Positions 1-64,000 of a DNA stretch of 64,000 bases are shown piece by piece (position 1 is the first letter of the stretch; each line of letters begins with the position of its first letter). The notes beneath the pieces are model-generated. The model was not told the DNA's origin, made no database searches, and saw nothing but the letters and a program-made list of their open reading frames with translations. The stretch comes from Oikopleura dioica. Its lineage: Eukaryota > Animalia > Chordata. The position numbers and the translations under genes are program-made. Location: contig OU015567.1 in assembly GCA_907165135.1 (NCBI GenBank), forward strand, positions 8,680,001 to 8,744,000. The letters are read 5' to 3'.

Positions 1-2008
1 TACTCGACTTTGAACAATTTACGACGGCTAGTCTTACCCTTGAGCTCTACGATGTAATCTTCTATGTCATTATCCTCTATAAAAAGGACAATTTTATACA
101 TTTTTTCATTGCAAAAAATGTCGACTGAGCGATGAGTATATAAAAAAGTATATTGGTGGAGATGGCTTTGAGCTTGAAAAAAGGGGGGACTACCTTTTAG
201 AATTTCGATGCTTCGATTGAAATCGCGCTCGGATTGGAGCGCTAGAAGTGAAGTTCGCCGTCCCCGGGGAGTTGGGCCATTTCTTATGGATAGATGCAAA
301 ATTCAATTCGAGGGAAAATCAAGGAAGAGAGAATTTTTGATCAATTTTTTTTTCAAGTAAATAAGAGATTGAATTTTACGTTCTCAAATATTTGCGAAAG
401 TGCTTAAAACCAGAGTCCAATACTAGGGTAGACGGGCTGGTCAGAATCTCAAGATAAAAAATATGTGTAAAAATGACTTTCTCAATTGCTTTTCGACCGT
501 TGCTCCTTCTGCCTGTCAAAAAATGTACTCTTCCATGATTTCAAAAATTTTTTCAAAGATTTTTTGCTGCATCGTTCCTGTTTTGAGAAGATCTAGGGAC
601 GGGTCGAGGAGGTCTGAATTCTGCTTCTTTTCCCATCTCTTCGAATCTCTTGTTGTTTTTTATCTCTCTTGAGGTGTGTTTTTTACAGCTGATTTCCGAT
701 TTCCGACTTTGTCATTTTCCTGTTTTCTTAAGAATTCATTTTCAGAGCATTATAAAAAAATAACGCTTATAAAAGCAAGCTTCTGTTAAACAAAATTCAT
801 TGTGTTATTCAGCGCGCAGTGGAAGTGAGCAGCTAGTCTCTTCTCTTTTGTCTCTTTTTGGAAAAAATATGGAATGAATTTTTGTCAAAAAAATCACTCT
901 CACAGCGGCACACAATGGTCCCCCCGGATGGACACTACTATCTGCGCTCCCAAAAAAATCTGCTTCTGAAAGAATTTTTTACCCGCGCTCAGCAAATTCC
1001 AAGACACTCGGATATTTGCACAAAGTAGTCCGTCAGGGGGATAAGCTAGAGATTAAGTAAATAGTAAAAATTATGATAGTGATTGTTGAGACAAGATTGA
1101 GGCAATTTGTGGGGAATTATCGTTCTGAATTGGTACAACGGGTTCTAAGGGGTTAGGGTTAGGACAAGGCCTGGTGCAGCACTTGTGGCGCTAGAATTAG
1201 GCGCTTGTTAGGGGTTAAGTTAGGTAAAAGAATGGGTTAGGCCCTAACCGTTAGGGTTAGGAAAGAATTTGAAAAGGTATTTTTTTTTTATTTTCGGAAG
1301 TTGACCGACATGAAACGTGGTTTCAAAGTTAACTAAACATGAAATCTTAAAATTAAAAAAAATATGTCAAATAATAAAACCGTATTTTTAAAAATTGACT
1401 CTTCCTCAAAATTAAGCCACGATGATAGACAGAATTGATGGTTTTACAGTTGATTTACGACTGTGTTTGAGCGAATGACTTTTTCCTGCTGCGCAAACTG
1501 CGGATTAAAACTTCCAATTCTAACAGATTTTGGTTGTTGAAGTGTATCGATTTCGCGGGTCGTAGAAATCTCAAATATTTTTTCTCCGTAAGTATGTTTG
1601 ACTAATCTCTTGAATGCTCTAAGCGCGGGAGAGAGAAAAAAACGAAGAGAAAATAAGAAGATGAAATTGGTGACTTTGCTGTGCTCAAATAAATGGCTTA
1701 ACTCTCAAAATCGACAAGATTTCGTTGCTCCGACGACGAGGACTAAAACTACTGCTCGCGCAAACATCATTTCGCGAACTTTCTTTACAGACAATTACCC
1801 CAAAAGCCTCTGTTTTTCGAAAACTTGGAGAAATTAGAATACTGCGAGGCATTTAACCACCAAAAAAGATTTAATAAATCATCAATTCCAAGGCGAATTT
1901 TTCGTAAAACATGAAATTACGATCGTTTGATTTTTAGAGCTATCTTAGATAGCCTATCTACAATACCCTTATTCATGAAAAGAATCGAGTTTTGCGTCAA
2001 TTTATTGT

Positions 2009-4410
2009 CTACCGGCTTTTCGAATTGCTGAAATTATGAGTAGAAAATGCAAAAGTGGCCGGATGCGATTGACGGGGCACGCCAAGGAAATTCTGATAAG
2101 GTGACTGTAAAACTTCATGAAATGCGGTCTTCTGTGCACTGATTAATTTGCCAGTATCATCAGCAAATAGAACGTCCGTCAATAGATTGCCAGAGTTGGT
2201 CATGAGTTTAATCATATATTTATTTGAATATTGATAGAAGATTTTTAGGGAGCAGTCGCAAAGATGAATCGTTTTTGTTTTCTTTTTTCGTTTCCCTTGA
2301 TGTGGCGGATCAAAACTTCGTCGCCAATTTTCGGCGCTGTTCTCAGGTTGTATCCTTTTTGAACTTCGACGATTATTGTTTGACAGGGAATGCCGGCGAA
2401 ACAAGGAGTAACTTCCACTTCTTTTATCTTCCATCGAAATTCTTGCCCTTTATTCAAATTGAAAACAACGACGAGTTTGACGTTTTCATGAATTTCTCCC
2501 CGAGCCCAGCCGATATCGCCACTTTTCTTGTGCTTGACCAGAACTCCGTCTTTTTTGCCGATTTGACTTACCACAAAAAGAGAGTTAACGAGTTTACAGT
2601 GTATTCTCAACGGAACATCTTCCAATACAACTTTCTAAAGATCGCATTCATCATCAAATTTAGAGGAGATTTGACTCACATTTTCCTCGAAGTCAACAAA
2701 TGGCTTTGCTGTTACCTCCACCAAGAAATCTTCTGGAGGCATCTCAAGCATCAGTTCACTCGGAAATTTGTGCCAAGGGATAAGGTCATGCTCAAGTAGG
2801 CCTCGAAGCTCACGTGGTCGGACGATTCGGATTCCAAGTTCAGAAAGTGGAAGGCAGACAACTTCTGGCCTTAGGGTCAGGTCTACTCCTCCTTCAATCA
2901 TATCAAGAGGGATTTTTTCTTCAATTACTTCAGTTGCTTTTATTGTACTATCGGATGCGCCAGTAGATGGCTCTTCTTCAGCTGAGGTTCAATATAACTC
3001 AATCAATTATATATTCTAGTATTATTTAACCCGTTAACGGGCTCGTGGAGATCTAATCTCCACGGCGCCTTTGAAGCGCTATAAAATAGACGCGTCTGAT
3101 TATTTTTTGAAAATTTTTTCATTTCTGAAAAATTCAATCGATTCTCTATCCGCTCGTATAATTTTGAAAAATTTTTCGCGTGAAATTCTGCTCAGGAGAA
3201 GCAAAAGAAAAACTTCAGTCAGCGAAAAAAAGGGAAAGAGTAATGCAACTCGTGCGCCTTTTCCCTTTTGTTGAATCTCAGCGCCGAAAATGACGTAACT
3301 TTGACCCCGATTTTTAGCCATTAGACGATCAAGAATAGAAACAAAACAACAATCAGATGAAAGAGCAGACGCTTCTGAATCATGCTGTTTCCTTAGAATT
3401 TGCTAAGATGAGCCCTATTTCACAGAAATCGTCAAAACGTCCGTGGAGATTAGATCTCCACGCGCCTGTTAACGTATAAAATCGCGCGCCCAGTTAACGG
3501 GTTAAAGAACCAGACCTAGGTAAGTCTGTAGAGAGATTTTCGGGGAGTCATGTCTTCTTTGACCGGAAATTATAGGGCCGTAATTGTTGTAGTAAACTTG
3601 ATGTGGTCGATGACTTTTCTTCCTATTTCTTGCTTCATCTTTATAATAACTAGTGTTTCCAGATTCACGAGCTCTCATTTCTTTCTGATTCGGAAGAGCA
3701 TAAGATGTTACAAACTGCACCTTCAGTGACATGTCTTTGTATCGATGGAGGAAGACCTTCAAATCATCTGCTTCCTTCATGTTGTCGAATCGCGCAAAGA
3801 AAGTGCATTTTTTATTTTCTTTTTGAAACCTCGGCTTGTGAATTCCCTGTAAATTTATTTATAAAAATAGAATCTTCAATGAAGTCGCTTACACTCCATG
3901 AAGAATAGTGCCGCAAAAAAGCATTTTGTAGTGTTTCCTGGGAGCAAAATCCAAGCGACGTTATTAAGATCGTCCAGGGCGGGCCTGATTGCTCCCATTT
4001 TGCCTTCGAAGAATCTTCGGATATCTGGTTCGAGTACGGGATCACATCGTTTGAGCCTTCTAGGAATGAACTGCTGGGCTAATGAAGGATAGAGAATATA
4101 ACCAGAGCTGTTGTAGAAATAGATTCGGTTTCTATCCGATCTTAGGAGCAGCGAAAAGAATTCGCTGGCTCAGACATTGTCGAGAAACAACATGAATGTG
4201 CTCACTGTATTTTTTCTCCAGGAGTGTTTGAACATCTCTATATCCCTCAAGATCCAGCCCTTTTTTGGTTCTTTCTTTGAAATGAAATAAAAAGCCGACG
4301 TTGAACCACTTTCCTGTGCAATAAGTATCTCTGAATTCAAACTCAATATTGTTCAGCGCTATGCCTCCTTCTGATGTAAAAATCAAAGCAATAAGCTCTT
4401 CGTTTGCCAT
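2009..4410 (-). CDS. Uncharacterised multi-exon protein, possibly with degenerate Tudor-like segments
   Basis: Minus-strand ORF blocks 4132-4410, 3812-4045, 3502-3780, 2635-2990, 2245-2625 and 2009-2200. Two joins were checked as in-frame GT-AG introns: 2635-2679 (GTGAGT...TTTAG) and 2982-3515. No confident family assignment. Confidence 0.55.
3030..3501. mobile_element. piggyBac-type MITE (472 bp) in an intron
   Basis: TTAA at 3026-3029 and 3502-3505 flank the termini CCCGTTAAC...GTTAACGGG. Subterminal inverted hairpins CGTGGAGATCTAATCTCCACG and CGTGGAGATTAGATCTCCACG. TTAA|CCC...GGG|TTAA is the piggyBac signature. No transposase ORF. Confidence 0.85.
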
Positions 4411-4576
4411 TTCTCAAAATAAAGCTCAAATCGAAAACCGGGCCGTTCATTCACACGGCTTTATCATTCACGATCTAAATGAGAAGATGCGTCATTTAGA
4501 TGTTCTTTCTTGATATCAAAGCTGATCTTATAAAAATGACATATTTATTGCACAAAACAATTTTAGCAGTGTAAAT

Positions 4577-5644
4577 TTAAACGCGCCCAGTTTTGAACGA
4601 GATTTTCAAATTCTTGCCTCCATATCTTGTGAGTATCAGATAAATGAACAAATAGAATCCAAGAACAAAGAAAGCCACAAGAACACAGACAATAAAGCAG
4701 TTGCCGGACTCGTCCCGTTCGTAACCATCATCGACACCCATTTGCATTCGTAGAGCCAGACGTTCGTCTTCGTCGAGATCTTTTGGGTCGATTTTTTCGT
4801 CTCCTGAATTTAGAATACTTAGACTTATCATTAGGCTTTAATCTACTGTAATTTCGACAGCACTCATCCAATTTATATCTTTTCATAGGTAGCTTTGTTA
4901 TTTTATAATATTTATAAAAGACTTCCTATCAGGAAAAAGAAAAGGTACAAAATGAAGCTATGAAGCATTTGCTCAAAAAATGAAGTTTCTTTTTTTGATT
5001 TTATGTTCCCGATCAAAGGGTCAAAACATTCTAGAGAGCTGTTTGGAAGATAGTAAAGACTGTTCATTTTATACAGTAAATTTATGAGTGAATTTAGCTC
5101 GAACATACCTGACGAGTCCCCTTCAAAGATTTCTTGAACCATCTCCCTCAACTCTTCATCAATTTCAATCGGCTTCGCGCACTTTCTTATCCTGTGATTA
5201 CCCAGACAATTAAAGCACTTATCAAATCGTGTTCCAATTTTCTTCTTCAGTTGCAAGTGTCGTTCTTTCGTAAAGAAAAGCTCATTGTATTGTCCTCCTC
5301 GAACATTGTCAATTCCAAAGTCGAGCATGTACGAAAAGATCACTTCTTCAAGATCATCGAGGGATCCAGCGCAGGATTTTTCAATGATGAAGGATTGTGG
5401 CTTGTAGCGTTGAGTGAAGATACAGTCAGCTCGACCAGAAACATGTTCGTCAAAGACAGCCTCGGCTTCCTATAGTTTTGGTTAGTTCAAATGATCATAC
5501 AATAACTAGAAATGCAAGGGATTTATGAAATTTCAAAAGTCTTGAGGTTGATAAGCAGTTTTCATTCTTGAAAATAATACTAACCTTATTAGTTCTTTGA
5601 ACCAGAAATCGATCTTTTTCCAATTCTAGCACAAGAATAATCAT
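4577..5644 (-). CDS. Divergent GIY-YIG-like domain, CCHC-like zinc knuckle and C-terminal transmembrane helix
   Basis: Exon 1 (5585-5644, MIILVLELEKDRFLVQRTNK) joins through a GT-AG intron (5470-5584) to EAEAVFDEHVSGRADCIFTQRYKPQSF...YMLDFGIDNVRGGQY...DKCFNCLGNHRIRKC. The last exon (4577-4831 frame) has the hydrophobic stretch FIVCVLVAFFVLGFYLFIYLIL. Confidence 0.65.
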
Positions 5645-5941
5645 TTTTTCGCAATTTTCTTGTTTCAAATCATCAATTCTTTGAAACTTTTCTTCTCCCC
5701 AATTTTCAATTCGGAATCTTCATTTGCCGCTCATCCCTCTCTTCATTTTCTCAAATCGATTTTCCTTGAGTGAACTGGCTACGTGTATTTTTCACCATGA
5801 CGCGGCGGCTTTTCTCCGCGCCGATTGGCGGAGAGCGCAACAATGTCTGATTATGGATTTTAGAGAGAAAATGTGAGAAATCTTGTTTACTGAAAAAACG
5901 ACCTGCGAAAATGAATAGAATAGAGAATTTTGTGTTTCAGA

Positions 5942-7260
5942 ATGAAGGAAAAATACCGACCGGGAATTTACGTGGGCGTTGAGACTGGAATGCTCAAGGA
6001 AAGGCTTTAGTTTTATTTACTAGTAAAATAATTACAGTCATTTTCGACCAAAAATAACCTTATAATAGACCGTCGAACTTGGCCGAAGAACAGCAACAAA
6101 CCACTTTGGCCCAAATGAATTGCAAGCTGACCAATGTGTTCAAGAAATCGCCTTTGCTAGAGAAAGAAAAGTTCTTGTCGCGATGAAAAATGGCGAAGCG
6201 AAGCTTTTCGATACCGAAAAATCCGAATTCGACTACCCAAAAAAGCTGCTGGATGACGAACAAGAATGGGCAGGATTGGGGCTTTTGGAAGACGCAATTA
6301 TTGGAGCCACGGGCAATGCGGTCGTGAAGGTTTGGGAGAAAAAGGAATTTGAGGAGAGCAGTGAAGAGAAAATTGCGCCGAAAGCGGAACAGACGATCAA
6401 GTCGGCGGGGAAAGTTAGAGCTGGAAAAGTGAGAAGAAAGACAATGGTCATCGGTGGGGAAAGCACGCAATTGCAGATGGTGGATTTGGAGAATTTAGAC
6501 AAGGTAATCTTTTTACTTTTCTTAGTCCCGAAAGCCTATCAATTTTTGCCAAATCTGAAGCTTATTCTAGGGCGTCGTTTGGTCAGCAAAAAATGTCCGT
6601 CCCGACAAACTGCAGCTGCACATTCCGATCAATTTTCCAGCAATCGCCCTTCCCGAAAAGACCGAAACAATCGCATGCACTTCCTACGGCTCGTTGACGA
6701 ACCAAGCTCACGAACTGCGAATTTACGATCCTCGACAAGTCCAGCGTCGACCTATCAAACGAATCGAATGGGGAACGTATCCGATCACTTCTTTGCTTTC
6801 CATGGACGAAGAGGGGCAAAAATATGTGGTTGGAACGGCGCGAGGGAAAATTGCACTTTTCGATATTAGATTTGACAAGAAGTTTTTGTCTTTCAAGGGC
6901 GCTGCAGGTTCGAAAATCTTTTATTTATAAAAGCCCATGAAAATTTCAAGGAAGCATACGAAGCATGGCCCAGCATCCAGACAAAGAAAATATATTTTGT
7001 GCAGTTGGATTGGACAGATTTCTACATATTTATGATGCAAAAATTAAGAAGAAAATTCACAAGGTAGGAACTATTTTCTTTTTTTTTTGATTGAGAGAGG
7101 TCTGAAGGTTTATCTGAAATCTCCATTAAATCGAGTGCTGATCGAAAAAGGCGCAAAGATCGAAAAAGACACGGAAGAAGAAAAAGAGGAAGAAGAAGAG
7201 CGTGAAGCTGAGAGTGAGACTTGGAACGAAATGGACAATCTTGAATCTGTCGAAGATTAA
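5942..7260 (+). CDS. WDR74: WD repeat protein 74 (Nsa1 homologue, 60S biogenesis)
   Basis: Spliced product has GIYVGVETGMLK, VVWSAKNVRPDKLQLHIPI, LRIYDPRQVQRRPI, FKGAAGSIRS, AVGLDRFLHIYD, VYLKSPLN and an acidic tail, matching the WDR74 motif order. Confidence 0.88.
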
Positions 7261-7298
7261 ATAACTTATGAAATTATTGATGGGGTCTCGTTTTTAGA

Positions 7299-9098
7299 AT
7301 GAAATTGTTAAGTTTATTATCGGTACTAGAAGTCGCCCTCGCTGGTCGAGAGAACTGCTACAAATATTTAGGTGTCAGTAAATCGGAAACCACCAAAAAG
7401 ATCAAGTCTGCTTACAGGTAATCCCTAGTACCAGGGTGGAACGTTGGGGCAAAAAAATTGAATTTGGCCGCCCGATTGCCCGCCCGATTAAAATTTTCTT
7501 TGTCGGCGCCGCCCGATTGCCGCCCGACTTTTTGCCCGCCCGATTTGCCCGGGCGCCGACTTTTGCCCGGAAATTTCGGCAACCCCCAAACCAAAAAATA
7601 TGTAAATTTATTGAAGAAAAAGGATTATTTTGTATCCCGAAGGAAGAAGGGCACTCATGGAGAACCGAAACCGGACGTTTTAAATAAAATTCCAGTATTT
7701 ATGTCCCTTTAGATGCCATTTTTTCTTCTGGGCGCCGACTTTTTTCCCGGGCGCCGATTTTTGCCCGATTGCCCGACTTTGCCCGATTTTTACCTCGTAA
7801 AATCGAGCCTTGCGCCGCCCGATTTGCCCGCCCGCCCGATTTTTTGCCCGGTACGCCCGACTTACCCGGTCCCAACGTTCCACCCTGCTAGTACCTCAAT
7901 CAGAGTCGAATTTATTTAGAAAACTTGCCGCAAAAATGCATCCAGATAAAAACCAAGACGACCCTTCAGCCAACGAAAAGTTTCAAGATTTAGCTTGGTG
8001 CCACGATGTTTTATCGGACGAAAAGAAGAGGAAAAAATACGATAGAGGTGGAGAAAAAGCTATTAATGAGGATAATGGAGCGTGAGTAGGGCTTTCGAAT
8101 GAATGAGAAATTGATTTGTTTTTTTCAGTGAAGATTTTGATGGGGGAATGTTTGGAGGCATGTTTGGCGGCATGTTCGGTGGAATGTTTGGCGGACAGCA
8201 ACGAGAAGAGCATAGAAAGGTAAAAATGAAGGAAGAATACTGATTCTAGCATTGTCTTTCAGGGAGATCTAGTTGTTGTTCCTCTGATCGTCACTCTTGA
8301 AGAGCTCTACAACGGTGCAATCATCGACATGACCAGAACAAAACGCTCGTATCGGGAAGCTCCTGGCCAGAGAGACTGTAACTGCCGGTAAATTTCTCCC
8401 CCTACGTATCAATTTCTCAACCTTTTTAGCGTCGAAATGCGACAGAAAAGAATGGGCATGGGCCAGTTCCAAATCTTCCAAGAGCAAGTGTGTGACAAGT
8501 GTCCGAATATGAAGCTGATTTCTGACGATGAAGATCTCGAAATCGAGATTGAACGAGGCATGGATCACGGTCACTCGATCGAGTATTTCGGAGAAGGAGA
8601 ACCCAAACTCGATGGCGAGCCTGGAGATCTTCAAGTTATCCTTAGGTAGGAATAAAATTAAAAAGAGATGGATTTAACAGAAATATGAAGATTGGTCAAT
8701 CATCCGCTCTTCGAGAGAAAAGGCCACGATCTCTACACAAACTTGACGATATCATTGGAAGACGCTCTTACCGGCTTCGAGACGACTATCAAGCATCTAG
8801 ATGGCCACATCGTCCCGGTCAAACGATCCGACATCACCTGGGCTGGCTTCAAAATGCGAATCAAAAACGAAGGAATGCCTGTTCTTGAAGACAACACCAA
8901 GGTACAAAATGAAACTCTTTCTTCATTCCAAACAATTTTCAATTTCAGTTCGGTTCGTTGATCGTGACGATCGACGTTGCCTTCCCAAAGAAGCAGCTTT
9001 CCGAAGAACAGAAAAAAGTCATTTCCGAAATTCTGAGCCAAAGTGACGTTCAGCCCGATTTCTACAATGGCATCAAATACCCAAAGAAACGCCTGTAA
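7299..9098 (+). CDS. DNAJB11: ER DnaJ co-chaperone, DNAJB11/ERdj3-like (copy a)
   Basis: Signal peptide [17 protein letters not shown]-domain with HPD ([17 protein letters not shown]), G/F region, CNCR...[27 protein letters not shown]-terminal FYNG. Confidence 0.88.
7432..7887. mobile_element. Non-autonomous TIR element (MITE, 456 bp, 7-bp TSD) in DNAJB11a intron 1
   Basis: Perfect 17-bp TIRs CAGGGTGGAACGTTGGG / CCCAACGTTCCACCCTG. Direct repeat CTAGTAC at 7425-7431 and 7888-7894. Arrays of GCCCGATT-like subterminal motifs surround an AT-rich core. Confidence 0.88.
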
Positions 9099-9463
9099 AT
9101 CGCATTCTTGAGCGCTAAAGCAGTATTCCAAAAAAAGATAACTTTGCCTTTGAAATTTCTGTAGATTACCGTATTGAACCGTACATTCGATTACCAGAAA
9201 AACCGATTTTTTCTCTGTTAGCTTCTGTTTTCGGCGATTTGTACCTCAAAGATCAATATTTAGATTCTAAAATTTAGAATTATTCTATTTTTCGTTATGT
9301 TTAAAAATGTGTGATCCTCCTAACTGTGCAATATAATTATTATTAGTAACGATATTCTTTTATTTCAATTCATCACACAGCCTTATAAATATACGCTCTA
9401 CTATGAGCACTTCCCAGAAATCCTTCTTCTCATCCCTTTTTTCAGCATTATTTTTTATGAAAA

Positions 9464-11011
9464 ATGAAAACGCCTGTCGCAGTCTTCCGGCAGGCCCTAA
9501 TATCGCGCTTGGGAATAATTGCAATTGGCACGGTCTTTAACTTACTGATACCAGACCACAAGCCGGATGCATTCAAACTTGGAGCTTCTCCGCAAAAAAT
9601 CGGCGATTATATTATTGAGTTCTTTCTCGGCAGTTTCGGCAGATGGGATTCGCAACATTTTATTCATATTGCAGTGAATGGGTACTCTCAAGGGCAGGTT
9701 CTTTTAGCTTTTGATAAGCTCGGGTGGTCTTATTTTCAGCAATAATTCGTTATTCATGTCTTTTTGAACCAAAGACAGTAGAGAACTTTGCCTTCTTTCC
9801 TCTGTTTCCGATGATGATTCGAACCATCGCCGGTGTCGTCCTCCTCCCCCTCTCAGGCCTGATTTCCGAGTACTACAGAGCTCTCCTCGCTGGCTGTTTT
9901 CTCAGCAACTTGTGTTTCTGTTTCTCTGCTGTGGTCCTCCACCGGCTTTGGATGCGCCTCACCCAGAAAATGCCCAGCTCATCGTTCATCATCGCCCTCG
10001 CCGTCATCAACCCAGCGACGGTTTTCTTCGTCAGTTGTTACACAGAATCTTTATTCTTCGCCGCCACGCTAATGGGCATCTATCTTCTTTGCATGGAAAC
10101 TCCGAAGCCCTGGCTTGCTGCTGTTTCTTTTTCATTCGCTTCGGCTTTTCGTTCGAATGGAATTTTAAACGCTGGATATATTGCTCACTTTGGACTTTAC
10201 CAAATTATGAAAGAATGCGCCCAAATGCCCCAGCGACCAGAATCTCAGCTTAGTTTCCTAAGTGAGTAATTAAAACTCCTTCAATCTGATGATGAAGTTT
10301 TTTTCAGTTTTACGAATGCTAGTAGAAACAGGTCTACAAGTATTTTTGGTGATTTCCCCATTCGTTATTTTCAACATCTATGGATGGTTCCATTATTGCC
10401 ACTCGGCTCATTTCTGCGAACTCTTCAAAATGACCGACTGTCCAGAATTAAGCTCCCCAGACTTCTGCAACTGGGACTACCCAATAATCTACAGCTACGT
10501 CCAGACCCTCTGGGATAACGGATTCTTAAAATACTGGCAACTCAAGAAGATCCCTTTATTTATTCTCGCGACACCTACAGTTTGGTGGTGTCTCAAAGCG
10601 ATTTCGAAGTCGGCCGAGAGATGTGCGTTGTTTGATATTTTCGCCGGGAGATATGCGAAAAGAAACAAGCCGTGGGCTGGCGAGCCGTTTATGATTGCCA
10701 GCTCTTTGCATTTGCTTTACATGGGTGATTATATTTTCTCAATTCATTATTTTACTATTTTTATTAAGTCCTTTTCGGTGTGTTTTTCATGAACGTCGAA
10801 GTCACAACTCGCCTTGTCTGGAGCTCGTCACCATACTGTAAGTCTGTTTACCGATCGCACTTTATGAGTCACGACTTCAGTGTACATCTTCACTTGCCAA
10901 ATCCTCCATTCGCGAATTTCCAATCGCCTCCGTCGAAAATTTCTCTCTTATACATTCCTTTACCTCATTCTTGGCCTTGCTCTTCACTGTAATAACTTTC
11001 CTTGGACATGA
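9464..11011 (+). CDS. PIGV: GPI mannosyltransferase 2
   Basis: RWDSQHFIHIAVNGY, ENFAFFPLFP, YTESLF, FRSNGILN, YSYVQTLWDNGFLKYWQLKKIPLFILA, EVTTRLVWSSSP and C-terminal LHCNNFPWT*. Confidence 0.92.
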
Positions 11012-11051
11012 AAATCAACGGTACAGTCCATTCAATTTAACTATTGTTCAG

Positions 11052-12465
11052 ATGAGGCTTTTTACAAAGCTCTTCCTGTTAAACATCATCGGAATTCGTC
11101 CAGCGAAATCGGATCTGGACGGAACATGCGATAAAAATGGCGATTGTACTCGAGAAAGCGTCGATGTCAATGAAGTCCTCGAGAATGCATCTAGCTCCGC
11201 GAAGTTTGTCCCTTTTCGCTATACTAGCAAAAACAGATACGTTGATGATTGGGAAAAGTTTATCACGGCTTATGGGAAGTGGCAGAAGGCGATTTTAGAC
11301 AATCCGAATATCAAATGCTCTGGTAAATTGGTTTATTTAATAAGCAATTATTTTTTATTGTTAGATTATCAAGCAGTGGTGTTTAAAAATACTGCTGGCT
11401 TGGGAGACTCGGCAAATGCTTTGAGTGCTGCATTCATGTACACAATCAACGCAGGGTTGATGTTTTTCATTGATTGGAAACCTTGGGCTTGGTCGGAGGG
11501 CTTTTCGGGTCCTGGATTTCCCGTTGATTATCAATCACTTCTTGCGGACAATCAAATTTGCCAGGGGAAGAACATCATTCATCTATCGGGGCATATAACT
11601 GCCAAACATCGGCTTGCAATGATCAAAAGAGGTAACTATTACTGTGACAATTTATACTGGCAGTGTCAAATGGCTTCTGTAAATCAGTCATCCATATGAG
11701 AATTTAAAAAAACAAGTTACAGATAAATATCCAAAGATTATGATTTTTTTAAATCGAATCGTGGAAAGAGAAAAGGCAGGAATGGCAAAGTCCAACCATT
11801 TTTTATTTAGTCAACATGGAAGTCAACTTTCTTGCCACTCGATTCTTCCAAGATTTCTTTGCTCCCAGTGCTGCAGTCCAATCCATCATTGATTCCTTTT
11901 CTTCTCAAATATATGACAAAACCGTCGCCCTCGTCATCCGAACCGGTTGGGACGACTGGCAGCAATTTCTGCTCCCAGAAGATCCGGATAAATTCCCACT
12001 TTGTCTGAAGGGATGGCGAGAAAGTGGCGGTCTACCGAGTGATATCAACGTTTTTGTTACTTCGGATCGCGAAGATGTAAAAAAAGCTACACTTGCCAAA
12101 TTGAAAGAAATGAACTTCAACGCCTTTGCGCTCAAAGACTCGGCGACACATGTTCAAACGCCCGACGACATTCAAAAAGTTCAAAAGACCATCGCCGAGT
12201 TTCATCTTTTGTCAAAATGTGGATACGGCCTTTTGACTTCTTCCTCCCTTTTTGGGTCAGTTTCTTTCCCGATTTTACCTTTCTAAAACCTTCTTATAGC
12301 AAAGCAGCAGTAGCAGAGCTTGGAGGAAAAGACACATACTCTAATCAAAACTTTTTCTTCATTTCCGCTGCCGATTGCGACCGCCAACACAAGGGATATT
12401 ACCGCTGCGCCAATCCAAAATATCCACCTTTCTGTCCGACGGAAAACACTGATTACGAGTGGTAA
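11052..12465 (+). CDS. Putative fucosyltransferase (GT37/GT11/GT23 clan-like)
   Basis: N-terminal signal/anchor, then GLGDSANALSAAFMY...FFIDW, VALVIRTG, VFVTSD and TIAEFHLLSKCGYGLLTSSSLFG. These correspond in order to the conserved GDP-fucose-binding motifs of inverting fucosyltransferases. Confidence 0.65.
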
Positions 12466-12598
12466 TCAAGTCTCTTTTCCAAAATTTTAGTTGATTTTAC
12501 CTGACTCTTCTGCCACGATTCTTAATTTTCTGTATGTAGCTACTAATAAAGTTATTAAAAATAGAAGAAAAAGCCAAATACTCCTCTTTTCAGAAAAA

Positions 12599-13083
12599 AT
12601 GACGGAAGAAGTTATGAGCATTTTGGCATACCATGGGTTGTCCATCGATGATTTGTCCCAAGTCCGCATCGTCAATCCAGAAGCAGCTGACGCTACCCGT
12701 AAGGTTTTTCTCTCAACCCTCATTTCATCCAAATTCAGAGACGCTGAAGACAAACAACGATGAATTCGTCAGTTCCATCGAAGATATAAACAAGCTCATC
12801 AAAGATTTCAGCGAAAAGTCGTCCAAGCTCGCGGAGCAAGTGAAAACTCGAAAACTCAATGCTATCGCCGTCAGGACTCGTTTGCAAGCAGCTCAGCGAC
12901 AAACTGATATTGAAAAGGTGACTCTTCCATTTCGAAAGCAAATTATGATCTGACGATAAGAACTCGTTGCTGGAGAAAATCGAAGAATACAAGCTTCTAT
13001 CAGAAAGACTCAGAGCCGAACACGATGCTCTTCGAAAAATTGAGCAAAATCAAAATGCTTTACTTCAGCAATTCAACAGCTAA
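12599..13083 (+). CDS. IFT20: Intraflagellar transport protein 20
   Basis: GLSIDDLSQVRIVNPE, EFVSSI, KLNAIAVR and EHDALRKIEQNQ match the IFT20 pattern. About 130 aa, coiled coil. Confidence 0.8.
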
Positions 13084-13185
13084 TTTTTCTGCGAACTCTT
13101 TCTATTTTTAGTTTGTTTTTTCGCTCGTGTATAGTTTTTCAATATATTTTTATTTTCCATTTCCTTTATTTTAATCTCATCAAGA

Positions 13186-15905
13186 ATGGGCGCAGTAGAC
13201 GACAAAACAATCAAAGTGCCACTTTCGGACTCGCTGCAAAACGTTAAACATGATGCTTTCCAAATGAAAAAGCAACTCGACGAACTGAACATCGATGAAG
13301 CTCTCAATCACGCAGCCACCATGCTTCAACACCTCCAGAAGGCATATTACACGCCGAAAGAGTACAACGAGCTATTTTTGACGGTGACAAATGAGTTGAG
13401 AATGGTCGACGTCATGCTAAAAGACGCGTTCGAAAAAGACGCGGGCATGGCAGGAGGAGAAATGTATGAAAAAGTACAGTACAATCCGAGCATCCTGCCG
13501 CGACTGTATCTGATGGTGACAGTAGGAACCGCGATGGTAAAGACACAACCGGAATTGACAAAAGCTGTTTTGGATGATTTGGTGGAAATGAGTCGTGGAG
13601 TGCAGCACCCGCTCAGAGGTATTTTCCTCCGAAACTATCTTCTTCAATCAATGCGGCAAATCCTCCCTGATACCGCGCCGAACCAAGAAGATCCTCGAGA
13701 AGCCTGCGTTACAGACAGCGTCGAGCTGCTGCTCAAGAACTTCGCTGAAATGAATAAACTCTGGGTGAGAATGCAACACCAAGGTCTTCAACGAGATGCG
13801 CCAGCTAGGACTGCGGAAAGAAAAGAAATAAGGAATCTTGTTGGAACAAATCTTGTGCGAATTTCTCAACTGGATAATTTAACCGTCGAAACTTACTGTG
13901 ACAAGGTGTTGCCGGAAATACTGACACAAATTGTCAACTGCCGAGATCCACTTGCGCAAACGTACTTGATGGAATCGATTATTCAGGTCTTCCCGGACGA
14001 ATATCACTTAGACACAATGAAACCATTTTTAAAAGCAGTCGGCGATCTTCACACACAAGTGAATGTGAAGAACATCGTCAATGCTCTTGTTGATCGTCTG
14101 AGCAACTTTGCTACGAATAATGAGGGGACCTTGTCGGGAAAGGATGGCGACGTCTTTTCCGTGTTTTCGGGAGCTCTAGGAGAAATTATCGGAGGCAGAA
14201 ACGGACTTGCGCTTGAGAATGTTCTTGGTATGCAGATTCCACTGATTCAACTCGCTCTTACTTGCTATAAAAGCGAGCCCGATTTCATCAATAAAATTCT
14301 CCACACGACAGCGGAAATGGTCGCTACTTACCTCGAGAAGAACAACCTGACTTCTATTCCATCATCTTCCCCCGCCTCTCGCGAGACTGTAGCCCTCATG
14401 AAGCTCCCGATCACGGTTTATGCGGCGGATGGCGCTCCACTTAGAATTCTCGAGTTGTCGAACTTCGGCGATGCTTTTGGAATCATGGCAAATGAGACAA
14501 AAAAGATTGTAGCGACGTTTATTTTGGAAAAGATTATGGAAGCAGAAGCATCGATTGATTTAGATCATTTTGATGCGGCTCTTACCGTCGTTAAATGCTT
14601 GTATAATTCTGATACAGATCAGCCTGATAGGAATGGCTGAGAAAAATTATCTTTAACACTTGAAAGTTTTGATTTTCTTAGCCTTTGGAAAGTGAAGATC
14701 TCGATCTTGCGGCTCGATTCGCTCTTTTGCTCGACAATTCATCGCCAAAAGACAACTTCGAAATGACCATCAGGTTATCCGAAGAATTCTCAAATGCAGA
14801 TACTGGCGTGAAATCATTCCTTCTTCCTACTATCTTCGCGCGATTCTGTCAAATTGGACGAGATTGTTCATCGGAGAATCCGGATATCAGTAAAGAGGCG
14901 TTCTCAAAAGCTCATGAATTGGTTCAAACTCTCGCCGATTCTGAACTGCCACTTATTTCCATCAGACTTTATCTACAGGTAGAACTTTTGTTTATTTTGG
15001 ATGATGTTTTGACAACTTAGGGCGCTGCTTCAATTCAACACTGCAATTTTGATGGATCAGTTGACCTCTGCTACGAATTCTTCACACAGGTAATGGACGA
15101 TTTTCTCCTTGATTTCAACACCTATTCAAGGCATTTGTGATTTACGAAGAAGAAATATGTGACAGCAAAGAGCAAGTTGCGGCATTGCAGCAACTAACCA
15201 GTACTCTACTAAAAGTTGAATGCTTCAAAGAAGAAGAACATGCGTCACTCCGCTCTCAATGTGTTCTTGGTAAGAATTCTGAATCCTCGATATAATAACT
15301 GGCCACTTTTTCAATCAATTTTAAGCTGCTTCGCGTCTCCTGAGAAAAGCAGATCAAGCACGAGCAATCCTCTGGACATCCCACGTCTTTTGGTCGAGCA
15401 AGGTGCTTTCTCCAGATGCAAAAGAATCATCAGAATTGCGAAATGAAAAGAAAGTCGTTGATCAACTGAAAAAGGCTTCAAAAACAGCTGAAAAGTGTCT
15501 CGAAGCCTTGCTCAGGCAACAGCTCTACATTGAAATTCTTGAAAAAGCTCATTTTTACATTTCCGATGGTCTCGAAAATGCTGACCTGCAAACACTAGCG
15601 GATTCTATGAGTCAGAAAATCAAAGGTTAATTCATTTCCAAATTGTAAATTTCGAGCAATTTTCATAGAGAAACAAGCTGAAACGCAAGCAAATGCTGAC
15701 GCCGAAAAGCTCGCTGCTCACTTTGAAGAGCTAGAAATTAAAATGAAAGGACCAAGCCCACAGGTTGAATCTCAAGGTGAAGAGAGCGCAGTTTCAGATG
15801 AAGTTAATCAACCGGAAGAAGGTTAGACCGTTTTGTGTTCCTCTTTCTTATGATTTATTATTTTCAGAAGCCCCTGAAGAAAGTGTAGAAAACAACGAAG
15901 AATAG
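13186..15905 (+). CDS. VPS35: Retromer subunit VPS35
   Basis: ILPRLYLMVTVG, DLVEMSRGVQHPLRGIFLRNYLLQ, NFAEMNKLWVRMQHQG, LVGTNLVRISQL, IQVFPDEYHL, YEFFTQAFVIYEEEI. Confidence 0.96.
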
Positions 15906-16047
15906 CCCCAGAACAAGTTCAATTAGAAGATTATTCAAGTCCACTTCACTGTTCTTTCCTGTATAAAACTAAAACTAATCATCCCCATTTACCAATGACT
16001 CATTTCTACAAGCTTATCTGCCACCCGAGCGTCTTCATTCTATTTAA

Positions 16048-16623
16048 GATGAAATTCCATAAGAATTTTTCGGCAAAAAAATTTTTTTGTGAGCTATCAG
16101 CATATTCTGAAAGCCCGTATCAGAATTAGTGGAATCCCCAAATTCTAGCACTTGATGACGTCACGATGACGTCATCACTGATGATTGAAGGTGAAGAATC
16201 CTAGAAACTTAGGTACGCTTTTAGAGAACGTTTTTGTTGAAAAGCAATTTTTTTCTTTGCGGGAGGTTATTCAGCATCAAAAACTACGTGGGAATCCGGA
16301 AGAATTTTTCCGAACCGACCGGTTACAAATTGAACCGCCAAAATGACCGGCTGGTTATGGCCGGTTCGAACCCGGATTCCCGTGTAGTTTTCGATGCTGA
16401 ACAACCTCCTCCAAAGAAAATTATTTTTCGACAAAAACGTCTTCAAAAAGCGTACCTAAGGTTCCGCGGTTCTGGACCATCAATCATCAGTGATGACGTC
16501 ATCGTGACGTCATCAAGTGCTAGAATTTAGGGATTCTGATACTAATTCTGATACGGGCTTTCAGAATATGCTGATAGCTCACAAAAAATTTCTTTTGCCG
16601 AAAAATTCTTATGGAATTTCATC
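16048..16623. mobile_element. Foldback/MITE with about 195-bp TIRs (Kolobok-like if the TSD is TTAA)
   Basis: Arms at about 16048-16243 and 16425-16623 are near-perfect reverse complements. Flanked by TTAA (16044-16047, 16624-16627) and, further out, by CTAT on both sides. Confidence 0.85.
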
Positions 16624-16752
16624 TTAACTATTTCTCATCCTTGCGACATGTTTAAAAATGTCTGATTTTCTTCTCTGTCTATTTCAGAATAAAGTTCATT
16701 CACATTCAAAACTCCTCAATGTTCAAATTTTAGACCAGTAAATGCGATAAAT

Positions 16753-17075
16753 ATGACGGAAAACGGAAAGTTAGCACCTGGTGTTTTTCGAAATGTTCTC
16801 TCCCATGGGCTGGCCATGGCGATTTTCCCACTGATTGCCTTTTTTCTTATCAAGGCGATCGGTTTTTCTGGAATAACTGCTGCTGTTGGTGAGTTTTTCA
16901 TCTTTGAGAAAATATTCCAGGAAATGAAGGAGTAAAATCATCAATGAACACCTTTTATTTAGTGGCTGTAATAATCGTTCACATTTGCCTTGTCAAATTC
17001 GTCCTCTCTGCTATGAAAGAAGACACCAGTGGCGGTGTCGGCGGATTCGAAAAAGTCGCGGAAAAGGACGACTAA
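16753..17075 (+). CDS. VMA21: V-ATPase assembly factor VMA21-like
   Basis: Two exons give a small two-TM protein: MAIFPLIAFF...AAVVAVIIVHICLVKFVLSAMKE...EKDD*. Confidence 0.7.
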
Positions 17076-17256
17076 TTTCTCCCCAAGGATTTTCTCTCGC
17101 CAAACATGTTCGTAGTACACTCCCTCTCTGTACCTATCCTCTTGTCTTATGTGCAAATACGCTATTTCTTTTGGTATTGATAATTATTTCGTTGATTTTT
17201 CAAAGAACACATAACTGCTGTAGAAACATCCTCCTTATTTTTTGAATTCAGATAGA

Positions 17257-18229
17257 ATGAGTGCGAAGAGGAGCAGAATGATGGACACAGACATGGCCGA
17301 AGACCATGACTCGTCGGACGATGAGGTTGGAATGGAGATGGAGGATCTAGCCGACCAAAAAGTTCCTATGGAGCTCAAAGGACTTTCCATCGAAGAAGAC
17401 GATTATTTCGGAATAAAGGTACAAGCAAAAAGCTCAAACGAGCTGAACTCAATTTATTATTTTCAGCAACTCCTGCTGCCACTTCTTCCCAATTCTAACG
17501 TCACTTTGGCTGATGTAGCCAACGACATCATCGCTCAAAACTTCATCGGCCACATCATCAAACAAGTCGATCCCCAAACCGAAGAAGCAAATGATGAGGA
17601 TCCAGTTTTGAGCCTCTCCACCATTCTCCCGTTGAACAATCAGAAATGGGCGCAAGATCTGGGAAAGCATTTGATGAAGAAAGCGGAGGGGACGAAGGAT
17701 GTTAACCCACTAGGGTTGAGGAGCTTCTTGGAGGGAAAGAACAACGCGTGGATGGTGAACTCGCGATTTGTAAATTTTCCGGCGCGGGCTGAGGGACTTC
17801 TATCATTGTTACAAGATGTAGACGGTGAGTTTTGTTTCCAGAGTTAGGGTTTAAGAAAATCTTCAGATGCGTCGAAAAAGAAGCATAAGAGCTCGTGGAA
17901 GTTCGACAATGTCCTGTTGATCGTCCCAAGGATGCACCCAAAGAGCGACAACGAAATGGAGAGCGAAATCGTTTACAAGAATCAAGAAGATGAACTTCTT
18001 ATTCAAGGCGCTGGTTAGTCCAAATTTTAATATGAACAAATTGACAGCGAATTTTGAAGAATGGTCGATGGAATGGAACGCAGAGAGCGACTTCAAGCAA
18101 GAAGAAGAGAGTGTCGGCTGGGACGATGAGGATCTTTACGTGAGACACATGATGGTTGTTGTGATTAAATTTGAAAAGCTGACGGAACTTATTTCTTTCC
18201 TCCCTAATTGGTTAATGGCTACGCAATAA
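17257..18229 (+). CDS. BCCIP: BCCIP/Bcp1 family protein
   Basis: Acidic N-terminus, DYFGIKQLL, DIIAQNFIGHIIKQ, VLSLSTIL, WMVNSRFVNFP, VYKNQEDELL. Confidence 0.8.
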
Positions 18230-18364
18230 AATCACCTCCTTTGAAATCATGGAATACTCCTCATTATCCCTTTCTAGAATCACTTTTTAAAACCCTTTTC
18301 CTGAGTTTATTTTGTTACAGTGAGTGACAACTGTACGGTGAGTAAACAAAAGCTCTTTTTCAGA

Positions 18365-19543
18365 ATGTGGCGTTTGGCTTTTTTCATCCCTTTTATTGTG
18401 CTTGGGCAGACTGAAAAGGATCTGTATGAAATTCTCGATGTTCCCCGTACTGCTTCTATCTCAGGTACTTTTTTTATGAAAAAATGTTTGCTTACTATTT
18501 TGTATAAATAGAGATAAAAAGCGCGTACAAAAGCATCGCTCGACAGTATCATCCGGATAGGAATCCTGATCCAGAGGCGAGCGAGATTTTCCAAGAGGCA
18601 ACTTACGCCAAAGAAATTTTGACGGATGACGAACTTCGATCTAGATATGATAGTTGCGGGCATGAATGTTTAAAAGGTAACGACAAAATAGGAGAGAACA
18701 AAGGATCAGACTGATTTAGACGCGCCAACTGGTGGTGGAGGGGCAGATTTTTCTGATATTCTCCAGGATTTGTTTGACTTTCCCGGACAGGGACAAAACG
18801 CAGGACCAAAGAAAGGAGATGACGTTTTTGTACCTCTTTCTGTTACTCTCGAAGAACTATACAACGGGGCAGAGGTCAACTACGTCAGAAGGAAACTCGT
18901 TCCAGAGACGGCCCCAGGAACGCGAAAATGTAATTGTCGAGTTGTGATGAAACAACAGCAACAAGGCATTTACATCAATATGGTTCAGGAAGAGGTAACT
19001 TCACTTTTACAGTCAGATATCAACTCTTTTCCAAGGTCTGCGATCAGTGCCAAAATATAAAATGGGAACCCGAGGAAGACACGGTCGAGATCGAAATTCA
19101 ACCTGGAATGCCAGACGGCCAAGTCCTCTTCCTCGAGGCTGAAGGAGAGCAGAGCGCGGATGCACCACCTGGTGATTTGAAATTTGTTCTCCATGAGCTC
19201 CCTCATCCAATTTTCGATCGAAAGGGGGAAAATTTATTCTTGAATGTAACCATTTCCCTCCAGGTAGATTTACCACCAGATTCGTAGAAGTAACCGTCTG
19301 TAGGACTCTCTTACTGGTTTTGAAACGGAAGCCACTCATCTTGACGGAAGAAAGATCAAAATCCGACGATCAGGAATCACTCGCCCCGGATTCCGACAAA
19401 AGCTGGCCAACGAAGGAATGCCAAAATACGGTGGCGGGTTCGGATTCCTTCTGATCACCTTCGACATTGATTTTCCGACCAAAACACTTTCAGAAAATGA
19501 AAAGACCAAAATCTCCGAGATTTTGCAATCCCTTGAATCCTAA
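18365..19543 (+). CDS. DNAJB11: ER DnaJ co-chaperone, DNAJB11/ERdj3-like (copy b)
   Basis: Signal peptide, [57 protein letters not shown]. Confidence 0.85.
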
Positions 19544-19863
19544 AACTTTTAGTCTAAATGAAAACTCCTTAGATTATCGAAGTTGCCAATTATTTTCCTG
19601 GTGCCGAAAGTAGATTCAAATCATCAATTGCTTCCAACTTAGAAAAACTTCTTTCCCATTGTGACGGTTTACGAGCATTTTCCTTTATTCTGACAATTTA
19701 CTGTATATCTTCAATTTTATCTTCAACTATTGTGTGGTTCTTTCTTCAATTATTATATTTTTCAAATCTCAAACTCTGCCTCCAAGTGATTCCGAATATT
19801 CCCTTTTTCTTCAAAGTAGCAAAATGATAGAGATGACGACTCGATTCTTCTTTTTAGAGTGGG

Positions 19864-20694
<831 letters not shown>

Positions 20695-20915
20695 TGCTTC
20701 CATCAAGCCTACTTTACTTCTGTTACCTCTGTAGATTTTACGACTTGTGGAAAAAGAACAAAAAGATCAGCTTCTCTTTTTTGTCATGATAGTGTCACAT
20801 TCTTAGCCTCAATTTTAATTCTGTTCTAGCTGCTCTTCATATTTAAAAAGAAAGATATTTTTTATATATTTTCTCAAAAAGTAAGGTTGCGGGATTTTAG
20901 ATTTTATACTCTACA

Positions 20916-21277
20916 ATGGCTCGAGGAAATCAGCGAGAATTGGCAAGAGCGAAGAATCTCAAAAAGCAAGGAGACAAGAACAAGGGAAGAAAAGATGATA
21001 ATCTTACTCCGCAACAGCGAAACGAACGGTCAGTTACTGTCTGGGCCCAACAACCTGCGTAGAAAAGCTCTAAAAGAAATTGATAAAATCCGCCCTTATA
21101 AATTCCGGCGGCGCTCTTTCGCGACTTCTTCTAGAACTCTGAGTCAGGTTTTCTACACAGATTGGCGAGCTGAGCTTACTGTCACTTACAGTTTGATGAC
21201 TCGTCATTTTTAGGGACAAGAAAGCTCTCGAAGAAAAGGCCAAGAAGAAGGCTGAAAAGGCAGCCGGCGCAAAATAG
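20916..21277 (+). CDS. SERF: Small EDRK-rich factor
   Basis: Two exons: MARGNQRELARAKNLKK...LTPQQRNERDKKALEEKAKKKAEKAAGAK*. Confidence 0.9.
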
Positions 21278-22004
21278 AAAATAGAATCATTTTTGAGCTT
21301 GAAAAAATGAAGAAATATTAACAATTCGCTAATTTCCAATTTCCCTGTCATCCTTTTTTTTTCTGTGCAAGGGCCCCTAATCTTAATTCTTTCCCTATCG
21401 GATAACTAACCTCTCCTAATCCAACTGTAGGTGAAAATAATGATAGAAAAAAGTAGTACTTTTCAAAGTAGCAATTCTGATTATTTGAACCCCCGAAAAT
21501 CCCCTTATTCGGACTGTAATTAAAAATTGAATAAATAAAACAGATGCTGAATAACTTGATTTGAATATTTTAAATTTTTGAGAAGCGATTCGAGAAGGCG
21601 ACGTTTCTGAAAAGTTTCTAGACGAGGTAAAATTTGAGCGAGCAGGGGCGGCCCCAAGCGACTTGTTGTTGAGTTTTGGAGCAACTTGGCAAATCGGAAA
21701 TTGAAATTCAGAAAGAGAGCTACCCTCGTCTCGGAGACACCAGTTTTGATAACAATTATCAAGAGATTTTTTTATAAAATGAAATGTAAAAGCAAAAATC
21801 CTCCGCATATTCCCTGAATTCAGAGCCTGATCCTATTAATTTCTTTTCGCAAATTTCGCGTTTTCCTATCTCAGAGGCTATCTGTCTCCCGCTTTTCCGA
21901 TCTTTATCAGAATCTTTGCTGATAAGAAGCGGAAATGATGCATATGTGTACCTCCGTTTTCATCTTTCTTTTTCATTCAAATAAAGTGGGGTTTATTCAG
22001 AGAT

Positions 22005-23700
22005 TTGTCCGCGAAAAAAAAGAGTCGGCTTTTGCAGAATTCTAGCGCCAAATTCAGAATCAAGCTTCACGGAGAAAACCGACAATCGATCGAAATATCG
22101 GATGCAAAAATGGCATCTTTGGAAGAATCTCTCATCGGCCGAGAATTGATCAATGCGCTTGACAAGTCGCCTGAACAAGGAAGCATCTTTGTAAGCGGCT
22201 ATCAGAAGTCGTCTTACGATTATCGACCACGGTAAGGAGAATTCAATCGAATTTGAAATGGAACCTTTATTTTAGCGTCTCCTCTAGTGATCAACCAATG
22301 AAGCAGCTTCGGAAGTAGTCTCATGATTCAGGAAAGTGTTTGAATAAAACTGTAACATATGATATGTTGATCAATCATTGGTGGCGGATGAATAATTCGT
22401 TATCGGAAAAATAAACGCTGTCTCTGTAGAAAATTTCTTTAACACTTGAAAAGGCTTCGGTGAGTCGCTCATTTCCGAAGACCCGGAAAACTTGGACGAG
22501 TTCGCCTTTCCTGAGCTCGAAAACGAAAGCTCGAACCTGACTTTTCCACAGTCAGAACCCGAAGCAGCCGTTCCTGTTTCTGAGAACCAATCCTGGGCCG
22601 ATCCAGACGTCAACCCTTGGAACGAGCTCGAGAAGAAATGTGACGAGGCGATGGAAGAATACGCCCAGCTTTTCCGACCCCATCCGATGATTATTTCTAT
22701 GAAGTTAGAAGCGCGAATCCAGTTGAAGTTCAAAGAACTCGATTTGCCTGACGAAGGGCTTCCAGGAAAGCAGCTCTTGGAGCGATACATTGGTCAGTTG
22801 TCGAGCCAAAAAACTGAAGAAGCGCTGCGAAAAATCAAGAACATTCTTGACAGTGAGTACATATCAAACCAACTAAATGTAGTCTCTAACTCCCTTCATA
22901 AGATTCGCAGAAGGCCGCTCAACAACTCGTCGCTGCCATCAAAGAAAATCTCCCCCCACAATCGTTTCTCTCCGAAAAGGTACCTTTCGTCCTCATTTCA
23001 AAACTAAAAATAAACTTAGATCAACTTTTCGGTTTGTCAGACAACCTTCACTGCGAGCAAACTTCGCCAGCACCGGGAACTTTTTACTGAAAACATTCAA
23101 ACCTTCGTTCCTAATTTTCCTCGATACAAGTGCGCCGATTCTCCAGTTTTCTCAATCAAAACTGCTTTCTCGGATCTGACAGATCTCAAGATCAAGATTT
23201 CCGACGAAATGGCCGCTATCAAGGTACCTTGTATTGTGCTGAATCATCCACTTTACGGCCAACTCAGGCGATCATCTATCACATCGAAAGTCTTATCACC
23301 AATCCTTCCTCCTTTTTGGTCTTGTGCCGGGACCGATTGAAGATTCATCTGTCTGCTTTTGACAAAACAACGACGGTATTCCCCTCTTTCCATTTCCAAT
23401 TATCAATTTTACCAAAGGATCTTGGTCTCATCCTCAGCGCGAGTTTCCACAATAAAGATGCCGTCGAGGCAATTCCTGGCTTCAATGAGTGTGTTGCAGA
23501 GCTCAATCAGGTACCAAAACACTCCAGCAAGTGACGCTAATAGCTTTTAGCACGCTGAATCATTGTACACGACCTTCACAAACTTCGTGCGACTCATCAT
23601 CGACCAGGTCTCAGCCGAAATCAATGCTCTCCCAGTCCCAATCTCCAGTGCCAACCCCAGCAACTGCCTGTACTCCTCTCAAAACCAGTTCTTTTGAGCT
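22005..23700 (+). CDS. Uncharacterised multi-exon protein
   Basis: Long ORF 22492-23007 plus further open blocks to about 23700 separated by GT-AG-like introns. Start and end are uncertain and no family was recognised. Confidence 0.4.
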
Positions 23701-24696
23701 CTTACTTCCCTCCCTTATTTTAGCCTTCACTTAGCTTTTTTTTTAACTTACATGTACCTCATTTTTTTAAAATTGTCTCTTTCTTTCTCTTCTTTCTTCT
23801 TTTTTCGATAAGTTTCACTACCGACCACCCCCTTCTTCCTTCGCCTGTTCTTATACAAGTTCATTTAACCATATTTAAAACCATTTACCAAGCAGTTAAA
23901 ACAAGCAGTATTATATCAACGGTACGTATATCAAGGCACTATTGATAAAATCAAATAAACTACCAAGAAACAAGCTATTTATTATTTATTTCTTCAAAGA
24001 AGCTTCTTTTTCTTTTTTACTTCCTGATTTATGGACGGTTGATTATTTGCAAAAGTCAATTGTGCCTCAGTCAAAAATGTCTCGTTAATCTTTTCCCATT
24101 TTTACTTCAAAGAAGCTTTTAAACATCGTGATTTTGTTCACTGCCAATAAATCATACATTTTATCCACGTCAATTCTTTGTCTCCAAAGTTGTTCTTCAA
24201 ATTATTAAATCAAGAATGAAGCCATTTGTGAAATTTTCTATATTTTGGACACAGTTCATATATTTCTTTGAAATCGCTTTTGCAAACAAGGAAGAGAATG
24301 TCTTCGTTCTGTGTAATTCCAGGTGGCCGGGCAGGTTATATTTAAAAAGGCATAAAAGATGGATGAAGTGTATTTCTGAGGCGCTATTCGTTATATTCTA
24401 TTGACTTGGTCAAAGAGAGAGAGTGAAAGGGTCTTTGATCCAGCGCAGCATAATGAGAGCAGAAAAAGGAGCCACGAGAGGGAAGGGTAGGAGGGAGCCA
24501 CTGGAAGAGCGCAAAGCATGAATAATGGGTCTTTATAGCTTTAGTATTTTAAACTCTCTCACTGCTGCTCGTAACCCAAACTATCAAAAACCGCGCTGCC
24601 GCTAGCTTTTTAATTTAGAGTGAGAGGAGAAAAAACATCCAAAATCGAGAAAGAGGCCGTAAAAAGCAGACAGAGACCGGGAAGATTTAATCGAAA

Positions 24697-26100
24697 ATGG
24701 ACGAGCTTACAGACGAATTTCTAAATGGACTGACTCCGGCCGAGATCGCTCAAATCGTTGATCAACTAGACGAGTTGGATCCTGACAACGCCCTTCTACC
24801 AGCTGGTAAAATCGAAAATTCAGTGGTCATGTGATAAATTACTGTAGGTTATCGCCAATCGAACCAGACGGAGAAGAAAGAGACGGGCGTTTTCGACCGA
24901 GAAGCGCTGCTTGAATACCTCGAGGAGCACGCCCGATCGATCCCAGATAAAGAGGATTATGTGCCCTACGTGCCCGGCCAAAAGCGCGGAAAAGTCTTTG
25001 AGAAGAAGGTTCAGAAGCAGACCTACAGCGCGCTCGAGCCTGATATCGAAGATGCGCTCAAGGATATTGACGGCGCGGATCTTTCGGAACTCGCAGAAAT
25101 CTTAGGCGAGGCTACTATCCAAAGGTATTCAACAAAAACGATCCATGTTGGATTGACATCTTAACCCATCTTTCTCATCTCATGCTAACCCATCATTTCA
25201 AAAAATAGCGATCAATTTATGGCCGATATCAACAGGTTTTCATGTGTTTTTTTATTTCACTCTTCGCACAGCTCTCTTTTAGCAACAGTAGTTACAGTTT
25301 GATTTCAACAAGATTTCCGCACTAATTTTTATCGTCAATTCTCGCATCACCTATTACGCTCAATTTAACACTTTGTATCATTTAGCCACGTCGAGCTCGG
25401 AGCAAAAGGCTATTCAATGGGAGAAGATGCCGGGTTGAAGCGTATTTACAGACCGGACTATCGCGATCCGATTGTAAAGCCGGAAGAACCGGAGCTGAAT
25501 CCTGCTGATGTTGATGACGACTTGAGAAGAGTTCAGAATCAGGACGAGACGATGACCATCATCAACTGGAATAATCTAAGAGACACGCCGATTACGACGA
25601 TTCAAGCGCTTTTCAGAGCACTTGAATACAATCGTTATGTCCGAGAAGTCTCTATTGGTAAAAAAATAGCCTGTATCCCTCTTTGATCTTAATTCTAGCG
25701 AATACGCGGGCAAATGATACAGTAGCAGAGACGATTATAAAATGTATGGAGGAAAACAAAACAATCGAAAAGCTCAATGTCGAGTCCAATTTCATTTCTG
25801 CCAAGCCGATGCAAGAATTAGTTCACCAATCCTGCCAAAGCAATTGCCTCACCGAACTTAGAATAGACAACCAGCGTAACAAGTAAGCCGTCTTTCCAAA
25901 AGGCAATCGATTTGCGGCAATTATCTAGATACGGCGAAACGACGGAGAATCTGTTCTGCGACTCGTTACTAAACGGAGCCGGGATGGTTAAAAAATTCGG
26001 GTATTCGTGGAAGAGCCCTGGACCTAGATCACGTGCCCAGCATATTCTGATGAAGAATTTCGACAAAAGTACAAGACAAAAGCGTCAAAACGCTTCTTGA
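24697..26100 (+). CDS. TMOD: Tropomodulin
   Basis: DELDPDNALLPAGYRQ, TGVFDREALLEYLE, DYVPYVPGQKRGKVF, NWNNL, ANTRAND, LNVESNFIS, ELRIDNQ, KFGY...GPRSRA. Confidence 0.93.
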
Positions 26101-26547
26101 ATTGCTTCTTCTATCGAAGAAATGTGGATAAAAATGAGATTCTACCAGTTTTCCAACTTCCTTTTTTATATACTTTTGAGTGTGTTTTGGCCATTTTACA
26201 TCTTATTTCATCTTACGCAGCATTTCAACAGAGAAATTCCATTAAAAAATAAACCGTTTGTTCACCTAAATCACCAAAATCAACCCGATACTTCCCAGTT
26301 CTTTGAAAACAGCCTTGAATCATGAACCCATAAAAATATATTTAACTAATGCTTGCACAATTCCAGTTCTCCAATTTCAGCTTTCTACTTTAAACTTTGT
26401 CAAATAAACCAGCAACTATGTGTGAAATTTCAAATCTCGTCAATTTAAATCAAGGAAGAGTACCGCAGATTGATGGAGTCTTTTGTTTTGTAGACGAAGT
26501 CGGTAGCGAGGTGTAGCTCCGCCTAGGGTCGGCTCTACCCGCCGCCG

Positions 26548-28527
26548 ATGATGGGACGGTTTGACGGAGAAGAGCTGCCCAATGAAGTTTGGGCCCTGTG
26601 ATCGGGCTTCTTTATGCTTTAATCTCTTCTAGATACAGAAATGTTTATAAACAAAATCATATAATCTTATGTAAAAAGATGAGCCTAAATAAAGATAATC
26701 AAACGGTCGAAAGTATCTGAACTTCTGCAGCTTCGGCAAACTTCCCAACGGCTATTTGACCTCGTTGAAGATTCCGATAACTTTCAGTCTTACCTGGACG
26801 AGGAGGATAAAGTTTTACACTCGTTAGGTACGCTCGTTGTTGAGTAAGCATCAATACAGAATCTTAACAATCGAGTATTGAGTCAATCAAGCATAACTTG
26901 AATAAATAGGGATTATACAGCAACTCAATTATTATGAAACATTGAGTAAAAGAAAACCTATTCAGTTGACAATTGGCTTGGCTCTCCTTTCGACGATATA
27001 AAGCCGCTACAAGACGATGACTGGGAAAAGATTTCTCCCATTCTCAGGTCTATATTTTGACGAGAATTATGAATCGTTACATAACGCTTTTTACTCAGAG
27101 CGCGATTTCGAACACTGGCAAAGCCTCATATTGATCAAGTCACTTCTTGGGCAGAGAACGGACTCGACACAGTCCTCACTTCGAATAAAGGCTGGCTCTA
27201 CCGCATCTTCGTGCGTAAACTCCACGAAAACCAAAGACGAAAGATTATTGAACCGCTGAGGCATCGCTTCCAAGATGTTTTGAAAACCAAAACTTTTATT
27301 TGCAAGAAATGTGGTGGTGCCTTTATTCCGTCAGAGGAGCAACCCTGTCTCAGTCACGTGGCAGAAGAGCCTGTCAAGTCAAACATGTTCTTAGAAAATG
27401 TAAGATAAATAGATCTCCTAAGCCCTGTTTCTAAGCATATTTTCAGGTTTGGTACTACCCCTGTTGTCCAGAAAGGCTGTTTTTCGCCCGCTCGGGCCAG
27501 CCGATCAGCGATGTCAAACGTGCCTTAGGAGAGTGTCCCAAAAATCAAAAACAGACGAGTCACATTTCTGAAGAATTCAAAAATCTGACGTCGATGACCT
27601 CTACGATCGATTTAGAAAAAGCCGCCGTGCTTAGCCATTATTCCAGAAAGCTTGCTCTTGAAGGTAGATATTGCGAACAATTCATTTTCTTACTCTACTT
27701 ATGTTCAGATCCGGCCCGTTTATCCGGATTGGGCAGCAGCGCCCTTATTCCCGCTTATCAAAATAATCATCAGAATCAGAATTATCATCAGCCAGTCCAA
27801 CAACACATCAATGGTAAAAGAACAAAAAGAGAACTCAACTGACTCTCCCCAATTTTAGGTGCATTGCTAACGAACTATCATCCCCAAAATTGCGCAGCTT
27901 ATTACGACCCGTCATACTCGCTTCCATACAGACCTACGATCAGCAGTAGCTATTCGATTCCGCAGGGCGGAATGATGACCAACGGCGAACCTGTTGCATT
28001 TTCAGCTCCGCACTCATTTCATGCTCAGCCTCATTCTTCTGCGCAGATCCAGTTGAACAGCAATTTTCAGAGTCAGTTAAACTTGAATGGAGATCATCCC
28101 AGAAGTGTTGTCTCGAGGTAAGTTTGATCATGACTGTACCTGGGCTTGTCAGTGGGCTCTCCTCTAAAAATCTGCTGTAGGTTTCCTAATCCAAAAGATA
28201 AATGGCGCTTTGGCGCAGCCGATTGGGAAGATTTTTTCGAAAACGATTGCGGAGAATGCGATTTTTCCGACGAAGAGTCTTCCCGAAGAAGACGCAGTCG
28301 CTCGAAAAAGAACTCGAAAGGAAAAGGTCTTAATGAAGCTATGACTACCAGAAGAAATAATCATTGTCTTTGACCTTCGAAAAGGCAAACAAAAAAGCAC
28401 GAATTTCGGAATTCGTTCCCGCGCAGATCGCGTCCCAGAGCCACGTCTGGAAGACCTGGTGCCTCGTCCAATTGACAATCCTCCTGGCGAGTTTGAAATT
28501 GGCTTTTGGAAGCCTACGAACTCTTGA
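26548..28527 (+). CDS. Putative F-box-like protein with a Cys/His-rich (zinc-binding-like) region
   Basis: ELPNEVWAL followed by a next exon IIKRSKVSELLQLRQTSQRLFDLV resembles an F-box. Later FICKKCGGAF...PCLSH...YYPCC...C...H. The first splice junction could not be resolved cleanly. Confidence 0.4.
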
Positions 28528-28993
28528 AATGAGAATGACACCTATCTTTTTCTAGCAACCCAAGCCATAACAATCTTCAATTACCAAAAACGACTATTCT
28601 TCCTGAAACAAATCAACCAAACTCAATTGTTTCGACTACTCGCATTTAACCTTTTACCTTGTGCCCTTAAAAATATCATTATCTATCCAGAAATTACAGT
28701 TATTTCAGTATTAACATCTAACTACAAGGTTTATTATTTCTTATTATTTTTACCGACTATTTTTTATTCTATTTCTTGTTCTTCACAAGCTTTATCACTA
28801 ATATCCTTACATTTTCAATGCTTGGAGACAGAAAAACAGCAGAAAAAAGAGGATTTTCTGCAAAATTGATCTGAAGTCTGTTTTCTCTTTTTAGTTTTCC
28901 ATATGTTTTTTCTTTATTTCTGTAATTCACGTTTTCACCAAATTTTGATTTTTATCGCTCTATTTTTAGGGAACGGGCTCAAAAAGGACGAAA

Positions 28994-30732
28994 ATGACGA
29001 TAGCTCCAACTCCAAATAAAAAACTCAAAGCATCAGGAAGCAAAGAAGGTGAACGAGATCGTAAAAGACCGCGACATATTCCTTCTACTTCGCACGATCC
29101 TTCTATTAGAACGAAAAATGCGAGGAATCAAATCGGGCCTCAGTCAAAGGTGAGCTTTTCTATGTCCTTTGGTGCGATCAAAAAACGTTTCAGAAAAAGC
29201 AAAAAGTTCGCCGAGATCCGCCGCCAAGAAGCGACTCGAAGCTTGGGCAATGTGACCCAAGCGTTCCCCTTTCTCCATGTCTCTCACCACGAATGTCGCC
29301 TCTTTCTAGCAACTCGCAAACAAGTCGAGTTGCATCTCAACCCGAGCAATCCGGCTACAACTCAGAGGTACAGGCCCCTCCTTATTCTTTATAACCCCTT
29401 TTCAGGACGAGTACGATCGAGCGGCAGAATACAGCGAAGAGCGAGAAAAAAACTTCCGCAAAGTTCTGTTAGAAGAACGTGGCTTCGAAATCATCGACGT
29501 ACAGGCAGACGGAGCTTGTATGTTCCGATCTGTCGCCGATCAGGTAGCTTCGTTTCATACCGATCTTTTTTTAATTCATGATTTTTAGATTTACGGGGAC
29601 GAAAGTATGCACGACGTTATTCGACACCGATGCTGCGATTACATGGCCCTGAATGCCGATTATTTCAGGAACTGGGTAACGGAGAATTTCGAAGATTACA
29701 TTTCCAGAAAGAGGCTGTTGCATACGCATGGGAATCATATAGAACTACAGGCGATGTCGGAGCTTTATCTTCGAAAATTTGAAATATTCGAGTACAGGTT
29801 CGAAAAGGTCATTATTTCTTGTTCAATTCTTGAGCCATTCTTTAGTCCAATTGCTAATCAAACCTTCGACTGTTCGGAACCAAGCCATTATACTCCTATT
29901 CGCCTGAGCTATCACAACGGAAATCACTACAACTCAATAAGAAACCCTCTTCAAGCTACAATAGGTATTCACTTCTCTTCAACCAATTTTAATCGCTCTC
30001 AGGTGCTGGATTAGGAATACCGGGAATGTCAGAACATGCATCTCTCCTCTCCCAAGCGCTAAATCAATCGGAACTCGACGATACAGAAAAACGCATGTTA
30101 CTGGACAAGGCAAACATGACGGACTATCAAGCCACTGATCAAGAGCTTCTAGCACAAGTTGCACGGTAAATTTCCCCTTCTATCCGACTTTCTTCAACTC
30201 ATGTTTTGTAGAGACTCCCTGGAGGAATTCTACAACGTCAGAAATCAAAACAAGAAGCAGAAGAAAAACCAAACAAAGTCTCTCAACCGTCTTAGTCCTT
30301 CAACAAGCCGTCTTTCTACACCTCCACCTCCGATTTCACCATCTTCGCAGCCATCTTCTTCAAGCTCGTGAGTTGCTTTCCCTCAATCATTGAGGCTCGA
30401 TGAGTTTTATTAACAGTCAATAGATCCTCCCTCCCGTCTCCGGAAAAAGCTGCGAGCAAAGAGGACATTGAACAGAAACCATCATCGTCAGCGAGTTCGC
30501 CAAACGCGCAAATGGCCATTCGACAGTCACGTGTCAGCTTGAGTATAGATGAACCCGGACCAAGGTAAGATAGAGACAGCTTCACGATCCTTGACTCTTA
30601 TTTTATAGCTCTCGTCAAGACCCAGTAGAATGGGGCGTATCCGACTGGGTATCCGAAAACGACGAAGAATCAATCATGGCCGCCATTTTGCAACAATCCG
30701 CCCAGGAATTCTACTCCTCGTCTAAAGAATAA
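28994..30732 (+). CDS. OTUD5: OTU deubiquitinase OTUD5 (DUBA)
   Basis: SGYNSEDEY, DGACMFRSVADQIYGD (catalytic Cys), HGNHIELQAMSELY, PIRLSYHNGNHYNSI (catalytic His), ATDQELLAQVARDSLEEF and a UIM-like tail ESIMAAILQQSAQEF. Confidence 0.93.
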
Positions 30733-31158
30733 TGACCCCTTGATCGCAAATTATCGCTCCGCTAAAATATAAATATAATTTTTACTCGTGTTCTTTGCAA
30801 ACAAAATTCATATAAAAACAAGAACAGAGCGACATGTTTCTTCAACACCAGATTTTCTGAAATTCTGTCCCTGTTTCGAATAATCTAAGAGTCCAACAAT
30901 ATTGATAATATGAAAAAAATGCGTTCAATATTGAGAAATATTGACCAGCGATCGTTCCGCCACAGTTCTTACCTTGTTTCTTACAAGTTGTAAATTAATT
31001 TTTTGTCTATTATCTTTTTCAAGCTTTGAACAGACTATTACTGTACTGAAACAATAAATATCACACACAAAACGATGTAATTTACGAAAAAGAATCTCAC
31101 TAGTTTCTTCTTATTCGTTGTTTTATCTTGCTTTCATTTCAGGAGTTACAGAATTGAT

Positions 31159-32441
31159 TCAGTATTTTGTCAGAACAAGCTTTTTTCGCAGGGACGATTG
31201 AAATTCGCAAACTTGATTTCTCCCTTCTTCTTCATCCTCACCAGCAACTTCCTTCTTGAGCATCTCTCGTTGCACCCGCAAATAGACCTCGTAAATATCT
31301 TGATGGTTTTCGTTAGCAATCGCATCGGACAACTCATTGTACAAAATCGAGACGAAGCGAGAAGGAAATCTTCCTTCAGATGTGACTGTTGCTTGATTGA
31401 TTCTATTGCCAGCAAGGGTAGAGTAGAAAAAGGCCCAGTCTCTGCCCATTGACCACTGGAAGTGGGTTTCTTCTTTTTCTTGAGTGTTGGCAACTAAGTC
31501 TGTTCCCCTGCTGCGGCTTTTCCTCATTACTGCCCCTTCTATCGCTACTTTCCTTGAAGTAACATCCTTTTCGCCTCTAAAATGATGCTCAATTTTCAAC
31601 TCAACATCAACATCAACCTTGGAGCATTGACAATCACCAATTTCGGCTTATCGATCCATCCAGCACAAGAAGTTTTTGTCAAAACCGACAAGAAGTCATG
31701 GATAGTAACTTCTTCCGTATTATACGAAGAGTCATTTCCTCGGACGACGATCTTCAATTTGCTTCCCGGAATTCCATTAGACAGAATCACTATCGTCAAA
31801 GATCTTACGGCAGCAGCCACATTTTGATCATTCACAACATTTTTGAGGAACAAGTTGACATCAGTTTTTTTCATGTCCGAAAAGTAGAAAATATTTTCTT
31901 TATAAAGTTCTCCTTCCGTTACGTAGTAAAGTACCATTAAATATTTGAGATTTTGAACTGTTCCTTTATCAAACATCTTTCCAAAAAGAAGATACATTGC
32001 AGATCCATCAATGTCTTTTTCTATAGCGTTATCAGAAGATAACCAGTTCTTCTTGATCCCTGGGTATGAAAATATAACCACAAGACCTTTTCTTTCATCC
32101 CCGGTCGGTTTTAAATCGTAAAACTGCTCAAAGTCATCGAATGGATTCTTCACTTTCGCAACTGGGTTGATTTCTCCGTCGACATCAGTGTCTGTTGAAA
32201 GCTTTTTGATGCGGTCTTTCAATTTCTTCAAGAGCTTTGTTTGCAAAGAACATGCTTCTTTCTCGTTTTTCTCGGCGCAAAGATAGTTTTTGAAGGCTTC
32301 CTCATCCTCGAATGGTACTTTACTGCCTTTTTCGTGGTAATATTTGAAATAATCGCTGTTTTTTATTGCCTTTTCCATCTCTGTACCGTTTTTCGATCCG
32401 GAACAATAGTTTATTTTGGCAAAAACGGACTTGGCAACCAA
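31159..32441 (-). CDS. Caspase-fold protein lacking both catalytic residues (pseudo-caspase)
   Basis: KGLVVIFSY, IVILSNG (SHG site), DKPKLVIVNAPRG (QACRG site, joined by a 41-nt GT-AG intron at 31577-31617), DWAFFYSTLAG, SRFVSIL, NQVCEFQSSLRKKLVL. Start codon uncertain. Confidence 0.8.
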
Positions 32442-32662
32442 TGAAAAGACGTCTTCAAGCTGAAAATTTATTTGCAGTGTCGTTAAACTGGACGAAAGGA
32501 GTAGTTTACGATCTTTACAAGCTCATAGAACAAGTCTTCAGTAACATAAGAAGGGAGCCTTGTGAATTTCAACAACAATTTGTCATGGGGTTGTCCACTT
32601 TGTGTTCGCGTAGTCTTGAACAAATGATGAACTCTCTTGACAGACTGGATTTGAGTATTTGG

Positions 32663-35300
32663 TAGGGGGTGAACAGTGAAAAAATGAGCAAAATTAAAAG
32701 TTTAGAAAACTAATTTGAATCGATGTATATATATAAAACACATCATAAAAAACATTTAATTCAATAATTGTAAATTTAAAAAACGCTGTTTTCCATCATA
32801 AACGCCAATTTTCTCATGAAGATTACAGTTTTTTCACGATAACTTTTGATCTCAACCTTCCTCAAGCCTAAATCAAAGATAATCTTAATCTACAGAAAAA
32901 ATGCTTTCAGAAACTTATAAAATCACTTTGTGCACTTGTGTGCAAAAAATTCTAGAGCTAATTATTTGTCCAAACTCTATGAGTTGGCCCTCTAGGGGTG
33001 TTCGAATCCCGGCAATGACACTTTTTTTTCATTCCGATTTTCCTCGAAACATTGCGTTAACTTGATCACGTGACTGAATTTGAGTCATAATTAGTCCTCC
33101 GGAGGACTTTTTTGCTTGGAATCAATTCCTGGACGACTGAGAACTTCCGCTTATTAAATTCTGTCAGCCCCGTCCCTGGCTTTTAAATTGAAATGGGCTT
33201 GACGGCCCTTCGGGCCGTCTCAGCCCCGTCCCTGGCTTTTAAATTGAAATGGGCTTGACGGCCCTTCGGGCCGTCTCAGCCCCGTCCCTGGCTTTTAAAT
33301 TGAAATGGGCTTGACGGCCCTTCGGGCCGTCTCAGCCCCGTCCCTGGCTTTTAAATTGAAATGGGCCTGACGGCCCTTCGGGCCGTCTCAGCCCCGTCCC
33401 TGGCTTTTATATTGAAATGGGCTTGACGGCCCTTCGGGCCGTCTCAGCCCCGTCCCTGGCTTTTAAATTGAAATGGGTTTGACGGCCCTTCGGGCCGTCT
33501 CAGCCCCGTCCCTGGCTTTTAAATTGAAATGGGCTTGACGGCCCTTCGGGCCGTCTCAGCCCCGTCCTGGCTTTTAAATTGAAATGGGCTTGACGGCCCT
33601 TCGGGCCGTCTCAGCCCCGTCCTGGCTTTTAAATTGAAATGGGCTTGACGGCCCTTCGGGCCGTCTCAGCCCCGTCCCTGGCTTTTAAATTGAAATGGGC
33701 TTGACGGCCCTTCGGGCCGTCTCAGCCCCGTCCTGGCTTTTAAATTGAAATGGGCTTGACGGCCCTTCGGGCCGTCTCAGCCCCGTCCTGGCTTTTAAAT
33801 TGAAATGGGCTTGACGGCCCTTCGGGCCGTCTCAGCCCCGTCCCTGGCTTTTAAATTGAAATGGGCTTGACGGCCCTTCGGGCCGTCTCAGCCCCGTCCT
33901 GGCTTTTAAATTGAAATGGGCTTGACGGCCCTTCGGGCCGTCTCAGCCCCGTCCCTGGCTTTTAAATTGAAATGGGCTTGACGGCCCTTCGGGCCGTCTC
34001 AGCCCCGTCCCTGGCTTTTAAATTGAAATGGGCTTGACGGCCCTTCGGGCCGTCTCAGCCCCGTCCTGGCTTTTAAATTGAAATGGGCTTGACGGCCCTT
34101 CGGGCCGTCTCAGCCCCGTCCTGGCTTTTAGATTGAAATGGGCTTGACGGCCCTTCGGGCCGTCTCAGCCCCGTCCCTGGCTTTTAAATTGAAATGGGCT
34201 TGACGGCCCTTCGGGCCGTCTCAGCCCCGTCCCTGGCTTTTAAATTGAAATGGGCTTGACGGCCCTTCGGGCCGTCTCAGCCCCGTCCCTGGCTTTTAAA
34301 TTGAAATGGGCTTGACGGCCCTTCGGGCCGTCTCAGCCCCGTCCTGGCTTTTAAATTGAAATGGGCTTGACGGCCCTTCGGGCCGTCTCAGCCCCGTCCT
34401 GGCTTTTAAATTGAAATGGGCTTGACGGCCCTTCGGGCCGTCTCAGCCCCGTCCCTGGCTTTTAAATTGAAATGGGCTTGACGGCCCTTCGGGCCGTCTC
34501 AGCCCCGTCCCTGGCTTTTAAATTGAAATGGGCTTGACGGCCCTTCGGGCCGTCTCAGCCCCGTCCCTGGCTTTTAAATTGAAATGGGCTTGACGGCCCT
34601 TCGGGCCGTCTCAGCCCCGTCCCTGGCTTTTAAATTGAAATGGGCTTGACGGCCCTTCGGGCCGTCTCAGCCCCGTCCCTGGCTTTTAAATTGAAATGGG
34701 CTTGATTACGGCTGGGATTTGAAGAAAAGATAGAGATGATCAGTCTCATTTCATCCCAAACCCCGCCCACACCCATTTTTCAATAAACTTCAGTTTGTCG
34801 TTCCCGATTTTTAATTATGGTTTTTGAAATATTAAGTTTTTATATAGATTTCTCTTCTTTCTTAATTAAATTCTTCCATCAGATGAGATCCTCCGGGGTC
34901 CTCCGAGGGTCCACGTGATCAAATTATTAGATTTATCAATGTTCACGTTTCGGTTGATAACCATGCCGAAGGAGTCCCTGAAAAAGATTTTTCTTCATTT
35001 AATTTGCTTAAATTCTTCCATCATCTAGGTCCTCCGGGGTCCTCCAAGATGTCACGTGATTAAAATTCAGGAAAAATTTACATGATCAGTGATAATCAGC
35101 AATCAAAATCATGCATAGAAACCCTAGTTACGTCGAGTTTGGGAAAAATCAGATTTTGACCTCAGCTGACCCCGCGTGACCTTTGATGACCTCAAGTCAT
35201 GTGTCAAAATGATCAGTGGATCAAGGGCTTTCCATCGATGTGTTATTCATCTCTATTAGAGGATGATAAAAAAATCAATTTTTTCACCGTTCACCCCCTA
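32663..35300. mobile_element. Non-autonomous hAT-type element (2638 bp) carrying a satellite
   Basis: 23-bp TIRs TAGGGGGTGAAC(A/G)GTGAAAAAAT with one mismatch. 8-bp TSD GTATTTGG at 32655-32662 and 35301-35308. No transposase ORF in the ORF track. Confidence 0.92.
33165..34705. repeat. Tandem array of a 55/56-bp hairpin-containing unit, about 27-28 copies
   Basis: Unit CAGCCCCGTC(C)CTGGCTTTTAAATTGAAATGGGCTTGACGGCCCTTCGGGCCGTCT, nearly invariant. Contains the 8-bp stem GACGGCCC-TTC-GGGCCGTC. Confidence 0.97.
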
Positions 35301-35607
35301 GTATTTGGTCAATGCACATAAAGATTTTGTCATAATGCAAAAGTATACTCATTTTTAATATTTGCAGATACTTTGAAAGATGCTGAGTTCCAAATCTGTT
35401 ATTTATTCTGAATAAAACCATTCCCAAAAAACAATCTGCCTGGTCCAGAAGTCTTCAAGAGATGTTGGAGCCTTTTGATGAAGAGGTTTCTTCGTGCGTT
35501 GCTACCAGAGAGAAGCCATTTCTATCCGACTTATTTGAGTCGTTTAGAAATCATAAGCTGAGTTTAGCAAATTTAAATGAGTGTTAATCTGATAAACCTT
35601 TTAAAAC

Positions 35608-36791
35608 TTGGATAAGCTGGTGAATTTTGCTCAAAATAAATTCCAGGAGATCAAGGCTGATGTTGAAAGAGAAGCATCGATCTTTTTCGATGGGGAAGCT
35701 GAGGTTTTGAAGAAAGAAAATGCATGCCTTCTTGATGCCATTAGGGAGCTTGAAAAGGATTCTGATAAGCGAATGTTCGACGAAACAAAGCGTATTAGGC
35801 GACTGATACGGGAGCATGATGCTGAAGCCAGGCAAAAAGATGACGAGATTTGTGATCTTCAGGCTTTGGTTCAGAAAGTTTTTTAGTCGAATAGTCTGAT
35901 TCTTTGAATGAACCTTCCTGAGTACGAAAATAAAGAACTCAGGGAGCAACTGAGTCCAGTGTTTGAAAAAATGGTGAGCGCGAGCCGTGAGCGAGCGTGA
36001 GCGAGTGAGCGAGCGCTCATGCTCGCTCGCTCACCATAAAATTCCATGCCGCCGCTCCCGCTCACTCGCGCTCGCCAACAGTCATTTTTAGTTAATCCAC
36101 CGTGGAGACAAGGTATTACGATGTTTGAGAAATTTCTCTTGCGTTGGAATGCCCGAAATTGACTTTTTATATTAAATTATTCGTGAAAAATTGTAAATAT
36201 TTGAATTTTCAAGGAAATACTCGCTAGAAAGTCCCCCGAAAAGCTACGAGTGAGCGCGAGCGAGCGAGCGAGCGCTCGTGCTCGCTCACTCAACAAAAAA
36301 ATTTCGGGTCTGCGCTCACGCTCACTCACTTACGAAAAAAATTGAAGAGTGTCTGCTCGCGCTCGCTCACTCACAAGAGCTATGACCATTTTTTCAAACA
36401 CTGACTGAGTCAACTTGAACGCTCCAACTCTAAGTACGAAGAGGCAAAGATCGAAATCTACGGATTACAGGCAGAGACAAAAACGCAAAAGGCTGAAATC
36501 TTAGCTCTTCGTAAAGAAATTGAGAAGATGAAAGAAGCTCACGAAGAGGAAATTGAAAATATGCTTCAAAACTTCGCTCCAGCGGAAAGTCCTGAGAAGA
36601 ACAATGATTGCCCAATCTGCATGGAAGAATACGACAGCAAGGAGAACATCAAGTGCACTTCAAAGGGATGTGGTCATCAAATGTGCTTTTCTTGTTTCGA
36701 AGAAATTCTCGGCAACAAGAATCCTTCCGCGCGAAAATGTCCTTTCTGCAACAAAAAAGTCCAGCCAAATCAGATCCTGAAACTGTACTAA
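35608..36791 (+). pseudogene. Coiled-coil plus C-terminal RING-HC (C3HC4) gene interrupted by a MITE in a coding exon
   Basis: Removing the 35957-36403 element and one TSD restores ...ENKELREQLSQLERSNSKYEE... in frame to CPICMEEY...CGHQMCFSC...CPFC* (36791). Upstream exons may extend to about 32441, across the 2.6-kb hAT element. Confidence 0.75.
35957..36403. mobile_element. hAT-type MITE (447 bp)
   Basis: 19-bp TIRs CAGTGTTTGAAAAAATGGT / ACCATTTTTTCAAACACTG. 8-bp TSD ACTGAGTC at 35949-35956 and 36404-36411. Subterminal GCGAGC/GCTCGC repeats. Confidence 0.93.
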
Positions 36792-36833
36792 GAATACATT
36801 TTCCCTCTGAAAGAGACTTTTTGAGAAATTTGT

Positions 36834-36849
36834 GGCCCTAAAAAGGGCC
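36834..36849 (-). terminator. Histone H3 3' stem-loop
   Basis: Minus strand reads GGCCCT-TTTT-AGGGCC then ACAAATT, 24 nt after the H3 stop. Confidence 0.93.
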
Positions 36850-36873
36850 TGTTTTAGTGAGTCAAACTCGCGC

Positions 36874-37362
<489 letters not shown>

Positions 37363-37373
37363 CTACGCAATTT

Positions 37374-37468
37374 GGGTTGTCTCCCGCACTGGCCGCCGCG
37401 CCAAAAGCCGTTGAATCGATTTTCGCTCGCGCCAAGGCAGTTTGCGTGGGCTGGGTTGTCTCCCACAC
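37374..37468. promoter_or_regulatory. H3/H4 bidirectional promoter with two GGGTTGTCTCCC(G/A)CAC elements
   Basis: Copies at 37374-37389 and 37453-37468. A third, inverted copy at 39430-39445 lies in the H2A/H2B promoter. TATA-like TTTATATA and GTATAAA flank the pair. Confidence 0.6.
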
Positions 37469-37552
37469 GTGTTAACTCGCCGCGTATAAACACCAGCGCG
37501 GCCCGAGAGAAGCCACAATTTTCTACATTTGTCAAATTTAGAAAAAAAGTAA

Positions 37553-37867
<315 letters not shown>

Positions 37868-37913
37868 GCTCTGCTTTCCCAGCTGATCCCTGCCAGGATC
37901 AAACACCAAAACC

Positions 37914-37929
37914 GGCCCTTTTCAGGGCC
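37914..37929 (+). terminator. Histone H4 3' stem-loop
   Basis: GGCCCT-TTTC-AGGGCC then ACAAATT. Confidence 0.93.
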
Positions 37930-38811
37930 ACAAATTCAAAACCAAATCAATTTATCTGATGAGATTCATCAATTGGTCTTTACTAAAAATAGCCTTTACG
38001 TCGTGAACTGAAATAAATACAGTAATTTGACTCTAATAAGTCATCTTTTAATTATTTATTCTGTTGTTTTGAAATTCTAAAACGGCAGAAATAGTTTCGA
38101 GAATCACTAGAATCGACTTGTTTTCGAATTTTTTAGCAGCGCCGAAATCAATTACAATTTTACAAAAATTCTCTAGAATTTTTGCCTACCTCAGGGCTAA
38201 AATCATCACTCAATCAGTCTTCGGATTTTCGAAAGTCCGGCCAGATGATAACTGGCGGTAAGTTTTTACCTCACTTTTACGAAGGTTTCTAACTTTTTCT
38301 TTTTAGAAAGTATTCGCAAACGCGAGTTCAAAGCGAAAAGGGATCCAAAAAGGATCCCTTCACGACAAAGAAGATCACAATCGCTAAGAGCGAATCTCGA
38401 GAAAATTATTGCAAAAAAAAGCAATAAAAACCTATCACCTTCAAATTCTTTTTTGTCTTTTTATTTGCAGGAAGTTTGCTTAGATAAGAGGAAAGAGCGG
38501 TTTAGAGTTTCTGATGTCAAAACAGATTAGTTGCTTCGAAAGAGGATGAAAACCGGCGTTTCGGTAGCAGATTTCACGGTTGAGCAGTGACACTGCGCGA
38601 AATATTGATTTCTGCGCGCTTTTTCATTGAATCGATTGAAATCGTTGCGAAAAGGGTCTGAAAGTATTGCTATGAAACGCTTATTTTTGACATGTTGAAA
38701 TATTTTATTTATTCAATAGAAAATACATTTACAGCAACATTACGTTGCCAACAGAAAATCAGATGCAGCATGCTCATGTGATCATTTTATGGCAGTTATG
38801 GGTAAATTTGT

Positions 38812-38827
38812 GGCCCTAAAAAGGGCC
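38812..38827 (-). terminator. Histone H2A 3' stem-loop
   Basis: Minus strand reads GGCCCT-TTTT-AGGGCC then ACAAATT. Confidence 0.93.
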
Positions 38828-38857
38828 GGGTTTGAAAATTCCTTCGTGAGAAGAAAT

Positions 38858-39232
<375 letters not shown>

Positions 39233-39332
39233 TCAAAAAGCGACTTTTTCTTTTTCTAGATGAGAAATTGAAATGGTGAAGAAATGGCGTTCGGAGACGG
39301 TATTTATTTGCTTGGGTGAGAAGCGCGGTGGG

Positions 39333-39497
39333 AAGAGTAGCGCTAATGAGCTGTTTCTCAGTTTGCTTCCCCGCCCACGCATTCGGGTTTCTCACTTTGC
39401 TTCACTTCGCCGCTGAAACGCGCCGCGCTGTGTGGGAGACAACCCGAATGCGTGGGCGGGGAAGCAAACTGAGAAACAGCTCATTAGCGCTACTCTT
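39333..39497. repeat. Perfect 57-bp inverted repeat in the H2A/H2B bidirectional promoter
   Basis: 39333-39389 is the exact reverse complement of 39441-39497, with a 51-bp spacer. Confidence 0.92.
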
Positions 39498-39587
39498 CTC
39501 AGCGCGCTTCTCGCCAGCCCACATAAAAAGCGAGGTCGACGTCTCATTCTTCACCATAACTTATTTTTTTCGAAAAATCAAGTCAAG

Positions 39588-39950
39588 ATGGCCGCCACCA
39601 AGGGATCGAAGAAAGCTATTGTCAAGAAGGCTCCCCCAGCCGGAGACAAAAAGAAGCGAAAGGCTAAGCGAAAGGAGTCCTACTCCATCTACATCTACAA
39701 GGTCCTCAAGCAGGTCCACCCCGACACCGGTATTTCCTCGAAGGCCATGTCCATCATGAACTCGTTCGTGTCCGACATCTTCGAGCGAATCGCCAACGAG
39801 GCCTCCCGACTCGCCAAGTACAACAAGAAGTCCACCATCTCATCCCGAGAGGTCCAGACCGCTGTCCGACTCCTTCTCCCCGGCGAATTGGCCAAGCACG
39901 CCGTTTCTGAGGGAACCAAGGCTGTCACCAAGTACACCTCCTCCAAGTAA
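39588..39950 (+). CDS. H2B: Histone H2B
   Basis: ATG at 39588: MAATKGSKK...[27 protein letters not shown]...KYTSSK*. Confidence 0.99.
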
Positions 39951-39979
39951 ATTTCCCTCTGGGATCTTTGCTAAAAACC

Positions 39980-39995
39980 GGCCCTTTTTAGGGCC
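39980..39995 (+). terminator. Histone H2B 3' stem-loop
   Basis: GGCCCT-TTTT-AGGGCC then ACAAATT. Confidence 0.93.
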
Positions 39996-40360
39996 ACAAA
40001 TTTTCAAAACAGTTTACTTCTGAATCATTACCACTCTCGTAAAAGTCTTTGTCGAAAATACTAAAGCTTTGAAACACAATTGTGGGATGCGACAATTGAT
40101 AGTTGTCAACGGTTCTCACGAACGATTTTATCTTCTTGAAAAACCAGACGATTGATCTTTCTATGGAAAAGAAAATTTTGTCTCCACTGAGGATATTGGC
40201 GAGCACTTCGGTTGGAGTCAATATCTTATCATTTTTGCTACCTCTATTGATTACTGTTAATTTTGAAGACATTCGTCAGTACCTATTTGGCCTTTGACGT
40301 TTTTTTGTTTTGCATTTTCTCCCGCAAATTGTGTTGAATCAACTGTTGATCTTCTTTTTA

Positions 40361-40903
40361 TTTAATTATTGGCTTTCAATCAAACGTGTTAAATTTAATT
40401 AACCTTTTTAAAAATAATCGATAACTGACTATATTTGATGAAAACAATTTCTAAAGCGCGTTTCCGCCGGCGAGTGGCTCATCCATCACGAAAAAGAGGT
40501 GTTGATCATCTTCAACCTTTTCTTTTCTTTTTCTCCGCCAAGGCAATCAAATCAACTCAGATCATTCCAAATTAGAGAAATTCAAAAACAAAAATAATAA
40601 AATGAAACTTCTTGGCATTTTTCTCACACTTGCAGTTCACGCTTCTTACGGGTGTGCCGATTTCGATGAAAATGAAATTAGTGTTTCGATGCCAGCTCTT
40701 TCGATAAAAATACCAGGAATTGAAAAATTGCAAAGAGAACTCGTCAGATTCAGAGAAAAATTCAAGCTCGCCGATAACGATCGAAAACGGCTGCGTTTTG
40801 AAATTATAGAGCTGCGAAAAAGCATCGACGAAAGCCGGAAACAATCGGAAAAATCGGCGGAGGAAATCAAAGAATCAATTAAAAACTCGTTCACGGAAGA
40901 AGT
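40361..40903 (+). repeat. Segmental duplicate (about 540 bp) of the promoter and first exon of the fibrinogen-domain gene at 45363-45905
   Basis: Near-identical upstream sequence and near-identical first 101 codons (MKLLGIFLTLAVHASYG...KNSFTEEV). Confidence 0.95.
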
Positions 40904-41093
40904 AAATCTCCCTCCGGGATCTTTGCAAAAACAGGCCCTTTTTAGGGCCACAAATTCTCAAATTATTCTTCCACTTTCCAAATTGAAAAACAGAGCTTTG
41001 AAGTATCGTTCTATTGGTGTAAGATTGGGAGGTGACATTTCATTAGACAAGGAAACCGGGTGGAAACCGTCGAACTGTCAGAGCAACCAGTAA
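40602..41093 (+). CDS. Chimeric ORF: signal peptide and coiled coil fused to an H2B-type 3' UTR
   Basis: The 163-aa ORF matches the 45604 ORF up to FTEEV, then runs into sequence matching the H2B 3' end. Expression and function unknown. Confidence 0.5.
   Translation: MKLLGIFLTLAVHASYGCADFDENEISVSMPALSIKIPGIEKLQRELVRFREKFKLADNDRKRLRFEIIELRKSIDESRKQSEKSAEEIKESIKNSFTEEVNLPPGSLQKQALFRATNSQIILPLSKLKNRALKYRSIGVRLGGDISLDKETGWKPSNCQSNQ
40934..40949 (+). terminator. Orphan histone-type stem-loop with no histone gene upstream
   Basis: GGCCCT-TTTT-AGGGCC-ACAAATT, preceded by about 35 nt resembling the H2B stop and 3' UTR. Confidence 0.85.
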
Positions 41094-41445
41094 AAACGGT
41101 TCTCGAACGAGTTTTTTCTTCTTTATCTTTAGAAAATCTTTTTCTCTTGAACTCGAAGTTGGAGAGAGACTCGTTATGACAATAGAAGAAGAGAATTTTA
41201 GAAAAATCAGCCCGATTTTTCAGACTCGAGTCAGGGTAATTGGAAGTTTAATAAGTTATAAAAAGAAATAAATTTGATAAAAAGTGCATTGATTGCGACT
41301 GCATTGGTGTTTTGAGGCAAAAGGGGAGGAAGGTTTATTTACTGCCAGAAAAAGTATTGACAACCCGCAGCATTCATACTCAAGAATATGATATCAGAAG
41401 ACTAGAGAAGAAGAAAACGTGGACGAAAAAGGTCACCGAAAAAAT

Positions 41446-44400
41446 GAGCCTGGCTAAACATGGAAACGCTACGGATCCACAGCAATACAGTTACCTCACA
41501 CTTGGCTCAATTTTTTGGATAACGGTGATGCTTATAGGTAGCATTCTTGTTGGTATGGTGAATTTTCATCAATTTTAAGCAAATGTCGGATCTTTGGAGA
41601 GATCACGCGGTCGCACAACATTTTTGAGTTCGACCTGTAATCGAAATTACAAGAAATGCGTACAGATTATATCGATGGACTATTGCGGTCATCTGATGAG
41701 ACAGTGTCATGAAACAAAAGAATTCATTCTTCCCGAACAAATTTCGATAATAAAATCAAATGAGAAGAAAATCCCTAAGTTCGATGAAGAAGAGAATCAA
41801 GTGAATCTCGACCGCTGCCGTAAGAAACAGTTTTATGATCAGAAAATTTGCCGTCATCTTTGTTCAAAGACACTGGTTTTGAGATCAACAAGGAGAACGG
41901 CGTTGTCCAACTGTGAAACGATATGTTTCCAGCTCACTAAATCATTTGATTCCGCGGGAGAAGTTTGCCCAACTCAGAAATACTGTCTCACTGGCTGCCC
42001 ATGTCCTTTCTACGAGTGTGAAAAATTTGAGTCACGTCAAAAACTCATTCCTGCTTTTGATTTGCAAACTTACAAAAAAGGCAATGCGTCGGATAGCAGA
42101 ATATCGAATGAAACGAATGAAGACATTGGAGCGATAACTGGTCGTTGGTACGATAGAACATTTAAATACGAAAGCTTTCCTATTATTTTGTCTGATTTTC
42201 GCGGAAACGTTAAACAGATTGATACTTCTGATTTGTTCCTTCATGAATGTTTTTCTGATATGAAATACCTATATAATTTATATAATATACATCAAGTCAA
42301 TAAAAATACGAAAGTCAACTGGTGCCACTTATCTCGAAGGAAGGCACTATTTGGTCGATGCTTTTGGGAATTTGATGAAAGTAAGAGAAAATGGAGATGA
42401 TACGATATTTATTGAGAATCGAAGAAATGACATGTACGTTTATAAATATTTTAATCACAGTAGTAATCTTACTAGGGGATTTTTTATTTTTCACTTTGGA
42501 TCGTCTATCGGAACACATCAAATTGAGATACGTCGAGAGGATAATGGCAGAAAAGTGTTTCCAGTGGTGGTTATCTGGAAAAGGTCGAAAGAGATAGAGT
42601 GACTCAGTTACATTATTTATTTTTTTGACCGGTTTAAGTTCCCCTACCGGGCGTGATAGCAAATGCTTTTACTACGCTCCGGATTACAACTTGAACCGGT
42701 TAGAGGAAGCCCAAGGCCTCATTGCGAACAGACACTACAACGCGAAAGTTTCTTCAGTCAGCTTTAAAGGTGTTTTCTATCTAATGAGTGTTAGAATGGG
42801 GGACTACTACGTCAAGCTCTCAAAAACGATTGCATTGAACAGAATTCGAAGAAGCGAAGAATTAGAGAAAGGATGGAGAAAGAGCCAAATCAATTTTCCA
42901 GCAGAATTTCGTGACTTAGACCCTGTTCATGTGGTGCCATTGAATAGGGTTTGATTTCGTAATTTTTCTTTATATTTCATATTGAAAACTTATGAAAGAT
43001 TGATGTCGGAAGAATGCTACTGATTTTTGTTTCGAGAAGTATCGAACTTTCTAATACATTGTACTCAGTGTTACTCGAGGCAGATGAACAGTTTTTTACT
43101 GTCGGCAGCGAATGGATAGGTTCACTCGTTGAATACGAAGAAGAATCCATCTGTTACTCGAAGATGTTTTCTTCGGACGATCTTTTTTACACAAATCTCG
43201 GTGGGATCATTAACGATGAATGCGAGTACTTCGTCGATGGAATCATCAATAACGAAAAAATATTCCTTCAAAATTACGTTTTTGATGTTAGATTTGAAGT
43301 AGTATTTAATTTTGGAACGGATAAACAATATTTAGTTAGTAGAAATAACGTCAATACCATATTTCGAGTCCAAATTAAATTCTCTTAAAAGAACAAATCG
43401 AGATCGAGTTCATACAGAAAAAAGCGGAGAAAAAGATGTACGTGACGAGCAATCCATTTTTCACTTTTCATGATGATGTCTTTCCTGCCTTTCAGAAAAA
43501 TGCTGTGTTTCAGCGAAGATATCCTAAGCCGAGCCCATATGAGAAGACAATAATTCCGGATAAGTTATTCTCGTCGCTAAGAGAACTTACACACATTTCA
43601 ACTGTTAAAATTAAAAATAATGGAACTGAATATTTTCAATTCGATATTCATCACAATAAGAATTTACGCCTTTCAAAAGAAAAAGAAATTATTGGATGCA
43701 AGTTCGTTGACGGAACGACTGTTGTCAGCTTTAGAATACGAGAAAGGGGCTCGATTTGGATTGATTCTGATTATTTTGATGAGCGATTTGTGTTAAAATT
43801 AAACAAAGATGGATTAACAAAGTTGGGCTTCCAAGTTAATTCAAATCATTCAATGGAATCGTCATTTTTCGAAGTTTTTGAGGGACTTGTTGATTTTTAT
43901 TTAGAATTTATAATTCTCTTCAAAAATCTCAACTTTTAAAGATTCATAAGAAAAAAAGAGAAGTAAAATCAAAGAGTGAAATGACGGGTCTTGCAAAAAT
44001 TGAAAACAAAAGACTCCGCGTTTTTAAGTCCGACCTTGCCGTTAATATCACAAATTTCATATATTCTATCAAATCAAGCCAGATAAATGTTCTTCTTCCT
44101 GAGGCTTCTGGACTTGACCGGTCATATAGTTTTATTCCTCATGGAACAATCATGAGCAGAATATTTTTGAACGCTCCCACTGCTTTTTATAGAGGAAATA
44201 TTGTATCTGAATATATATATTTCTCAAGACATGCTCTTGTTAATGATCAGCTTCACGTCTTTGGAGGCATTTATGATGCTCAGAAGGTAATTTCAGCAAT
44301 TTGAAATAGAGCAACGCAAATTTTCACTTATAATATTTTATACAGATTGCTCGGTTGGACAAATGTCAATTTACGGAATTATCTGTGCGACTTGGTTTTT

Positions 44401-45185
44401 CTTATCTCTTTGGACATACAGCGTTAACTGTTGATAAAGGAACCAAAGGTTAAATACTTTATCAAATATTAGAGCCCATGCAAAAAGTAATAAATTGGTT
44501 ATCTCAGATAACTTATCTGACAAATAATATTTTTAACAAACGTATTATTTATTTTTATTTAAGCGATGATATGTAACGGTAATAAGGAGAAAGCTTGTGA
44601 GATATTTGATGGATTTACCCTGACAATAACCTTTCCCACGAAAGAATCTTACTACTATCGTGAATTGGGCCTTTACAATGGTCGTCCGACTGTAATAGGA
44701 GGACAGTTAGCAGAAGGACTAGTGCAAATGCTGACCAGTGAGAAGTGGATTTCATTGCAAGATCATCCAGAGTTAGTGAGAAAATCGTTAACGCTGTGAA
44801 ATAAAGTTAAGATCGATCTTCGATTGTTCGGTGGTCAGCATGGATTCTGGAAGCCTTTTGACTATTGGAGGATCAATTTCTTCTTTCGATCAACCTTACG
44901 ATAGAATCTTTCGATTGACCAACAATAAGTGGACTTCTTTAGGCTCCCTTTTAAAAGTAAAATAAGTGTATCTTTCTTGAAGCTTTCAAAACTTCATCTT
45001 TATTCATTTTTAAGAAAGTTATCTCTCCGTCAGCGATATCATTTGGCGATTCTATTTTCGTATTCCCTGGAAAAGTAAGCAAATATGTCGGAACTCAGAA
45101 CTTGATTTCGGAAAAATATGAGTTTCCAATTCAAAAAATTCAACTAGGTCGAGGTCTCACCATATTTTCTCCTGTTAACTAGTGG
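41446..45185 (+). CDS. Uncharacterised large membrane-anchored protein with a Cys-rich module and a propeller/kelch-like C-terminus
   Basis: N-terminal hydrophobic segment (LGSIFWITVMLIGSILVG), Cys cluster CPTQKYCLTGCPCPFYEC, and later repeats HVFGG, PTVIGG and LTIGG. Exon joins are not all resolved, so it could be two genes or partly decayed. Confidence 0.45.
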
Positions 45186-45603
45186 CAAGAATGTAAAGAA
45201 ATCAGAAAGAACTAAGCCTGACCCTTGAAAAAGATTCCGACGAAAATTTTCATTCAACTTATGTGATTGCCGAGCAAGGAGCAGAAAGCTTTAATCCGAT
45301 TATTTTTGTTACCCCTGTAAATTACTGTTATAAGTTAAGAATCTGATATTTTACCCTCTCAGTTTAATTATTGGCTTTCAATCAAAACGAGTTTAATTAA
45401 ATTAACCTTTTAAAAATAATCGATAACTGACTATATTTGATGAAAACAATTTCTAAAGCGCGTTTCCGCCGGCGAGTGGCTCATCCATCACGAAAAAGAG
45501 GTGTTGATCATCTTCAACCTTTTCTTTTCTTTTTCTCCGCCAAGGCAATCAAATCAATTCAGATCATTCCAAATTAGAGAAAATCAAAATCAAAAATAAT
45601 AAA

Positions 45604-48600
45604 ATGAAACTTCTTGGCATTTTTCTCACACTTGCAGTTCACGCTTCTTACGGCAGCGGCGATTACGATGAAAATGAAATTAGTGTTTCGATGCCAGCTC
45701 TTTCGATAAAAATACCAGGGAATGAAAAATTGCAAAGAGAACTCGTCAGATTCAGAGAAAAATTCAAGCTCGCGGATAACGATCGAAAGCGGCTGCGTTT
45801 TGAAATCATAGAGCTGCGAAAAAGCATCGACGAAAGCCGGAAACAATCGGAAAAATCGTCCGAAGAAATCAAAGAATCAATCAAGAACTCGTTCACGGAA
45901 GAAGTCAGAGAAAAGAGAAAAAACTTAGAGGAGGAGTTTAAAGAATCAATGGAGACATTTCAGTTTGAGCTGAAAAATTCGTTGGTTGATTCAGAGAATG
46001 GCTTAAATTGAGTTGAATCGAGTTTGTTTTCGTGAAAAATAAAGCCAAAAGAAAGTTGGTAAATTTGGAAACGACAGTACGCTACTAGGTTATTCAATTA
46101 ATTAGAGCCAATCAATGAGTGTTTGTTTTAGCTAAATCGTTGGTTTCGATGACCTCGATGATTGACATGGTCACACGCGACTTTCAGAAATACCTTGATG
46201 ACTTTCATGAGAAGATTTCGAGCCAGAATTATACATAAGGGTTTCTCATATGAGCTTCAAATGGAACATATTTATTTGTCTTCTTATTATGAAACGGCTA
46301 TTAAACCCGAAATGAACTCAGTCCTGTCCTGAGCCAACACCAGTTAATCCAAGTTCTAGCCAGCCTCTGAAGTACTCCTCACCATCTCAGTCAAAGTTAT
46401 CAAGACTATTTCGAAGTCTTCTTCAATAATTGTGCCTTTAAATTAATTTGCTTGATAATTGAATGAAAGCAAGCTCAAGTGAAAATTGACAACGAGGTAA
46501 CTTTATTGCATATTTTAATGATAAACAGTCGTTAATTTTAGAATTCTGGCGCTTCGATTCTCAAGTGTTATCAGTGTTGCGAGGAAATCCCAATCACGAA
46601 TGATATGATTGCAAGTCTTCTAGGTCTCCAACTGCCAGGTGATCTTTCATTTTAAAAGTAAAAAGCGTAACTGAAGACATAGACGACTCATCCTTGATGC
46701 AAGACAGTGACTCAACCTCAAGTACCTCACAAGCGCAAACAGTCACGACACAGTCTCCAACAACAACTAAGACCAGTTCGACTCCGAGCTCAGTTTCAAG
46801 TCCGGCATCAACTAGCACTCCCAGTACGGATTCATCCACGGCTTCTGTAATTACAGCTGATGATGATGCTTTTGACGATCACGGTACTTCCATAGGTCCG
46901 GGTTCTCATAATTTTTAAAAAATTTTTTGATATCGAAAGTCGACAACTCGAGATAAGACAATGCCCCAGTAGACGTATCAACCAATGTCGCCGACAATAA
47001 AGACCCAGAACTCAAATCAATCAAACCCAGTCCACCACCAACCAAATCCCTAGAAAAAATCTGCAACGAAGACTGCCTCAGCGATTGCGCAGAGTACCAC
47101 AGAGCTGGCTTCACAAAATCCGGAGTTTATCGAATCAAACTGGCAGTTTACAAAGTAATCGAAGTCTTCTGTGACATGGATACTGATGGTGGAGGGTGGA
47201 CAACAATTCAGCGAAGAGTCAATGGCTCCGTCGATTTTAACCGACCTTGGGCTGATTACAAAAATGGGAAAAGGTCGAAAAGGTCGGTACTGTTGCTTGA
47301 ATGAAAGTAACGCAATTTCTCTTTAAATTGTTGCTGCTACGTAGTGATTTAAAAATAATTCTCCGGAATTGCGTCATTGCCAAAAATTAGACAGTGAAAA
47401 ATTTCTACTTTTGTCCTCAGTGCCCTAGATATTCACAAATAGATCGAGGATAAATAGTTATGAGCATGTTAAATATATTTCCATCGATTCGCGCCGGAAT
47501 GACGAAGTGGTTGCTATTTTTGGTCGAGCGTTTATTTTGCATCGAGATTGATATTCAAATGATTTGCTGATCCCACTTTTCACGTGAAAATGTAAAGCGG
47601 CAATAAACTGATTTAAACATTTCTTCCTCCGAGACTCAATACAATAACTTTTTTCTCTAACAAAAGAGTAAAAATTGAATGCCCGAACTATAAGTTAGGG
47701 TTAGGGTTATGACACGGATCTCAAGATTTTTCATCTAAATAACTCCTCATGTGACGAATTTGACCAATAATTTCTTGATTTTGTTTTTAATGAACGAAAC
47801 AAGAGACGTTTAACTACAGTTCTTCAACTTTAATATTAAGGGGATCACTATGTTAAGCCTTGAAAACGATCATGCCTTTTCTGAGTGTGAAAGCATTTTC
47901 TGACCTTGTGAAGATTCGGTGATATCGAAGGAGATCACTGGCTTGGCCTGGAGAACATGTACAGACTGACTCGCCAGGAAAAGTAATCAAGTCTTTTTTG
48001 AACGTGAAAGTATCGTTTTAGTTGGCTTCTATTAATACTGTCTGGTTGAAAGTTTCAACGTCTAATAATAAGTTTAGATCGACGCTGAGAATAGACCTCA
48101 CGGATTTCTTAGAAACGGTTCCAATCATGACCTTCTTTTTTCCATTTTTGAAATGACAGTAATGAACCATTTGTACAGGAAACTCACGCTACGCCGAGTA
48201 CGCGCGCGTCCGAATCAACTCGGAGAAAATGTTCTATCAGGCGCGGTTCTAAAGGGAAAAATACGAAATCACGTGCGTGAATAGTCAGAATAGCCTTTTT
48301 CGTCAAGTGTACGTAAGTTGATCGCTTATTTCTGTCGGCTGCCACGAGGTGGAAAAATTAAACTTTTCGCGTCATCGTGGAAAATAAAGCGCGCGCTTTT
48401 CCGAAAAAGGGGAAAAACTCGCTTATCATCGTTGACTAGATCTAATTGATAACTGGAACTTCCAGGGTAATTCTCAACGGGAATTTATAATTGATCGTAA
48501 AAATCATTCTTCTTATTAAAAAAGGGATGACTCTTCAGGGGAATATGGAATCTCTTAAAATGGGGTTGGGTTCGGGTCAGGGTTAGGGTCCCTAACCCTA

Positions 48601-49890
48601 ACCCCCGGAATCGGCAACTTTCACTTGAAATAACTTTCGTTTGGCCTTATGGATTAATATAATTCAAATTGCATATAGAAGTTTATACCTTCATTGCAAT
48701 TCGCAAGTAGCTTTACTCATTTTGAAATGTCAAACATGCACTCAGGGGCTCTTGAAAAATTCGAATTTTTGAAAAACGCCTTTTAGGGGTATTTTCAACG
48801 CGAAATAACTTTTTATTGGGCTTTTGCTTTGCTCTAAAAACTAGAGGATCAAGAAGAATGGACGCTAATCTACAGTTGCAAGTAGCTTTAGCATGATTAA
48901 TCAAGTTATAAAATTTTTTTCCCATGAAAAACTTTTCAAGTCCATTTATGCCAATTTTCGGCATTAAATTGCTCTCTAGCGGCAAATAACGGCCGAAAAA
49001 TTTTGTGCGGTCATTATATTCTTAATCAGTACATTCTAAGCTTTCTATAGACCCCTTATTTGTCTATTTTCGATGACATTGAAAAGTCGAAAAAAATACG
49101 ATTTTCACACTAAGTACAATTTACATGCATTTTTGCAATTTTCGAAGGGCAAAATTTCGGGTTAAGATGTTTGTTAGGGGGTACTATAATACATAAAAAT
49201 GATCCTCAGATAACGAGGAATCTAAATATGCGACAAAGGGACCCGTTATTAAGATTTGAAATTCCGGGGGAGGACCCCTTAAGGTTGGGTTAGGGTTAGG
49301 GTTAGGGTTGGGGTTGGGGTTGGGGTTTTGGGTTTTTATTATTGTTAGATCCACGAAAAAGCTAATGGTTTGGGGAAAATACTCTGGCACAGTTCAGGAC
49401 TCTCTGGAACGGCTCAATCTATTTTCAATTCAATTTTGCTCATCTTTTTTAATTTTATTTGCGATTAAATTTTAAAACAATAGAGCAAAAGCCCCAAAAT
49501 AGCAATACTCGTCCGCATTCGACCATAATCAGAAGAACTTCACTACATTCGATAGCGACAACGACAATTACGGTGGAGATATTATTTTTAACCCAACCGA
49601 AGCAATTATTTCTCAGAGAAGGGAAATTGCGCATCGCACTACAAAAATGGCTGGTGGTTTGACAAGTGCTTCGCTGCCAATCTCAATGGGAAATTCTACC
49701 ACGAGCCGTATGAAAACAAAATGAGGGATGGAATTTACTGGGGTCGATGGCCAAACAAGCTGGAAGGGAAATACATGGTCTTTACTGTAAGAATCTCATG
49801 AGCAACCGGGTTTTGACAAAGTAATTTTAGTACATCGACATGAAAGTTCGACCAGAAGATTTCAAGTCAGCGGCAATGAAAAACGCATAG
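45604..49890 (+). CDS. Secreted fibrinogen-related-domain protein (angiopoietin/ficolin-like architecture)
   Basis: Signal peptide, coiled coil, Ser/Thr-rich linker (46694-46918), then DCAEY...GVY...[37 protein letters not shown]...HWLGLEN...FTTFDSDND...NCA...GWWFDKCFAANLNG...GIYW...MKVRP. Confidence 0.85.
49283..49332 (+). repeat. Interstitial telomere-like (TTAGGG)/(TTGGGG) tract
   Basis: GGTTGGG(TTAGGG)3 followed by TTGGGG repeats. Related short tracts at 1149-1261, 47694-47709, 48562-48605 and 51835-51855. Confidence 0.8.
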
Positions 49891-52800
49891 AAAAGAGAAT
49901 CTCTTCCTTTATGTACAAGAACCTTCTCTGTAAATACAAAAAGCATACGAACGAAAGAAAAAATCATCTGAGAAACGCGTCAGAAAGGGACCTTCCGTCA
50001 GAGAGCAAACAAAAAAGTCAGACGATGGTTTCCTTTCGAACACGTTCTCTTCATACTTTTTTTTGAGAAAGAGAGTGTTCCAAAAATAGTTCCGACAGCT
50101 GACGAGAGTGATTAGGATTTAGGTCATATTCAGGTAAGAAAAGGTTCTTCGAGAAAAGGCTAAAAATTTGATTTTTTGATTATTTTGAAAAGAAAACCTC
50201 TTATTGAACTTTCAACTGTCAAAAATACTGAGTCCAAAGTTTCCTAGGTACTGTACGGGGAGGGTATTTTTTGCGTCTCGTCACTTCCTCTTCTGTTATC
50301 AGCGAAATAAAGTACAAGCTCGCGCAGACTTTGCACTACTGGGACCAGGTGATGGGCACGATCGCTACCCTCCCCTGCTTGAAGCGTGCTTTGCTTCTTG
50401 TGGCATTTTGAAAAAAAGTGAGAAAGAGACAAAACACGTGAGTGGACCCACAAGCCTCGAGGCTAGGACCCCGAGAACCCTAAAAATAGCCAGGAGGGGT
50501 ATTTTTAAACCCACCAGCCAACACGCGCGCAAATCCAAGGGCACAAACTTTTCACACGCAACCCATGAGAAGGAATCGTTAAGGGTGTACCCAACGCTTT
50601 TCACGTTCGAAATTATCACAATAATCTCGATCCCTTAACCCTTAGAGACCTCCATAATTTGCTGGCAACGCACTTTTTTACCCGTAATTTAAATTAATGA
50701 AAAGATCATTTACGCTTTTTTTCACGCGTATTTACGAACAACAGGTGGTCTATTTTTAGGTGAGATACAAGTGATTTGCAATTTGTTTTTTACTCAAAGA
50801 TATTTTGCGCTAAACTTGTCACCTTTTCCGAATAATCAAAAGAAAGGAGCATGTGTACATAATCCTATCTACAATTGCAATTTGCAACGTAAGAATTTAT
50901 CAAAAAAAGCCGGCAAGAATGTTCTATTTTTATCTGAAAATTCGGAATAAAGGACGATTTCATAAAATCAGGCGCAGTTCTTGATCCTTCGAGTTTGTCA
51001 GTCAGACAAAATGTCAAGGGATCATGCTCGGACTTAAGGGTCTCAACAGGGGTTAAAATCGCTGGATGGGAATTCCTAGGTTGACATTTGAAAGGAATTT
51101 TATCGGTAGAAAAATGATTATGATTTAATTTGAACTGATAATGACATTTTTCGAGCAGAATCGGAACACCAAAATATCCATTTTTTCAAGGAGATAATTT
51201 CAACTTGCGATAAGCTCAGCAGGAGCGCAAGATGACGCATTTTAAATGTGATAAGAACTTTTTCAGCAGTTTGCTTTATTGACTGCTAGAATCGATGATT
51301 TATTAACGATGAAACGTTGTTTATCGCGTTAAAAAGATGTTCTGACGTTCTCCGAGTATCAGATTAACTCTGGGATTAAAAATATCGTCCTATTTTGAAT
51401 CTGGAATCTGGAAGTTTTTAAAAAAAGAAAATCTGTCCGTTCCAGCAAGGCATCATTTTGTCCGGCGTTATTTTTAAATCCGGGCGGATCAGTTTCTTTA
51501 ATTTATATTTAACTCGCTTCTGTAAATCAAGTTCGATTGACGATCTGTCCAAAAGTGTCAATTATCGGCAGCGTTGCCACTCATAATTATCCATTTTAAA
51601 ATGTCATCCAGCGACTCAGAGGTCGAGACCTCATAATCCCCTTCGTACGTATCTTTTATACAATCAATAATTGTCTGAAAACTGGTCAATAAGCCTGGAA
51701 ATGTTCTTTATTATCAAAAAAGGGACGCACCTTATATAGGGCCAGGGGAGCGAAGCTCTTAGGTTTAGGCCTTAGGTAGGGCCTCTAACGAAGCGGGAAG
51801 CTATGCGGGCAAAGCCCATTGCCAATGGGCCATTGGTTAGGGTTAGGGTTAGGGGCAGCCCGAATTATAATCGTTCTTACTAAGCAAATATGTTGAAAAA
51901 TTGAAGGTTTTGAAAGCTTTTATGGCAATTTATCTTGGTGAATTATTAATTTAAAGCAGGAGAAAAAGTGTCCGGCTGTTTTTTTTCTTCTTGTCTAGGA
52001 AAAAAGCGGAGTTCCGGTTCGTGGAAACAATTAGATTACGATTGCGTGTTGTGTAGCAGTTCAGGTTGAGTAGCGGTCTTTCAACTCAGAATTCGTAATT
52101 ACATTTTTGAAGCGAGTTTATGGCTCCTGGGTCTGATTTTGTCGTTACAAGTTAACTCAAACTACTACACACCTCAGCATAAGAGATAGCCAGCGATAAC
52201 TAACTACCGGAAGAGGGAGAGAGAGAAAAATATATAGATTGTGTTATCTACAGGAATACAAAATAAGAAAGAAGTTTATACAGAGAGATTTTCTTCGACA
52301 AAGAATTAATTCAAGGTTTGAGGCTTTTCATTGATGAATTTAAATATTTTTCCCTGAATATAAAGTGTTTCATCTCTTAGCTATCATCTTTGTAAGAAAA
52401 ATTCAATCAAAGAACAACACTGAGGCACTTAAAATCTTAAAGAAAGTGATAAAGAAAAAAGGTGCAAAAAAGAGCATATCAGTATTTTCTCTCTTGTCTA
52501 TCATTTGCCCTGGCTTTTTGAGCTCTCGGAAACAGGGCACACTTGTAAGTTGGTAAGTTGCGCGCACCGCCGATTACACAAAAGCCTAGAGCTGATAAGG
52601 GGTCGTACTGATAAGGCACGCGGGAATTGGGACAATTAAGGTTTTCACTTTTCAATTTAAAGGGGGCCTAAATATCGATGTTTAATAATTAAGATTGTTG
52701 TTGATTTTTGTTGTTTTTATTAATCGAAGGTGGGCCTGTTTAGTAGCGGAAATAAGGTTCACGATTTATGATTTTTACAAGCTTCGGCCGGATGATACAA

Positions 52801-54611
52801 GGCATTATGCTCAGATGGTCAGCTGACGAATCTGAGGCACTCTTGCTGAGTGTTGATTTATAAAGCGAAAATGTAAGAATGAAACGTTCCGGAAACAGGA
52901 ACGAGACATATAATGAAATGGATGACTCCAACGGGTATTCTTCTTTTACGATACATGTCATAAATCTTATCTGAAAACTCACACAGACAAAAAGAAGAAT
53001 ATTATTTACTTATTACGACCAGGCTTAGCTTAAAATCATTATTTTTCAAATGGGACTTATTTGTCTAGCGAACAAGGATAGTCCCATTTCTTGTCTAATT
53101 GTTTTCGCCTCGCCTCGTAATGAAAGGTTTTTCGCGTTTTGAAAACTTTTCCAAAATCGTGTTCAAAATAAATCCTTTCTGGTGTAAAACCAAATTTTGC
53201 GCAAAACGCGCTGGGCCTTTTGATTTTCGTGATTTTCGCGCGAATTCTAGTAAACAGTATTTTGAGGAAATAAGGAGCTTTTGAGATTCTTGGCTGAGCA
53301 GCTAGTTATAAAGTGTGATGATTTTAAAGTTATATAAAGCCCGGAACAAGGGATTTGGCGCTAGGCGCAGAATTACGCTTGTTTTGGTTCGGTGGTGCTC
53401 GCACCAAGCACCAGCTTCTTTCTCCAGCCACCTTTCTGGAGAAGCAGCCATCTGCCAAAAGTGCGTCTGACTAGCCACTTGAGCAAAGACCTTCAACAAT
53501 AAAAATTTTCTTATAAGAGCTTTTACCCGCGCCCTTTATCATCAGGTAAATTTGATAGGAAGTGATATCAAGGAAAACCGAAAAATTATCGGAGAGTCCA
53601 AAATTTTCTTAATTTTTTCGGACAGGACATTATTTTTCATAGCTTTTTTAAAGAATAAGGCTCATTAAAATTTTCTTAATCCGTCAATCCTGACCTCTAG
53701 TCCTGTAAAATTCTTCTTGTCCCTCAATTTATCACCTCATTTTGTGAACAAAACAAGCTTCTCACGGTTGTTTCTCTCGGGAGCTTATAGAAGTGCCTTG
53801 GGATTAGGAGAGGGGCTCACGCGAAGCTAAAAATAGAAAACTGTAGCGGACTTCCGGCGCGAGGGTTTTTGATTAGGACAAGCGGAAATTACTTAGAATT
53901 GATATTAGAAAATGTAATGAAAGATGGGTGAGAAGATTGTGACTTTACAGATGGGGGAGAGCGACCAGCTGGTTTTAGATTTTTATCAGGAGTAAGGGAG
54001 GCTCAACAGATTGTGAGAAACCAGATGCGCATTTTTATGAAAAAATATATAAAACTTTTCTTGATTGAAATTGTATTTGACATTTTCTAAACTGATCTTT
54101 CTTCTAAATATTATTCAAAACCCTTTTAGTCGACATTTTAGAGTTTTAATTTCAAAGAATCATGTGATTCATGTGCAATATCTTTATCATAAATAATGTT
54201 TTACCTTTGAAGACCCATTTTTTATTAGAAGATAATCAGTAGTTATCCACGAATATACAGTGATAAGCTTTCCCCCCTCAGCAGGTTCTTCTGACCGGGT
54301 TGTAGCACCATGGGCGATGGGGATTGGTTAGCGCTGGCCCTGGCTTGGACCCATTTGCGCCCCCTTGAATGCGGTGGCGCCAAACGCGCTCGCCGTCTTT
54401 CCGCTTCCCCTCTCCATGTTTCCAGCAGGATTCTATAAAACACCTCTCTCCTCTCGTATTTTAACACAAATCAAAATACCCAAAAATAGCCAAAAGCATC
54501 CCTTTTTCGAACGTGAAATTGAATAACACTAAAAGCTTAAAGAAAAACAGCAAGAGAGTCAAGTCAATTTTCAGAGCTCAAGAAACCTAAAGAAAAGACA
54601 GCGAAGAAAAC

Positions 54612-57214
<2,603 letters not shown>

Positions 57215-57560
57215 CCATTTAATGTGCTAATTTATCAACTCAACTTTCTTGTTCAAAGTGCGACCGCTACTCTCTGCAAAAAACAACCACCGTTCTCGTC
57301 AACGTCAACTTTTCGTAAACTTGTAAAAATCTATAACAACCAAAACCAAATAATCTCCCTTTTTCTATCTCTCTTTTGATGTGCTACTACCTTCTATTTA
57401 TTATTCTTCCTTCCTCTTTTATGGAAGTTTATGTTTTTGTAAAAAATGTTAAATACAAAATAAATAGAAAAGGCTGATTTTGTGATTTAAACTCGCGATT
57501 CTTTGACCTTTTGCAAAATTGTTTGGCAAGTCTTATGTAAACCGAGAAGAAAAAAGAAGG

Positions 57561-60242
57561 ATGTATAGATTTGCAATGAGACGAATAAGAGAAAGCTTTC
57601 TCAATTTATTAATAGGCTAGTGTTTATTTTCAAAAATACAAAATTAAATTCAACCTTGAGTCTGCTTTCAGGAATTTTACTTGGCAATAAGATTGGAAAT
57701 GTTCTCCTCAAGGTAATTATTATATTTCCGGCGGGTGGGGAAGGGATTAAAATTTAATCTCGTAGAAGATGTTTTTTGTGTGTTTTTTAGAAAAGATCAT
57801 ACTTTGAATTATCTGTTGTTTAGAGACAGCGATCTGTTTGCGAAAACAAAGTTGCCGGTTCTGGATCAGAAAAATTAAGGCACAATGCAAGCGTTTTGAT
57901 TGGGATTTATTCCACTGATGAGCTCCTTCAAACCCGAGGTCGGGCAATAATGGATACTTGGTACAACTCTGTCGATAAAAATCAAGCTGAAATCGTCTTT
58001 TTCGCGAATTCGACGAGTCCAAAAATGAATATTGTTCAACTACCGGGTGTGAGCGACCATGACTATCCGCCACAAAAGAAGTCGTTTCGCGCATTGCAGT
58101 ATATTCTCAAAAATAGAAAGGACATCCATTGGTATTTGCGAGCAGATGATGATATAGTCATAAACTGGTCGAATCTTCAGCAGTTTTTGTTCTCACTTGA
58201 CCACGAAAAATCCTACCTGATTGGAGCTCCTGGCTTTGGAAAACATGAAGAGGACTTTATTCAAGAAGGCTTTGCATTTTGCATGGGTGGGCCAGGAGTT
58301 CTAATGTCGAAAGGATTACTTGACAAACTGAGGGGAAGAATCAATGAGTGTCAAAACAGTATACGCATGGGTTTTATACTGTCGTTCTAACAAATCTCAT
58401 ATCATCGATAGGGGTTATTCATAATAACTTTTTATACAAAACCGACAACAGTAACAGAACACGAAGACATAGAGCTAAGCCGGTGCATTTACCAACTAGG
58501 AGAGGGATTTTAATATTTCTATATCTCAATTATCTTTATTTATATCTCCTTCCTCATTGTCAAAAACACATGTGAGGCGCAATTAAATCCACCACTCAGC
58601 TGAAACAATGTGCACAAAAGCAACGGATGTGCAGAGCTATTTTTACCAACACTACGTGAAGCAAAAGAGTGGAACCGACGCTCAGAACTCCTATGGAAGA
58701 AATATACATCCAGCAACGGGCAGAAAAAGCTAAAAATAAAGAACGAACAATGCATTTTATATCCGTTTTCAAGACGATCTTAGACCTTCTACAAAGCGAA
58801 ACGCACTGACTCTCCATGCAAATAAAGACCCACTTGGACAATTCAACACTTACCATGCCATTCTTCAATCGAAAATTGCAATTCTAAATGCTAGAATTCT
58901 CCATCTCAAGACATCGATCAATTCGACAATTGAAGAATCTCCGATAAAAAGAGTCAGAAGTGATGAAATCTGGACTTTTACGAATCGCTTCAAAACATAT
59001 CGAATCAACCCGTCCTTAGCTCAAATCGTCAAAAATGAGCCGCATTCAGTCAAAAATATTCTTGAAGAAAAAATAGAAGGAAATTTGAGAGTCAAAAACT
59101 TCAACACAAGAGTTCTTTCAGATCGAGTAGAACATATTGTTAGATACCGAGAAGATAAGAACACTGGACCTGGAACTTCAGAGCTAAAAGTTGCTTATGC
59201 TCAGAGATCTCTGGACAAAATCATCTTCAACGAACGAAGCCCGATTTCGCTGAGAAAGATGAGTGGCGAGAAGCTTGTTTTGATAACACCCGTCTTAGGA
59301 AACAGCTTTTTACTGGCCTTTTACTTCAGCGGGTGATTTTAAATAGCTGAGGAAAGGGAGACTCGATTCTTTCGAAAAATTTCTCGACCGATTTTTGCAA
59401 ATTCGGGCAAAAATGAAAATAGAAATTGAGCTTGTCGTGGCTCTTTTCTCGTCGGATACAGTGTTGGAACGATTAATTACAGCAATTGAGCGAGTGGAAA
59501 AGGATCAAGGTGATCCCCACGTGGTGCGCTTCGTTGTTGTGGACGGTGCTTTTTCCAGAGGCCGGGGGATCGCCCAAGCGATAGACGCCGTCCATGGAAA
59601 CGCGCTGTGTAAGCTCAATTACCGAATATTACAAAATAAGCGATTTAGTATTTTTCGTCGACATCGATATGATCCTTAGCCAAGAAACACTAGAATCGGG
59701 AATCACGTTGACGGTTCCTGGCCAAGTTTATTTCCCAATTTTCTTTTCGATCTTCGCTCAAAAATGCCGTGCCCAGCAAAGCGTATCAGAAACAAATGGA
59801 TTCTGGCGGATATATTCGACTGGAATGGTTTTTATTTTTAAACATGATTATCTGAAGACCGATGGCTTCGACTTGACAATTAATTCTTGGGGACAGGAAG
59901 ATCTTAGATTCACTGAAGCGGTCATCAGTGCTAAGCTCAAAGGAACGATAAGATAGTGAGCTTACAATATCTTTGATTACGGAATGTCTCCTAGGAGGAT
60001 ATTTCATCTTTTTATGTTATCCAAATAAAGTGATACGAGTGAAGGATCAAAACCTCATTCATCCTTGGCACCCGAAAAATTGCAAGAATCTCGTTAACAA
60101 GTTCTTTCAAGAGTGCGTTCCTGTCAAAATGGCTCACTACTGTAGCTACGGGATGCTTTATGAAGAGTGGAAGTACCAGCAATCTCCCCTCTTCGAAGAA
60201 GCTAAACTCAAAAAGAAGCATTCAAAAATCGCTTTTCAATAA
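57561..60242 (+). CDS. CHSY: Chondroitin sulfate synthase-like
   Basis: Type II anchor through a GC-AG intron (57616-57671). YPPQKKSF, WYLRADDD, FCMGGPG, HEDIELSRC, FSRGRGI, FFVDID, QVYFPIFFS, WGQED, LIHPWHPKNC. Confidence 0.9.
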
Positions 60243-60765
60243 AATTGCAAACACGGAAAACTCTAATTGATCCTGATTTTGTCACCCCGTTTAGCGTTTC
60301 GTAATCCGAGTGATATTTCGTTTTCTCAACCCGTTTTCTCGCACATCACTCGCCTGCGGCGGCGTGGCCAACTTCCTGGAGGCATGCCGCTAAAATAACA
60401 ATGAAAAATGTTGCGACTGCCCTCTTCTTCATTCCCGATGGAAATTACGCTCTTCGAAAATTTCAATCTCATACTTTTCGTCAGAAACAACCACTTGAAT
60501 TCAAAAAGAGAGAGTGAAGAGTTTAAATACTTATTTCCTCAATTTGCATAAGGAAACAAAACTACAACGGCGAGAAAGGAAATCGCTCGGACTACAGGAA
60601 ATGGACAGTGCTGAGCCTCTTTTCTTATATAACCACAATAGTCCGAAAGTAGAAAGGTAACTTTATTACGTATCTGTATTTCGTGTTCACCTTTATTAAA
60701 AGTCTGAGTCTTGATCATCGCAATAGGCGCGGGTTGTTCGCCAGTGCGCGCGCAGTATCGCACTG

Positions 60766-62220
60766 ATAGCATTCCAAAACATGGCCAGAGTTGCCAGAAT
60801 TGACGCGTTTGCTTCCGTGATTCGCCGGGTGCACCTGCACTTTACCACATGATGGAGCTAACTGACTTTTTCTAGGACGATTCTGGAGTCAATCACCGAG
60901 GATGAGCAGCAATCACTCGCACAAGCTCAAACGTAAGAGATACACAGAACATGTTTTCATTTTTCCCGAACTGCAGTTGTTTGTCCTGCAAACAATCAGT
61001 TATTATCAATCAAATGATAGCTCACTCAATGAATTGTAGTGATTACTGGCAACAAGAAAACTACTACGGTGAAGATTATCAACGGTAAGAGAAGTTTTTC
61101 AGATACTCCTTCTTGATTTCAACGACTAAAAACCTCATTTTAGCCAAGCCTACGGAGCTTATTACGATGATCAAGGGTACGAAAACTGGGGACATGATGG
61201 GATCGTTGATCTAACTGGCAGAAACGATCCTCCACTCGTGAATAGAGGTACAGTCATTTACCAATTTTATCTGAAATTTATTTTTTCTCCCAGAAGCTCA
61301 GTACCAAGAGTACCAAGAAAATTTCGCGCAGCAGCAACAAGCGTACGAGCAGCATCAATATAGTAACTACCAAAATTTTGATCATGGAATCGACGTCGGC
61401 CTCCCGCAGGTTCATTCGATGGGAGGTGGTTCTTTCCATGGATGGGAAGAGGAAGCATATCATCAGGTAGGATAAGCTGTTGGTGACAGATATCATGTAC
61501 TTTTATAGCCAATGGATCCCTACGCAACAACGACCCAAACGATTGTCTTTCCTCATCCCCATGAAGACTCGAGCACGCCTCCAGAAAGCCCATCCCCTCC
61601 GATTCGCGAAGAAGGATGGATGAGAGAGTTCCATCAAAACTTCCCATCGGGTCAACATCACAGGTAAGAAAAGTCCTTCCTAGCCTTTGATAAAAAAACT
61701 TTAATCAGGTACCCTTACGATAAGAGCTACATGGATGAAAATGACAGCGATGGATCATACAATGGAGCATCAACCTACTCAACGGAGAATCCTTACAAGA
61801 AGTGGGAGGAATTCTGCACAATCTATGCCAACCCGGGCTCTACTCAAATTCAGCTTTGGCAGTTTTTGCTTGAACTGCTAAAGGTAAAACCTCAAAAATA
61901 ATTTGTGCATATTTTTACTGTAAATTTAAGACACCGAAGCATCAGCATTGCATCACATGGGAAGGTGGAGAAGGTGAATTTCGCATGATCGACCCGGACG
62001 AAGTTGCAAGACTTTGGGGCGATCGGAAAGGAAAGCCAAACATGAACTATGGAAAGCTCTCCCGAGCTCTCAGGTAAAATTCATCTCCGTTTTCATTTAT
62101 CAATTGGAGCATAGATATTACTACGAAAAAGGACGAATGACAAAGCTCCATGGCAAACGATACGCGTACAAATTCAATATCGAAGTCATCAAACGCGCGG
62201 AAATAGATGGCGCTCAATAA
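60766..62220 (+). CDS. ETS-domain transcription factor, ERG/FLI/FEV-like
   Basis: [12 protein letters not shown]...[61 protein letters not shown]. 5' end uncertain. Confidence 0.88.
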
Positions 62221-62418
62221 AAATAATTACGAACTATCTTCTCACTGTATAAAAAGCTGTATCACTGTAAATAGGAAAGAATAAACAAAGTTATTATAAA
62301 TTTTAAAGAGAAGTCGCGTTCTGAATAAGCAAACTTGCGTCAGACTTGATTAAAAAGGGATCAATCGATGATTCTCCTCTGCGAACCACCCATTTGGTCT
62401 GAATTGTGAGCTTAGGCG

Positions 62419-62937
62419 ATGGAAAGTCCCGCGAGCGCAGATGAAGAGAGAATTTCGTTGAAAAGTCTTCAGAAGAGGAAAATCATCGTTACCCCCTCTG
62501 AACTCAAAGAACCGCGAATTATCGTTCCAGAGGTACTTCGATAGCCCCAGAATGTTACCATTAGTTTTTAGGCTGAGCAATGGCTTCATGCATTTTCGGA
62601 TATGACACAGAAAGTTGCGTTGCTAACGCTTGAAACAGAAACGCTAGCGGAAGAACTTGGCAAGGTAATTGTTTCTTTGAAATTTGATGATGAAGATTGA
62701 ATCAAAGTTGGAAAAGCTCAAAATGGACCGGCAGCAGGAAATAGCGAGAACTCAGAAAGCAGAGCTCCTCGACGATAAAAGAAAAGGTACCAAAAGTCGA
62801 TGATGTCATAAAAGACGCTAATTATGTTATTTTCAGAACTCGATTACGCCGTTCGCGATCGAGAAAGGAAAGGAACTATTGGAATCGACTTTGAATCGAT
62901 TTATTTCTTGTTTCTTCTTTCGGAAATCCCTTTTTGA
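62419..62937 (+). CDS. Small uncharacterised coiled-coil protein
   Basis: Four short exons join in frame through GT-AG introns: MESPASADEERISLK...EAEQWLHAFSDMTQKVALL...EELGKLEKLKMDRQQEI... The last exon is uncertain. Confidence 0.4.
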
Positions 62938-64000
62938 AAGAACCAAACTGAACTACGAGATGGCACAGGAAAGATTGATCAGCTGCTAATTGGCTCAATA
63001 CTTTATACAGGTTCTTTTCTGACCTTATTTTCTACCGTGTTCTAGACCTTCTTTCGGTTAAAGATCAGGTGGTGGTTTAATTGGAGAGCTCTAAAAATAA
63101 TTTAACAAGTTTATGGTTTGATGATCAGTCACCTTTTCCCCAATTACAGAAGATATTCCCATTAGCAATTTATCCGATATCTGATAATACACACATGACC
63201 ACATGTCATCATTTTTAGCGATATTTTTATCGGTCTGGAGAGAAGTTTTTTAATAATTCTGATGTGGTTTGAACGTTCGAAAGCATTTGCAAAAAAGAAC
63301 AGCTGCCATGATAAGAGCAAGCATTACAGACATGTTTGATTGAAAGTTTGAACTGGAACGTGCTCTCTATCAACCCCCATTTATTGAATAATAAAACACG
63401 GAGCCACAGGAAGATCCATCTCAAAAGCTACGTAATCGGTTGCAATTAAAGACCCCAGTGGAGGATGAGGACAAATGCCATCTCGAAATTAAGGATCAGG
63501 TCAATACAGCATGGAATTGATCCTTTACGGTTCAAGGGGATCTTTTCGCATTATTCGGAAAAGACCTTTTTACAAAGAGAATAATGGACGAGTACGCACA
63601 GCTTTATCTTGCTTGCAAATATATCGAATAAAATTTATACGAATTTACACGCTTTTCAAATCAAGTCAACCATTTTTCAACTGAAGAGATGTAATATTTA
63701 ATTTTGAAAAACGAAAAAAACTGACTGGATATTTATAAATATTTATCCTTCCCACGTCAAAGTAAGCAGCTTATTGGAGAAGGTGTAAAAACGATAGACC
63801 GTTATTCTCTAAAATCGTCATTCGAGGGCGTCCGAGCGCCGCAGTCTTCAAAGTCGTCAGTTTTCGCGGAAGAGAAGCTTTCAAAGAGAACCTTGAAAAC
63901 TATCCTAGAAAATTATCTTTCTGAAACAGAGAGAAAGAGGGAGAGGAAGAAGATATGAATATCAAGAACAGAAGTTGCTCTTCGAAAATATCGTAAAGGT

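Follow-up and report, generated by a model that had tools for sequence, protein, structure and literature searches.

In Drosophila and other animals, partial tandem duplications are well known to leave chimeric genes and gene fragments at their junctions. To our knowledge, animal histone stem-loops are essentially exclusive to histone mRNAs. The stem-loop at the 3' end of replication-dependent histone mRNAs (RF00032 in Rfam), where SLBP binds and U7-dependent cleavage takes place a few nt after the stem, has a 6-bp GC-rich stem (GGCYCU/AGRGCC), a 4-nt U-rich loop, an A-rich 5' flank and an ACNA 3' flank. SLBP cross-linking in human cells has recovered essentially histone mRNAs only (PMC4604434). 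The histone transcripts of Oikopleura dioica combine the stem-loop with a downstream poly(A) signal and have no histone downstream element (PMC3156773), and according to the title of a paper cited there they do not accumulate in S phase. Canonical NHEJ is missing from O. dioica, which employs microhomology-mediated end joining and has a very rapidly rearranging genome (PMC11067885).

The locus described here lies in a window of 64,000 nucleotides of O. dioica DNA (contig OU015567.1, positions 8,680,001 to 8,744,000 of the forward strand), in which the front of a fibrinogen-domain gene runs into the tail of a histone H2B gene. With tandem-duplication junction chimeras it shares two collinear units, a junction between the breakpoints of neighbouring genes, microhomology at the join and intact parents at the outer edges. 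However, the captured 3' part is a replication-type histone terminal processing element instead of coding sequence, and divergence across the unit is very uneven. We regard the locus as a real, lineage-restricted duplication chimera whose function is unproven.

Structure of the chimera

Copy A (40361-40903, + strand) comprises the promoter and 5' UTR of the parent gene, its signal peptide and about two thirds of its first helical coding exon. The same promoter and exon part is found at 45363-45905 (+ strand) as copy B, which runs on into the remainder of the intact parent gene. The two copies are about 95% identical at a fixed offset of 5002, with 18 mismatches from 40406 onward and a mismatch-free run of 150 nt at 40406-40555. 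A cluster of letters specific to copy A lies at 40652-40663. The parent, gene B (at least 45604-49620, + strand), codes for a signal peptide, a helical region, a Ser/Thr-rich linker and a multi-exon fibrinogen C-terminal domain. Pfam PF00147 (fibrinogen C-terminal domain) matches gene B at 46957-47301 (E = 1.2e-19), and more fibrinogen-domain motifs lie near 47915 and 49557; a Pfam search of the downstream ORF pieces gave no additional fibrinogen-domain match, so that the remaining domain is visible as motifs only. The exons of gene B are conserved in L002. In the orthologues L001, L003 and L013 the sequence beyond the breakpoint position is solely of the B type, and copy B is therefore the ancestral form. 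No histone gene is present within 2-2.7 kb upstream of the orthologous gene in L001 and L003, and a literature search combining oikosin and fibrinogen gave no match.

From the tetranucleotide AAGT at 40900-40903 (+ strand) on, which is common to H2B (39945-39948), copy A and copy B (45902-45905), copy A quits the match to the parent gene and takes up the last codon, stop codon, spacer and stem-loop of H2B. This copied H2B tail, block X' (40900-40962, + strand), contains the H2B stop codon, a spacer hairpin and the stem-loop. It aligns with the tail of the adjacent H2B gene (39945-40008) over 64 columns with 92% identity, four substitutions and one 1-nt gap. The H2B TAA is out of frame in the chimera, and an ORF of 163 aa (40602-41093, + strand) passes through the stem-loop; it consists of 100 parental codons, the junction codon and 62 codons from the H2B tail and spacer. 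A frame open for 62 codons past the join has a chance probability of about 4%. An earlier sequence-only reading had proposed the copied front of a fibrinogen-domain gene that breaks off at AAGT, the H2B 3' part with about five differences, and the out-of-frame stop with an ORF open to 41093, all of which are borne out here. It had also offered GTAAAT as a new splice donor. This motif is instead the AAG-TAA-AT context of every H2B stop, and it is unspliced in RNA reads from another H2B locus.

In an AlphaFold model, the chimeric ORF forms a helix at residues 3-14 and a long helix at residues 41-97 (pLDDT 70-92), and residues 110-163 have pLDDT below 50; the new tail of the chimeric protein is therefore predicted to be disordered. 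A Pfam search of the chimeric ORF gave no fibrinogen C-terminal domain and only sub-threshold matches of the coiled-coil type. A search of the protein database gave B-type ORFs only and no fusion-type ORF, the exact 163-aa ORF is not on record, and a metagenome scan for the fusion returned one B-type locus and no fusion-type ORF.

In the public DNA run X1, which may stem from the same sample as the assembly, a short-read contig of 4611 nt spans 40827-45437 with 0 differences, including the copy-A-specific letters and the join. In the same run, a collapsed contig of copies A and B is covered about twice as deeply as its flanks. Because the short-read contig crosses the join without mismatch, the join is real DNA and not a misassembly.

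The histone stem-loop and its histone neighbourhood

To the left of the chimera lies a quartet of histone genes, each seen as an ORF: H3 (36874-37284, - strand; stem-loop 36834-36849), H4 (37556-37867, + strand; stem-loop 37914-37929), H2A (38858-39229, - strand; stem-loop 38812-38827) and an intact H2B gene (39588-39950, + strand), which forms the left context of the duplicated unit. The exact H2B protein is present on nine marine-metagenome contigs, all shorter than 0.9 kb. The H2B gene ends in block X (39945-40008, + strand), which contains its last codon, stop codon, spacer hairpin and stem-loop (core 39980-39995) and has the same sequence in L007 and L008, which are orthologous contigs. 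Other loci carry H2B tails with related spacers, and the tail in the chimera is nearest to that of the adjacent H2B gene. The hairpin that pairs the H2B stop codon is an unexplained conserved feature of this neighbourhood.

The stem-loop of the chimera has the core GGCCCTTTTTAGGGCC at 40934-40949. The window holds five such sites, four of them behind H3, H4, H2A and H2B, against a chance expectation of 0.03. Positions 40929-40956 read AAACA, the stem and loop GGCCCU UUUU AGGGCC, and ACAAA, identical to entries in Table S1 of PMC3156773, and the chimera's stem-loop is identical over 29 nt to the H3 stem-loop of the same window. It follows the stem, loop and flank pattern of RF00032. In the search with the Rfam Histone3 model it scores 31.0 bits (E = 2.5e-6), below the gathering score of 34 bits; the bona fide H2A stem-loop is also below it (30.8 bits), and those of H3 (35.3 bits), H4 and H2B are in the range 34.8-35.3. 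The shortfall is due to the downstream flank and not to the hairpin. In the predicted fold of block X' both hairpins are kept, two substitutions in the copied spacer hairpin are both at unpaired positions, and the flank variant AAACA is also found in real O. dioica histone genes. An intact stem-loop on a non-histone gene part, as claimed from the sequence, is confirmed.

Compared with the 3' end of replication-dependent histone mRNAs, the stem, loop and flanks of the chimera are identical to those of real histone genes. However, here the ORF of a fragment of a non-histone gene contains the element, which is not in a 3' UTR shortly after a histone stop codon. The chimera has no histone downstream element, but neither have O. 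dioica histone genes. With the clustered O. dioica histone genes (PMC3156773) it shares the stem-loop sequence, the H3/H4/H2A/H2B neighbourhood and a downstream AATAAA, although this signal is much further off: the first AATAAA is about 316 nt beyond the chimera's stem-loop, whereas it is at +81 to +101 in the H4 and H2A genes of the window. The adjacent H2B gene has none within 330 nt. Probably the duplication event carried the stem-loop along as a passenger, with no recruitment as a regulatory element.

Tandem arrangement of the unit

The join does not stand alone. A spacer patch at 40108-40137 (+ strand) is homologous to 41095-41123 (+ strand), where the spacer of the second unit starts (31 nt, 87% identical). 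Taken by itself this patch is weak, its score being reached in 1 of 200 shuffles, yet its position is collinear with the rest. A spacer block at 40171-40259 (+ strand) is homologous to 45242-45330 (+ strand) over 89 gapless nt with 65% identity; its score of 27 is reached by 0 of 200 shuffles (15.1 +/- 1.6), and each of the two segments is the other's sole match within the window. Both units thereby contain four collinear blocks in the same order, namely the H2B tail, the 31-nt patch, the 89-nt block, and the promoter with the exon. Because these blocks are collinear, the unit from the H2B tail to exon 1 is present twice, head to tail, with the intact H2B gene upstream and the intact fibrinogen-domain gene downstream at the outer edges. 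The join is part of a tandem repeat of this whole interval and not a histone tail captured in isolation. The patch at 41095 had further been taken as a relic of a second H2B locus; the patch exists, and such a relic is possible but not needed.

The second unit alone contains a segment of about 4.1 kb (41124-45241, + strand), holding the multi-exon gene Y on the + strand. The spacer alignment, including the patch, is continuous across this segment, which forms a clean indel with CTT/TT microhomology. The segment has at least 40 homologues with 42-70% identity, and neither it nor gene Y has a Pfam match. It was considered as a transposon and rejected as such, having no terminal inverted repeats and no Pfam domain.

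Divergence along the unit

Divergence is not uniform along the unit, although a single neutral duplication would lead one to expect uniformity. Identity ranges by segment from 65% in the spacer block through about 84% at synonymous sites and about 90% in the spacer of the H2B tail to 100% in a 150-nt upstream element (40406-40555, + strand). This element, identical in both copies, is about 93-95% conserved in lineages whose synonymous sites are saturated. It has no Rfam family as a known RNA (best match E = 0.017, far below threshold) and no covariation. This ultraconserved element is likewise an unexplained conserved feature near the fusion.

On the copy-A lineage, 5 non-synonymous and 6 synonymous changes are found against a neutral expectation of about 3.7 to 1 (binomial P = 0.016, or P = 0.04 when a cluster of 5 changes is counted as one event), and dN/dS is about 0.2. 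For an unconstrained copy A, the lack of any change in the 150-nt element would have a probability between 7e-7 and 6e-4. These statistics rest on 11-16 changes and would be mimicked by gene conversion, and the outgroups L001 and L003, being saturated at synonymous sites (dS >2), polarise amino-acid changes only. The sequence comparison hints at past constraint on copy A. The uneven divergence and the substitution patterns require one of three things: gene conversion, a copy A that was functional for a long time, or selection acting on it at present. The last of these would make copy A more than a by-product.

Expression and 3' end formation

The promoter region of copy A is intact and highly conserved, so copy A is probably transcribable. 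In the RNA runs X17 (oligo-dT bulk) and X14 (single-cell), both poly(A)-primed, with histone coding sequence left out of read placement, there are no reads of the fusion. Gene B, gene Y and the unique H2B tail are also empty in these runs, and because these controls are equally empty, the result is uninformative on expression rather than negative. The reads from X17 and X14 fall only over 40922-40957, with foreign flanks that identify them as other histone loci, and the stretch matched none of the indexed RNA runs.

The sequence-only reading had considered an S-phase-regulated, non-polyadenylated processing of the chimeric RNA at the stem-loop. Because O. dioica histone transcripts are reported to have a stem-loop with a poly(A) signal (PMC3156773) and not to be coupled to S phase, this regulatory reading is weakened. 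Poly(A)-primed reads of other histone loci reach at least 32 nt beyond the stem-loop, and S-phase-coupled, non-polyadenylated processing is unlikely in O. dioica. The most likely RNA of the chimera would run through the hairpins and be polyadenylated further downstream. Such an RNA would encode a secreted protein of 163 aa that has a single long helix and ends in a new, disordered tail. If the RNA were cut at the stem-loop, it would lack a stop codon and probably face degradation. In read-through RNAs of replication-dependent histones that are polyadenylated (for example PMC5100578), an internal stem-loop is likewise followed by poly(A) further downstream; those transcripts are, however, histone mRNAs, whereas the RNA here would encode a secreted coiled-coil fragment.

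Origin of the chimera

The locus probably arose as a by-product when a segment of the genome of an O. dioica lineage was duplicated locally. The interval from the last codon of H2B through the spacer to codon 101 of the fibrinogen-domain gene is present twice, head to tail. At the boundary between the two units, the truncated gene copy runs straight into an orphan H2B tail. A join at the 4 nt of AAGT is what template switching or microhomology-mediated end joining would be expected to leave, and this microhomology fits the kind of end joining that O. dioica uses for repair. The simplest history, one tandem duplication whose junction is the fusion itself, has about an even chance of being the true one. 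An ordinary duplication junction accounts for the arrangement of the fusion.

A history in two steps, in line with the relic second H2B locus of the sequence-only reading, is clearly less probable than a single duplication. An older and larger tandem duplication would have given rise to a full-length paralogue of gene B along with another H2B gene. Recently, a deletion mediated by microhomology would have removed the stretch between exon 1 of the upstream paralogue and the last codon of this additional H2B, fusing what was left. Before the deletion both duplicates would have been functional, with concerted evolution and selection keeping them similar. In this way the uneven divergence is explained without any function of the chimera, as promoter, coding part and H2B tail would be conserved while the spacer decayed, and it fits the synonymous-rich changes on the copy-A lineage and the existence of several H2B copies of this type, with related tails at other loci. 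However, two events are required, the deletion of at least about 4.5 kb has left no trace, and neither the protein database nor the metagenome scan yielded a lineage in the intermediate state. The nearness of the chimera's tail to the adjacent H2B tail suits either history. An artefact of assembly, by a falsely duplicated haplotype or a chimeric join, is extremely improbable. The high heterozygosity of O. dioica, the known occurrence of false tandem duplications in assemblies and the possible origin of the best DNA run in the assembly's own sample speak for it; but the k-mer-based short-read contig has the letters of copy A, the junction and 4.5 kb beyond with 0 differences, copies A and B have about double depth, and the two units are too different for alleles (spacer 65%, 4.1-kb indel).

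It is also unlikely that the chimera is a maintained and expressed young gene, whose truncated, secreted helical protein could pair with the full-length coiled coil and whose H2B-derived hairpins would act on its mRNA at the level of 3' end formation, stability or translation. The upstream element identical over 150 of 150 nt, the intact ORF, the low dN/dS and the frame kept open for 62 codons argue for such a gene, as do the unpaired positions of the spacer-hairpin substitutions, the folding of both hairpins and the AAACA flank shared with real histone genes. On the other hand, fusion reads are absent from the two RNA runs, in which the controls are silent too, and the stretch matches none of the indexed RNA runs. 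The statistics draw on few changes that gene conversion would mimic, the protein database and the metagenome scan gave no orthologous fusion, disorder is predicted for the new tail, and the H2B reading frame is unused. More specifically, it is highly doubtful that an expressed chimera uses the double hairpin, made up of the stop-codon hairpin and the stem-loop, for SLBP-dependent 3' end formation or translational control. If true, this would be a naturally occurring mRNA outside the histones in which a histone stem-loop works, and its product, a truncated secreted coiled coil, would modulate the full-length fibrinogen-domain protein.

Implications

A natural non-histone ORF with an intact histone stem-loop behind it is a rare natural experiment that could reveal the role of this element once uncoupled from histone coding sequence. 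O. dioica is useful for such a question since its histone mRNAs are reported to have a stem-loop and yet to be polyadenylated and not coupled to S phase. The fusion is also a clean, datable case of microhomology-mediated rearrangement in an extremely scrambled genome.

The fusion and its presence in DNA reads

The truncated copy of the promoter and exon 1 of the fibrinogen-domain gene (copy A, 40361-40903) aligns with the corresponding part of the intact parent gene (copy B, 45363-45905) at a constant offset of 5002. The match ends at AAGT (40900-40903), where a match to the last codon, stop, spacer and stem-loop of histone H2B starts; 39945-40008 and 40900-40962 are 92% identical and are set apart by four substitutions and one 1-nt gap. 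At the breakpoint, copy A reads GAAGAAGT-AAATC, H2B reads CTCCAAGT-AAATT and copy B reads GAAGAAGT-CAGAG, so that the microhomology common to them is AAGT. The break-off of copy A, the AAGT join and the H2B-tail match, which the sequence-only reading had described, are borne out in every detail, and so is its read-through of the stem-loop: the chimeric ORF (40602-41093, 163 aa) passes through the hairpin with the H2B stop out of frame. From 40406 on, the two copies differ at 18 positions, with none in 40406-40555, three in the remaining 5' UTR and 15 in the coding sequence. Five of the coding differences lie within 12 nt (40652-40663) directly after the site where the signal peptide of copy A is predicted to be cleaved, introduce a lone cysteine into copy A and look like a single complex mutational event. 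The parent gene encodes a fibrinogen C-terminal domain at 46957-47301 (Pfam PF00147, E = 1.2e-19), with more fibrinogen-domain motifs near 47915 and 49557. Short interstitial repeats of the TTAGGG type, resembling telomere sequence, are found at 48564-48589, 49283-49332 and 51830-51855, the first two inside the span of this gene, between domain exons.

Misassembly had been named earlier as what would refute the fusion. Reads were compared over 39951-45950, outside the histone coding sequence. A 4611-nt short-read contig from the public DNA run X1, possibly the assembled sample, spans 40827-45437 with 0 differences and includes the letters specific to copy A (40857-40883), the join and all that follows as far as the copy B promoter. 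An X1 contig that collapses the two copies has about twice the depth of its flanks. Because a k-mer contig crosses the join only if reads do, misassembly is very unlikely.

Tandem architecture of the locus

When the sequence that follows H2B is compared at high sensitivity with that following the join, four collinear blocks emerge, beginning with the H2B tail and ending with copies A and B. The second block (40108-40137 and 41095-41123) is 87% identical, a score reached by 1 of 200 shuffles. The third, a spacer of 89 nt (40171-40259 and 45242-45330), aligns ungapped at 65% identity with a score of 27, compared with 15.1 +/- 1.6 for shuffles (reached by 0 of 200), and its halves are each other's sole match in the 64-kb window. 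Between the second and third blocks there are 33 nt in the first unit and about 4.1 kb in the second; the alignment runs clean over this indel, whose edges show CTT/TT microhomology. As read from these alignments, the H2B tail, the spacer and the promoter with part of exon 1 are present twice, head to tail. At the outer edges, both H2B (left) and the fibrinogen-domain gene (right) are intact. Since the units are head to tail, the truncated gene copy of the first must adjoin the orphan H2B tail of the second, and the fusion would be the junction of a tandem duplication. The patch at 41095, noticed earlier and taken to suggest a relic second H2B locus, does exist, but it is the next part of the second unit. 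Junctions of partial tandem duplications are a well-known source of chimeric genes and gene relics, and the fusion resembles them in kind; what is unusual is the captured piece, a histone tail. In O. dioica, which has no canonical NHEJ, breaks are repaired by microhomology-mediated end joining, and rearrangement rates are extreme (PMC11067885). The 4-nt microhomology fits this mode of repair.

The 4.1 kb found only in the second unit contains a multi-exon gene (gene Y, 41312-44800, + strand), whose product probably has a membrane anchor at its N-terminus; one exon, of 268 aa, is Cys-rich. A Pfam search with gene Y gave no match. Marine metagenomes and Logan contigs contain at least 40 homologues with 42-70% identity, which makes it a member of a large unnamed family.

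Orthologues of the parent gene are present on three marine-metagenome contigs. L001 and L003 share about 70% amino-acid identity with it (dS above 2), and L013 differs at two amino acids; a further contig, L002, carries its downstream exons. All three orthologues run past the breakpoint as copy B does, so that B is ancestral and A a truncated derivative. Neither a histone gene nor a gene-Y relative lies within 2-2.7 kb upstream in L001 and L003, and no fusion-type ORF was found in the protein collection or the metagenome scan. As far as these data reach, the chimera is apparently confined to the lineage of the window. Parent exon 1 is interrupted by about 63 nt (~45988-46050) that are absent from L001 and L003 and present in L013, the frame resuming afterwards; the best-fitting boundaries of this putative intron are GA..AG, a non-canonical type reported for O. 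dioica.

The histone stem-loop and the stop-codon hairpin

In the ORF list, the histone quartet consists of H3 (36874-37284, - strand), H4 (37556-37867, +), H2A (38858-39229, -) and H2B (39588-39950, +). A pattern search of the window finds the hairpin GGCCCTTTT[T/C]AGGGCC behind each of them and a fifth copy at 40934-40949 on the + strand, making 5 matches against 0.03 expected by chance. Table S1 of Moosmann et al. 2011 lists 35 occurrences of GGCCCTTTT in O. dioica histone genes, flanked by AAACC or AAACA, and ACAAA (PMC3156773). The 16-nt hairpins of the window and their flanks all match this table, and the published H2B.1 primer differs from the window at one base. The AAACA flank of the chimera thus occurs in real histone genes of this species. 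The chimera stem-loop scores 31.0 bits against Rfam Histone3 (E = 2.5e-6), below the gathering score of 34 and equal to the H2A stem-loop (30.8); those of H3, H4 and H2B score 34.8-35.3. The chimera hairpin has the sequence and predicted fold that define a histone stem-loop but not the defining position, which is after the stop codon of a histone gene. Cross-linking of SLBP in human cells gave essentially only histone mRNAs, the lone non-histone stem-loop match having negligible coverage (PMC4604434).

In L007 and L008, two orthologous Tara contigs, the stop, spacer and stem-loop are identical to those of the window H2B, and identity in the flank behind them is only about 83%. This makes the H2B state ancestral and the four changes of the chimera derived. 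Through the 1-nt gap, the frame of the chimera avoids a TAG in the stem-loop's loop, where the H2B version would end the ORF. The stretch from stop to stem-loop is predicted to fold as a second hairpin, in which the stop codon is paired; the chimera retains it, and both chimera substitutions within it are at unpaired positions. In predicted folds, the AAGUAAA stop region is paired directly upstream of the stem-loop in all nine sampled H2B 3' ends, which come from different loci, lineages and spacers (including 39945-39972, 40900-40926, L004, L005, L007 and L009-L012), with Z-scores from -0.9 to -5.9. The partner strand varies by locus, UUUACUU or UUUGCU, and the window H2A tail (38835-38860, - strand) has a similar hairpin. 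The duplication breakpoint coincides with the base of the stop-codon hairpin. Partly on this ground, the histone last-codon site may be break-prone, a lead only. Elsewhere in the cluster, an inverted repeat of 117 nt (39273-39389 and 39441-39557, 83% complementary) fills the divergent H2A-H2B promoter, and a related motif is found in the H3-H4 spacer (37370-37400).

RNA reads and predicted products

The two RNA runs labelled O. dioica, one oligo-dT bulk (of which 59% was read) and one single-cell, both select poly(A) and possibly derive from a diverged lineage. Reads over the locus are limited to 40922-40957, and none falls on the parent gene, on gene Y or on the unique part of the adjacent H2B tail. 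All of the reads at 40922-40957 have foreign flanks on both sides and C at 40933, and their upstream consensus comprises the ends of an H2A and another H2B gene, indicating that they stem from other histone loci. Histone reads from other loci run at least 32 nt beyond the stem-loop, so polyadenylated histone transcripts with an internal stem-loop exist in these samples. Histone transcripts of O. dioica reportedly do not accumulate in S phase, to go by the title of Chioda et al. The extension past the stem-loop agrees with that title and with the published statement that the primary transcripts have a stem-loop and a downstream poly(A) signal but no histone downstream element (PMC3156773). AATAAA lies 81-101 nt past the hairpin at H4 and H2A of the window, is absent within 330 nt past that of H2B and first appears at +316 in the chimera.

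If transcribed, the intact promoter region would drive RNA through both hairpins. RNA cut at the stem-loop would have no in-frame stop, and non-stop decay would thus be expected, whereas RNA polyadenylated near 41270-41300 would encode the 163 aa. The 62-codon open extension after the join has a chance probability of about 4% and is not persuasive. A single-sequence AlphaFold model of the product (mean pLDDT 58.5) predicts a hydrophobic helix at the N-terminus (residues 3-14), which would suit a signal peptide, a single long helix (41-97, pLDDT 70-92) and a tail (110-163) below pLDDT 50. GTAAAT, proposed earlier as a new splice donor, turns out to be the ordinary AAG-TAA-AT context of H2B stops and is unspliced in transcripts of another H2B locus.

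Uneven divergence and the history of the locus

Divergence between the units is uneven. Mismatches amount to 35% in the spacer block, about 10% in the H2B-tail spacer and 0 in a 150-nt upstream element, and the divergence of the spacer block significantly exceeds that of synonymous sites (P = 0.009) and that of the tail spacer (P = 0.003). The coding parts of A and B give dS = 0.19 and dN = 0.021, a ratio of 0.11. When changes are polarised with L013 and the distant orthologues, the copy-A lineage has 5 non-synonymous and 6 synonymous changes and the copy-B lineage 0 and 4; 5 or fewer non-synonymous changes out of 11 have P = 0.016 under neutrality, or P = 0.04 if the 40652-40663 cluster is one event. 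The upstream element (40406-40555 and 45408-45557) is also present in L001 (2608-2751) and L003 (~1882-2030), kept at 93-95% despite saturated synonymous sites and far better than the coding sequence; in L013 its 5' half is replaced with unrelated sequence. It matched no Rfam family and gave no covariation; a promoter element, a 5' UTR element and an unknown RNA are the candidate identities. If copy A were drifting freely, the lack of any change in its element would have P between 7e-7 and 6e-4.

This pattern of divergence and constraint is compatible with three histories, whose weighting rests on 11-16 substitutions. A single duplication, with later gene conversion between the copies, has about an even chance. 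In a distinctly less probable history, which would revive the relic-locus idea, an older and larger duplication produced a second H2B and a full-length paralogue; both remained functional, and a recent deletion then fused what was left of them. Present selection acting on the chimera would leave the same pattern and is improbable. These comparisons carry a modest sign of earlier constraint on the copied part of the gene, which keeps a functional reading alive as an outside chance.

The locus is real DNA and a duplication chimera, apparently restricted to its lineage. Regulatory readings of the chimera stem-loop, such as the 3' processing directed by it that had been proposed, are weakened by the known handling of histone mRNA in O. 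dioica, and the stem-loop, though intact, is probably a passenger.
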